A stretch of 20,379 bases of DNA from IMG/VR virus record IMGVR_UViG_2706794690_000015; one strand, written 5' to 3'. Shown piece after piece: positions 1 to 20,379 of this stretch. Positions within the stretch are counted from its first letter, which is position 1. Every line of letters begins with the position of its first letter. The notes beneath the pieces were generated by a model. The model did no database searches and was not told the DNA's origin. It worked only from the letters and a program-made list of their open reading frames with translations. The translations under genes were made by a program, and so were the position numbers. This DNA comes from a virus (taxonomy: Duplodnaviria; Heunggongvirae; Uroviricota; Caudoviricetes).

Positions 1-1236
1 CTACGATAACCGCGCATTCAACATGGCTACCTGTTCGTCGTTCATGTCATCAATCCACATACCGTAAATTTCATACACCATCTGCGCAGTTTCATGCCCC
101 ATCTGGCTGGCTATAAACGCCGGGTTCGCTCCTGCCGTCAACAGCCAGCAGGCAAAAGTATGCCGCGTATGGTACGGATTACGGCGGCGAATACCAGCAC
201 GTTTTACTGCTGCATTCCATCTCGCACCCAAACTGCTTACCGAGTAATAAGGTTTCTGTTTTCCGTTACACACTCTGGGCATGAAAACAAAATGCAGTTT
301 TTGCTTTTCGGTTCTGCCGTACTCCCGATGATAAAAAGTGATTTCGCTTTTGCGATGATGCCCGGTCAGTTTGTATTGCTCCTTCAGTGCTTCAAGAGCA
401 GGCTGCAGTAGTGTTACCGTCCGGATCCCCGCATTTGTTTTTGGGGGACCGAACATATCCAGTATCGTCAGGTTTCTTCTGACATTCACAACTCCCTTCT
501 CGAAATCCACATCCTCCCACGCCAGAGCAGCCAGTTCCCCGTGACGAAGCCCGGAGTATACGGCAAATTTCCACAAGTTCTGGCTCTGTCCTTTTTCACT
601 TTCCATTAATGCATTGAATTCTGTTTTAGATAACGGGTCAGGCTTTATTCTGTTTCTCTGTAATTTCTTTACTCCTTCAAATGGTTTGGTTGATATAAAT
701 CCCGACTGATACGCAAAACGTAACAACGAACAGAGCAGGGCGATATAGTTATCAACTGTGCGCACGGTTCTTCCTTTTTTGTTGGATCTTGGATTATCCA
801 GGTAAAGCGTTTCTCCATGCAGCAGTTCATTCCGGTAGTTTAAGATATCGCTATAACGAATATGCGATATCGGAGTACTCTCACAAATTATTATCCTGAG
901 TGTTTTTAATTGTGATTTCGTTTTCTTCATTGTGTTTGTTGTTAACTCTGTTTCTTTAATTTTTGTCCAGATATCACAAAGCTCCCCGAACGTTTTTATG
1001 ACCCTCGTTGTCACCATTTTTGCCCCAGTGCTGGACTGGGGAAAACGTCTTAAATACTCAAACTCACCGGAATTGATTTCATGAACTATCAACGCTCTTA
1101 AATTCCCGGCTTTTTTAATGTTACTGTTAGTAACCTCCCAGCCTTTCAATGTTTCCCGACATCGTTTTCCTCGAAACATGAACCAGATGCGAATGTATTT
1201 ACCTCGAATCTCGACACCTGTTGGTAATTTAGACAT
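1..1236 (-). CDS. intR: Phage tyrosine integrase (Rac prophage IntR-like), 411 aa
   Basis: Full-length ORF; N-terminus MSKLPTGVEIRGKYIRIWFMFRGKRCRETL matches my recollection of Rac IntR. Window starts at its stop codon, so attL lies outside. Confidence 0.9.
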   Translation of the reverse strand: MSKLPTGVEIRGKYIRIWFMFRGKRCRETLKGWEVTNSNIKKAGNLRALIVHEINSGEFEYLRRFPQSSTGAKMVTTRVIKTFGELCDIWTKIKETELTTNTMKKTKSQLKTLRIIICESTPISHIRYSDILNYRNELLHGETLYLDNPRSNKKGRTVRTVDNYIALLCSLLRFAYQSGFISTKPFEGVKKLQRNRIKPDPLSKTEFNALMESEKGQSQNLWKFAVYSGLRHGELAALAWEDVDFEKGVVNVRRNLTILDMFGPPKTNAGIRTVTLLQPALEALKEQYKLTGHHRKSEITFYHREYGRTEKQKLHFVFMPRVCNGKQKPYYSVSSLGARWNAAVKRAGIRRRNPYHTRHTFACWLLTAGANPAFIASQMGHETAQMVYEIYGMWIDDMNDEQVAMLNARLS

Positions 1237-1237
1237 A

Positions 1238-1453
1238 TCATGAGTCTTTGATAAACTGATTTATCTTTGGATAGTTATACCAGATAATCCCTCGCTTACT
1301 GTCTGGCTTCCCTAAAGGAGATACTCGTTTGAAGTGGAAGCCTTCCACCCAACAGTTCTGGCGGTATGCTTCAATTTGTCTGGCCCCCAGACCAGTGCGA
1401 AGCATCAGGCCGTATTCAACCATCCACTCTTCATTAAAGATTACTTGTGCCAT
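1238..1453 (-). CDS. ydaQ: Excisionase-like small protein (YdaQ-like), about 71 aa from [10 protein letters not shown]
   Basis: Small ORF immediately upstream of int on the same strand, the typical xis position. Start taken at the internal Met; the track ORF runs to 1477. Confidence 0.7.
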
Positions 1454-1552
1454 CGCATCACCTCTGGCAGGCGCCAATGTTAGACTTAAATTGACGCCCG
1501 ATGTTGATTATTAATAATCAGCTATGAAGTTTTAATTTGAATACAATGCAAT

Positions 1553-1753
1553 TCACGAGGACTGAAGTTTCTCGCAATTAAAATTTATCAGTTTTACTTT
1601 CTGCTCTCTGGAAACGCCTGCTTCTTTTTTACCTGAGAGCATTTTTTCGCATTCTGATTTCGTTAGTTTAGATTTTGAATATCTTGTCCAGTTAGTAGGA
1701 GTGCCACCTTCCTTTTCAATAGTGGCGGTAATTTTATACATGAACACCTCCAT
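1553..1753 (-). CDS. ydaC: Small Rac early protein (YdaC-like); start uncertain
   Basis: Track ORF 1553..1813. GGAGGTG sits just upstream of internal Mets (MEVFMYKITAT...); the maximal ORF overlaps the upstream Lar-like ORF. Confidence 0.5.
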   Translation of the reverse strand: MEVFMYKITATIEKEGGTPTNWTRYSKSKLTKSECEKMLSGKKEAGVSREQKVKLINFNCEKLQSS

Positions 1754-1778
1754 TATTATTTCCAGTGGTTCGTTTATT

Positions 1779-1928
1779 TCATCGTTCGAGTGCTTCTTTT
1801 TCACTTCCACCATAACCGGTTCGGGATTCGCATCCGTTACACTTCGCTCGGTAATATCCTGAAATGGCTTTCACCGTTACTGATGGACAACCACAAAATG
1901 GACATGGTTTAACATTGTCATATCTCAT
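1779..1928 (-). CDS. ralR: Restriction-alleviation protein (Lar/RalR-like), about 49 aa with Cys-rich zinc-ribbon-like motif
   Basis: Hand translation of minus strand: MRYDNVKPCPFCGCPSVTVKAISGYYRAKCNGCESRTGYGGSEKEALER. Below the 60-aa track cutoff. Position between ydaC and recT matches Rac order. Confidence 0.55.
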   Translation of the reverse strand: MRYDNVKPCPFCGCPSVTVKAISGYYRAKCNGCESRTGYGGSEKEALER

Positions 1929-1983
1929 AATTTTTCTCATAAAAATATTTCAAGTTGGCGGTGCATTACACCGCCAGGCTGAA

Positions 1984-2793
1984 TTATTCCTCTGAATTAT
2001 CGATTACACTGTATTCCCCGGTTAATACAGAGGAATCTGCAGGATCGATTGTCAGTGGTTCCTTTTCATCCATTGATACTGCACGCTGGATCTCAATTGA
2101 TACGGGCAGATATTTGAACAGGCGACGAATAGCCGTTTTCTTTGCCATTTCTTCCCAGTGAGTTACCCACGGCCCGTTATTACCAGCTTTACTCTGGCTG
2201 CGCACCAGCTCAATCTGTTTGCGCGTCATAACTTCAAACTGAGTACCTCCGTCTTTCAGTCTTGCGACAGCATAGACGTGGGTAACAGGGGCATCTTCGT
2301 TTTCTCCTGGGCGGTGTATTAACTTTTCATCAAGGCCAAATTCGAAATTAAACTCGTCACCTTCACGGACAACACGGGCTGACAGGCTGGCGATTTGACC
2401 TGAACGGCGAGCCAGATCAATCATGCCGCGATAGCCAATGATTAGCTGAACGTTTTTTTTACCGCTCTTTTCGTTTTTATTACCAAAAGGCAGTAAATAT
2501 GCATGACCGAGGGCGCTACCGGGCTCAAGTCCGAGCTGTGAACACTGTACGATTGCACTGACAAAACTCATAGTGTCACAGTTTCCTAACGCCGGAACTT
2601 TACGAATTTCTGTGGTGGCGATACGGATCATACGTTCAGCCGTCATATGGCGTGGAAGAGCTGCTGCCAGTTGCTCTTTCATTGATGGCTGGTTAATAAA
2701 ACTAATCACGTCGTTATTTTTAATTGCTGCTGGTGCACGGTTTCCCTGAGTTTTTTGCAGATCGGCTTTTGCGATTGGTGGTTGCTTAGTCAT
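1984..2793 (-). CDS. recT: RecT single-strand annealing protein, 269 aa from [16 protein letters not shown]
   Basis: Sequence recognised as Rac RecT. Start taken at the MTKQ Met inside the 288-aa track ORF; overlaps recE stop by 8 nt. Confidence 0.9.
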
Positions 2794-5386
2794 TTGCATA
2801 TTCCTTAGCCCAGCGGGGCAGTGATAACGTCTTAATAGCTGGCCATTCATCGGTATTGAGGCAGTCAGCCAGGGTTCGCAGATTGCGGTGATATTCCAGC
2901 TGACCTGCCAGTTTTGCTTCTTCGCCCATCATGAAAATTTCAACCGGATAACGTCCGCATTCAATAGTTGTGCTGGCAACCAGAAAAACGAAAGTTGGCT
3001 GCACTCCAAACTGTGCTTCATAACCGTCACTGTAGAATGCATCCTGAACGTGATAGCGGTAGTCGTAATAAGCGGTTTTGAATCGTTGAATATCCGCCGT
3101 AGTTTTCACGTCCATGATCCAGTGAAATTCAGGGATAATTTTGTCCGGACGGCACCGACACAAAATTGCTGTTTCAGGATCTTCCCAGTAAATTGATGAT
3201 TCAGCGTGTCCGGCGCTTTCAACAAGCCATTGCCCCAGCGGCAAAGCCATAACGCTCTGATACATGAGTTCAATTTTCCGGCCTTCTTCGGCAGTGATAA
3301 CCGTTTTTCCTGTGCTTGCGCATTCCCTCAGAAACGCTTTCTCTTCTTCTTTTCCGGAGTTTGTCCGGCGGTTAAATTCAGGTGCTACGATAAAGCGGTT
3401 ACTGAATTCTTCCGGCTCAAGTACCCGGCAGTGGAAAGCGGTTCCTAAATCGAGCGTTTTTGTCTTTGTGGTGTCCACGGGGGCATTTTTACGCCACAAA
3501 TACAGTGCCGGAGTATCAGCAATGTCATCGAGCTGAGACTTACTGACACCGGGACCCGCGTGGTAATTCTCATTCGAAATTCCGTAATAAATACCTGGCT
3601 CTATGTCTTCTACGATTACGGGATCTGCGACTTCGCCAGTTTCATCACTGCAATCGCGATGCGGATCGCTGCCAGCATTCTCATTGTGCGGATGTTCAGC
3701 GCCTTCCATTTCCTCCGGATCATTTTCCTTAGCTTCAACCTGACTCTCTTCATCGAATGTTTCCTGGTATGTTGCGTCGCCCATCACCGCACCACAGTCA
3801 GGGCAGTTATCCCCGCCAGTCTGGCCGCAGGCATTGCAGGCTATTTCCGGTTCCTGTTGCACTACTGGCTCAGGTTGATTCATATCCGGGCTGGTTTTTT
3901 CCGTTTCTGGCTGGTTCTGGTACACACAATCGCGAGTCTGGATCCCCTTTACCCATTTCGGATCGTTCGGGTCGCTAATTCCGTCAACAAATTCACCACG
4001 TGATGCAGCAAGCAATTTATCGGCATCGACAGGATTTTTTGATGGAATGTTTTTCCGGGCTTCATGGAGTTCTGCCCGCAGTTCCTGATATTTCGCATCA
4101 ACAGAATTTACCTGTGACTGAGCATCCAGCGGCTGCGTGTCCTGATGATGTTCAGTTGCGTCCGGTTCCATTGTTTCAGCCTCTCCCTGTTCAACTGCCG
4201 TTGTTCCAGATGGTTGCGGTTTTTCTTCATCATCCTGTTTTCCTTCTTCTGTTACTCGCTGCGGCATCGGGGCAGAGGAGCGACCGCAGGCAATATCCAC
4301 GATTTCCGGATCAGGGTTGGCATGATCGGTTTCAGTCAGTACTTTGTTCAGATATTCAGTGACGTGCGCGGGGATGACCTCGATCCCAATTGGTGCTTCT
4401 TTTACGGACGCAACCACGATGGCGCGGGAATAATCCAGCCCGCCAGGCATGGTGATGAATTTGTCGCGGAAAACAGAAAAGGGCGGTTTATTTTCAGCGA
4501 TAATTTCCTCAATGCGTTTAGCGTGTGCCGGATGAAGGTTATAGATGTCCAGATCCATTGAACGGGCCAGTACGCCAGTGGCTACGTCCCGCGCCAGTGA
4601 CGTCAGATCGTGTACGAAACCTTCGCCGCGATCGGTGAGGTTTCCGCCGCCAGCATTAGCACCGGAAGCCGTGCGAGTGATGTGTGAAACACGATTACCC
4701 TTCATCCACTCTTTTGTCAGCAGTCCTCGATCGGTGTAGTCAGCGTTCAGGTATGCTTCGAAAAAAGCAGTTATCAGTCCCAGGTTTGAATTACCAGGAT
4801 TAGGGAAAACTTTGTCAGTGTCACGAACCAGTTTGTGGAGTTCGCGAATTTCCAGCGGGTCGAGCAGGCTGGTTTTGTGGGAAACAGCCAGGGCAGTAAC
4901 AGCCGGTAGTTCTTCAGCCCGAGCAATGTGTAATGCCTGGAGTCCGTCGCGTGAAACGTGCGTTACCGGTTTTTCGCTGCCGTGTTGAGCAAGCCAACGA
5001 ATGGGCAGTTCCTGGCCAGAAATTGGGAGTAGCATATTCTCCTCAATCTCAGTCATGTCTTCGCCGTTGACGTTGGTATTGCCTTGATAGTGAGCGTTGT
5101 CTGGTGCTGCTCCCGGTTTTAGTTCCCATGTCATGGAGTCTTTGCTGAGTTGATAGCGTTCACTCCAGGTAAAATCGATCTCACCTTCAGCGGGCAGGTC
5201 ATTAACGACAGGAAAATTCGTGGCAACAGCTTTAAAATAGCTGCTCAGTTTTTTACCTGACTTAACGATCAGGTAGTCCAGAGTGGCACAGGTCGATTCA
5301 AAATCGTTGCTTGCCCACAGGACGACGTCAGGTTCACCGGATGATTTTTTCGCTTTCCGTAACAGGAAGAGTGGTTTTGTGCTCAT
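2786..5386 (-). CDS. recE: RecE exonuclease VIII, 866 aa
   Basis: 866-aa ORF with acidic/Cys-rich middle and C-terminal nuclease region, recognised as Rac RecE; recE-recT operon arrangement. Confidence 0.9.
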
Positions 5387-5487
5387 TGTTTTTTAACCTC
5401 AACTCAGATTAAAATTCGTTTTGTTCAGTGAATGATCTTGCCGGATACACACTGTTCATAGCCTGCGCCATACGCAGGCTATTTCTT

Positions 5488-5763
5488 TCAGATTTCACCT
5501 TTTAATTTCATTGCAATTAGAGTTGCCAGAAATTCGGCTTTTTTTTCTGCGGGCAGATTCTTTCCGATATGCACCAGGCACATTTTTTTGACACCTTCAT
5601 CAAGTGTTTTTACGTTGCCTGATGGACCATCGATATCAACCACAGTGAATGGGGTTTCTTTATTTTCTGTTTTAATTACGTAGCCAATGCGCTTTCCTTC
5701 CAGATTCACCTCGTGAACAATGTCATCGGTAGTTACAACAGTGGCTTCATAATTGGTAATCAT
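5488..5763 (-). CDS. racC: RacC-like protein, 91 aa from MITNYEATVV
   Basis: GGAG-type RBS before the internal ATG at 5763; position just upstream of recE as in Rac. Confidence 0.8.
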   Translation of the reverse strand: MITNYEATVVTTDDIVHEVNLEGKRIGYVIKTENKETPFTVVDIDGPSGNVKTLDEGVKKMCLVHIGKNLPAEKKAEFLATLIAMKLKGEI

Positions 5764-5837
5764 GTTTTTCTCCTTAATTAAGGTTGAGCGAATACCTGCC
5801 ATTTCTGGCATAAATTCAGTTTCGAATAGTCAATTAA

Positions 5838-6008
5838 TTAAAGTTCATGTGCCATCTGGTCTTTTTCGGCACAAGCTTCACTGCAATATTTTCTCGGTTC
5901 GTCTTTTGATAAAATCCCGTGCATGAAGTGAAGCATTCTTTCAATAGCTTTGCTTTCTTCAACGTCTTTTTTGCAAAGGTGGTAAGCACATTTTATTTTC
6001 TTAGTCAT
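5838..6008 (-). CDS. ydaE: YdaE-like small Cys-containing protein, 56 aa
   Basis: Hand translation: [59 protein letters not shown] overlaps kilR stop (ATGA); alternative start at 6014. Confidence 0.6.
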   Translation of the reverse strand: MTKKIKCAYHLCKKDVEESKAIERMLHFMHGILSKDEPRKYCSEACAEKDQMAHEL

Positions 6009-6229
6009 CACCATGACTCCGCCTTTACAGGTAAACCATCACGACCGAGGAAGACTTTAATCATGCGGTCAGTAATGCATGTTTTTGTGGTCAGGTTACG
6101 AATATATAGTTTTCGCTTTTTAATATTGTTTGCCGAGGCAATATATGTCCGGCCTTCATGAAGAACATAATCGCCAGGAGTCACACACTGACGTGGTATT
6201 TCATCAGTTCCGAAGTGATGTGCAATCAT
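6008..6229 (-). CDS. kilR: KilR cell-division inhibitor (FtsZ-targeting kil protein), 73 aa from [10 protein letters not shown]
   Basis: Sequence recognised as Rac KilR; track ORF carries a 4-aa upstream extension. Confidence 0.8.
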
Positions 6230-6670
6230 AATTATCTCCATTTTTACAAATGAACTTTGTTGATGCGGTGCCTGGTGCCTCCAGGTGACTGCAACCAGTT
6301 AACAATTACAGTCGGCTTTCCCACCCAAACCAATAAGGACTAACATGACTTTTAACTGTGCCACGTGCGCTTAGCCGCATTCACCGCATCACAAAATTCA
6401 CTTTAAAAAGGGCGGACATCAGCCGAACTTCAAGAAAAAAACTGATGCCGCCAGGACTACACACAGCAATGTCGTTATTTACAACCGGAGGCGCACTCCC
6501 ACCATTTAAATTTAACAGACAAGACCGACTCTTTATGGATATCGGAAATGCGCCTTCGTGTTGTGCCCGGTTTTATTTCACCACCTCCGGGCTTCGGTGG
6601 TCTCGGCTATACCCCTACAGCGAGAGCTTGTGTTAACATTTCAATACCCTTACAGTTGAGAGTTATTGAT

Positions 6671-7159
6671 ATGTTGGATGTATTTACTCCATTGTTGAAA
6701 CTTTTTGCTAACGAGCCACTCGAAATACTTATGTATACGATTATCATTTTTGGTCTCACTCTCTGGCTGATACCGAAAGAGTTTACTGTCGCATTCAATG
6801 CTTATACTGAAATACCTTGGCTCTTTCAGATTATCGTTTTTGCCTTTTCTTTCGTGGTCGCCATTTCCTTCTCAAGATTGCGAGCACATATTCAAAAGCA
6901 TTATTCATTACTACCAGAGCAACGAGTATTGCTTCGTTTATCTGAGAAAGAAATCGCTGTATTTAAAGATTTCCTTAAAACAGGAAATCTTATTATCACT
7001 TCTCCTTGCCGTAACCCGGTTATGAAAAAATTAGAACGGAAGGGCATCATTCAACATCAGAGTGATAGCGCAAACTGTTCTTATTATCTCGTCACCGAAA
7101 AATACTCCCATTTTATGAAGTTATTCTGGAACAGCAGGAGTAGACGTTTTAATCGTTAG
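6671..7159 (+). CDS. sieB: SieB superinfection-exclusion membrane protein, 162 aa from MLDVFTPLLKLFANEPLE
   Basis: Hydrophobic N-terminal half; recognised as Rac SieB. The track ORF starting at 6548 is an upstream extension through non-coding-looking sequence. Confidence 0.85.
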   Translation: MLDVFTPLLKLFANEPLEILMYTIIIFGLTLWLIPKEFTVAFNAYTEIPWLFQIIVFAFSFVVAISFSRLRAHIQKHYSLLPEQRVLLRLSEKEIAVFKDFLKTGNLIITSPCRNPVMKKLERKGIIQHQSDSANCSYYLVTEKYSHFMKLFWNSRSRRFNR

Positions 7160-7311
7160 CTTACTGTGTGCTTCTCCAACCATCGGCGCGCACCAGTTTC
7201 GGTTTTAAATGTTTTGCTTTTGGTATACGTCATGGCAGTGAACGTTCCATCCTGGTTGGGGAACACGCCGCACACCAGGGATTCGTTGTTGCCGAGGTCG
7301 ATTTTTTGCAT
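7156..7311 (-). CDS. ydaF: YdaF-like small protein, 51 aa
   Basis: Hand translation: MQKIDLGNNESLVCGVFPNQDGTFTAMTYTKSKTFKTETGARRWLEKHTVS. Convergent with sieB, stop codons overlapping. Confidence 0.5.
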   Translation of the reverse strand: MQKIDLGNNESLVCGVFPNQDGTFTAMTYTKSKTFKTETGARRWLEKHTVS

Positions 7312-7321
7312 TTTGCGAATC

Positions 7322-7456
7322 TCACATCTTGTTGCTGTGTATAGCGACTTCTGCCTGCCAGAGATCCCAGTCGTTGCTGCGTAAAGCCTGCACAGCCTGG
7401 TTGTAAGTGATACCGCAACAATCCATCAAATACTGAACTACTTCGTAATGCACCAT
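7322..7456 (-). CDS. ydaG: YdaG-like small protein, 44 aa from MVHYEVVQYLMDCCGITYNQ
   Basis: AAGGGGAGAG RBS directly upstream of the internal ATG at 7456. Confidence 0.55.
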   Translation of the reverse strand: MVHYEVVQYLMDCCGITYNQAVQALRSNDWDLWQAEVAIHSNKM

Positions 7457-7746
7457 CTTATCTCTCCCCTTAACGCCGGGTGGCGGAACTGAAACCTGCT
7501 GCACTGCAAAATCTGAACCCTGCCGTCATGTTCATACGCCTCGGGCTGGCTACTTAACCCCTGACCACTGCCTGGTAACTCGAAGTATTGCCCTGCGTTC
7601 TGTGGGGCGGGGTGGGTTGGTAGGTATATAATGTACTTTGTGTTCATTGATGTAAAGTACTATAAGTACATTTTGTGTGTAAAAAAATGAGATGGGATAA
7701 AGTGAAGCACAAACCCGGAGGGGGACGCTACCGGATTTATGCTGGT

Positions 7747-8184
7747 TTAAGAGGCTTTTTGTTTTTTCTTTCGTGCTAGCTCTTCGTAAATTGCATTGTA
7801 CTTCTGTTTTTTCTCCTCAAGAGTTTTTAAAAGTTCATCTGTCTCACTGTCAGGGAGCTCGTCCAGAAGGTCAATGATGATTTTTTGTCTTGGATTTAAC
7901 TCCTGATAGAAACGTACCTGTCCACTTTCTTCTGTATCCTCTCCCAAAAGATAGGTTGGTGTTGTTCCAATGAGTGTTGCTAATTCCCTTAATTTCTCTC
8001 GGCGAGGAATTGTTTCGCCATTAAACCATTTGCTAACCGCTTTTGGTGTTAATTTCATTCGACGGGCAATTTCTGCCTGCCTTCCATGTTGTTCATAACC
8101 AGCGTTTTCACAGGCTAGCGCAAGCCTACTGGCGAACTCTTTACGCGCTTTATCTTCATGAACCATAAGTTCAATGATATTCAC
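7747..8184 (-). CDS. racR: RacR-like prophage repressor, XRE-family helix-turn-helix
   Basis: HTH region GRQAEIARRMKLTPKAVSKWFNGETIPRREKL; divergent from ydaS. Start uncertain (GTG at 8184 or ATG at 8166). Confidence 0.75.
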   Translation of the reverse strand: MNIIELMVHEDKARKEFASRLALACENAGYEQHGRQAEIARRMKLTPKAVSKWFNGETIPRREKLRELATLIGTTPTYLLGEDTEESGQVRFYQELNPRQKIIIDLLDELPDSETDELLKTLEEKKQKYNAIYEELARKKKQKAS

Positions 8185-8245
8185 TCTTGAATGTACTGTC
8201 AGTTCTGTTATAGCATGTACTCAAAGTTCACATTGTGAGGGTGAT
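8185..8245. promoter_or_regulatory. Divergent racR / ydaS-ydaT control region (expected operator and promoters)
   Basis: 61-bp gap between divergent repressor and Cro-like gene; GAGGG RBS before ydaS ATG. No operator half-sites defined by me. Confidence 0.4.
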
Positions 8246-8500
8246 ATGAACCAGAAAACACTTGAAGATGTAATCAAAACTGTTCGCGTTTCTGTTGTGG
8301 CCGACGTTTGTGGTGTCAGCCAAAGAGCAATCTACAAATGGATGGATAACGGAAAATTGCCTCGCACAGAATATACCGGCGAAACAAATTACGCTGAAAA
8401 AATCGCTCATGCATCAAACGGATTATTTTCTGCTGATGTAATTTTAACTATTGGCAGAAATAAAACTACTACGAAAAAGCTGATGGGAGTTGATTCATGA
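8246..8500 (+). CDS. ydaS: YdaS-like Cro/HTH-type small regulator, start MNQKTLEDVIK
   Basis: GAGGG RBS 5 nt before ATG 8246; the track ORF from 8174 would overlap the racR start. Confidence 0.65.
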   Translation: MNQKTLEDVIKTVRVSVVADVCGVSQRAIYKWMDNGKLPRTEYTGETNYAEKIAHASNGLFSADVILTIGRNKTTTKKLMGVDS

Positions 8501-8919
8501 AAATCAAGCATGAGCACATCGAGTCAGTGTTGTTAGCCCTGGCAGCCGAAAAAGGGCAGGCATGGGTAGCCAATGCCATTACTGAAGAATATCTGCGCCA
8601 GGGGGGCGGCGAATTGCCCCTGGTACCAGGCAAGGACTGGAATAATCAGCAGAATATCTATCACCGTTGGTTGAAAGGTGAAACGAAAACGCAAAGAGAA
8701 AAAATTCAGAAGCTGATCCCAGCAATTCTGGCAATCCTTCCGCGCGAGCTGCGTCACCGACTCTGCATCTTCGATACCCTGGAACGCCGTGCATTACTGG
8801 CGGCGCAGGAAGCGTTAAGTACGGCAATTGATGCGCATGATGATGCAGTCCAAGCCGTTTACCGGAAAGCGCATTTCAGCGGCGGCGGGTCTTCCGACGA
8901 TTCTGTCATTGTTCATTAA
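8497..8919 (+). CDS. ydaT: YdaT-like protein, 140 aa
   Basis: ATG overlaps ydaS stop; recognised as Rac YdaT. Confidence 0.75.
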   Translation: MKIKHEHIESVLLALAAEKGQAWVANAITEEYLRQGGGELPLVPGKDWNNQQNIYHRWLKGETKTQREKIQKLIPAILAILPRELRHRLCIFDTLERRALLAAQEALSTAIDAHDDAVQAVYRKAHFSGGGSSDDSVIVH

Positions 8920-8931
8920 GCAAAAGTTTCC

Positions 8932-9789
8932 ATGCTGTTTGTGCTTATTCTAAGCCACCGGGCAGCATCATACGGGGCAATTATGGCCGCATTACCATAC
9001 ATGCAACTGTACATAGCTGATTACCTGGCTGACACCATGCATTTGTCAGCAGAGGAGCATGGTGCGTATTTGTTGCTGATGTTCAATTACTGGCAAACAG
9101 GAAAGCCAATACCTAAAAACAGGCTGGCAAAAATTGCCCGTCTGACTAACGAGCGATGGGCTGATGTTGAACCATCCTTGCAGGAGTTTTTTTGCGATAA
9201 CGGCGAGGAATGGGTGCATCTTCGGATTGAGGAAGATCTGGCATCAGTCAGGGAAAAATTAACCAAAAAATCAGCCGCAGGAAAAGCATCTGTTCAGGCC
9301 AGAAGAAGCAGAAAGGAAGCAGATGTTCAAACAAAACAAGAGAGAAATTTAACAGGTGTTCAAACAGATGTTGAAGTGGTGTTTGAACATGATGTCAACA
9401 CAAAGGCAACTAATAAAGATACAGATAAAGATCTAAAAACAGATCCCCCCCTAAATCCCCCCCGGGGGAATCGAGGTGTCAAAAAGTTTGACCCTCTGGA
9501 TATTGCTTTGCCGAACTGGATTTCTGTCTCGCTTTGGCGTGAGTGGGTTGAATTTCGCCAGGCATTGCGAAAACCGATTCGAACGGAGCAGGGCGCTAAC
9601 GGGGCGATACGGGAGCTGGAAAAATTCCGCCAGCAGGGTTTTTCACCTGAGCAGGTGATTCGACACAGCATCGCCAATGAATACCAGGGCTTGTTCGCGC
9701 CGAAAGGTGTTCGACCTGAGACGTTACTCCGACAGGTTAACACCGTCTCGTTACCGGATAGTGCGATCCCGCCAGGCTTCAGGGGGTAA
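8932..9789 (+). CDS. ydaU: YdaU-like replication-initiation protein (DUF1376, O-like), 285 aa
   Basis: Position upstream of the DnaC-like loader; recognised as Rac YdaU. Confidence 0.8.
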   Translation: MLFVLILSHRAASYGAIMAALPYMQLYIADYLADTMHLSAEEHGAYLLLMFNYWQTGKPIPKNRLAKIARLTNERWADVEPSLQEFFCDNGEEWVHLRIEEDLASVREKLTKKSAAGKASVQARRSRKEADVQTKQERNLTGVQTDVEVVFEHDVNTKATNKDTDKDLKTDPPLNPPRGNRGVKKFDPLDIALPNWISVSLWREWVEFRQALRKPIRTEQGANGAIRELEKFRQQGFSPEQVIRHSIANEYQGLFAPKGVRPETLLRQVNTVSLPDSAIPPGFRG

Positions 9790-9795
9790 CTGACC

Positions 9796-10542
9796 ATGAA
9801 AAATATTGCGACAGGCGACGTTCTTGAACGTATCCGCAGACTGGCCCCGTCACATGTAACCGCGCCATTCAAGACGGTAGCGGAGTGGCGCGAGTGGCAA
9901 CTTTCCGAAGGCCAGAAACGTTGTGAGGAGATCAACCGTCAGAATCGTCAGTTGCGGGTGGAAAAAATTCTGAATCGCTCTGGCATCCAGCCATTGCACC
10001 GCAAATGCTCGTTTTCGAATTACCAGGTGCAGAACGAAGCGCAGCGATACGCGTTGAGTCAGGCGAAATCCATCGCTGATGAACTGATGACCGGGTGTAC
10101 AAATTTTGCGTTCAGCGGAAAACCTGGTACCGGGAAGAACCACTTAGCGGCAGCTATCGGGAATCGCCTGCTGAAAGACGGTCAGACAGTGATTGTGGTT
10201 ACCGTGGCTGATGTTATGAGTGCCCTGCACGCCAGCTATGACGATGGGCAGTCAGGCGAAAAATTTTTGCGGGAACTATGCGAAGTGGATCTGCTGGTTC
10301 TTGATGAAATTGGCATTCAGCGCGAGACGAAAAACGAGCAGGTGGTGCTGCACCAGATTGTTGATCGCCGGACAGCGTCGATGCGCAGCGTGGGGATGCT
10401 GACAAACCTGAACTATGAGGCCATGAAAACATTGCTCGGCGAGCGGATTATGGATCGCATGACCATGAACGGCGGGCGATGGGTGAATTTTAACTGGGAG
10501 AGCTGGCGTCCGAATGTCGTCCAGCCAGGAATTGAGAAGTAA
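9796..10542 (+). CDS. ydaV: DnaC/IstB-family helicase-loader ATPase (YdaV-like), 248 aa
   Basis: Walker [16 protein letters not shown] and Walker B LLVLDEIG visible in the translation. Confidence 0.85.
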
Positions 10543-10564
10543 TTTTTACCGGGAGGAAATTTTT

Positions 10565-11326
10565 ATGGAGACTGTTTTTGACGCACTGAAAGCAATGGGA
10601 AAAGCCACATCCATAGAACTTGCTGCGCGACTTGATATCAGTCGTGAAGAAGTGCTGAACGAACTATGGGAACTGAAAAAAGCTGGTTTCGTTGATAAAA
10701 GCGCGTACACCTGGCGTGTGGCTGATAACAACGTTCAGCAGGAACAGCCAATGCAGGCAGAACTGCCGGAAGAAACCACCACGGCAACTGTAGTGAAAAT
10801 CTCAGAGTGCGATTTAACCGCGACGATTGAACAACGCGGACCACAAACGGCGGATGAACTGGCTACGCTGTTCGGTACAACATCCCGCAAAGTTGCTTCA
10901 ACGCTGGCAATGGCAATCAGCAAAGGACGCCTGATTCGCGTAAACCAGAACAGTAAATTTCGTTACTGCATGCCGGGCGATAATTTACCAGCAGAGCCGA
11001 AAGCTGCATCGGTAGCGGAAACTGATGGTAAAGCCTTTCCTCAGCCAGCCGGTGTTGCGTTACCAGTACAGGAAGCGGCAACACAGGAAGATATTAAAAC
11101 AGAAACTGTGGCGGACATTGTGCAGTCGCTGCCATCGTTTACTGAAACGCAAGCGGATGACCTAGTTTTACCATCGCTGCATATGGCAAACCGCGAACTG
11201 CGTCGGGCGAAAAATCATGTCCAGAAGTGGGAGCGAGTCTGCGCCGCGCTGCGGGAGCTGAACAAGCACCGGGATATTGTCCGACAGATTGTCGATTCCT
11301 CCAGTCGTATTGTGTCGGAAAAGTGA
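10565..11326 (+). CDS. ydaW: YdaW-like phage protein, apparently full length
   Basis: GGGAGG RBS about 8 nt before ATG 10565 ([13 protein letters not shown]...). Intact here, whereas I recall ydaW in K-12 Rac as truncated. Confidence 0.6.
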
Positions 11327-11341
11327 TTGCCGGAGGCGCTT

Positions 11342-11758
11342 ATGGCAAAAGTTTTTACACAGGAAGAGCGTGAAAAAATTAAGGAGCAGGTTGTTGAGTT
11401 GGTACGCCAGAGTGGGCGCGAGACGTTAAGGCAACTGGAGGCCAAGACAGGTGCGACAAGATATCTGATGAGCATTCTTGCCAGAGAGTTGGTTGCCAGT
11501 GGCGATGTATACAACTCTGGCTATGGGTTATTCCCGTCTGAACAGGCTCGTAAGGATTGGAAAAACGCCCGCAAAAAACTATCCAGGGCAAAGGTGAAAA
11601 AAACGGTTGTGGTTGATCCTGACCTTATCTGGTCATTACCAGACGGAGAAATACGCCGCTATGACAGGCGTCAGAACATAATCTGTCGCGAGTGCCGGAA
11701 GAGTGAAGTTATGAAACGTGTACTGGCATTTTATCAAGGAAATCTTCGGTATTTATAG
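11342..11758 (+). CDS. Hypothetical phage protein with C-terminal CxxC, about 138 aa
   Basis: GGAGG RBS before ATG 11342 (MAKVFTQEEREKIKEQ...). Family not recognised. Confidence 0.5.
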   Translation: MAKVFTQEEREKIKEQVVELVRQSGRETLRQLEAKTGATRYLMSILARELVASGDVYNSGYGLFPSEQARKDWKNARKKLSRAKVKKTVVVDPDLIWSLPDGEIRRYDRRQNIICRECRKSEVMKRVLAFYQGNLRYL

Positions 11759-11896
11759 ACGTTACTAGATCAAAGAGCATTAGTTCATATGTAAATTGAC
11801 ATTTTTCTGGCACAGGGGAGAGCTAGCGTGGTTGTCCGCTTTGTGCCAATAGCGGACATTGCTGGCTCATGGTATGTTAGTTTAAGGAGGCAGGTT

Positions 11897-12919
11897 ATGC
11901 CCTGTATTTCGCTGTGGTATAATAGTTGCGCAATTGATACAAGGGAGCGTTACATCGTGAAAATTGTTTTCGAGGTTAATGGAAAGAAAGTTCCACTAAA
12001 ATCTTTAAAATACATAAGCAAAAAAGATCAACTCGAAGTAATGAAAAACTGGTTCTTTGAAAACTTTGAAGATCCGGCAAATGCTTGTCCGTATGAAAGT
12101 AGAGAAGGTGGCTATGCTTACATATATGGCGGGCCGTATGATGCGAGCGAAGAACTACAATCCATCTTCGGTCAATATGTTAAATCTGAGTATATTGAGG
12201 AATTAGTAGATGAATTACAAACACAATGTTTTGACTGGTCTGGAAACTCAAATAATATAGATGATTGGTACGATGATGATATCTACGACGCTGTAACGTC
12301 TTCCGGTAATCCGTATTTAAAATTCATTGATAATATCGATAAAATAAAAAAACTTGCAAAAGATAAAACTGAACAACAGCAAAAAAACCACTTGCTTAGT
12401 TTGCTCTACACGAATGTTATTACAGCTTTGGAAACGCTTTATGTTGAGCTATTCATTAATTCTATAGAGAAAGATGATGTCTACATAGCCAATTGTATAG
12501 AAAAAGGTAAGACTGAATTTAAAGTAAGCAAAGATATTGCTGCGTTGCCTTTCAAGGGTGAACCCATCGAGAAAATTAGGGGAGAGCTAATCAGGTCAAT
12601 CAAGGAACACTTGATCAGTGCAAGCTGGCATAGCACTAAAAAGGTAATCGACCGCTATGAAGCTACATTCGATATAAAAGTACAAAAAGACTGTCCGATA
12701 GAAGCTATTGAATTGGCAACCCTCAATCGAAATCACTTAGTGCATCGTGGTGGAAAGGATAAAGAAGGGAACCTCGTAGTGATTACAGACCAGGATCTTG
12801 AAACGCTGATTGAAAATGCATCGAACCTGGCAATTATGCTCTACAACAGTTTAAATGTAGCAACGAATAAAACCACCATTTTGCAACCAGATGACAAACC
12901 GTTCATTCATGAATTTTAA
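11897..12919 (+). CDS. Cargo protein A: hypothetical, C-terminal HEPN-like R-x4-H motif (candidate RNase toxin/defence effector)
   Basis: AT-rich by eye. AAGGAGG RBS 6 nt before ATG 11897; alternative starts GTG 11828 and GTG 11957. Motif LNRNHLVHRGG at nt 12728-12745 in a helical-looking C-terminal region. Confidence 0.6.
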   Translation: MPCISLWYNSCAIDTRERYIVKIVFEVNGKKVPLKSLKYISKKDQLEVMKNWFFENFEDPANACPYESREGGYAYIYGGPYDASEELQSIFGQYVKSEYIEELVDELQTQCFDWSGNSNNIDDWYDDDIYDAVTSSGNPYLKFIDNIDKIKKLAKDKTEQQQKNHLLSLLYTNVITALETLYVELFINSIEKDDVYIANCIEKGKTEFKVSKDIAALPFKGEPIEKIRGELIRSIKEHLISASWHSTKKVIDRYEATFDIKVQKDCPIEAIELATLNRNHLVHRGGKDKEGNLVVITDQDLETLIENASNLAIMLYNSLNVATNKTTILQPDDKPFIHEF

Positions 12920-12934
12920 TAGCGCAGGTCATAC

Positions 12935-13936
12935 ATGGATATTCGCACACGAAAGACAAAATTTTTAGAGTCGTTAGATTCAACTGAAGTGATACGCAAA
13001 GCAGTAAGTCTCGCTATAGATTGCATTATTGATAATCATAATAGTAATGAAGATACCCCCTTAGTTATTACCAGCTATGATGATCTCTGTAGAATCCAGG
13101 TGCTAAATTATGTACAGGAGTTTTGCGAAGCTGCATTCCCTGATATGGATGAATATTACTTTAGTCCTAACATACTTCGCATCAACGGCAAGACTAGTGA
13201 AGAAGCTTGTATTAACTTAATTAAACTCTTAAGAAGTACAAAAGGCATGCTATTCTGGTCCGATGCCCCATCGTGGTTCGCTAGCCTCCCCGACGGATTA
13301 TTCCATGTTGTTAACATTGATCAAAAAATCGTTACTCGCGGCCTTAATAAGAAAAACTCTAAGCCGACAATAATCAATAAAGATTACAGTGTAGATACAC
13401 TACTATCAGAGCTATTTTTGAATGGCGCACACATGGAGCAACCCAACGTACACAACGTTTCTGAGGGAAACATGAAGTTCTATGATGAATGCCATGCTGG
13501 ATTAATCAGACCAATACCCGCTCCAATAGGCGCGTCATACGATGAAGAGATCACAATTAATTCTCCAGATTGGCAAAAGCTCGCGTGTGTAGCTTTACGC
13601 CGCTATCAGTCGAAGGAATGTCATGACGGAATGCAATGGGATACAACCGATCATGGTTGGACTGATGTAATCGCGTATCCATTCGTCGAAGAAATACAAT
13701 CAATGGATAATAGTGGTTATCGACAATGTTTAGTTGGGCTGGTCACAATAAACAATTCAAATGCAAATTCTCCGTACCTATCTACCGTTTGGATACATCC
13801 ATTTTATCGCAGGAGAGGGTTATTAAGTAAGTTATGGCCAAAATTACAAGAGTTATATGGAAGTAACTTCGAAATTGAGCGACCTAATGAAAATATGAAA
13901 GCATTTCTGAAAAGTGCGAAACACGCAGATTACTAA
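12935..13936 (+). CDS. Cargo protein B: hypothetical, C-terminal GNAT acetyltransferase-like motif
   Basis: Starts 15 nt after A; same AT-rich composition. VWIHPFYRRRGLLSKLWPKLQELY near nt 13808 resembles the GNAT acetyl-CoA-binding motif A. Confidence 0.6.
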   Translation: MDIRTRKTKFLESLDSTEVIRKAVSLAIDCIIDNHNSNEDTPLVITSYDDLCRIQVLNYVQEFCEAAFPDMDEYYFSPNILRINGKTSEEACINLIKLLRSTKGMLFWSDAPSWFASLPDGLFHVVNIDQKIVTRGLNKKNSKPTIINKDYSVDTLLSELFLNGAHMEQPNVHNVSEGNMKFYDECHAGLIRPIPAPIGASYDEEITINSPDWQKLACVALRRYQSKECHDGMQWDTTDHGWTDVIAYPFVEEIQSMDNSGYRQCLVGLVTINNSNANSPYLSTVWIHPFYRRRGLLSKLWPKLQELYGSNFEIERPNENMKAFLKSAKHADY

Positions 13937-14490
13937 TTTATGAATCAGTCTGTGGAGTTAGGGTTGGTGTGAACAAGTAGGGTAAGAGCCTCAACGTGAT
14001 GCTATGCCGACCTGCTCCCTGAGAATTCACACAGAAGGCTGCTAGCAATGTCTGCAGATCGCTCAAAGCGGACTAAAATGTTGGCTTGTTTCTGACTTAG
14101 AGCATTTAAGGAAGTGCTGGTGGTGACTGGTTGTTGTGTTCCATTTCTACAGAATAAAATCACAGAAACTATACCCAATAGTTGTATTGAATCACTGACG
14201 AGACAGCCTCATATTTATCAGGACTGGTGTGCGTCTAATACAGGGGGTTGTCGTGCTGGTTCTCAAATGTGCGCTGGCTATTGCGGCTGTAATGGCAATT
14301 TATTGTCTTGCTGTTGTTCTTATGGAGCGGCTTTCTGATTGATTACATACTGGCTAGAAAAAAGGTGTTACCTTGGTTTATCTTTGTCCGGCAAGGTGCG
14401 CTCATTAATCTTAAGTAAATTTATTGCTCAAGTATTCAGATTACTTCTTATGGTTGAAGTCTCCTGTCAATGTAGAACCAATATATTTAC

Positions 14491-14527
14491 AAAAATGAGA
14501 CCCGTCGGGGATAGCCCTGCCGGGTCT
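14491..14527 (-). terminator. Rho-independent terminator downstream of the YeaR-like gene
   Basis: Stem AGACCCG (14498-14504) / CGGGTCT (14521-14527); A-run 14491-14497 gives a U-tract on the minus-strand transcript. Confidence 0.45.
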
Positions 14528-14556
14528 GACTGTTAAAGCATTTTTAATATGATCAT

Positions 14557-14895
14557 CTATTTTTTGGTGCTATAGACTTTTTCGCCCGAAAAGTCTGGAG
14601 CGACCCAAAAGTTAATATTAAACTGAGCATCATCGCTTAGTTCAACACGGTGCCAGTATTGTGGTGGGCTTGTTGCAAAAGCGCCAGCATTAATGACTAC
14701 TTTTATCTCCGGTTCAGTAGCATTCTCATCAGTAAAACCATAATATGTTACAGTGCCTTCCATTACGCACAACTGCCCAAAAACACCTGCTGCTGTATTA
14801 TGATGTGTTAATAACGCTGAAGGTACGTTCTCTTTTGTGAAGAACGGAGTTGAGCGTTTGATTACCCAATCTTTAGGAATTCTCTTGTGTGTCAT
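14557..14895 (-). CDS. DUF1971 (YeaR-like) cupin-type protein, about 112 aa from MTHKRIPKDW
   Basis: Resembles E. coli YeaR as I recall it (RSTPF..., ...FNINFWVAP). GGAGGAGGTGG RBS before ATG 14895. Its upstream region runs into the N gap. Confidence 0.7.
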   Translation of the reverse strand: MTHKRIPKDWVIKRSTPFFTKENVPSALLTHHNTAAGVFGQLCVMEGTVTYYGFTDENATEPEIKVVINAGAFATSPPQYWHRVELSDDAQFNINFWVAPDFSGEKVYSTKK

Positions 14896-14957
14896 AACCA
14901 CCTCCTCCAAAACATGCATTAAAAATGCATCTTTTGGAGGGTTATGTCAAGCTGTTA

Positions 14958-15127
14958 NNNNNNNNNNNNNNNNNNNNNNNNNNNNNNNNNNNNNNNNNNN
15001 NNNNNNNNNNNNNNNNNNNNNNNNNNNNNNNNNNNNNNNNNNNNNNNNNNNNNNNNNNNNNNNNNNNNNNNNNNNNNNNNNNNNNNNNNNNNNNNNNNNN
15101 NNNNNNNNNNNNNNNNNNNNNNNNNNN
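14958..15127. other. Run of 170 N (gap or masked sequence)
   Basis: Literal n characters in the sequence. Confidence 1.
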
Positions 15128-15636
15128 ATTTTCCCAGGATACCTTTACTGTGTATATAAATAAATTATATACGCATAAATAATGTAAAGGCGTCCTTTTA
15201 GATATATCTTATCAAATGTTAATGACTTGAGTGGGAAATATGATTCCAGCAACTTATCATGTGGCTACTTTATAAAAATAATGCCCATATAAAACAACAA
15301 GCGAAAAGGATTACGGATAAAAAAGGAGCGAGATGTGCGAACTTGTTATTTTCCATGTTTAACCACCTTAAATAATTGATGATGACGGGATGATTGCATC
15401 TGTAATGCTTTTATTGAAATGTTATGATAAAAAAGAACTTTTGCATAACATTAAAATGTAATTTATCTAATCGTTTTTAATAATAAGTGTCGTATTTCTA
15501 TCCTTGTACCAGCTATTTGATATGTAGTGTTTGTTCATGCTATGTGGGGCTTTACACCATAGCCAGTTTATTTATACTTTATTCGTCAGCCTGAACAACT
15601 GGCATCTGCTGCGCTGCGCCATCGAGAGATTGAGAA

Positions 15637-16236
15637 ATGGCGCATATACAACTGGTCAAACAAACCTCTTCTGGTTTACTTCTCCCGGCGACGCCGGAGA
15701 GTTGCGATTTTCTGCATCAAATCAAAATAGGTGAGTGGATACACGCAGACTTTAAGCGTGTGCGTAACTACGCATTCCACAAGCGTTTTTTCAAACTCCT
15801 GCAACTGGGATTCGATTACTGGACTCCGGTCGGTGGGGCGATCACGCCTCGCGAACGAGAACTGCTGTCTGGTTTCGTTGATTACCTGTGCGAATCAGTT
15901 GGTCGGGAACACACGCCAGCCCTGAGTGATGCCGCAGAGCAATACCTTAACACCGTTGCGACTCGTAGAACCCGGGATACGGCGTTGCTAAAGTCGTTTG
16001 AGGCTTTCCGCGAGTGGGTAACCATTCAGGCCGGATTTTACACCGAGCATATTTATCCGGACGGTAGCCGTGGGCGTCGGGCAAAATCCATCGCTTTTGC
16101 GAATATGGACGAAGTCGAGTTTCAGCAGGTTTATAAATCTGTACTGAATGTGCTGTGGAACTGGATTCTGTTCCGTAAATTCTCCTCTCAGGAGGAAGTT
16201 GAAAATGTGGCCGCACAACTACTGGAGTTTGCGTAA
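15637..16236 (+). CDS. nin-region phage protein, likely DUF1367 family, 199 aa
   Basis: Position between replication genes and Q; family assignment from memory only. Confidence 0.55.
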   Translation: MAHIQLVKQTSSGLLLPATPESCDFLHQIKIGEWIHADFKRVRNYAFHKRFFKLLQLGFDYWTPVGGAITPRERELLSGFVDYLCESVGREHTPALSDAAEQYLNTVATRRTRDTALLKSFEAFREWVTIQAGFYTEHIYPDGSRGRRAKSIAFANMDEVEFQQVYKSVLNVLWNWILFRKFSSQEEVENVAAQLLEFA

Positions 16237-16526
16237 TGGTGAATTTACGTAAAGCGGCTAAAGGCCAGATGTGCCAGATCAGAATCCCTGGCTACTGCAA
16301 TCACAATCCCGAAACCTCTGTGCTGGCGCATTACAGGCTGGCGGGGACGTGCGGAACAGCGACAAAACCACATGATATGCAGGCGGCGATAGCCTGTAGC
16401 TCATGCCACGATCTAATCGACGGGCGGGTAAAAACCAGCGATTACACCAAAGAAGAATTGCGCCTGATGCATGCTGAAGGGGTTTTTCGCACACAAGAAA
16501 TCTGGAGAAAGAAAGGTCATTTATGA
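16236..16526 (+). CDS. YbcO-like (DUF1364) putative zinc-binding nuclease, 96 aa
   Basis: ATG overlaps the upstream stop (TAATG). Cys/His-rich (CQIRIPGYCNHNPETSVLAH, CSSCHDL); resembles DLP12 YbcO. Confidence 0.65.
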   Translation: MVNLRKAAKGQMCQIRIPGYCNHNPETSVLAHYRLAGTCGTATKPHDMQAAIACSSCHDLIDGRVKTSDYTKEELRLMHAEGVFRTQEIWRKKGHL

Positions 16527-17065
16527 TTTACCCAACGAATACAGGAAAAAGCGGAGAACACCTTCGCCTCACCACGCTGGAAAGTGTCTGGATTCAGGGA
16601 AAACTACGTATGTGGGGGCGCTGGTCGTATATTGGCGGTGGCAGGTCAGGGAATATGTTCAATCAGTTGTTGGCATCCAAAAAACTGACGAAAACAGCCA
16701 TTAATGAAGCCCTGCGCAGAATGAAAAAAGCGGGAATAGAGAAAGCTGAGCTGGAAGCGTTTTTGCGAGAGATGATCAACGGCAAGCAAAAGAGCTGGCT
16801 GGCGCATTGTACTGATGCAGAGGCGTTATGTATTGATCGAGTCATAAGTGAGGTGCTGGCAGAGCATCCAGGATTGATTTGCATTCTCCGGCAACGCTAT
16901 GAAGGGCGGGGGATGACTAAGCGCAAAATGGCTGAATTGCTAAATGATGCACACCCAGAGTGGTGTTTTAGCACATGCGAAAAACGGATTGCTAATTGGT
17001 TAGCTGTTGCTGAGTATGCCCTATATATTCCCATGCGTGAATCATTTGCTGAGAAAATGGCTTGA
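16523..17065 (+). CDS. Late-gene antiterminator Q-like protein, 180 aa
   Basis: Last gene before a strong hairpin and the lysis cassette. N-terminal W-G-x-W region (LRMWGRWSYIGGG) resembles the Q family typified by DLP12 QuuD. Family call from memory. Confidence 0.6.
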   Translation: MIYPTNTGKSGEHLRLTTLESVWIQGKLRMWGRWSYIGGGRSGNMFNQLLASKKLTKTAINEALRRMKKAGIEKAELEAFLREMINGKQKSWLAHCTDAEALCIDRVISEVLAEHPGLICILRQRYEGRGMTKRKMAELLNDAHPEWCFSTCEKRIANWLAVAEYALYIPMRESFAEKMA

Positions 17066-17142
17066 TTTCTTACGTATAAACTGCTTCAATTTTGCTATGC
17101 TTCGCAAAGCTGTATCGCGAGGCGGATTGCAGACATGGACAT

Positions 17143-17175
17143 CGTAAAAAAACCGCTTAATGCGGTTTTTTTACG
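17143..17175. terminator. Perfect palindrome A7-CCGC-TTAAT-GCGG-T7, candidate bidirectional terminator (tR-prime-like)
   Basis: cgtaaaaaaaccgcttaatgcggtttttttacg, about 80 nt after the Q-like stop. Confidence 0.5.
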
Positions 17176-17494
17176 TCAGGAAAGCAGGGGAGAATGCTGC
17201 TAGTTGGGCAACTGGTCTTTCTGCTCCAAATTATAACAGAGACCAGTTATAGTTTCGGTGCTGTGTTTTTTTTACAATATTGTGATAACACATTGCTGGC
17301 GGGAGTTTTGATATTTCTTGGCAGGGGCTGATGATGCGTTATCCTGATGTCGTCAACTCATATAAAATGAGATGAGAGATCATTGCAGGGTGGTTTGTAA
17401 TTCGCTGTTTAGCGGGACAATATGTTGTCTGATACAAGACACCCGACGCCTCAGATTACTATAATAAAGACGAAGCATCCTTTGTATTGACCAA

Positions 17495-17518
17495 CCGCCT
17501 GTTTAGGCGGTTCTTTTT
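17495..17518 (+). terminator. Candidate rho-independent terminator
   Basis: CCGCCT-GTTT-AGGCGG followed by TTCTTTTT. Confidence 0.45.
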
Positions 17519-18050
17519 GGGCTGGTTTATTGTATGCCAAATGATTATTAAAAAGGTTGTGTTAATAACAAGATCCGAAATAATATGCCTGCATATTTTT
17601 ATCTTGCTTATATTCTGCATATTGTGCATAGCAGGCTCATCCCTGCAATCAAAACTGTATGATGAGTATTTTTTGTTTTCCTTTTTTCCAGTCATCTGAT
17701 GATGACCTGCTTCTTTTTAATCCGGATCGACATCAGTTTTTTAAGATAATTCCTGCGAGTTATATGCATAAATGCCACAAACTCCGCATTTTATGTGGTT
17801 GGGAGTTGCCGGGCGCGCAGTGAGTTTGCTAAGAAAACTCCTGCATGGTGAATCCCCCTGTGCGGTGGGGTGATACCATTAACCTTTTCTGTCGCCGACA
17901 GGTATCACGAACATTTTGTTCACCGGGAGGCACCCGGCACCATGCACTTCAATAGATTCTCTCCACATTATGGATATTCTTTCAGAATATCCCACGCAGA
18001 CTTTGTGTAAATGTTAACAAATGTGCGTTTTATTTGATCTGATTCGCTGT

Positions 18051-18080
18051 TTGAGCGTCCAAAACAACGGTATATATAAT
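18051..18080 (+). promoter_or_regulatory. Candidate sigma-70 promoter for the first TolA-like lipoprotein gene
   Basis: TTGAGC (18051-18056), 18-nt spacer, TATAAT (18075-18080); GAGGAAAA RBS then ATG 18110. Confidence 0.5.
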
Positions 18081-18109
18081 CCTTTACTATATGACATATG
18101 TGAGGAAAA

Positions 18110-18538
18110 ATGGGTTTTCGTAGCGCATCAATTCTTACGTTGATTATTAGTGGGATTATTATCGGGTGCACTGATGCTGTATCGACAAATTATCATGACC
18201 GTACATCATATTACTCCGATAAAGCAATAGAGACACAGTATGTGAGTTCATCTGAACGTACTTCTGATGTTAGTGAGGATATCCGTCTGTATGCCCATCA
18301 AATCAAGAGCGCCATCGAAAAACAGTTCGGGGATGCGAGTAAGTATTCAGGAAAAGAGTGTACACTGAGAATGCATATGGCCCCGAATGGCCTTCTACTG
18401 GAGGTTAAAAGAGAAAGTGGAGACCTCGATTTATGTCGTGAAGCGATGAATGCGATAAAGAATGCTGATATACCTGCCCCCCCTTCGCCGGAAGTATATA
18501 AAGTATTTCAAAATGGGGTGCTGGATTTTAAACCCTGA
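18110..18538 (+). CDS. Lipoprotein with TolA C-terminal (domain III)-like domain, 142 aa
   Basis: Signal peptide with lipobox IIGC. C-terminal ~80 aa (YAHQIKSAIEKQFGDASKYSGKECTLRMHMAPNGLLLEVKRESGDLDLCREAMNAIKNADIPAPPSPEVYKVFQNGVLDFKP) closely parallels the TolA C-terminus as I recall it (...PSQAVYEVFKNAPLDFKP). Confidence 0.7.
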   Translation: MGFRSASILTLIISGIIIGCTDAVSTNYHDRTSYYSDKAIETQYVSSSERTSDVSEDIRLYAHQIKSAIEKQFGDASKYSGKECTLRMHMAPNGLLLEVKRESGDLDLCREAMNAIKNADIPAPPSPEVYKVFQNGVLDFKP

Positions 18539-18688
18539 TATTTATTGTTTTGTAATAAACGGTTTCGGCTTAGGTTTGTTCTGACACAGCTACGGCACTG
18601 AGCTAAATTTAGCGGATAGTCAGCTCTGAGCCAGTGGCGGACGTAACAACTACTATTGCTGAGATTTTAATGGATTGAGGAGCAAGAA

Positions 18689-19084
18689 GTGGGATTAAAG
18701 AAAATCGTTATGTTGACTTTTTGGGTCGGTTTTGTTGCGGGATGCACACCTTTACACCCTTCAGATTGCCACAAAACTACTGCTACAGGTAGTTGCAGTT
18801 CAGGACGCTGGGATGATCAGGATGAATGGGGGGCGCAAGCGCGGGGAATCAGAGCTGCAATTAATGCCAAACTTGATGAGCCGCATAACTGGAAAGGGAA
18901 AAAATGCAGGTTGCATATGGAATTCTCTCAGGATGGCACGGCGTTAAAAATATCTACCAGTAACGGTGATAAAGCCTATTGCGAAGCGATAAAGTCCGCA
19001 GCTCATAAAGCCAAATTTCCGGCCTTCAACAATCCGGAAGTCTACAGAGATTTTCAGAAATCTGGCTTTGACATGCGAGGTTAG
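18689..19084 (+). CDS. Second TolA-domain-III-like lipoprotein (diverged paralogue), 131 aa, GTG start
   Basis: GAGGAG RBS; signal peptide MGLKKIVMLTFWVGFVAGC (lipobox VAGC). Shares GKxCxLxM...C.EA...A...PA...PEVY..FQ skeleton with the upstream gene. Confidence 0.7.
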   Translation: MGLKKIVMLTFWVGFVAGCTPLHPSDCHKTTATGSCSSGRWDDQDEWGAQARGIRAAINAKLDEPHNWKGKKCRLHMEFSQDGTALKISTSNGDKAYCEAIKSAAHKAKFPAFNNPEVYRDFQKSGFDMRG

Positions 19085-19209
19085 CTCTTCAATTACTATA
19101 TCTCATTCATAGCAAACTGACAGATTTGATGATGTTCTATATACGAAACCTGTGATGTCAAGTCTGAGCTAATACAAATAAACATAATATCAGAGAAATA
19201 CATTTTATT

Positions 19210-19233
19210 AGCTCGCTACGGCGAGCTTTTTAT
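19210..19233 (+). terminator. Rho-independent terminator after the lipoprotein pair
   Basis: AGCTCGC-TACG-GCGAGCT followed by TTTTAT. Confidence 0.5.
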
Positions 19234-19335
19234 ATTGCATCGTCTCCAGCATATATATCAATTAAGGCTCTGATTGATGTGTCTGAAAGCCTACACATAA
19301 TAACTATGCCATCCGTTCCGTGCGGAGGTGAGGCT

Positions 19336-19551
19336 ATGAAATCCATGGACAAAATTTCAACAGGCATTGCCTACGGCACCTCCGCAGGCAGTGCTGGCTA
19401 CTGGTTTTTACAGTTGCTCGATAGAGTAACTCCGTCACAGTGGGCTGCAATCGGTGTGCTGGGTAGTCTGGTATTTGGCCTGCTGACGTACCTGACAAAC
19501 CTTTATTTCAAGATTAAAGAAGATAAGCGCAAGGCTGCGAGAGGTGAATAA
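19336..19551 (+). CDS. Class II holin (phage 21 S-like pinholin), 71 aa from MKSMDK
   Basis: GGAGGTGAGG RBS; dual-start M-K-S-M; two TM segments. Track ORF starts at 19279. Confidence 0.8.
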
Positions 19552-19717
19552 TGCCTCCATCATTACGAAAAGTCGTTGCTGCTGCTATTGGTGGCGGAGC
19601 AATTGCTATAGCATCAGTGTTAATCACTGGCCCAAGTGGTAACGATGGTCTGGAAGGTGTCAGCTACATACCATACAAAGATATTGTTGGTGTATGGACT
19701 GTATGTCACGGGCATAC
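19551..19717 (+). CDS. Endolysin, SAR (signal-anchor-release) lysozyme type; N-terminal part only, truncated by N run
   Basis: ATG overlaps holin stop (TAATG). N-terminus [55 protein letters not shown] is the Gly/Ala-rich SAR domain typical of phage 21 R. Confidence 0.7.
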
Positions 19718-19955
19718 NNNNNNNNNNNNNNNNNNNNNNNNNNNNNNNNNNNNNNNNNNNNNNNNNNNNNNNNNNNNNNNNNNNNNNNNNNNNNNNNNNN
19801 NNNNNNNNNNNNNNNNNNNNNNNNNNNNNNNNNNNNNNNNNNNNNNNNNNNNNNNNNNNNNNNNNNNNNNNNNNNNNNNNNNNNNNNNNNNNNNNNNNNN
19901 NNNNNNNNNNNNNNNNNNNNNNNNNNNNNNNNNNNNNNNNNNNNNNNNNNNNNNN
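19718..19955. other. Run of 238 N (gap or masked sequence) covering endolysin C-terminus and Rz start
   Basis: Literal n characters; too short to hold the expected remainder of the endolysin plus the Rz start, so probably not length-preserving. Confidence 1.
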
Positions 19956-20379
19956 CATCATCGTCTGCCTGTCATGGGCTGTTAATCATTACCGTGATAA
20001 CGCCATTACCTACAAAGCCCAGCGCGACAAAAATGCCAGAGAACTGAAGCTGGCGAACGCGGCAATTACTGACATGCAGATGCGTCAGCGTGATGTTGCT
20101 GCGCTCGATGCAAAATACACGAAGGAGTTAGCTGATGCGAAAGCTGAAAATGATGCTCTGCGTGATGATGTTGCCGCTGGTCGTCGTCGGTTGCACATCA
20201 AAGCAGTCTGTCAGTCAGTGCGTGAAGCCACCACCGCCTCCGGCGTGGATAATGCAGCCTCCCCCCGACTGGCAGACACCGCTGAACGGGATTATTTCAC
20301 CCTCCGGGAACGACTGGTAATGATGCAGGCCCAACTTGAAGGTGCTCAGCAATACATAACCGAGCAGTGTTTAAAGTAA
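19956..20379 (+). CDS. Rz i-spanin; 5-prime end lost in the N run
   Basis: Post-gap TM segment then coiled-coil-like [66 protein letters not shown]; ends with TAA at the window end. Confidence 0.75.
20135..20320 (+). CDS. Rz1 o-spanin lipoprotein, embedded in Rz in the +1 frame, 61 aa
   Basis: GAAGGAG RBS; [20 protein letters not shown] lipobox; proline-rich mature part ([15 protein letters not shown]). Confidence 0.8.

Follow-up and report, generated by a model that had tools for sequence, protein, structure and literature searches.

What does a two-gene island lodged in a lambdoid prophage do, and do its two genes act together? The question arises from a pair of neighboring genes, here called A and B, in a 20,379-nucleotide stretch of DNA from a member of the Caudoviricetes (IMG/VR record IMGVR_UViG_2706794690_000015; the whole stretch is referred to below as the window). 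An original prediction had described them as an accessory cargo island coding for a HEPN-like and a GNAT-like protein, possibly a defense locus but not one corresponding to a named system. Our analyses show that the A-B pair is already known: it is the defense system DS-33, published and experimentally tested. They also lead us to consider it very probable that the island is a prophage-borne anti-phage system in which A is the effector and B an accessory protein.

A two-gene island in a variable prophage slot

Positions 11760-13940 of the window have a GC content of 38.3%, as compared with 49.8% in the upstream replication genes (8932-11758) and 49.1% in the downstream segment 15637-17065, and GC3 is 0.35-0.36 in the island versus 0.47-0.61 in the flanking genes. 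Both open reading frames lie on the + strand, A ending with its stop at 12919 and B starting with the ATG at 12935, separated by a 15-nt intergenic spacer (12920-12934, + strand) that is equally long in cassettes from Serratia, Aeromonas and the contig L076. In an identical prophage annotated in RefSeq, the island lies between the replication genes and a DUF1367/DUF1364/DUF1133 late-regulator region, and the related phages Tritos and Evi carry other cargo at the same junction. The element hosting the pair is a Rac-like E. coli prophage, and the pair occupies a variable slot in it. The original description of two co-oriented genes 15 nt apart, richer in AT than their surroundings and placed between the replication genes and the nin/Q region, is thus borne out by these coordinates, compositions and annotations, and the separate acquisition that it proposed is supported by the low GC content and the different cargo in Tritos and Evi. 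Neither gene is a chance open reading frame, as both have many homologs and evolve under purifying selection (dN/dS of 0.09-0.16 for A and 0.21-0.46 for B). An Rfam search of the island retrieved no RNA families inside it, and searches of A and B with PADLOC, NCBIfam and PHROGs provided no functional name, the PHROGs matches consisting only of two self-families of unknown function.

A hairpin-forming palindrome, GTCCGCT-N10-AGCGGAC (11834-11857, + strand), read directly from the sequence, lies where the variable slot begins on its left side. Alignment of upstream regions showed that it is common to the lambdoid backbone of phages Tritos and Evi and to the enterobacterial copies of the cassette; megablast matches to Tritos, Evi and 204576 span 11761-11861. 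Downstream of it, we propose the extended -10 element TGGTATAAT (11915-11923, + strand) as a candidate promoter for an A-B operon. It is kept as TGnTAyAAT in the window and in the Serratia and Aeromonas cassettes, and reads TGATAATAT in L076. A promoter and terminator scan detected no promoter in the leader of A and no terminator after B; the extended -10 element escaped this consensus scan because a good -35 is absent, and it surfaced through the alignment of cassettes. A Shine-Dalgarno sequence, AAGGGAG (11941-11947, + strand), lies 9 nt before a GTG codon at 11957. Since the homologs, the RefSeq protein (WP_014639476.1) and the published construct all begin at this GTG, we prefer it as the start of A. 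The 340-aa protein first proposed, starting from the ATG at 11897, probably includes 20 codons that do not belong to the gene: this ATG is not kept in Aeromonas, and the Shine-Dalgarno sequence and the extended -10 element are kept in every A-B cassette. With the GTG start, the motif residues originally numbered R278 and H283 become R258 and H263.

Identity with the published system DS-33

A is identical to WP_014639476.1 over its 320 residues, and B matches the published DS-33B (WP_000354965.1) at 332 of 333 positions. DS-33, with the working name “GNAT”, was found with DefensePredictor (DeWeirdt et al., bioRxiv January 2025; Science 2026; PMC13092281). Its source, a strain of the E. coli reference collection, and the window share the gene order, the 15-nt spacer and the upstream region. 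The single difference between the B proteins concerns residue 289: the tested construct carries a rare leucine allele, present in 31 contigs, whereas the window carries the common proline, present in at least 1000. The original prediction had itself set a match to an already named system as grounds for its refutation, so that its claim to novelty is gone. Neither accession was found in the main texts of the papers; the match lies in the supplementary tables. The main text of the DefensePredictor paper never names DS-33, which is covered by plaque data and domain labels with no discussion of mechanism or evolution, and both of its proteins are listed as defensive and replicated (PMC13092281).

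In the published experiments, DS-33 in MG1655 conferred 100- to 100,000-fold protection against T7, T3, Bas26 and Bas67; the construct was based on the promoterless pSC101 vector pCV1 and included no more than 200 bp of the native upstream sequence (PMC13092281). The EOP data, given in Table S7 as log10 protection in two replicates, are 3.8 and 2.6 for T7, 3.3 and 2.4 for T3, 4.0 and 2.0 for Bas67, and 5.0 and 5.9 for Bas26 with the wild-type system, T5 not being listed (PMC13092281). The mutants were assayed on five phages only, T7, T3, Bas67, Bas26 and T5: deletion of the HEPN gene brought protection to about 0 on all of them, and the R258A substitution to 0-0.8 (PMC13092281). Upon deletion of the GNAT gene, protection was 4.8 and 4.3 for T7, 3.3 and 3.3 for T3, 4.0 and 3.3 for Bas67, and 5.0 and 4.9 for Bas26, with T5 again not listed (PMC13092281). 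The proposal of a defense locus is therefore upheld by 2-5 logs of published protection that depend on the very arginine flagged at the outset. By contrast, the interdependence of A and B that had been implied is not supported, as full defense persists after deletion of the GNAT gene and either gene is frequently found on its own. The dispensability of the GNAT protein is nevertheless not fully settled, because the tested B carries the rare P289L change at an invariant residue.

A HEPN protein and a GNAT-fold partner

Gene A (DS-33A, 320 aa, WP_014639476.1; 11957-12919, + strand) codes for a HEPN/RES N-terminal domain 1 followed by a RiboL-PSP-type HEPN domain. The N-terminal alpha+beta domain (HEPN_RES_NTD1, approximately residues 1-115; 11957-12300, + strand) bears the motif WFxxNFEDP...PYESxEGGYxYIxGGPYDA, and the HEPN helical-bundle domain covers approximately residues 120-308 (12314-12880, + strand). 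The R-N-H-L-V-H motif noticed originally is indeed encoded at 12728-12745 (+ strand), where it constitutes the predicted HEPN catalytic motif R258-N-H-L-V-H263, with R264 as the next residue. R258, H263 and R264 are invariant in an alignment of 67 sequences reaching down to 26% identity, and defense is lost in the published R258A mutant. The Pfam profile HEPN_RiboL-PSP (PF18735) matches 35 of the 67 aligned homologs (best E 7e-11) and does not match the A protein of the window at E<=1. HEPN_RES_NTD1 (PF18870) recognizes 63 of the 67 at E<=0.01 and A itself with 22.2 bits (E 1.9e-4), under the 27.4-bit gathering score. The HEPN assignment of A consequently derives from the family-level matches, the motif and the fold, and not from a direct profile match of the window protein. 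A displays the four-helix up-down bundle of the HEPN fold, and the closest structural relatives of its HEPN domain include HepT toxins (8xdj, 7ae2, 5yep). Thus, the prediction of a HEPN fold with an R-x4-H motif is supported by the invariant motif, the profile matches of homologs and the structural relatives. Other mobile elements encode fusions in which HEPN_RES_NTD1 precedes PIN_8 or a different C-terminal region. Profile searches of the A and B families against PDB sequences yielded nothing meaningful.

Gene B (DS-33B, 333 aa, WP_000354966.1; 12935-13936, + strand) joins an N-terminal domain of unknown family to a C-terminal GNAT fold (approximately residues 190-333; 13502-13933, + strand, with an approximate boundary); conservation within the family is highest in this domain. 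Its AF2 model has a pLDDT of 90, and Foldseek relates it to HAT1, ESCO1, MYST and small GNATs (RibT, AAC, SSAT) with E values of about 1e-4 to 3e-3; the probabilities are mostly 0.94-1.0 and the matches listed are acetyltransferases throughout. The model seems to end after alpha4, such that the usual last GNAT strands may be missing. With Pfam Acetyltransf_1, B reaches 19.9 bits, slightly under the cut-off of 20.7, and 18 of 46 homologs match. The beta4-alpha3 loop H288-P-F-Y-R-R-R-G295 (13796-13819, + strand) corresponds to the “motif A” region that would bind the CoA pyrophosphate, and the string originally likened to this motif, FYRRRGLLSKLW, is present at residues 290-301. H288, P289 and R292 are invariant in the 46 aligned B homologs. 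Compared with the motif A pattern Q/R-x-x-G-x-G/A, the loop reads R292-R-R-G295-L-L, lacking the final G/A, and G295 is only the majority residue. The GNAT fold proposed for B is accordingly sustained by Foldseek and by the profile matches, but its motif A is only partly canonical. We regard B as a predicted acyltransferase-like protein with a GNAT fold.

Distribution and evolution of the cassette

Among 5426 complete E. coli genomes, ~205 (~4%) have the A-B pair. The cassette is also intact in Serratia, Aeromonas and one further contig, L076, in unrelated genomic contexts, with identities as low as 77.5% for A and 74% for B and the 15-nt spacer unchanged. Escherichia, Serratia and Aeromonas exchange it as a complete unit. 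The impression from a tblastn survey that the pair was confined to near-identical copies was rejected, given the intact cassettes found in Aeromonas and L076 at 74-87% identity. The Aeromonas cassettes adjoin SIR2, TIR and STALD genes. A 138-aa gene upstream of them was considered as a third cassette gene of DUF977 type and discarded, as tblastn revealed no similarity to the DUF977 gene of the window.

Outside this cassette, A occurs without B in most of its family. Solo copies of A are found between housekeeping genes (76% identity), in the P2 defense hotspot, where an ApeA_NTD1 protein is the neighbor (75%), and in further phage slots, and all viral contigs at <=74% identity have A without B. 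Conversely, B occurs without A throughout the deeper B clades (identities of 39-70%). These solo B genes belong to accessory regions, with HigBA-like, restriction-enzyme and conjugation genes as neighbors. In Rahnella and Mangrovibacter, A has suffered an internal deletion, the leader is retained and B is intact, with a dN/dS of 0.27-0.46. The existence of a cross-genus cassette with identical spacing, together with the purifying selection on B, argues that B serves the pair.

Relationship to other systems

Type II GNAT toxins such as TacT, AtaT and ItaT resemble B in having a GNAT fold and in being encoded on mobile elements beside a stress or defense gene. In TacAT-like GNAT/RHH type II toxin-antitoxin systems, a small GNAT toxin of ~160-180 aa is adjacent to an RHH/DUF1778 antitoxin. 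DS-33 does not belong to them, as B has 333 aa including an N-terminal domain of ~190 aa; the cassette contains no small antitoxin open reading frame of the RHH/DUF1778 kind and no such Pfam match. In addition, the best structural matches of B are protein acetyltransferases of HAT1, ESCO1 and MYST type, unlike the small type II GNAT toxins, and B alone, in contrast with these, is not reported to be toxic.

Likewise, the pair is not a type VII HepT/MntA system (5yep, 7ae2, 8xdj). The partner is there an essential minimal nucleotidyltransferase that modifies the HEPN toxin and is encoded upstream, whereas in DS-33 it has a GNAT fold, is encoded downstream and is dispensable; cells deleted for it are viable and defend themselves, and most A homologs have no such partner. 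HepT has ~130 aa, as opposed to the 320 aa of A with its extra N-terminal domain. PD-T4-2 (Vassallo et al. 2022) contains a B protein with a RiboL-PSP-HEPN domain, the same HEPN type as in A, and HHblits in the DefensePredictor paper linked A to this protein with 96% probability over 55% of A (PMC13092281). A differs from it by its HEPN_RES_NTD1 domain and its partner gene, and the PD-T4-2 models of PADLOC-DB 2.0.0 matched neither B, nor A, nor any of 66 aligned A homologs (at E<=0.01 for the A homologs). A functional analogy may exist with Tha of Staphylococcus aureus prophages, which, as A would be, is a prophage-carried HEPN effector sufficient alone and presumably triggered by a phage cue (PMC11087260). 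Tha is activated by tail proteins and its N-terminal domain differs from that of A (PMC11087260).

A probable effector and its proposed accessory gene

According to the explanation that we favor, the cassette would be a moron with its own promoter just upstream of A, probably the extended -10 proposed at 11915-11923. The effector would be A, in which the C-terminal RiboL-PSP-type HEPN domain is a predicted metal-independent RNase acting, presumably on an RNA target, through the R258-x4-H263 site that the published work shows to be required for defense. The HEPN/RES N-terminal domain 1, a module that recurs before different toxin domains (HEPN, PIN_8, RES), most likely keeps the nuclease inactive, detects infection, or does both. 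Activation upon infection by T7, T3, Bas26 or Bas67 would then lower plaque formation by 2-5 logs, whether through abortive infection or because phage RNA is attacked directly. B, which travels with A in one sub-clade and appears not to be needed for the measured defense, might be a mild negative modulator of A or have its own separate function.

It is conceivable, if rather unlikely, that A and B are unrelated accessory genes stacked in one cassette, B having an A-independent function such as defense against other phages, anti-defense, or small-molecule or protein modification. The largely independent phyletic and genomic distributions of the two families speak for this possibility, as do the persistence of B under purifying selection after the deletion of A in Rahnella and Mangrovibacter and the neighborhood of the solo B genes. 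However, a spacer fixed at 15 nt and a single candidate promoter imply that A and B are expressed together, and B alone, in the HEPN deletion, provided no protection against T7, T3, T5, Bas26 and Bas67, a result obtained with the L289 allele and these five phages. Moreover, the DefensePredictor score of B is 1.08 log-odds for a cut-off of 4 (PMC13092281).

A second alternative, which we hold to be improbable, is that the pair works in a toxin-antitoxin-like manner, with B acetylating A, or the RNA or protein target of A, and keeping it quiet until infection. This would recall the type VII HepT/MntA systems, where the partner AMPylates the HEPN toxin, and HepT toxins, close structural relatives of the HEPN domain of A, are controlled by covalent modification. 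Several observations would fit: the joint movement of A and B as one cassette across genera with an unchanged spacer; the loss of A with retention of B in two lineages, a loss in the direction that a toxin-antitoxin pair would tolerate; and the published data, in which protection with the GNAT gene deleted equaled or exceeded that of the wild type in nine of ten phage-by-replicate comparisons, with gains of +1.0 and +1.7 log for T7 and of 0 and +1.3 for Bas67. Yet this apparent gain could stem from polarity or altered expression caused by the deletion, B may already be impaired in the tested P289L allele, the GNAT-deleted strain is viable and forms lawns, and A and B are each found without the other across much of their families. 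An equally doubtful, more specific version makes B a catalytic brake on the HEPN effector via acetylation, with its apparent dispensability understating its role owing to the P289L change beside the CoA-binding loop. If so, a clear role in regulation or in setting the phage range would be seen with the common P289 allele of the window, and the lineages that deleted A and retained B would carry orphaned “antitoxins”. To our knowledge, no HEPN system uses acetylation-based control of its nuclease. Finally, although HEPN proteins can be generally toxic, it is very hard to believe that the island is no defense locus in its native prophage and that the plasmid phenotype is an artefact of mild HEPN toxicity slowing the host, considering that protection is phage-specific (strong for T7, T3, Bas26 and Bas67, weak or absent for T5), was replicated, and was conferred by a vector of low copy number in which the native upstream region was present, and that homologs reside in recognized defense hotspots and islands.

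Implications

As DS-33, the locus has already been catalogued and experimentally validated, so that its value as a discovery is low; a reader guided by the sequence only nonetheless singled out a genuine defense system, including its predicted catalytic arginine. Beyond the published study, our analyses describe a mobile two-gene unit in one sub-clade, each gene being autonomous elsewhere; they reveal at least two clean deletions of the HEPN gene that left the GNAT gene intact; and they indicate that the conclusion on the GNAT gene was drawn from a minority allele in which an otherwise invariant residue is changed. The remaining interest of this system lies in what the GNAT protein does in DS-33.

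Genomic context of the A-B cassette

The window is a Rac-like lambdoid prophage of Escherichia coli. Its stretch 11760-13940 matches strain FORC_081 at 100% identity; in the chromosome of that strain, the prophage adjoins ttcA and carries intR, xisR, ralR, recET, kilR and sieB together with ydaSTU-type immunity, replication and lysis genes. As the original prediction had described, two + strand ORFs occupy this stretch: gene A, coding for a HEPN-like protein, ends at 12919 and gene B, coding for a GNAT-like protein, spans 12935-13936, leaving a spacer of 15 nt. The AT-richness noticed by eye was borne out by GC content (38.3% in 11760-13940 versus 49.8% in the upstream replication genes and 49.1% in the downstream late-regulator genes) and by GC3 (0.35-0.36 in A and B versus 0.47-0.61 in the flanks). 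The related phages Tritos and Evi match the 100 nt directly upstream (11761-11861) and then carry entirely different genes, implying that A-B sits in a variable cargo slot.

A palindrome, GTCCGCT-N10-AGCGGAC (11834-11857), lies exactly where homology to Tritos, Evi and 204576 stops and the cargo starts. It is kept in enterobacterial cassettes, not in those of Aeromonas, and may act as a terminator or operator, or mark a recombination boundary. Low GC content (about 40%) extends beyond gene B across 13937-15636, which is probably further cargo of the same slot. Besides a DUF1971 gene (14557-14919, - strand), no convincing ORF was found in this region, and the corresponding region of Tritos and Evi holds hok/mok-type genes. 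Two runs of masked bases occur at 14958-15127 (170 bases) and 19718-19955 (238 bases), the first hiding part of the AT-rich sequence that follows the cassette. Rfam searches also detected the RalA antitoxin sRNA opposite ralR (1557-1735, 225 bits) and the sRNA STnc100 upstream of the TolA-like and lysis genes (17813-17999, 87 bits).

Protein A, a HEPN protein with a modular N-terminal domain

Protein A had been read as 340 amino acids from ATG 11897, which is probably wrong. The RefSeq call is 320 amino acids from GTG 11957, 66 homologs align from this position onward, and the published protein is the 320-amino-acid form (PMC13092281). The upstream alignment of all A-B cassettes agrees, since it conserves an extended -10 element, TGGTATAAT (11915-11923), a Shine-Dalgarno sequence (11941-11947) and the GTG, whereas ATG 11897 lies upstream of the extended -10 and is not conserved in Aeromonas. 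With this start, the HEPN motif residues, initially numbered R278/H283, become R258 and H263; the motifs quoted for both proteins are present where they had been placed.

Protein A has a HEPN fold, as predicted, with an invariant predicted catalytic motif. The window protein scores 22 bits against the Pfam HEPN/RES N-terminal domain 1, below the cut-off of 27.4; at the family level, 63 of 67 aligned homologs match this domain and 35 match HEPN_RiboL-PSP (best E 7e-11). R258, H263 and R264 are invariant in homologs down to 26% identity, as are E159 and W224-H225, and the alignment-based AlphaFold2 model is confident (pLDDT 89). The N-terminal domain is modular: other mobile-element proteins combine it with PIN_8 nuclease domains, or with a different C-terminal part that has a GHNxPP motif and ends in a hydrophobic tail. 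It stands behind PIN_8 in the first kind of fusion and, in many viral contigs, precedes the uncharacterised GHNxPP region; examples of these fusions are L064 (4996-6282), P0116 and L048-L066. The GHNxPP proteins may be a further effector class using the same putative sensor module.

Protein B, a GNAT-fold protein

Protein B has a GNAT fold, although only part of the predicted motif A holds. Its Pfam GNAT score (19.9 bits) is just under the cut-off of 20.7, and 18 of 46 homologs match the profile. The structure model is confident (pLDDT 90), and the Foldseek PDB matches listed for its C-terminal domain are all acetyltransferases (HAT1, ESCO1, MYST, RibT, AAC, SSAT; E 1e-4 to 3e-3, probability mostly 0.94-1.0). 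In the motif-A loop, H288-P-F-Y-R-R-R-G295-L-L, residues H288, P289 and R292 are invariant in the 46 homologs, G295 varies and the G/A that closes the canonical motif is absent. Residues 1 to about 190 gave no family match.

The pair corresponds to the published defence system DS-33

The original prediction recognised no named system in this pair. Accession searches of paper texts found no mention of it, the only match being in the supplementary tables of the DefensePredictor study by DeWeirdt et al., where WP_014639476.1 and WP_000354965.1 form DS-33, working name ‘GNAT’, entered as defensive and replicated and never named in the main text (PMC13092281; preprint January 2025). The phage challenge and arginine mutation proposed in the original prediction had thus already been published, with protection found and lost in R258A (PMC13092281). 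For DS-33, a promoterless low-copy vector in MG1655 carried the genes and no more than 200 bp of their native upstream DNA, and Table S7 gives log10 protection for two replicates per construct and phage (PMC13092281). Wild-type values are 3.8/2.6 on T7, 3.3/2.4 on T3, 4.0/2.0 on Bas67, 5.0/5.9 on Bas26 and 0.8/0.1 on T5; on these five phages, they fall to about 0 upon deletion of the HEPN gene and to 0-0.8 in R258A (PMC13092281). Deletion of the GNAT gene leaves 4.8/4.3, 3.3/3.3, 4.0/3.3, 5.0/4.9 and 1.7/0.5, respectively (PMC13092281), implying that defence needs the HEPN protein and its arginine but not the GNAT protein. That this protection is an assay artefact appears very improbable.

Window A is identical to the published protein, and window B differs at one residue, P289 instead of L289. 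P289 (codon at 13799-13801) occurs in all 24 close copies retrieved, and an exact-sequence look-up placed the window allele on at least 1000 contigs, compared with 31 for L289. P289 lies in the motif-A loop, whose established role in GNAT enzymes is to bind the pyrophosphate of CoA. Given the invariance of P289 and the rarity of L289, the B protein tested may have been partly inactive. Deletion of the GNAT gene nevertheless equalled or exceeded wild type in nine of ten Table S7 comparisons. A mildly negative effect of B could account for this, and so could a simple expression artefact.

Distribution and evolution of the pair

Of 5426 complete E. coli genomes, about 205 carry both genes as a pair. 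Cassettes beyond E. coli keep the 15-nt spacer and the same putative promoter, Shine-Dalgarno and GTG elements. They occur in Serratia (A 98%, B 95% identical), in Aeromonas (A 86-87%, B 78-79%) and on a further contig (A 77.5%, B 74%). Those of Aeromonas lie on relaxase-bearing elements, next to SIR2, TIR and STALD genes. Relatives of A stand among other defence-type genes in loci L081 (1338-2699 and 3001-3945), L068 (7093-8963) and L071 (6212-7293); for the Aeromonas A-B cassettes, these neighbours are TIR, SIR2/STALD, and SIR2 plus cREC_REC genes.

Each gene also occurs alone. Solo A is found between housekeeping genes (76% identity) and in the P2 hotspot from gpA to ogr/portal, adjoining an ApeA_NTD1 protein (75%), and viral contigs with A at 74% identity or less all carry A alone. 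Solo B occurs at 70%, 68%, and from 62% down to 39% identity in varied accessory contexts. In Rahnella contaminans (L004, 5816-6066) and Mangrovibacter (L075, 3885-4066), the cassette leader runs straight into the final 60-80 nt of A, and the B gene behind it (86% and 91% identical, respectively) is intact. This arrangement indicates internal deletion of the HEPN gene in two lineages. The dN/dS values (0.09-0.16 for A, 0.21-0.30 for B, 0.27-0.46 in the A-deleted lineages) imply purifying selection on both genes.

A model for the cassette

As others have shown, the cassette defends, and defence requires A and R258. We propose that transcription would be driven by the extended -10 promoter and that A would be an RNase kept inactive until infection, with its N-terminal domain as a putative sensor or lock. 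B would be accessory, and would either dampen A or have an independent function. This accessory reading overlaps with the possible, if doubtful, alternative that A and B are independent genes stacked together; solo copies of both exist, and the cassettes retain a constant spacer. Acetylation-based, antitoxin-like control of A by B seems unlikely, given the protection that persists upon deletion of B.

The observation is confirmed and its original biological interpretation was largely right; as this locus has been published as DS-33, it is not a new system. Within one sub-clade the pair moves as a cassette; elsewhere each gene is autonomous, and the pairing is facultative.

Follow-up and report, generated by a model that had tools for sequence, protein, structure and literature searches.

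A Rac-type prophage carries a DUF1971 gene under a predicted NsrR operator: a probable nitric oxide-inducible moron

A DUF1971 gene located in a Rac-type lambdoid prophage of Escherichia coli, together with its own predicted promoter and terminator, probably constitutes a moron that is repressed by NsrR, inducible by nitric oxide (NO), and encodes a protein of the STM1808 type. A preliminary description of this DNA had suggested a host-regulated, NO-responsive moron, and the suggestion is supported by a near-consensus NsrR operator, which lies over the predicted promoter and is conserved both among Enterobacterales and among phage copies of the gene. The gene family and subfamily, the quality and conservation of the operator, the promoter layout, the boundaries of the module, and its distribution are established by sequence. 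A protective function of the protein may be proposed as well, with lower confidence than the regulatory reading.

Results

Prophage context and protein subfamily

The window (the whole stretch of 20,379 nucleotides that was analysed; 44.6% GC) is a Rac-type lambdoid prophage. It shows two mismatches with the genome of Escherichia coli O78 strain 3 (CP084096) in 15128-19717 and none in 19956-20379, these being the stretches compared. The CP084096 annotation starts with intR, xisR, rcbA, ralR, recT, recE, racC, kilR, and sieB, and continues with a repressor and ydaS/T/U/V-type genes, then two hypothetical cargo genes. These are followed by the DUF1971 gene, DUF1367, DUF1364, DUF1133 (a Q-like protein), and the lysis genes. 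The accessory slot of the DUF1971 gene (14557-14895, minus strand; Pfam PF09313; a RefSeq CDS in identical genomes) is located between replication/cargo genes and the NinB-like/Q block. Its orientation is as first described, on the strand opposite to the early rightward operon and convergent with it: both flanks are on the plus strand, including the two cargo genes (11828-13936, plus strand), which converge with the DUF1971 gene. The DUF1367 gene on the other side (15637-16236, plus strand; Pfam PF07105, E=6.4e-98; PHROG 319, NinB/Orf) is NinB-like and is the first of a nin-type block; it lies outside the moron.

The open reading frame (ORF) of the DUF1971 gene spans 14557-14919 (minus strand). 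RefSeq places the start in identical genomes at the ATG at 14895, giving a protein of 112 aa, and this ATG aligns with the start codon of chromosomal orthologues. A Shine-Dalgarno sequence, GGAGGAGGTGG, is found at 14898-14908 (minus strand), where GGAGGT is kept in the orthologues. The DUF1971 assignment stands in a profile search, as the match (E=2.6e-26, profile positions 1-80 of 80) reaches 91.9 bits, above the gathering threshold of 23.1. The protein had been called YeaR-like, which is correct for the shared domain but not for close kinship: an alignment with the chromosomal YeaR of E. coli K-12 gives only about 41-42% identity, no yoaG-like ORF (DUF1869) is present downstream of the gene (beyond the stop codon come a hairpin and the convergent cargo), and the protein belongs to another subfamily. 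Its closest relatives, 73-82% identical and 111-114 aa long, come from Salmonella, Klebsiella, Raoultella, Citrobacter, Kluyvera, and Leclercia as well as from Vibrio, Aliivibrio, Photobacterium, and Shewanella. Identity in the alignment is 73-82% to 15 members of this STM1808-type clade versus 42% to YeaR, and the top 120 database matches of the 112-aa protein all belong to the clade. The protein is thus a single-domain member of the STM1808-type subfamily of DUF1971.

The fold of this protein is effectively solved, as PDB entry 3DL3 ('tellurite resistance protein B'; E=3.5e-59) is about 80% identical over the full length. Across 16 aligned homologues, residues H32 and H82 never vary, and they occupy the same positions (32 and 82) in the window protein. 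STM1808 is reportedly a zinc protein that requires both histidines for zinc binding and NO resistance. The Salmonella diarizonae orthologue is located directly after nhaB-dsbB. We take the LT2 gene order to be STM1806 (nhaB) and STM1807 (dsbB), which makes the position after dsbB that of STM1808. It is from this gene order and from the published annotation that the Salmonella protein of 113 aa is called STM1808 here. Papers that refer to Karlinsey et al. 2012 (Mol Microbiol 85:1179) list this gene as 'putative cytoplasmic protein; NsrR regulon' and ascribe to it a role in virulence (PMC7527575; PMC7082413). The window gene is not, like STM1808, a core chromosomal gene next to dsbB, but sits in a prophage, between cargo and nin-type genes.

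Some RefSeq records name the protein TehB, after the SAM-dependent tellurite methyltransferase. This identity was rejected: the TehB model NF008992 is matched with 49.1 bits against a cut-off of 303, and only at profile positions 11-106 of 289. As this is merely the N-terminal DUF1971 part of the model, the label 'TehB family protein' is misleading. The PHROGs entry for the family is annotated as unknown function. PADLOC returned no match for the DUF1971 gene or the two cargo proteins, which by its models are not anti-phage defence components.

Predicted NsrR operator and promoter

Binding sites for NsrR, NarL, or Fnr had been envisaged upstream of the gene, and an NsrR-type site is indeed present. 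To score candidates, we used a symmetric weight matrix based on the 11-1-11 NsrR sites published for E. coli CFT073 (26 distinct sites; Mehta et al. 2015, PMC5320621, Table 4). Both this matrix and a consensus search point to a predicted operator at 14911-14933, an 11-1-11 inverted repeat (AAGATGCATTTTTAATGCATGTT on the gene strand) centred 27 nt upstream of the ATG. It scores 27.8 bits, which corresponds to rank 2 among the 26 published sites (on the same matrix, ytfE scores 31.3, hcp 25.8, and yeaR 23.9 bits), and the next best NsrR-type position in the 20-kb window scores 13.8 bits. Similarly, the consensus AAGATGCATTT-N-AAATGCATCTT has one match with two mismatches, where 0.00 are expected (100 shuffles).

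The operator overlaps a predicted sigma-70 promoter (14922-14950, minus strand), which consists of a -35 box identical to the consensus (TTGACA, 14945-14950), a 17-bp spacer, and a -10 box (CATTTT, 14922-14927) contained within the operator. This -10 hexamer is weak, and since it matches only three of six consensus positions, a simple promoter scan did not list the promoter. In Kluyvera, Enterobacter, Pantoea, and Pseudescherichia, the orthologue promoters read TTTACA-17-TATTTT, again with the operator over the -10 box, and align column for column with that of the window. Given the position of the -10 box within the operator, bound NsrR would cover both this box and the start site. The operator core is further embedded in a 60-nt quasi-palindrome. 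On either strand, this sequence folds at -26.5 kcal/mol, with the start codon and the ribosome-binding site buried in the structure. We rejected the extended palindrome as a larger operator, as it is found in this lineage only and chromosomal orthologues keep just the 23-bp core.

These features bear on a different reading, in which the gene is a strict prophage copy of yeaR, activated by NarL (perhaps by Fnr), repressed by NsrR, and responsive to nitrate, with its activator sites under the run of N that begins upstream of the promoter. The Pfam domain is the same, and K-12 yeaR also has an NsrR site; however, besides the identity of only 41% and a downstream terminator in place of yoaG, the operator is centred 27 nt before the ATG in the window and 78 nt before it in K-12 yeaR, and a -35 box identical to the consensus implies that no activator is needed. 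In the full 813-nt intergenic sequence of a relative, which includes the part lying in the gap, we found no FNR site with up to two mismatches, so that the envisaged Fnr-type site did not materialize, and no NarL 7-2-7 site (up to three mismatches) or exact NarL heptamer. This NarL scan is insensitive, as it also missed the promoter of K-12 yeaR used as a positive control, and its outcome is accordingly compatible with either reading. A CRP consensus scan gave no match. Overall, we consider a strict yeaR copy quite unlikely, and the NsrR-repressed moron with an STM1808-type product is retained below.

Conservation and distribution

The operator is shared with most chromosomal orthologues from the same bacterial order. 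We surveyed the best 80 loci of species-representative genomes, 52 from Enterobacterales and 28 from Vibrionales and other marine gammaproteobacteria. In 51 of the 52 Enterobacterales species, an NsrR site scoring 18 bits or more has its centre 27-39 nt before the ATG (most sites exceeding 27 bits), while the background rate of sites of at least 15 bits is 1.7e-5 per position. By contrast, only two of the 28 marine loci have an NsrR site. As the Vibrionales orthologues mostly lack the operator, NsrR control is a lineage-specific trait rather than a property of the protein family. Among IMG/VR viral contigs with readable upstream sequence, the operator is found in 36 out of 36 (17.7-29 bits), and all 35 E. 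coli-type contigs of these 36 carry the TTGACA box. The commonest operator variant in phage contigs, AACACGCATTTATAATGCATGTT, scores 20.7 bits and is degraded in its left half, suggesting that the strength of repression may differ between lineages. The locus of Shigella flexneri SFBU0723 has another operator variant and contains no N run.

The DUF1971 gene was detected in 458 (~8%) of 5426 complete E. coli genomes, and every copy is at least 90% identical. A blastn search of the same 5426 genomes, sensitive to about 65-70% identity, revealed no more divergent copy. As no copy below 90% identity was found, E. coli appears to lack a core chromosomal orthologue of the STM1808 type. Genomic context was inspected in a handful of the 458 genomes, and in those the gene resides in a prophage or phage. 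In addition, three induced coliphages carry it.

Could the gene nevertheless be a silent, decaying passenger, and the palindrome a chance or mutational quasi-palindrome without a working operator? Rac-type prophages are often defective, and the palindrome reaches well past the NsrR site in this lineage only, which a template-switch mutation could explain. Decay is, however, at odds with the state of the gene: the ORF region is covered over at least 80% at 90% identity or more in 453 of the 458 genomes, the sampled copies encode 97-100% identical proteins, the invariant residues are retained, and inducible phages are among the carriers. As for the operator, its core matches sites at the same position in some 50 other species and persists in every phage copy, even though the sequence around it has changed. 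A silent passenger is thus very improbable compared with a functional, NsrR-controlled moron.

Boundaries of the module

The preliminary description credited the gene with its own terminator, for which we found a plausible candidate. This terminator-like element (14489-14527, minus strand) comprises a hairpin, AGACCCG...CGGGUCU (14498-14527), followed on the gene strand by the U-tract CAUUUUUGU (14489-14497). The hairpin folds only modestly better than shuffled sequences (MFE -19.4 kcal/mol, z=-2.1; 8 of 200 shuffles fold as well) and was not listed by a simple terminator scan. It is statistically not strong, though plausible.

Comparisons with other genomes delimit the module on both sides. 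Homology to chromosomal orthologues is confined to the stretch between a point about 60 nt before the ATG and the stop codon, each orthologue having its own hairpin. In many genomes, the two cargo genes occur without the DUF1971 gene; homology then ends at window position 14357 and hokD follows. Conversely, the DUF1971 gene is found with other left neighbours, namely other hypothetical genes, a Hok/Gef gene, or genes of phage 666R9. In strain FLI21, the upstream spacer is kept and the DUF1971 gene is missing, with the junction at the -35 box. The same slot is occupied in other prophages by iteAS, relBE-hokD, or hokD. These junctions and the extent of chromosomal homology define a unit of roughly 460 bp, at about 14489-14950. 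The DUF1971 gene thus has what is expected of a phage moron, namely a predicted promoter and terminator of its own, an orientation opposite to the flanking operons, and presence/absence variation with sharp junctions. Judging from these junctions, the gene, its predicted promoter, and its putative terminator come and go independently of their neighbours.

Sequence upstream of the module

The upstream side of the gene runs, as reported, into a run of N of exactly 170 nt (14958-15127), which may be an assembly gap or a mask. The sequence expected there was taken from related assemblies, and in CP084096 it occupies 2836245-2836486. In 12 near-identical E. coli genomes, selected for matching the surrounding 4.5 kb at 99.8% identity or more, the run corresponds to 242 nt with 25.6% GC, that is, a spacer of about 26% GC. 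Moreover, the whole intergenic distance in 35 viral contigs is 813 nt or 866-871 nt; none shows the 741 nt expected if the interval really were 170 nt. A second N run in the window (19718-19955, 238 nt) lies within the lysozyme gene rrrD, where it stands for 368 nt. The discrepancies between 170 and 242 nt and between 238 and 368 nt indicate that both runs are gaps or masks of untrue length.

It had been suspected that the first run hides regulatory signals or a small gene, and neither suspicion was confirmed. The core signals lie beside it: the 62 visible bases upstream of the gene hold the Shine-Dalgarno sequence, the NsrR operator, and the consensus -35 box. In the Kluyvera/Leclercia clade, a Fur-box-like element (13-17 of 19 positions) is fixed 74-76 nt upstream of the ATG, whereas none of 3963 control windows exceeded 14 of 19. 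The first ~20 bases under the N run align with this element, but the prophage copy is decayed, with at most 11 of 19 positions.

The sole ORF in the hidden stretch (48 aa, plus strand) is known from the relatives' sequence, and its ATG begins at 14957, at the gap edge. The run could therefore conceal a functional small gene or RNA acting as a partner or regulator of the DUF1971 gene, and this divergent ORF would be the obvious candidate: it encodes a hydrophobic stretch, is a gene call in one phage record, is present on tens of contigs, and belongs to the stretch that FLI21 has kept. Yet FLI21 has no DUF1971 gene, and an ORF retained in its absence is not a dedicated partner. The ORF also encodes only 43 aa in phage 666R9 and AR_0067, has a stop at codon 31 in GPEC657, and shows several non-synonymous changes among relatives. 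It has no Pfam or PHROG match; RefSeq has no annotation in this stretch in 850 genomes; and an Rfam search of a relative's full intergenic sequence returned only sub-threshold miRNA-type matches, caused by the palindrome. We therefore rejected the 48-aa ORF as a conserved gene on account of its truncation and interruption in relatives, and a hidden partner of any kind seems highly unlikely. As far as the relatives' sequences tell, the N run is an assembly gap over an AT-rich spacer, which would lie outside the mechanism proposed below and would hide nothing essential to it.

The region beyond the N run had been described as about 500 bp of AT-rich, non-coding DNA. It is indeed AT-rich (15128-15636; 509 bp, 32.6% GC versus 44.6% for the window), but not wholly non-coding, as it contains a conserved ORF of 28 aa (MENNKFAHLAPFLSVILFACCFIWALFL; 15270-15356, minus strand), a candidate gene for a small membrane protein. 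A Shine-Dalgarno sequence (AAGGTGG, 15363-15369) lies 6 nt upstream. The length, Shine-Dalgarno sequence, and hydrophobicity of the ORF are kept in loci that are 76-78% identical in DNA and whose flanks carry indels. Each of 119 viral contigs has an intact copy (10 protein variants), although these contigs were chosen by a 21-nt motif from the ORF itself, which biases the sample towards conservation of that part. The ORF is not annotated in RefSeq, and its absence from the protein collection is explained by its length of less than 30 aa. It is absent from K-12 DLP12. A type I toxin-antitoxin arrangement was considered and rejected, as the sole antisense promoter-like site (15254-15282) is not conserved in diverged variants.

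The right-hand 370 nt of the AT-rich stretch travel with the NinB-like gene and not with the DUF1971 gene. They include a conserved leader of the nin-type genes (15551-15603, plus strand), composed of a promoter-like site, TTTACA-16-TATACT (15551-15578; scan score 10/12), and a hairpin, GTCAG-CCTGAACAA-CTGGC (15585-15603). The loop of this hairpin is invariant, and in K-12 DLP12 a different stem sequence still pairs; the fold energy of the hairpin alone is not significant. The 28-aa ORF may correspond to a real small membrane protein that is conserved in lambdoid prophages just upstream of nin-type genes, and its product could be toxic or could modulate host membrane proteins.

Other functions can be imagined in the interval. 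The 60-nt quasi-palindrome may act as an RNA insulator, in which case only transcripts from the NsrR-controlled promoter would be translated. NO-induced transcription, being convergent with the early rightward operon, might also interfere with read-through to the Q-like gene, and NO stress might in this way influence the lysis-lysogeny decision. That the interval holds more than the moron in these respects (a 28-aa membrane protein, an RNA insulator, and NO-linked interference towards the Q-like gene) is a tentative idea, and on balance rather unlikely.

Discussion

Proposed regulation and significance

The NsrR-repressed moron can be pictured as follows. In a lysogen, the gene would be silenced by the host NsrR, a [4Fe-4S] repressor bound over the -10 box and the start site. 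On nitrosylation of its cluster by NO, NsrR would leave the operator. The transcript would then start with a short leader that is unstructured and contains a strong ribosome-binding site, and would end at the gene's own hairpin. The protein would be the counterpart of Salmonella STM1808, which is NsrR-regulated and reportedly needed for growth under nitrosative stress. The host thus probably switches on the DUF1971 gene under NO stress. We infer that NsrR binds in vivo, that NO induces the gene, that transcription starts near 14915, and that the protein is protective, and the functional link to NO resistance comes from the 79% identity to the Salmonella protein.

If the protein is protective like its Salmonella counterpart, temperate phages would be spreading an NO-defence gene that is pre-wired to the host NO sensor, with a possible effect on fitness in the inflamed gut or urinary tract. 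The module, which ~8% of sequenced E. coli carry, offers a clean, testable case of phage-borne cargo under a host stress sensor. It also carries a lesson on the reading of such records: the N runs are gaps of untrue length here, and the regulatory signals are found next to the first of them rather than beneath it.

Comparison with known systems

The DUF1971 module most likely joins two kinds of systems that are already known, namely phage morons and the NsrR regulon. We found no link between NsrR and a lambdoid or prophage-borne gene in the literature searched.

Within the NsrR regulon, the closest counterpart is Salmonella STM1808, which is ~79% identical to the window protein, has nearly the same length (113 aa versus 112 aa here), a single DUF1971 domain, and H32/H82, and is likewise preceded by an NsrR operator just upstream of the start codon. 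Two differences stand out: STM1808 is a chromosomal core gene located after nhaB-dsbB, whereas the gene described here is prophage- or phage-borne, and the operator is centred 39 nt before the ATG in Salmonella and Citrobacter, versus 27 nt in the window. K-12 YeaR also combines a DUF1971 domain with an NsrR operator, and K-12 yeaR responds to NO and nitrate. It differs by its low identity (41%), by the yoaG gene that follows it and has no equivalent here, by its operator centred 78 nt before the ATG, and by a NarL-dependent promoter, where the window gene has a consensus -35 box. PDB 3DL3, whose sequence is nearly identical to that of Aliivibrio fischeri P0039, resembles the window protein over its full length (~80% identity). 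Its name, TehB, is a misnomer, as it has no methyltransferase domain, and the marine orthologues differ from the window gene in mostly lacking an NsrR site (present at two of 28 loci).

Among phage genes, lambdoid morons and host-regulated cargo are well known, with bor and lom of lambda and the Fur-controlled stx1 as examples. The DUF1971 module resembles the classical lambdoid morons in having its own promoter and terminator (predicted here), in its location between phage operons, in its expression in the lysogen (likewise predicted), and in its patchy distribution. What sets it apart from classical morons and cargo is its predicted control by the host NO sensor, NsrR.

Promoter region of the phage-borne DUF1971 gene

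The IMG/VR viral contigs L092 and L093 encode identical DUF1971 proteins, yet these genes carry two types of promoter, with five differences in a 29-nt segment that begins 41 nt and ends 13 nt before the DUF1971 start codon. Outside these 29 nt, by contrast, only six differences were found across the ~1470 nt compared. The changes at -41 nt (C/A) and -13 nt (G/T) from the ATG are mutually complementary and preserve the palindrome. In the commoner of the two promoter types, the left NsrR half-site is weaker (20.7 bits) and a perfect TATAAT has been gained. Judging from the sequences, these differences may reflect regulatory tuning or, alternatively, a template-switch mutation.

In the window, the predicted NsrR site is enclosed by a 60-nt quasi-palindrome (14890-14950), for which folding yields -26.5 kcal/mol (z = -6), both strands behaving alike. 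The ribosome-binding site and start codon of the DUF1971 gene would be enclosed by this predicted fold in any read-through transcript. Beyond the NsrR site, the palindrome was found in the window's lineage only.

Another element occurs upstream of orthologues of the DUF1971 gene in Kluyvera, Leclercia, Pantoea, Enterobacter, Buttiauxella, and Silvania (loci L012-L033). This Fur-box-like 19-mer, with 13-17 of 19 matches to GATAATGATAATCATTATC, is located 74-76 nt upstream of the ATG, with a -35 box directly downstream. It is decayed in the prophage copy and missing upstream of the Citrobacter, Klebsiella, and Salmonella orthologues.

N runs, spacer, and 28-aa ORF

At the right edge of the spacer beneath the first N run, the window's lineage exhibits a 57-nt deletion (locus L001, 3889-3901, versus loci L007-L010; columns 389-445 of alignment A1). 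As this deletion is bordered by short direct repeats (TTTTCC.GG / ATTTCCAGG), indels are thus frequent in this spacer. The second N run (19718-19955, 238 nt) is located within the lysozyme gene rrrD and corresponds to 368 nt in a near-identical E. coli genome.

A candidate hydrophobic ORF of 28 aa, which carries no annotation, lies at 15270-15356 (-) (product MENNKFAHLAPFLSVILFACCFIWALFL), with a Shine-Dalgarno sequence at 15363-15369 (-); it is located upstream of the NinB-like gene, in the opposite orientation. Sequence comparison shows that it is conserved, with unchanged length, in diverged lambdoid prophages, and the ORF is intact in all 119 IMG/VR contigs picked by a 21-nt motif from within it. 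We looked for it in the DLP12 prophage of K-12, which lacks it.

Cargo genes and hairpin

Two cargo genes (11828-13936, +; PHROGs 17908 and 16994), with weak Pfam hints of HEPN/RES-NTD1 and GNAT-like domains and no match in PADLOC, form one mobile unit independent of the DUF1971 gene. In other prophages, the cargo slot is taken by hokD, iteAS, or relBE.

Finally, a hairpin (GTCAG-CCTGAACAA-CTGGC; 15585-15603, +), without a match in Rfam, precedes the NinB-like gene by ~35 nt. Its loop is invariant in more than 150 phage loci, and its counterparts in other loci have a GCCAG/CTGGC stem. In K-12 DLP12, the hairpin has a GTCACCGGAG/CTCCGGTGAC stem and is placed upstream of ylcH-ybcN.

Follow-up and report, generated by a model that had tools for sequence, protein, structure and literature searches.

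The interval downstream of the Q-like gene is a mosaic of short modules

The window, meaning the whole stretch of 20,379 nucleotides analyzed here, is a Rac-type lambdoid prophage that carries a RalA sRNA at 1557-1735 (Rfam). Its genes around the region of interest are arranged as DUF1367, YbcO, DUF1133, a gap of about 1 kb (17066-18109), two tolA-like genes, holin, lysozyme and Rz, followed in identical loci by trkG. At least 80% of the gap is carried by 446 complete E. coli genomes and, since close relatives are more than 99% identical, most of the conservation inside this lineage is uninformative. The features at the locus, with the evidence for each, are as follows.

16523-17065, + strand: Q-like antiterminator gene (DUF1133), apparently a distant relative of the Q21 family (Pfam, PDB sequence match, Foldseek)
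17062-17090, + strand: putative late promoter PR' (conserved TTGnnn-16/17-hexamer spacing)
17096-17124, + strand: -10-like hexamer TATGCT (17096-17101), which may act as a sigma-dependent pause element and lies at or close to the start site, with the conserved initial transcribed block (comparison of variants)
17143-17175, unstranded: tR'-like bidirectional intrinsic terminator composed of A7, CCGC, loop, GCGG and U7 (arms, fold)
17210-17248, unstranded: 9-bp inverted repeat noted in an earlier sequence-only reading, AACTGGTCT (17210-17218) and AGACCAGTT (17240-17248)
17225-17258, + strand: small conserved hairpin H1 (AAUUAUAAC / GUUAUAGUU) followed by a T-run (fold, covariation)
17271-17356, + strand: decayed long hairpin H2 of ~31 predicted pairs (counterpart of the hairpin after the tRNA array in relatives)
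17436-17465, + strand: promoter-like AAGACA-18-TATAAT, probably incidental (10/12 in the scan)
17493-17518, + strand: second intrinsic terminator t2, AACCGCC, loop, GGCGGTT, then CTTTTT (arms, terminator-like in the scan)
17519-17805, + strand: AT-rich non-coding spacer (33-36% GC, no shared ORF)
17806-17835, + strand: degenerate counterpart of the STnc100 family promoter, TTGCCG-18-TAAGAA (7/12 matches, final T of the -10 missing)
17813-17999, + strand: STnc100-family RNA (Rfam RF02076, 86.6 bits versus a gathering cut-off of 47, E 1e-18, model positions 1-206)
17972-17992, + strand: AT-rich 3' hairpin without a U-tract, at the usual position of the family terminator (-9.5 kcal/mol, z -4.5)
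18051-18109, + strand: promoter-like TTGAGC-18-TATAAT and ribosome-binding site of the tolA-like gene, whose ATG is at 18110 (consensus scan)

Every feature that the sequence-only reading had listed is present where that reading placed it, including its two terminators (17143-17175 and 17495-17518), whose arms we confirmed, and its inverted repeats of 9 bp (17210-17248) and 8 bp (17870-17908). Its description of the gap as AT-rich holds in a mild form only (40.6% GC versus 44.6% for the window), with GC content falling to 33-36% across 17500-17800. The gap contains 8 perfect inverted repeats of at least 8 bp with arms no more than 120 nt apart, versus 1.83 +/- 1.37 in dinucleotide shuffles, and 5 of at least 9 bp over the same distance, versus 0.54 +/- 0.71. 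About two 8-bp repeats are expected by chance alone, so that a single 8-bp repeat proves nothing.

The gap is also mosaic, with module boundaries at ~17124, 17226, 17437 and 17919. In prophages of other types, of which phage mEp460 is one, its last module (17919-18109) also precedes tolA-like genes and is 99-100% identical. The spacer at 17519-17805 is 76-83% identical to the diverged homologues M6 and 09A19, which have ~55 nt that are absent here. A distant DNA search of the middle segment (17177-17812) in the phage collection gave zero matches. The exact-pattern scan of genome contigs, for its part, returned four species only.

The gap is non-coding and has no tRNA

The earlier judgment that the gap holds no convincing ORF is borne out by profile searches, comparison and annotation alike. 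When all six frames of the gap were translated and compared with Pfam and PHROGs, no match fell below E 0.018; no ORF is common to the three diverged homologues (window, M6 and 09A19), and PGAP leaves the gap unannotated in the identical loci inspected. We rejected a decayed gene on the grounds that these searches were empty and that the ORFs are not common to the homologues. It is accordingly highly improbable that the gap conceals a small or decayed protein gene, for example the hydrophobic ORF of 52-70 aa that ends at 17699. Mechanical ORFs of up to 78 aa do occur, and small membrane-protein genes (DUF3927) sit in this region of sister prophages; however, the ORFs of the window, M6 and 09A19 disagree in frame, start and length, the six-frame search has no match, and the identical loci that were inspected, among the 446 genomes with the region, have no ORF annotated. 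Stx-type phages carry tRNAs at this place, as the sequence-only reading pointed out, but in the window neither ARAGORN nor the Rfam tRNA model found a tRNA or tmRNA. At the same spot, 2-4 tRNAs are present in relatives that share the Q module.

A conserved layout defines a putative late promoter and its terminator

The sequence-only reading expected the late promoter and Q-utilisation site right after Q, and found no clean -35/-10 pair there. Comparative evidence agrees with this placement, PR' beginning 4 nt before 17066, and comparison with relatives also supplies the pair. The -35, TTGATT (17062-17067), shares bases with the Q stop codon; a 17-nt spacer separates this hexamer from the -10, TTCAAT (17085-17090), which does not have the near-invariant A at position 2. 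Because this position is a T, the consensus scan left PR' unflagged, and it was this mismatched -10 that kept the promoter from looking clean. The spacer contains a conserved ACGyATAAACTGC, a candidate Q-binding element.

The layout set consists of 31 unique E. coli-type variants together with Salmonella, Rac-SA53, Providencia and Edwardsiella, and its shared arrangement is TTGnnn, a spacer of 16/17 nt, the second hexamer, 5 nt more, TAnGCT, the conserved block, a variable stretch of 20-35 nt and the terminator. The distance between TTGnnn and the second hexamer is always exactly 16-17 nt, also in variants with differing flanks. This hexamer reads TATAGT in Providencia, TAGTAT in Edwardsiella and TATCTT in Rac-SA53, and in the first two of these the same positions form canonical promoters (TTGACT-16-TATAGT and TTGACA-16-TAGTAT, respectively). 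In a Klebsiella relative the downstream block is missing, whereas the second hexamer, a hexamer resembling TAnGCT and the terminator are all retained.

The -10-like hexamer at 17096 varies as TAnGCT only (TAT, TAC or TAA), with A at position 2 and T at position 6 kept in E. coli, Salmonella, Providencia and Edwardsiella. While the invariance of GCTTCGCAAAGCTGTATCGCG is by construction, this being the search anchor, the flanking TAnGCT and AGGCG(A/G) outside the anchor are near-invariant, and the block is recognizable in Providencia and Edwardsiella. An alternative reading for the E. coli lineage is that TATGCT is itself the -10, with a start near 17108. This was our first reading, but once distant relatives were compared the TTCAAT position was preferred, and we rank TATGCT below it.

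With TTCAAT as the -10, transcription would soon meet the first terminator, whose arms (17143-17156 and 17162-17175) are 14 nt long and 100% complementary around a loop of 5 nt. It folds at -19.7 kcal/mol (z -7.8) on the + strand and at -19.5 kcal/mol (z -6.5) on the - strand, and therefore constitutes a bidirectional A7-stem-U7 terminator. In relatives, at least 5 unrelated terminator hairpins occupy the same position, 20-35 nt past the conserved block. The combination of promoter and terminator predicts a short RNA of ~75 nt (about 17097-17172), which fits the earlier suggestion that a short PR'-like RNA is plausible here. Thr_leader, AgrB, OrzO-P and other weak Rfam matches at 17088-17233 align mainly to the terminator hairpin and were set aside as noise.

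The DUF1133 protein appears to be a distant Q21-type antiterminator

The product of 16523-17065 matches Pfam DUF1133 at 2.5e-107, and PF06530 at threshold (26.1 bits versus a cut-off of 26). Its best PDB sequence match is Q21, a weak but collinear match (E 0.27). When a structural model of the protein was searched with Foldseek, the ten best matches were without exception chains of Q21 (prob 1.00, TMt 0.58-0.64), and the match ranked eleventh had E >1, although the model is poor (pLDDT 55.5) and was built on a shallow alignment of 75-93% identity. By these sequence and fold matches, the DUF1133 protein appears to be a distant Q21-type antiterminator, and DUF1133 proteins seem to form a divergent branch of this type with a recognizable, conserved loading region. 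In the literature searched, DUF1133 is mentioned nowhere, and a Rac-type Q is nowhere tied to a late promoter.

A relic of a tRNA-associated module lies between the terminators

Judging from its sequence and predicted folds, the segment 17224-17436 is a decayed copy of the structured segment that follows the tRNA array in relatives, the array itself being missing here. H1, which in relatives is the inner part of the terminator after the tRNA array, has a fold z of -3.9 and covarying pairs (AU:7/GC:7, AU:8/GC:6 and UA:8/CG:5). In the H2 alignment, 95.5% of cells are paired, versus 34-55% with the partners slid, and 13 pairs show compensatory change, versus 2-8 when slid. The H2 hairpin of relatives folds at -31 to -42 kcal/mol (z -4.7 to -7.9), but is not formed by the window copy (MFE -21.3, z -0.9). 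The 9-bp repeat was rejected as a structural element, as it is lineage-specific, with its left arm in sequence that has no homologue in relatives, and on the + strand it folds no more stably than shuffled sequence (z -0.9). Promoter-like sites at 17308-17345 are not conserved and were likewise rejected.

The second terminator is better preserved. Its arms (17493-17500 and 17505-17512) are 8 nt long and are followed by CTTTTTGG; the stem is kept with other loops and a longer U-run in L215/L202, a variant of the same segment, and in 09A19, and M6 has one stem mismatch. Together with the TATAAT at 17460-17465, t2 could in principle delimit an independent small-RNA gene of ~45-50 nt, as this site is the best consensus promoter match in the gap (10/12), the conserved terminator lies 27 nt after it, a 5' hairpin is predicted, and the unit is 93% identical in M6. 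Nevertheless, we regard such a gene as improbable: the L215/L202 variant has lost the TATAAT while retaining the terminator, the -35 falls on a mosaic junction, the fold of the unit is no better than shuffles (z -1.3), and it has no Rfam match.

The gap contains a divergent STnc100 copy

The other structured RNA that the sequence-only reading had thought plausible is present as the STnc100 element at 17813-17999. Its core, 17842-17946, is closed by TGCATGGTG and CACCATGCA (arms 17842-17850 and 17938-17946), and the copy folds at -63.8 kcal/mol (z -4.1). Across 99 unique family cores the closing stem covaries (AU:51/GC:42; CG:45/UA:20), and both this stem and two invariant hairpins (CCCC..GGGG and CCGGG-AGGCA-CCCGG) are intact in the window copy. 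The 8-bp repeat, GTGATACC (17870-17877) and GGTATCAC (17901-17908), is one internal helix of this RNA and not a separate feature. By a criterion that is an observation of this analysis and absent from the Rfam model, 94 of the 99 unique cores have a loop-to-strand pseudoknot, in which the central hairpin loop pairs with the strand after the first hairpin. In the window copy the pseudoknot is replaced by two nested hairpins, a form found in 3 of the 99 unique cores (window, M6 and 09A19 copy 1).

The signals that flank the core are also unusual. A sigma-70-like -10 lies just upstream of the core, at the same position, in 33 of 98 family members, and a terminator-like hairpin follows within 110 nt in 67 of 96, most of them ~15-25 nt after the core. 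No intrinsic terminator is found within 110 nt downstream of the window copy, so that this copy does not combine a promoter of its own with an intrinsic terminator as an independent RNA of ~200 nt would, and in the absence of a U-tract terminator transcription should run into the tolA-like gene. Other STnc100 copies are transcribed and Hfq-associated (PMC5331693, PMC12711010, bioRxiv 10.64898/2026.05.13.724894).

In structure the window copy stands apart from its family, and it may be without activity. It is possible, though not the reading we favor, that it is not trans-acting at all, but serves in cis as a 5' leader of the tolA-like gene, or else is decaying and without function. This would account for the missing U-tract terminator, the weak promoter and the rarity of its nested hairpins among unique cores, and in many prophages the last third of the element, at its 3' end, is joined to the sequence upstream of the tolA-like gene. 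On the other hand, the invariant hairpins and closing stem are intact, the bit score is well over threshold, and the variant is 90-94% identical in two diverged contexts. Moreover, canonical cores of mEp460-type phages also lie ahead of tolA with no terminator, and this set-up is therefore not in itself a sign of decay.

The covarying closing stem, the two sequence-invariant hairpins and the pseudoknot that covaries in most members raise the further idea that the STnc100 core is a compact RNA acting by its shape, for instance one that binds a protein or is associated with tRNA in lambdoid late operons. STnc100 copies are found arranged in tandem on the same strand, and such arrays often come directly after an array of tRNAs. 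Neither the pseudoknot nor this tandem distribution fits simply with a seed-pairing small RNA, and the covarying pseudoknot and the tandem, tRNA-linked distribution are missing from published descriptions and from the Rfam model. We consider a shape-based action rather doubtful at present; if it were true, the pseudoknot-less, terminator-less window copy would be a distinct leader form controlling the tolA-like gene.

The gap as a probable leader of the late operon

The gap is a normal non-coding control region of lambda-like late genes, real but ordinary, and a patchwork of known element types: a putative late promoter followed by its terminator, then t2, the remains of a lost tRNA block and a divergent STnc100. 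The ~1 kb that was blank in 446 complete E. coli genomes can now be labelled with these elements. Neither the DUF1133 nor the STnc100 observations alter the verdict of an ordinary lambdoid late-control region.

Taken together, the gap is probably the leader of the prophage late operon, assembled from modules. We infer a constitutive late promoter directly past the Q gene, with a start near 17097-17099. Without Q, RNA polymerase would pause at TATGCT and halt at the terminator at 17143-17175, the product being a short RNA of ~75 nt like lambda 6S RNA, StxS or IsrK. On induction, the DUF1133 protein, as a distant Q21-type antiterminator, would load at the late promoter site, and the polymerase would then pass the terminators at 17143-17175 and 17493-17518, cross STnc100 and read through to the two tolA-like genes and the holin-endolysin-Rz lysis genes. 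Between the terminators it would traverse the decayed remnant of a module whose place in sister prophages is behind a tRNA array, with the array absent here. Because of its weak promoter and the missing U-tract terminator, the STnc100 copy is most likely made as part of a longer transcript, either that of the late operon or the tolA-like mRNA, whose 5' part it would then form. If it is released at all, this would be by processing.

The same elements could instead be a recombination scar, functionless past the first terminator, with the repeats being chance or junction artefacts. The gap is clearly mosaic at the four boundaries given above, the 9-bp repeat is lineage-specific, H2 is decayed and the TATAAT at 17460 is not conserved, all of which such a scar would explain. 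However, inverted repeats are four- to ninefold enriched over shuffles, and t2, H1, the PR' block and STnc100 are each conserved or covarying across diverged phages. We consider a scar of this kind unlikely and retain the modular late leader as the preferred reading.

Comparison with known late-control systems

In the PR'-qut-tR' region of lambda, which makes 6S RNA, and at StxS of Stx phages, the promoter lies right after Q, a -10-like element is found at the transcript start, a terminator follows within ~80 nt and the late genes lie beyond. The window has the same order of putative promoter, -10-like element, terminator within ~80 nt and late genes, but differs in its Q family, in a predicted -35 that lies over the Q stop codon and in a non-canonical -10.

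A studied parallel is that of IsrK and AntQ of the Salmonella prophage Gifsy-1 (PMC4825925). The isrK loci have the same layout as the window, with a Q gene (PF06530) whose stop codon overlaps a TTGACA -35, a start site, a short RNA that begins with a 7-bp hairpin, a Rho-independent terminator and read-through into the genes beyond. The isrK model (RF01394) scores 21.6 bits at 17099-17172, far below its gathering threshold of 50, and the parallel is therefore one of layout and not of homology. Membership in isrK was rejected on this score, the true isrK loci (found by pattern) carrying a different, PF06530 Q gene. BLASTP of the window Q against the Q of isrK loci gave zero similarity, and Salmonella DUF1133 loci gave no isrK match at E <=0.01, in a search too large for a weak match to be detected. 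A further difference from IsrK/AntQ is that no orf45 or anti-repressor gene lies downstream here for a short RNA to activate.

The Q protein of phage 21 (Q21, PF06530; PDB 6p18 and 6jny) is the only structural neighbour of the DUF1133 model. The two share ~16% identity, differ in length (180 aa for the DUF1133 protein versus 162 aa) and belong to separate Pfam families, and the direct repeat of 8-bp Q-binding subsites was not identified at this locus.

Finally, although the window copy departs from the STnc100 family in its nested hairpins, degenerate promoter and lack of an intrinsic terminator, it has the same closing stem and two invariant hairpins as this family, whose relatives include PasD (EPEC) and EcOnc27/sRNA103 (EHEC). 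Like the family, which often occurs after tRNAs, it lies on the late strand between Q and the lysis genes of a lambdoid prophage.

Setting and repeat content of the gap

The window is a Rac-type lambdoid prophage, a label given by a full-length RalA antitoxin small RNA at 1557-1735 (RF02694, 225 bits). Its right end reads DUF1367, YbcO/DUF1364, DUF1133, a 1,044-bp gap (17066-18109), two TolA-C-terminal-domain genes, phage-21-type holin, lysozyme and Rz, and in identical E. coli loci trkG comes next, as in Rac. Runs of N at 14958-15127 and 19718-19955 total 408 bases; the second breaks the lysozyme gene, so that the ORFs around it are unreadable. At least 80% of the gap is carried by 446 of 5,426 complete E. 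coli genomes, with identity of at least 99% among the matches listed, and no annotation inside the gap was found among those matches or in the one identical locus inspected.

All four repeats reported by the sequence-only reading (two terminators, a 9-bp repeat at 17210-17248 and an 8-bp repeat at 17870-17877/17901-17908) were found where it had placed them. Perfect inverted repeats within 120 nt are numerous in the gap, with eight of at least 8 bp against 1.83 +/- 1.37 in dinucleotide shuffles and five of at least 9 bp against 0.54. The first terminator, a perfect 14-bp palindrome at 17143-17175 (A7-CCGC, loop, GCGG-U7), folds as well on the + strand (-19.7 kcal/mol, z -7.8) as on the - strand (-19.5 kcal/mol, z -6.5); the second (17493-17512, then CTTTTT) was called terminator-like by the scan. 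The proposed AT-richness holds over 17500-17800 and is only mild elsewhere, the gap having 40.6% GC against 44.6% for the window. The gap contains no tRNA. Six-frame translations had no Pfam or PHROGs match, which agrees with the proposed lack of a convincing ORF and speaks against a decayed protein-coding gene; likewise, no ORF is common to the window and two diverged homologues of the gap. Overall, the earlier observation is confirmed and its interpretation supported, with corrections.

A predicted late promoter module follows the Q-like gene

An alignment of the sequence that follows DUF1133 genes covered 31 unique E. coli-type variants, two Salmonella prophages, phage Rac-SA53 and phages of Klebsiella, Providencia and Edwardsiella, the last three with Q proteins 31-77% identical to that of the window. 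One layout is common to all of these regions except that of the Klebsiella phage, which keeps TTGAAT, TAGGCT and the terminator and lacks the conserved block.

Common layout downstream of DUF1133 genes, in order
17062-17067, +: TTGATT in the window (TTGnnn), overlapping or adjoining the Q stop codon
Next: spacer of 16-17 nt with ACGyATAAACTGC
17085-17090, +: TTCAAT in the window, second hexamer
Next: 5 nt
17096-17101, +: TATGCT in the window (TAnGCT)
Next: conserved block GCTTCGCAAAGCTGTATCGCGAGGCG
Next: 20-35 variable nt, then an intrinsic terminator

The exact TTG spacing is kept across variants even where the surroundings differ, and the hexamers are canonical in Providencia (TTGACT-16-TATAGT) and Edwardsiella (TTGACA-16-TAGTAT). 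At least five unrelated hairpin sequences occupy the terminator position after the conserved block, which argues that this position is under selection for function rather than sequence. Because the layout is conserved, we infer that 17062-17175 comprises a predicted late promoter (PR'), a putative Q-loading site and the terminator tR', in keeping with the earlier placement of promoter and Q site near 17066-17140. TAnGCT lies at or near the predicted start site; its third base alone varies, and the two positions strongest for sigma-70 recognition are kept. This motif fits as a candidate for the sigma-dependent pause element of Q cassettes described for Q21 (bioRxiv 10.1101/651190). Alternatively, TATGCT could drive a start near 17108 instead. 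With PR' as predicted from the conserved layout, an RNA of about 75 nt would extend from PR' to tR' when Q is absent.

The product of the Q-like gene is a DUF1133 protein that barely reaches PF06530, the Pfam Q21 family (26.1 bits, threshold 26). Q21 was also its top match in a PDB sequence search, at a non-significant E of 0.27. An AlphaFold model from a shallow alignment was poor (pLDDT 55.5); in Foldseek, Q21 chains nonetheless filled the first ten places among PDB matches (prob 1.00, TMt 0.58-0.64), ahead of an eleventh match with E above 1. With moderate confidence, we consider this protein a divergent Q21-type antiterminator.

The middle of the gap holds a decaying post-tRNA relic

The segment 17177-17812 is almost limited to the window's lineage, and a search of the phage collection returned no match. 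In the best relative, E. coli M6, the same Q module is followed by four tRNAs and then by homologues of 17302-17356, 17437-17732 (83% identical) and 17733-18200 (94% identical). In other prophages, whose Q genes differ, a homologue of 17226-17396 directly follows the tRNA array. Where the DUF1133 Q and PR' block are shared, tR' is immediately followed by 2-4 tRNA genes (Ile, Arg, Thr, Gly, others). Their absence from the window suggests loss of the array.

Features after tR' (L numbers are loci from relatives; L008 is M6-type)
Window 17225-17258, +: H1, small hairpin, fold across 14 sequences
Window 17271-17356, +: H2, long hairpin of about 31 predicted pairs, fold across 14 sequences
L008:1885-2194, L006:2841-2994, L010:2108-2417: tRNA genes after tR'
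L008:2322-2413, L010:2541-2632, L009:2304-2396: intact H2-type hairpins

The 14 sequences come from no more than four or five lineages. The share of paired cells in the predicted structure is 95.5%, compared with 34-55% when partners are slid, and 13 pairs show compensatory change, compared with 2-8; the abundance of G-U pairs places the structure on the + strand. H2 is very stable in relatives (-31 to -42 kcal/mol; z -4.7 to -7.9) and no longer forms in the window copy (z -0.9). With H2 lost and the tRNAs gone, this part of the gap is a decaying relic of a post-tRNA module.

Intact H2-type hairpins (about 30-35 bp, covarying, + strand-specific) follow tRNA arrays in several lambdoid prophages. 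This hairpin has no Rfam match and is plausibly a putative RNase III processing site.

The 9-bp repeat was rejected as a conserved element, its left arm lying in sequence without a homologue elsewhere and its right arm falling within H1 (loop and 3' arm); the 8-bp repeat is an internal helix of the STnc100 element described below. The second terminator is conserved in other variants, with different loops and a better U-run; conservation among the variants compared does not extend to its strong-looking upstream TATAAT.

The gap ends in an STnc100 small RNA element

Another structured RNA had been thought plausible, and Rfam places a full-length STnc100 match (RF02076) at 17813-17999 (86.6 bits, gathering score 47). 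STnc100 is a multi-copy prophage small RNA, with eleven copies in EHEC EDL933, transcriptome reads for ten and Northern blot confirmation for one (PMC5331693). A copy located directly after stx2 (PMC12370729) overlaps the Hfq-bound EcOnc27 (PMC12711010), and the family is related to PasD of EPEC (bioRxiv 10.64898/2026.05.13.724894).

Our set of 99 unique cores, drawn from viral contigs and from annotated loci, was gathered with a pattern in the first conserved box, which is therefore partly invariant by construction. Covariation is seen in the closing stem, with AU:51/GC:42 at one position and CG:45/UA:20 at another, and two hairpins are sequence-invariant. In 94 of the 99 cores the central-hairpin loop (6-11 nt) can base-pair with the stretch that follows the first invariant hairpin. 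Covariation is strong in both helices of this arrangement, with 45 and 42 distinct sequence pairs, and the mean helix length is 6.6, compared with 4.1 when loops are shuffled. The pairing, absent from the Rfam model, is predicted to form either a pseudoknot or two alternative helices.

Loci behind the loop-to-strand pairing
L016-L135, L002/L008/L009: STnc100 family copies
Window 17842-17946: for comparison

A terminator-like hairpin lies within 110 nt downstream in 67 of 96 cores, mostly about 15-25 nt after the core, and a sigma-70-like -10 in 33 of 98 is positioned for a start at the closing stem. Copies of one locus are always on the same strand, tandem neighbours being mostly 255-490 nt and up to 3.3 kb apart, and same-strand tRNAs lie no more than 1.5 kb upstream of 59 of the 134 copies (44%). 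Same-strand arrays reach four copies (L009:2810-3925, L008:2936-4293, viral loci), and in Salmonella loci L222-L224 the element adjoins the first tRNA of the array. At L002:2910-3050 (- strand), a RefSeq partial 'hypothetical protein' pseudogene across an STnc100 copy is probably a spurious call from the repeated RNA element.

The window copy retains the closing stem and both invariant hairpins, with nested hairpins in place of the pseudoknot, an arrangement that it shares only with M6 and one 09A19 copy. Its promoter position holds only TTGCCG-18-TAAGAA, and an AT-rich hairpin without a U-tract occupies the expected terminator position. Other prophage types, phage mEp460 among them, carry its 3' third and the next 110 bp at 99-100% identity ahead of their tolA-like genes. 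Given these features, this copy would be made mostly within the late transcript or the tolA-like mRNA.

The tandem genes 18110-18538 and 18689-19084 encode TolA C-terminal domains (Pfam 2.4e-23 and 1.3e-14) and lie between Q and holin, the usual moron site. Both products are probable lipoproteins, as predicted from a Cys after a hydrophobic N-terminus, and might hinder Tol-dependent entry of phages or colicins. In phage Rac-SA53 (L216:2038-3531), the pertussis-like toxin genes eplBA follow the DUF1133 Q gene, resembling stx, which is located after Q in Stx phages.

Comparison with the IsrK cassette

Each element of the gap is of a known kind: Q-type late cassette, intrinsic terminators, mosaic relic and Rfam small-RNA family. 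Assigning the Q21 fold and a conserved loading region to DUF1133 goes slightly past the literature, as do the family-level features of STnc100, and the overall interest of the locus is modest. The window's predicted short RNA was rejected as an isrK member, the Rfam match at exactly 17099-17172 being sub-threshold (21.6 bits against 50). True isrK loci, located by pattern, encode a 139-aa PF06530 protein whose stop codon lies inside TTGACA. After 17 nt come TAATTT and then the start of IsrK, whose 7-bp 5' hairpin and terminator precede a Bro-N anti-repressor gene, in agreement with the description of AntQ, IsrK and AnrP (PMC4825925). This order makes IsrK a studied RNA of the same layout beside another Q21-family protein. 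The isrK-locus Q has no BLASTP similarity to the window Q. Both cassettes place the -35 hexamer of the downstream promoter over the Q stop codon, as TTGACA at isrK (L226:2570-2740) and as TTGATT in the window (17055-17175).

Follow-up and report, generated by a model that had tools for sequence, protein, structure and literature searches.

Two lipoproteins carrying TolA domain III in the late-operon cargo slot of a Rac-type prophage: possible decoys for Tol-dependent import

Among the accessory genes of phages and plasmids are those for the exclusion lipoproteins, such as T5 Llp, Cor of phi80, N15 and HK022, and TraT of F and R100, small outer-membrane proteins that guard their carrier at the envelope against phage, colicin or DNA and mask an outer-membrane receptor (FhuA, OmpA). 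Colicins exploit two import routes, Tol and Ton. The Ff and If1 phages attach to F and I pili as receptors and use TolA domain III (TolA-III) as coreceptor. Cells made to export TolAIII were reportedly colicin-tolerant and phage-resistant in the work of Levengood-Freyermuth et al. in 1993, and purified TolAIII is said to have blocked fd infection in that of Riechmann and Holliger in 1997. Lambdoid phages, for their part, carry cargo genes known as morons, of which bor and lom of lambda and stx of Stx phages are examples. Tol-dependent import can also be stopped by an excess of the ligand: periplasmic g3p-N1 sequesters TolA, which leads to colicin A resistance and a 4-log fall in phage uptake (PMC10424213). 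The β3 edge strand of TolA binds g3p-N1, colicin N and TolB (PMC4339652).

Here we analyze two genes, ORF1 and ORF2, of a Rac-type prophage of E. coli, in a window (the whole stretch of DNA under study) of 20,379 nucleotides; the features of the locus are collected in Table 1. Like Llp, Cor and TraT, their products are small accessory lipoproteins encoded by a mobile element and predicted to reside in the outer membrane, but they are unrelated to the exclusion lipoproteins in sequence and fold, and the mechanism that we propose for them is mimicry of the periplasmic import hub rather than receptor masking. We posit as the most likely reading, with a probability of about 0.45, that ORF1 and ORF2 are decoys that trap Tol-dependent colicins and filamentous phages and so give their carrier tolerance.

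Table 1. Features of the ORF1–ORF2 locus (positions in the window)
Feature	Position	Strand	Description
Q-like late antiterminator	16523..17065	+	upstream boundary of slot; phrog_753, 266.7 bits
STnc100-family sRNA gene	17813..17999	+	Rfam RF02076, 86.6 bits vs gathering score 47
Sigma-70 promoter-like site	18051..18080	+	TTGAGC-18 nt-TATAAT; upstream of ORF1; 10/12 consensus matches
ORF1	18110..18538	+	142 aa; predicted outer-membrane lipoprotein
ORF2	18689..19084	+	131 aa, GTG start; predicted outer-membrane lipoprotein
Intrinsic-terminator-like hairpin	19210..19233	+	AGCTCGC-TACG-GCGAGCT then TTTTATATT; closes ORF1–ORF2 pair
P21-type holin	19279..19551	+	downstream boundary of slot; RefSeq essD start = 19336

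Both proteins share one architecture, a lipoprotein signal peptide, a linker of 25–35 residues and TolA domain III, so that the initial annotation, which had read a lipobox signal peptide at the start of each and a TolA-III-like domain at the end, holds on both points. A pattern for the lipobox, [LVI][ASTVI][GAS]C without Asp at +2, matches the two of them, with Thr at +2 in each. ORF1 follows a Shine-Dalgarno GAGG at 18102–18105 and begins MGFRSASILTLIISGIIIGC and then TD, with a signal peptide (residues 1–19) in which positive charge at the start is followed by a hydrophobic core (mean Kyte-Doolittle 2.97) and by the lipobox IIGC before TD; the predicted lipid-modified Cys20 is encoded at 18167–18169. 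A linker rich in Ser, Thr and Tyr (residues 21–54) leads to the domain (residues 55–142, 18272–18535), which scores 82.6 bits against Pfam PF06519 (E 2e-23, gathering cutoff 25), finds E. coli TolAIII structures at the top of a phmmer search of PDB sequences (E 5e-28, with 1TOL and 2X9A among the matches), and aligns to E. coli TolA 334–421 without gaps at 59% identity, through the terminal LDFKP. For ORF1, AlphaFold prediction from the single sequence reached a pLDDT of only 56 and was set aside; the ORF1 fold is assigned by this alignment to solved TolAIII. ORF2 is preceded by GAGGAG at 18677–18682 and by an in-frame stop at 18668–18670, and plasmid homologues open with MGVKK at the position of its GTG start. 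Its N terminus, MGLKKIVMLTFWVGFVAGC and then TP, has the same charged start, a core of mean Kyte-Doolittle 2.15 and the lipobox VAGC before TP, with the predicted lipid-modified Cys19 at 18743–18745; the linker holds an extra Cys pair, C27 and C36, conserved in the ORF2 subfamily. The domain (approximately residues 44–131, 18818–19081) scores 54.6 bits against PF06519 (E 1e-14), again retrieves E. coli TolAIII structures first (phmmer E 5e-9), is 31% identical to TolA over 88 ungapped columns, and is modeled with pLDDT of at least 92 at residues 45–131, the best PDB match being 3QDP (TM 0.91, rmsd 1.2 Å).

The two domains are thus homologous to TolA-III (PF06519; 1TOL, 1S62, 3QDP/3QDR, 2X9A) and keep its disulfide, with both cysteines present, its α/β fold, by alignment in ORF1 and by model in ORF2, and its C-terminal β3. 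TolA itself has an N-terminal helix that docks into TolQ–TolR and a long helical domain II; ORF1 and ORF2, of 142 and 131 residues, have neither this domain I anchor nor domain II; a cleavable signal peptide of the lipoprotein type and a short, disordered linker take their place. The genes are borne by a prophage, and the proteins cannot be energized. The full-length TolA model NF007065 (cutoff 213) gives only 107.8 bits for ORF1 and 53.7 for ORF2, and TIGR02794 (cutoff 59.45) gives 75.6 for ORF1, matching only model positions 265–362, and 47.2, below the cutoff, for ORF2. We infer from these features export, lipidation and outer-membrane location, and likewise the ligand binding and protective phenotype discussed below.

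The low NF007065 score of ORF1, together with its flagging by PGAP/RefSeq as an incomplete tolA pseudogene "missing N-terminus", could be taken to mean that the genes are non-functional remnants, captured tolA fragments in decay. The flag extends no further than the stretch alignable to full-length TolA and is therefore an annotation artefact. Both reading frames are unbroken, start behind a Shine-Dalgarno sequence and encode an entire lipoprotein signal peptide. The domains show dN/dS of 0.07–0.24 across 9–34% amino-acid divergence (0.09 and 0.24 for ORF1 against its variants, 0.07 for ORF2); ORF1 and ORF2 are under purifying selection and hence are not pseudogenes. Short TolA-III lipoproteins make up a large unnamed family, to which both belong; it comprises at least 55 distinct clusters at 50% identity, all of the same short architecture. 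The lipobox Cys and both disulfide Cys are invariant in 54 aligned members, and Asp at +2 occurs in none of 55 short lipobox representatives. The remnant reading is effectively refuted. Our full-text literature search found no paper on these TolA-III lipoproteins, PADLOC returned no model matches, and the BFVD viral structures gave no match at E <= 0.001; EDL933_2012, which a ciprofloxacin transcriptome paper connects with "TolA", was dropped, since the supplement of that paper names the gene only as "tail fiber protein".

The ligand-binding surfaces are preserved to different degrees. Across 58 short lipoproteins, β3 has an entropy of 1.91 bits, as compared with 2.09 in 44 full-length TolAs, although overall variability is higher in the short family (2.17 vs 1.76 bits); β3 is thus conserved at least as well in the short lipoproteins as in TolA. 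ORF1 reads GVLDFKP at β3, where TolA has APLDFKP, and at the colicin A site, as defined for TolA (PMC3365938), it reads LLEVKR with K100 and K117 vs LLDIKP with K379 and K396, so that it retains a near-native colicin A site. In ORF2, β3 (GFDMRG) and the colicin A site (ALKIST) have diverged from TolA, which would count against a decoy role.

Each gene, in the decoy explanation, would supply the TolA C-terminal ligand-binding domain minus the motor-coupled parts. The lipoprotein signal peptide would direct the domain to the outer membrane, and there it would hang from the periplasmic face on a flexible linker of ~25–35 residues, keeping the fold, the disulfide and the β3 edge strand that TolA uses for the TolB N terminus, colicin N and g3p-N1. 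Since the TolA transmembrane helix and helical domain II are absent, the decoy could not couple to TolQ–TolR or transmit force. It could capture the TolA-binding segment of a group A colicin or of g3p ahead of the real TolA, and import would stall, which would confer on the lysogen or plasmid host tolerance to filamentous phages and to colicins that depend on Tol. The retained β3 edge strand, which serves g3p-N1, colicin N and TolB, makes this idea more credible. The nearest precedents, g3p superinfection exclusion and engineered periplasmic TolAIII, use the same interaction, in which TolA-III meets g3p-N1 or the translocation domains of colicins, and follow the same logic, namely that titration of one partner blocks import, as documented for g3p-N1 (PMC10424213). 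They differ in that g3p exclusion has a ligand of the invader block the TolA of the host, whereas ORF1 and ORF2 would have a copy of the host receptor domain block the ligand of the invader; engineered TolAIII, moreover, is soluble, and ORF1 and ORF2 are predicted to be lipid-anchored. If the decoy also bound TolB, a cost to envelope integrity should be expected, and the breadth of protection is uncertain because E-type nuclease colicins contact TolB and not TolA directly.

The position of the genes is that of phage cargo. They lie not in a tol-pal operon but between a Q-like gene and the holin, as the initial annotation had placed them; the upstream gene also matches Pfam DUF1133, and its Phage_antitermQ match is borderline. 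ORF1 and ORF2 are distant homologues (29% identity, pairwise E 2e-18), and to that extent the earlier term "paralogous" stands; the histories of the two genes are separate, and the tandem paralogy that implies duplication does not survive. The ORF1 homology block stops at the ORF1 stop codon (18539), and homology of ORF2 to plasmids spans only its ribosome-binding site and coding sequence (18659–19086). The two genes are therefore independent, separately acquired cassettes, each a discrete insertion with its boundaries at gene ends, as expected of a moron; the 29% identity and the separate histories rule out tandem duplication. Directly 5′ of ORF1, and inherited jointly with it, is the STnc100 gene, which lies inside the block 17437–18539 common to the related loci L093 and L094 and inside the segment 17822–19552 common to mEp460. 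A role of STnc100 as the pR′ leader was rejected, the same STnc100–ORF1 block being found behind two unrelated Q types.

At the place of the near-consensus promoter reported earlier lies a promoter-like site, and at that of the closing terminator a terminator-like hairpin at 19210–19227 with a T-run after it; both are pattern matches to a consensus, and the region holds 11 promoter-like matches vs 6.8 ± 2.2 in shuffles. The promoter-like site is identical in phage mEp460_ev081 but is not conserved in related cassettes: its -10 element is TGTAAT in a 91% identical ORF1 variant, and no equivalent was seen upstream of a 66% identical one. Terminator-like hairpins follow the cassettes. Lambdoid morons are likewise discrete cassettes between conserved phage genes, with breaks at the cassette ends and a terminator after them, and the slot of ORF1 and ORF2 carries other cargo in related phages, as moron slots do; bor, lom and stx differ from ORF1 and ORF2 in gene content, and from the morons the locus is set apart by a promoter-like site that varies among ORF1 relatives. 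The 66% variant is found directly upstream of nanS-p/DUF826/holin, the position of stx in Stx phages.

Carriage is wide. The exact ORF1–ORF2 pair is present in 775 of 5426 complete E. coli genomes (~1 in 7). Among 50,697 phage records only mEp460_ev081 has the genes, and a scan of IMG/VR returned only copies 99–100% identical. ORF1-type genes occur alone in the Q–holin slot of other lambdoid prophages, behind the two unrelated Q types. ORF2-type genes (88% identity) occur alone on ~600 plasmids, and 488 of 917 matching plasmids are typed conjugative; it follows the relaxase gene nikB at a distance of 68 bp in 5 of 5 I-complex plasmids sampled, and in pO157 it is in the leading region. On Klebsiella ColRNAI bacteriocin plasmids, a TolA-III lipoprotein gene adjoins a colicin-like operon, a lysis gene among its members, and overlaps, in translational coupling, a gene for a Sec-exported TonB_C domain. 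Like ORF1 and ORF2, this companion pairs an export signal with nothing but the C-terminal domain that binds ligands and is encoded by a mobile element; unlike them, it has a Sec-type signal peptide with no lipobox and belongs to a different domain family, and it is absent from this window. Both the carriage of relatives by conjugative I-complex and pO157-type plasmids and the overlap with a secreted TonB C-terminal domain make the decoy idea more credible.

The narrow alignment of the ORF2 subfamily also revealed ORF2-type genes in the chromosomes of ~18 other Enterobacterales species, at non-syntenic loci with ordinary-looking neighbors (LysR regulators, glutathione peroxidase, hydrogenase, umuDC), so a purely mobile-element defense role is not assured, and the genes may have a housekeeping function or some other task in the envelope. 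The proteins could then be (i) a physiological accessory of Enterobacterales picked up by mobile elements or (ii) a conjugation or host-interaction factor, comparable to the lambda cargo lipoprotein Bor. In either case the TolA-III fold would serve as a generic β-augmentation module, its ligand being none of the known partners of TolA. The many genera and unrelated non-phage contexts of the chromosomal genes, the Cys-loop linker and diverged binding edges of the ORF2 subfamily, the fixed backbone position right after nikB and the pairing of Klebsiella IncF copies with a thioredoxin-fold gene would all fit such a role. We nevertheless consider a different partner somewhat unlikely: ORF1 closely resembles E. 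coli TolAIII and its ligand sites are near-native, the TonB_C pairing on a bacteriocin plasmid points specifically to import machines, and none of the data suggests an alternative ligand.

The location of ORF1 and ORF2 in the late operon, directly upstream of holin, endolysin and spanin, and of the Klebsiella relative beside a colicin-like operon with a lysis gene, raises another scenario, in which the lipoproteins act as dominant-negative inhibitors of Tol-Pal. By titrating the TolB N terminus from TolA they would loosen the outer membrane, causing leakiness and hypervesiculation, and the benefit would lie in the release of phage progeny, through late-promoter transcription just before lysis, of bacteriocin from Col plasmids, or of vesicle cargo. 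The conservation of β3 in the short lipoproteins is compatible with this: a tol phenotype accompanies the loss of TolB binding in point mutants of TolA β3 (PMC4339652), and exported TolAIII is used in biotechnology to let periplasmic proteins leak into the medium (PMC6195910, citing Wan and Baneyx 1998). Yet the phage already has a full holin/endolysin/Rz-Rz1 set, and other cargo genes, such as nanS-p, intervene between ORF1 variants and the holin. ORF2-type genes follow a relaxase gene, or lie in a plasmid leading region or in chromosomes, with no lysis genes nearby; a place in the lysis cassette proper was rejected on the same ground. The TonB_C companion has no obvious role in leakiness, whereas periplasmic TonB fragments are reported, in a 2001 study by Howard et al., to block TonB-dependent import. 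Selection should also act against chronic leakiness, yet 775 genomes retain an intact pair. We thus regard inhibition of Tol-Pal as unlikely.

Beyond this prophage, we tentatively suggest that short TolA-III lipoproteins and secreted TonB C-terminal domains might form a widespread unrecognized class of "motor-less receptor decoys", spread by prophages, conjugative F-like and I-complex plasmids and bacteriocin plasmids of Enterobacterales, that could confer broad tolerance to Tol- and Ton-dependent colicins and, on plasmid-bearing cells, to pilus-specific filamentous phages. If the decoy reading is true, roughly every seventh sequenced E. coli genome, and with it hundreds of plasmids of clinical relevance (pO157, IncI/K/B/O, Klebsiella Col), would encode inbuilt, sequence-independent protection from an entire class of protein antibiotics and from filamentous phages, with a bearing on colicin- and bacteriocin-based therapeutics, on M13-type phage delivery vectors and on the persistence of conjugative plasmids despite pilus-specific phages. 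If instead Tol-Pal is weakened, the genes would be a means by which prophages and plasmids control vesiculation and the release of toxins. As decoys, the lipoproteins would extend the known exclusion strategies at the envelope by one, mimicry of the periplasmic import hub, and would offer a natural tool to probe TolA–TolB force transduction.

ORF1 and ORF2 are, beyond doubt, homologous to TolA domain III (TolAIII). Both exceed the Pfam PF06519 cutoff of 25 bits (82.6 and 54.6 bits, respectively), and the resemblance to TolA residues ~330-421 proposed in the initial annotation is borne out by significant alignments of both to PDB sequences: ORF1 55-142 aligns gaplessly with E. coli TolA 334-421, through the C-terminal LDFKP (E 5e-28), and ORF2 matches TolAIII at E 5e-9. 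Over 88 columns, ORF1 shares 59% and ORF2 31% identity with E. coli TolAIII, and each keeps both TolAIII disulfide cysteines. An AlphaFold2 model of ORF2, built with 54 relatives, has pLDDT of at least 92 across residues 45-131 and superimposes on TolAIII (3QDP) with a TM score of 0.91 and an rmsd of 1.2 Å; its structure matches at E ≤0.001 are TolAIII without exception. Full-length TolA was rejected as an identity, as the membrane anchor helix, domain II and tol-pal neighbourhood are all missing, and both proteins fall far under the cutoff of the full-length TolA equivalog, NCBIfam NF007065. The lipobox signal peptides of the initial annotation are indeed present in both, with a hydrophobic core and Thr at +2. 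The residue at +2 governs Lol-dependent lipoprotein sorting, and this rule predicts outer-membrane sorting of both proteins. The GTG start of ORF2 is supported by GAGGAG 6 nt upstream, an in-frame stop at 18668-18670, and a same-position MGVKK start in plasmid homologues. A second Cys pair just past the lipid-modified Cys, nearly invariant in the ORF2 subfamily (GC-xPLHPxxC-HKTxAxxSC; subfamily alignment A4) and absent from ORF1-type proteins, is suggestive of a small, disulfide-closed loop within the linker.

RefSeq/PGAP labels ORF1 a "tolA pseudogene, missing N-terminus" (9228-9488 of the identical RefSeq locus, window 18278-18538), a span covering just the segment alignable to full-length TolA. 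The 142-codon frame is intact, lipobox included, and by the Nei-Gojobori method the TolA domain has a dN/dS of 0.09 and 0.24 in ORF1, against its 91% and 66% identical variants, and of 0.07 in ORF2, against plasmid copies, indicative of purifying selection. We therefore reject a remnant for both genes; the label is probably a systematic mis-annotation in hundreds of genomes. Of 5426 complete E. coli genomes, 775 hold at least 80% of the 1183-bp region, nearly always at ≥99% identity; phage mEp460_ev081 has the region as well.

RalA sRNA, plus hokD and trkG of the identical RefSeq locus, marks the window as an E. coli lambdoid prophage of the Rac type; in that locus, trkG lies 3' of the lysis genes. 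An integrase occupies the left end of the window, and recET-sized ORFs are present. The Q-like antiterminator comes after NinB-like (phrog_319) and YbcO-family genes and is separated from ORF1 by ~1 kb without a convincing gene; a P21-type holin, an endolysin and Rz/Rz1 follow ORF2, so the placement between antiterminator and holin stands. The second of two N runs hides most of the endolysin gene, leaving the lysis cassette not fully readable from the window. The initial annotation described tandem paralogues; two homologous genes do lie side by side, but as two cassettes with just 29% identity. In other lambdoid prophages the 91% and 66% variants of ORF1 stand alone, the locus lacking ORF2, and always lie between Q and holin, downstream of a Q of either the DUF1133 or the unrelated PF03589 type. 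Directly 3' of the 66% variant come nanS-p/DUF1378/DUF826/holin; this is the place of stx in Stx phages. DNA homology to these loci spans 17437-18539, ending at the ORF1 stop codon, and plasmid homology is restricted to 18659-19086, that is, ORF2 and its ribosome-binding site. A duplicated pair is thus rejected; the tandem layout of the window and mEp460_ev081 is one particular combination, and each protein presumably acts independently.

Features of the window and of related plasmid loci
Feature	Position	Strand	Details
RalA sRNA, antitoxin of RalR	1557-1735	+	RF02694, full-length, 225 bits
N run	14958-15127		170 bases
Q-like antiterminator	16523-17065		phrog_753, 266.7 bits; Pfam DUF1133 and borderline Phage_antitermQ
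Promoter-like AAGACA-18-TATAAT	17436-17465		pattern match
Strong terminator-like hairpin	17493-17512		AACCGCC-TGTTTA-GGCGGTT and T-run; ~30 nt or less past promoter-like site
STnc100 prophage sRNA	17813-17999	+	RF02076, full-length, 86.6 bits; gathering score 47
Promoter-like TTGAGC-18-TATAAT	18051-18080		pattern match only
ORF1	18110-18538		142 aa; lipoprotein signal peptide ...IIIGC/TD
ORF2	18689-19084		131 aa; GTG start; lipoprotein signal peptide ...FVAGC/TP
ORF2 residues 19-38	18743-18800		extra Cys pair
Terminator-like hairpin	19210-19233		T-run
N run	19718-19955		238 bases
ORF2-type gene, I-complex plasmids	L087 8965-9396; L118-L121 3465-3896
144-aa member and preceding thioredoxin-fold gene, Klebsiella plasmids	L085 5229-6258; L088 6217-7246
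TolA-III and TonB_C gene pair	L003 4908-5641		Klebsiella pneumoniae plasmid p1_020030, 10,060 bp, ColRNAI

Of the regulatory signals claimed for the pair, the closing terminator is recovered as a terminator-like hairpin with a T-run, and the cassettes are trailed by such hairpins. The near-consensus promoter is present as a motif, but its -10 is TGTAAT in the 91% variant and no comparable site precedes the 66% variant; expression of this allele could be constitutive, by late read-through, or both. Immediately 5' of the ORF1 promoter-like site lies STnc100, which a 2026 preprint relates to PasD sRNAs of Stx-type prophages and which is co-inherited with ORF1, both in the block shared with the variant loci and in 17822-19552, common to mEp460_ev081. 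One variant locus (L094) has partial second STnc100-like segments 3' of ORF1 (7608-7655 and 7724-7760). Some 400 nt 3' of the Q-like gene, the promoter-like site and hairpin in 17436-17524 could constitute the late promoter and tR' region for this Q type.

In TolAIII, β2 (L375-P380, with K368, K379 and K396) forms the colicin A site (PMC3365938), and β3 (A415-K420) is the edge bound by g3p-N1, colicin N and the TolB N-terminus, hydrogen-bonding through the backbone of D418 and K420 (PMC4339652; PMC8928145). ORF1 keeps β3 (GVLDFKP) and has LLEVKR as β2, with K100 and K117 retained and His replacing the K368 equivalent; the ORF2 edges are GFDMRG (β3) and ALKIST (β2). Short lipoproteins and full-length TolAs differ in taxonomic spread, which makes their comparison a rough one: β3 conservation in the former equals or exceeds that in the latter (1.91 versus 2.09 bits of entropy), with D418 retained in 74% versus 30%, whereas the short proteins are more variable overall (2.17 versus 1.76 bits) and in β2 (2.63 versus 1.98 bits). 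As the most likely mechanism, we posit a TolAIII tethered to the outer membrane that would not be energisable and would act as a competitive trap for any ligand that must bind TolAIII. The main rival invokes the same biochemistry to a different end: the lipoproteins would titrate TolB and loosen the outer membrane, improving phage, bacteriocin or vesicle release, for which PMC6195910 is cited in support; we consider this unlikely.

From 1.84 billion representatives, a profile search retrieved 594 relatives at E ≤0.001 and 240 at E ≤1e-10. Of the best 150, 55-58 are short lipobox proteins of 105-175 aa, not one of them carrying Asp at +2, a few short ones bear Sec-type signal peptides, and 44 are ordinary long TolAs; in 54 aligned short members, the lipobox Cys and two disulfide Cys are invariant. 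Named members are all Enterobacterales, with automatic names only (e.g., "cell envelope integrity protein TolA" and "colicin import membrane protein"); PHROGs lists the family as phrog_5772, with no function assigned, PADLOC gave no match, and BFVD no structural match. ORF2-type proteins (88% identity) are encoded on ~600 E. coli and Shigella plasmids. On pO157-type IncF plasmids the gene sits in the leading region, 3' of psiB, psiA and hok; on all five sampled I-complex plasmids (IncK2/Z, IncI1/B/O) it follows the relaxase gene nikB at 68 bp and in the same orientation, in what looks like a fixed backbone position as the final gene of the oriT (nikAB) operon. Two contigs binned into Lachnospiraceae and Treponemataceae metagenome-assembled genomes carry an ORF2-type gene beside a 903-aa protein, the size of the nikB relaxase, and are most likely mis-binned enterobacterial I-complex fragments. 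On Klebsiella IncFIB/FII plasmids the neighbour preceding the family member (Thioredoxin_2, weak DsbA/TraF similarity) could serve it as a dedicated disulfide-forming partner. Besides a colicin-like tRNase with its immunity protein, plus a lysis protein, Klebsiella 10-kb ColRNAI plasmids encode, divergently, a 123-aa TolA-III lipoprotein (LLLTAC/K); the end of its gene overlaps by 4 nt the start of the gene for a 121-aa Sec-signal TonB_C protein. This pair, which recurs on many small Klebsiella plasmids, has the look of a two-gene "Tol plus Ton decoy" module. Chromosomal ORF2-type genes (65-89% identity) in Klebsiella, Enterobacter, Citrobacter, Leclercia, Pantoea, Buttiauxella, Raoultella, Rouxiella, Kluyvera and Yokenella are non-syntenic in ordinary-looking neighbourhoods, which argues against a purely mobile-element picture. 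These chromosomal members and the divergence of the ORF2 subfamily would fit a different partner, especially for that subfamily, a reading we consider somewhat unlikely.

Public annotation already assigns the TolA domain; we found no literature that treats this architecture as a family or reports either its spread on mobile elements or any function. Exported or purified TolAIII titrates the TolAIII interaction and blocks import. Such precedents, which include g3p-N1 (PMC10424213), the carriage of these genes by plasmid types whose pili are the Ff and If1 receptors, and the TolA-III and TonB_C pair on a bacteriocin plasmid all fit the best-supported benefit, a carrier cell made tolerant of group A colicins and filamentous phages, with a probability of about 0.45. 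The lipoproteins would then be alike in kind to envelope-level exclusion lipoproteins and moron cargo, but would act by mimicry of a periplasmic import hub.
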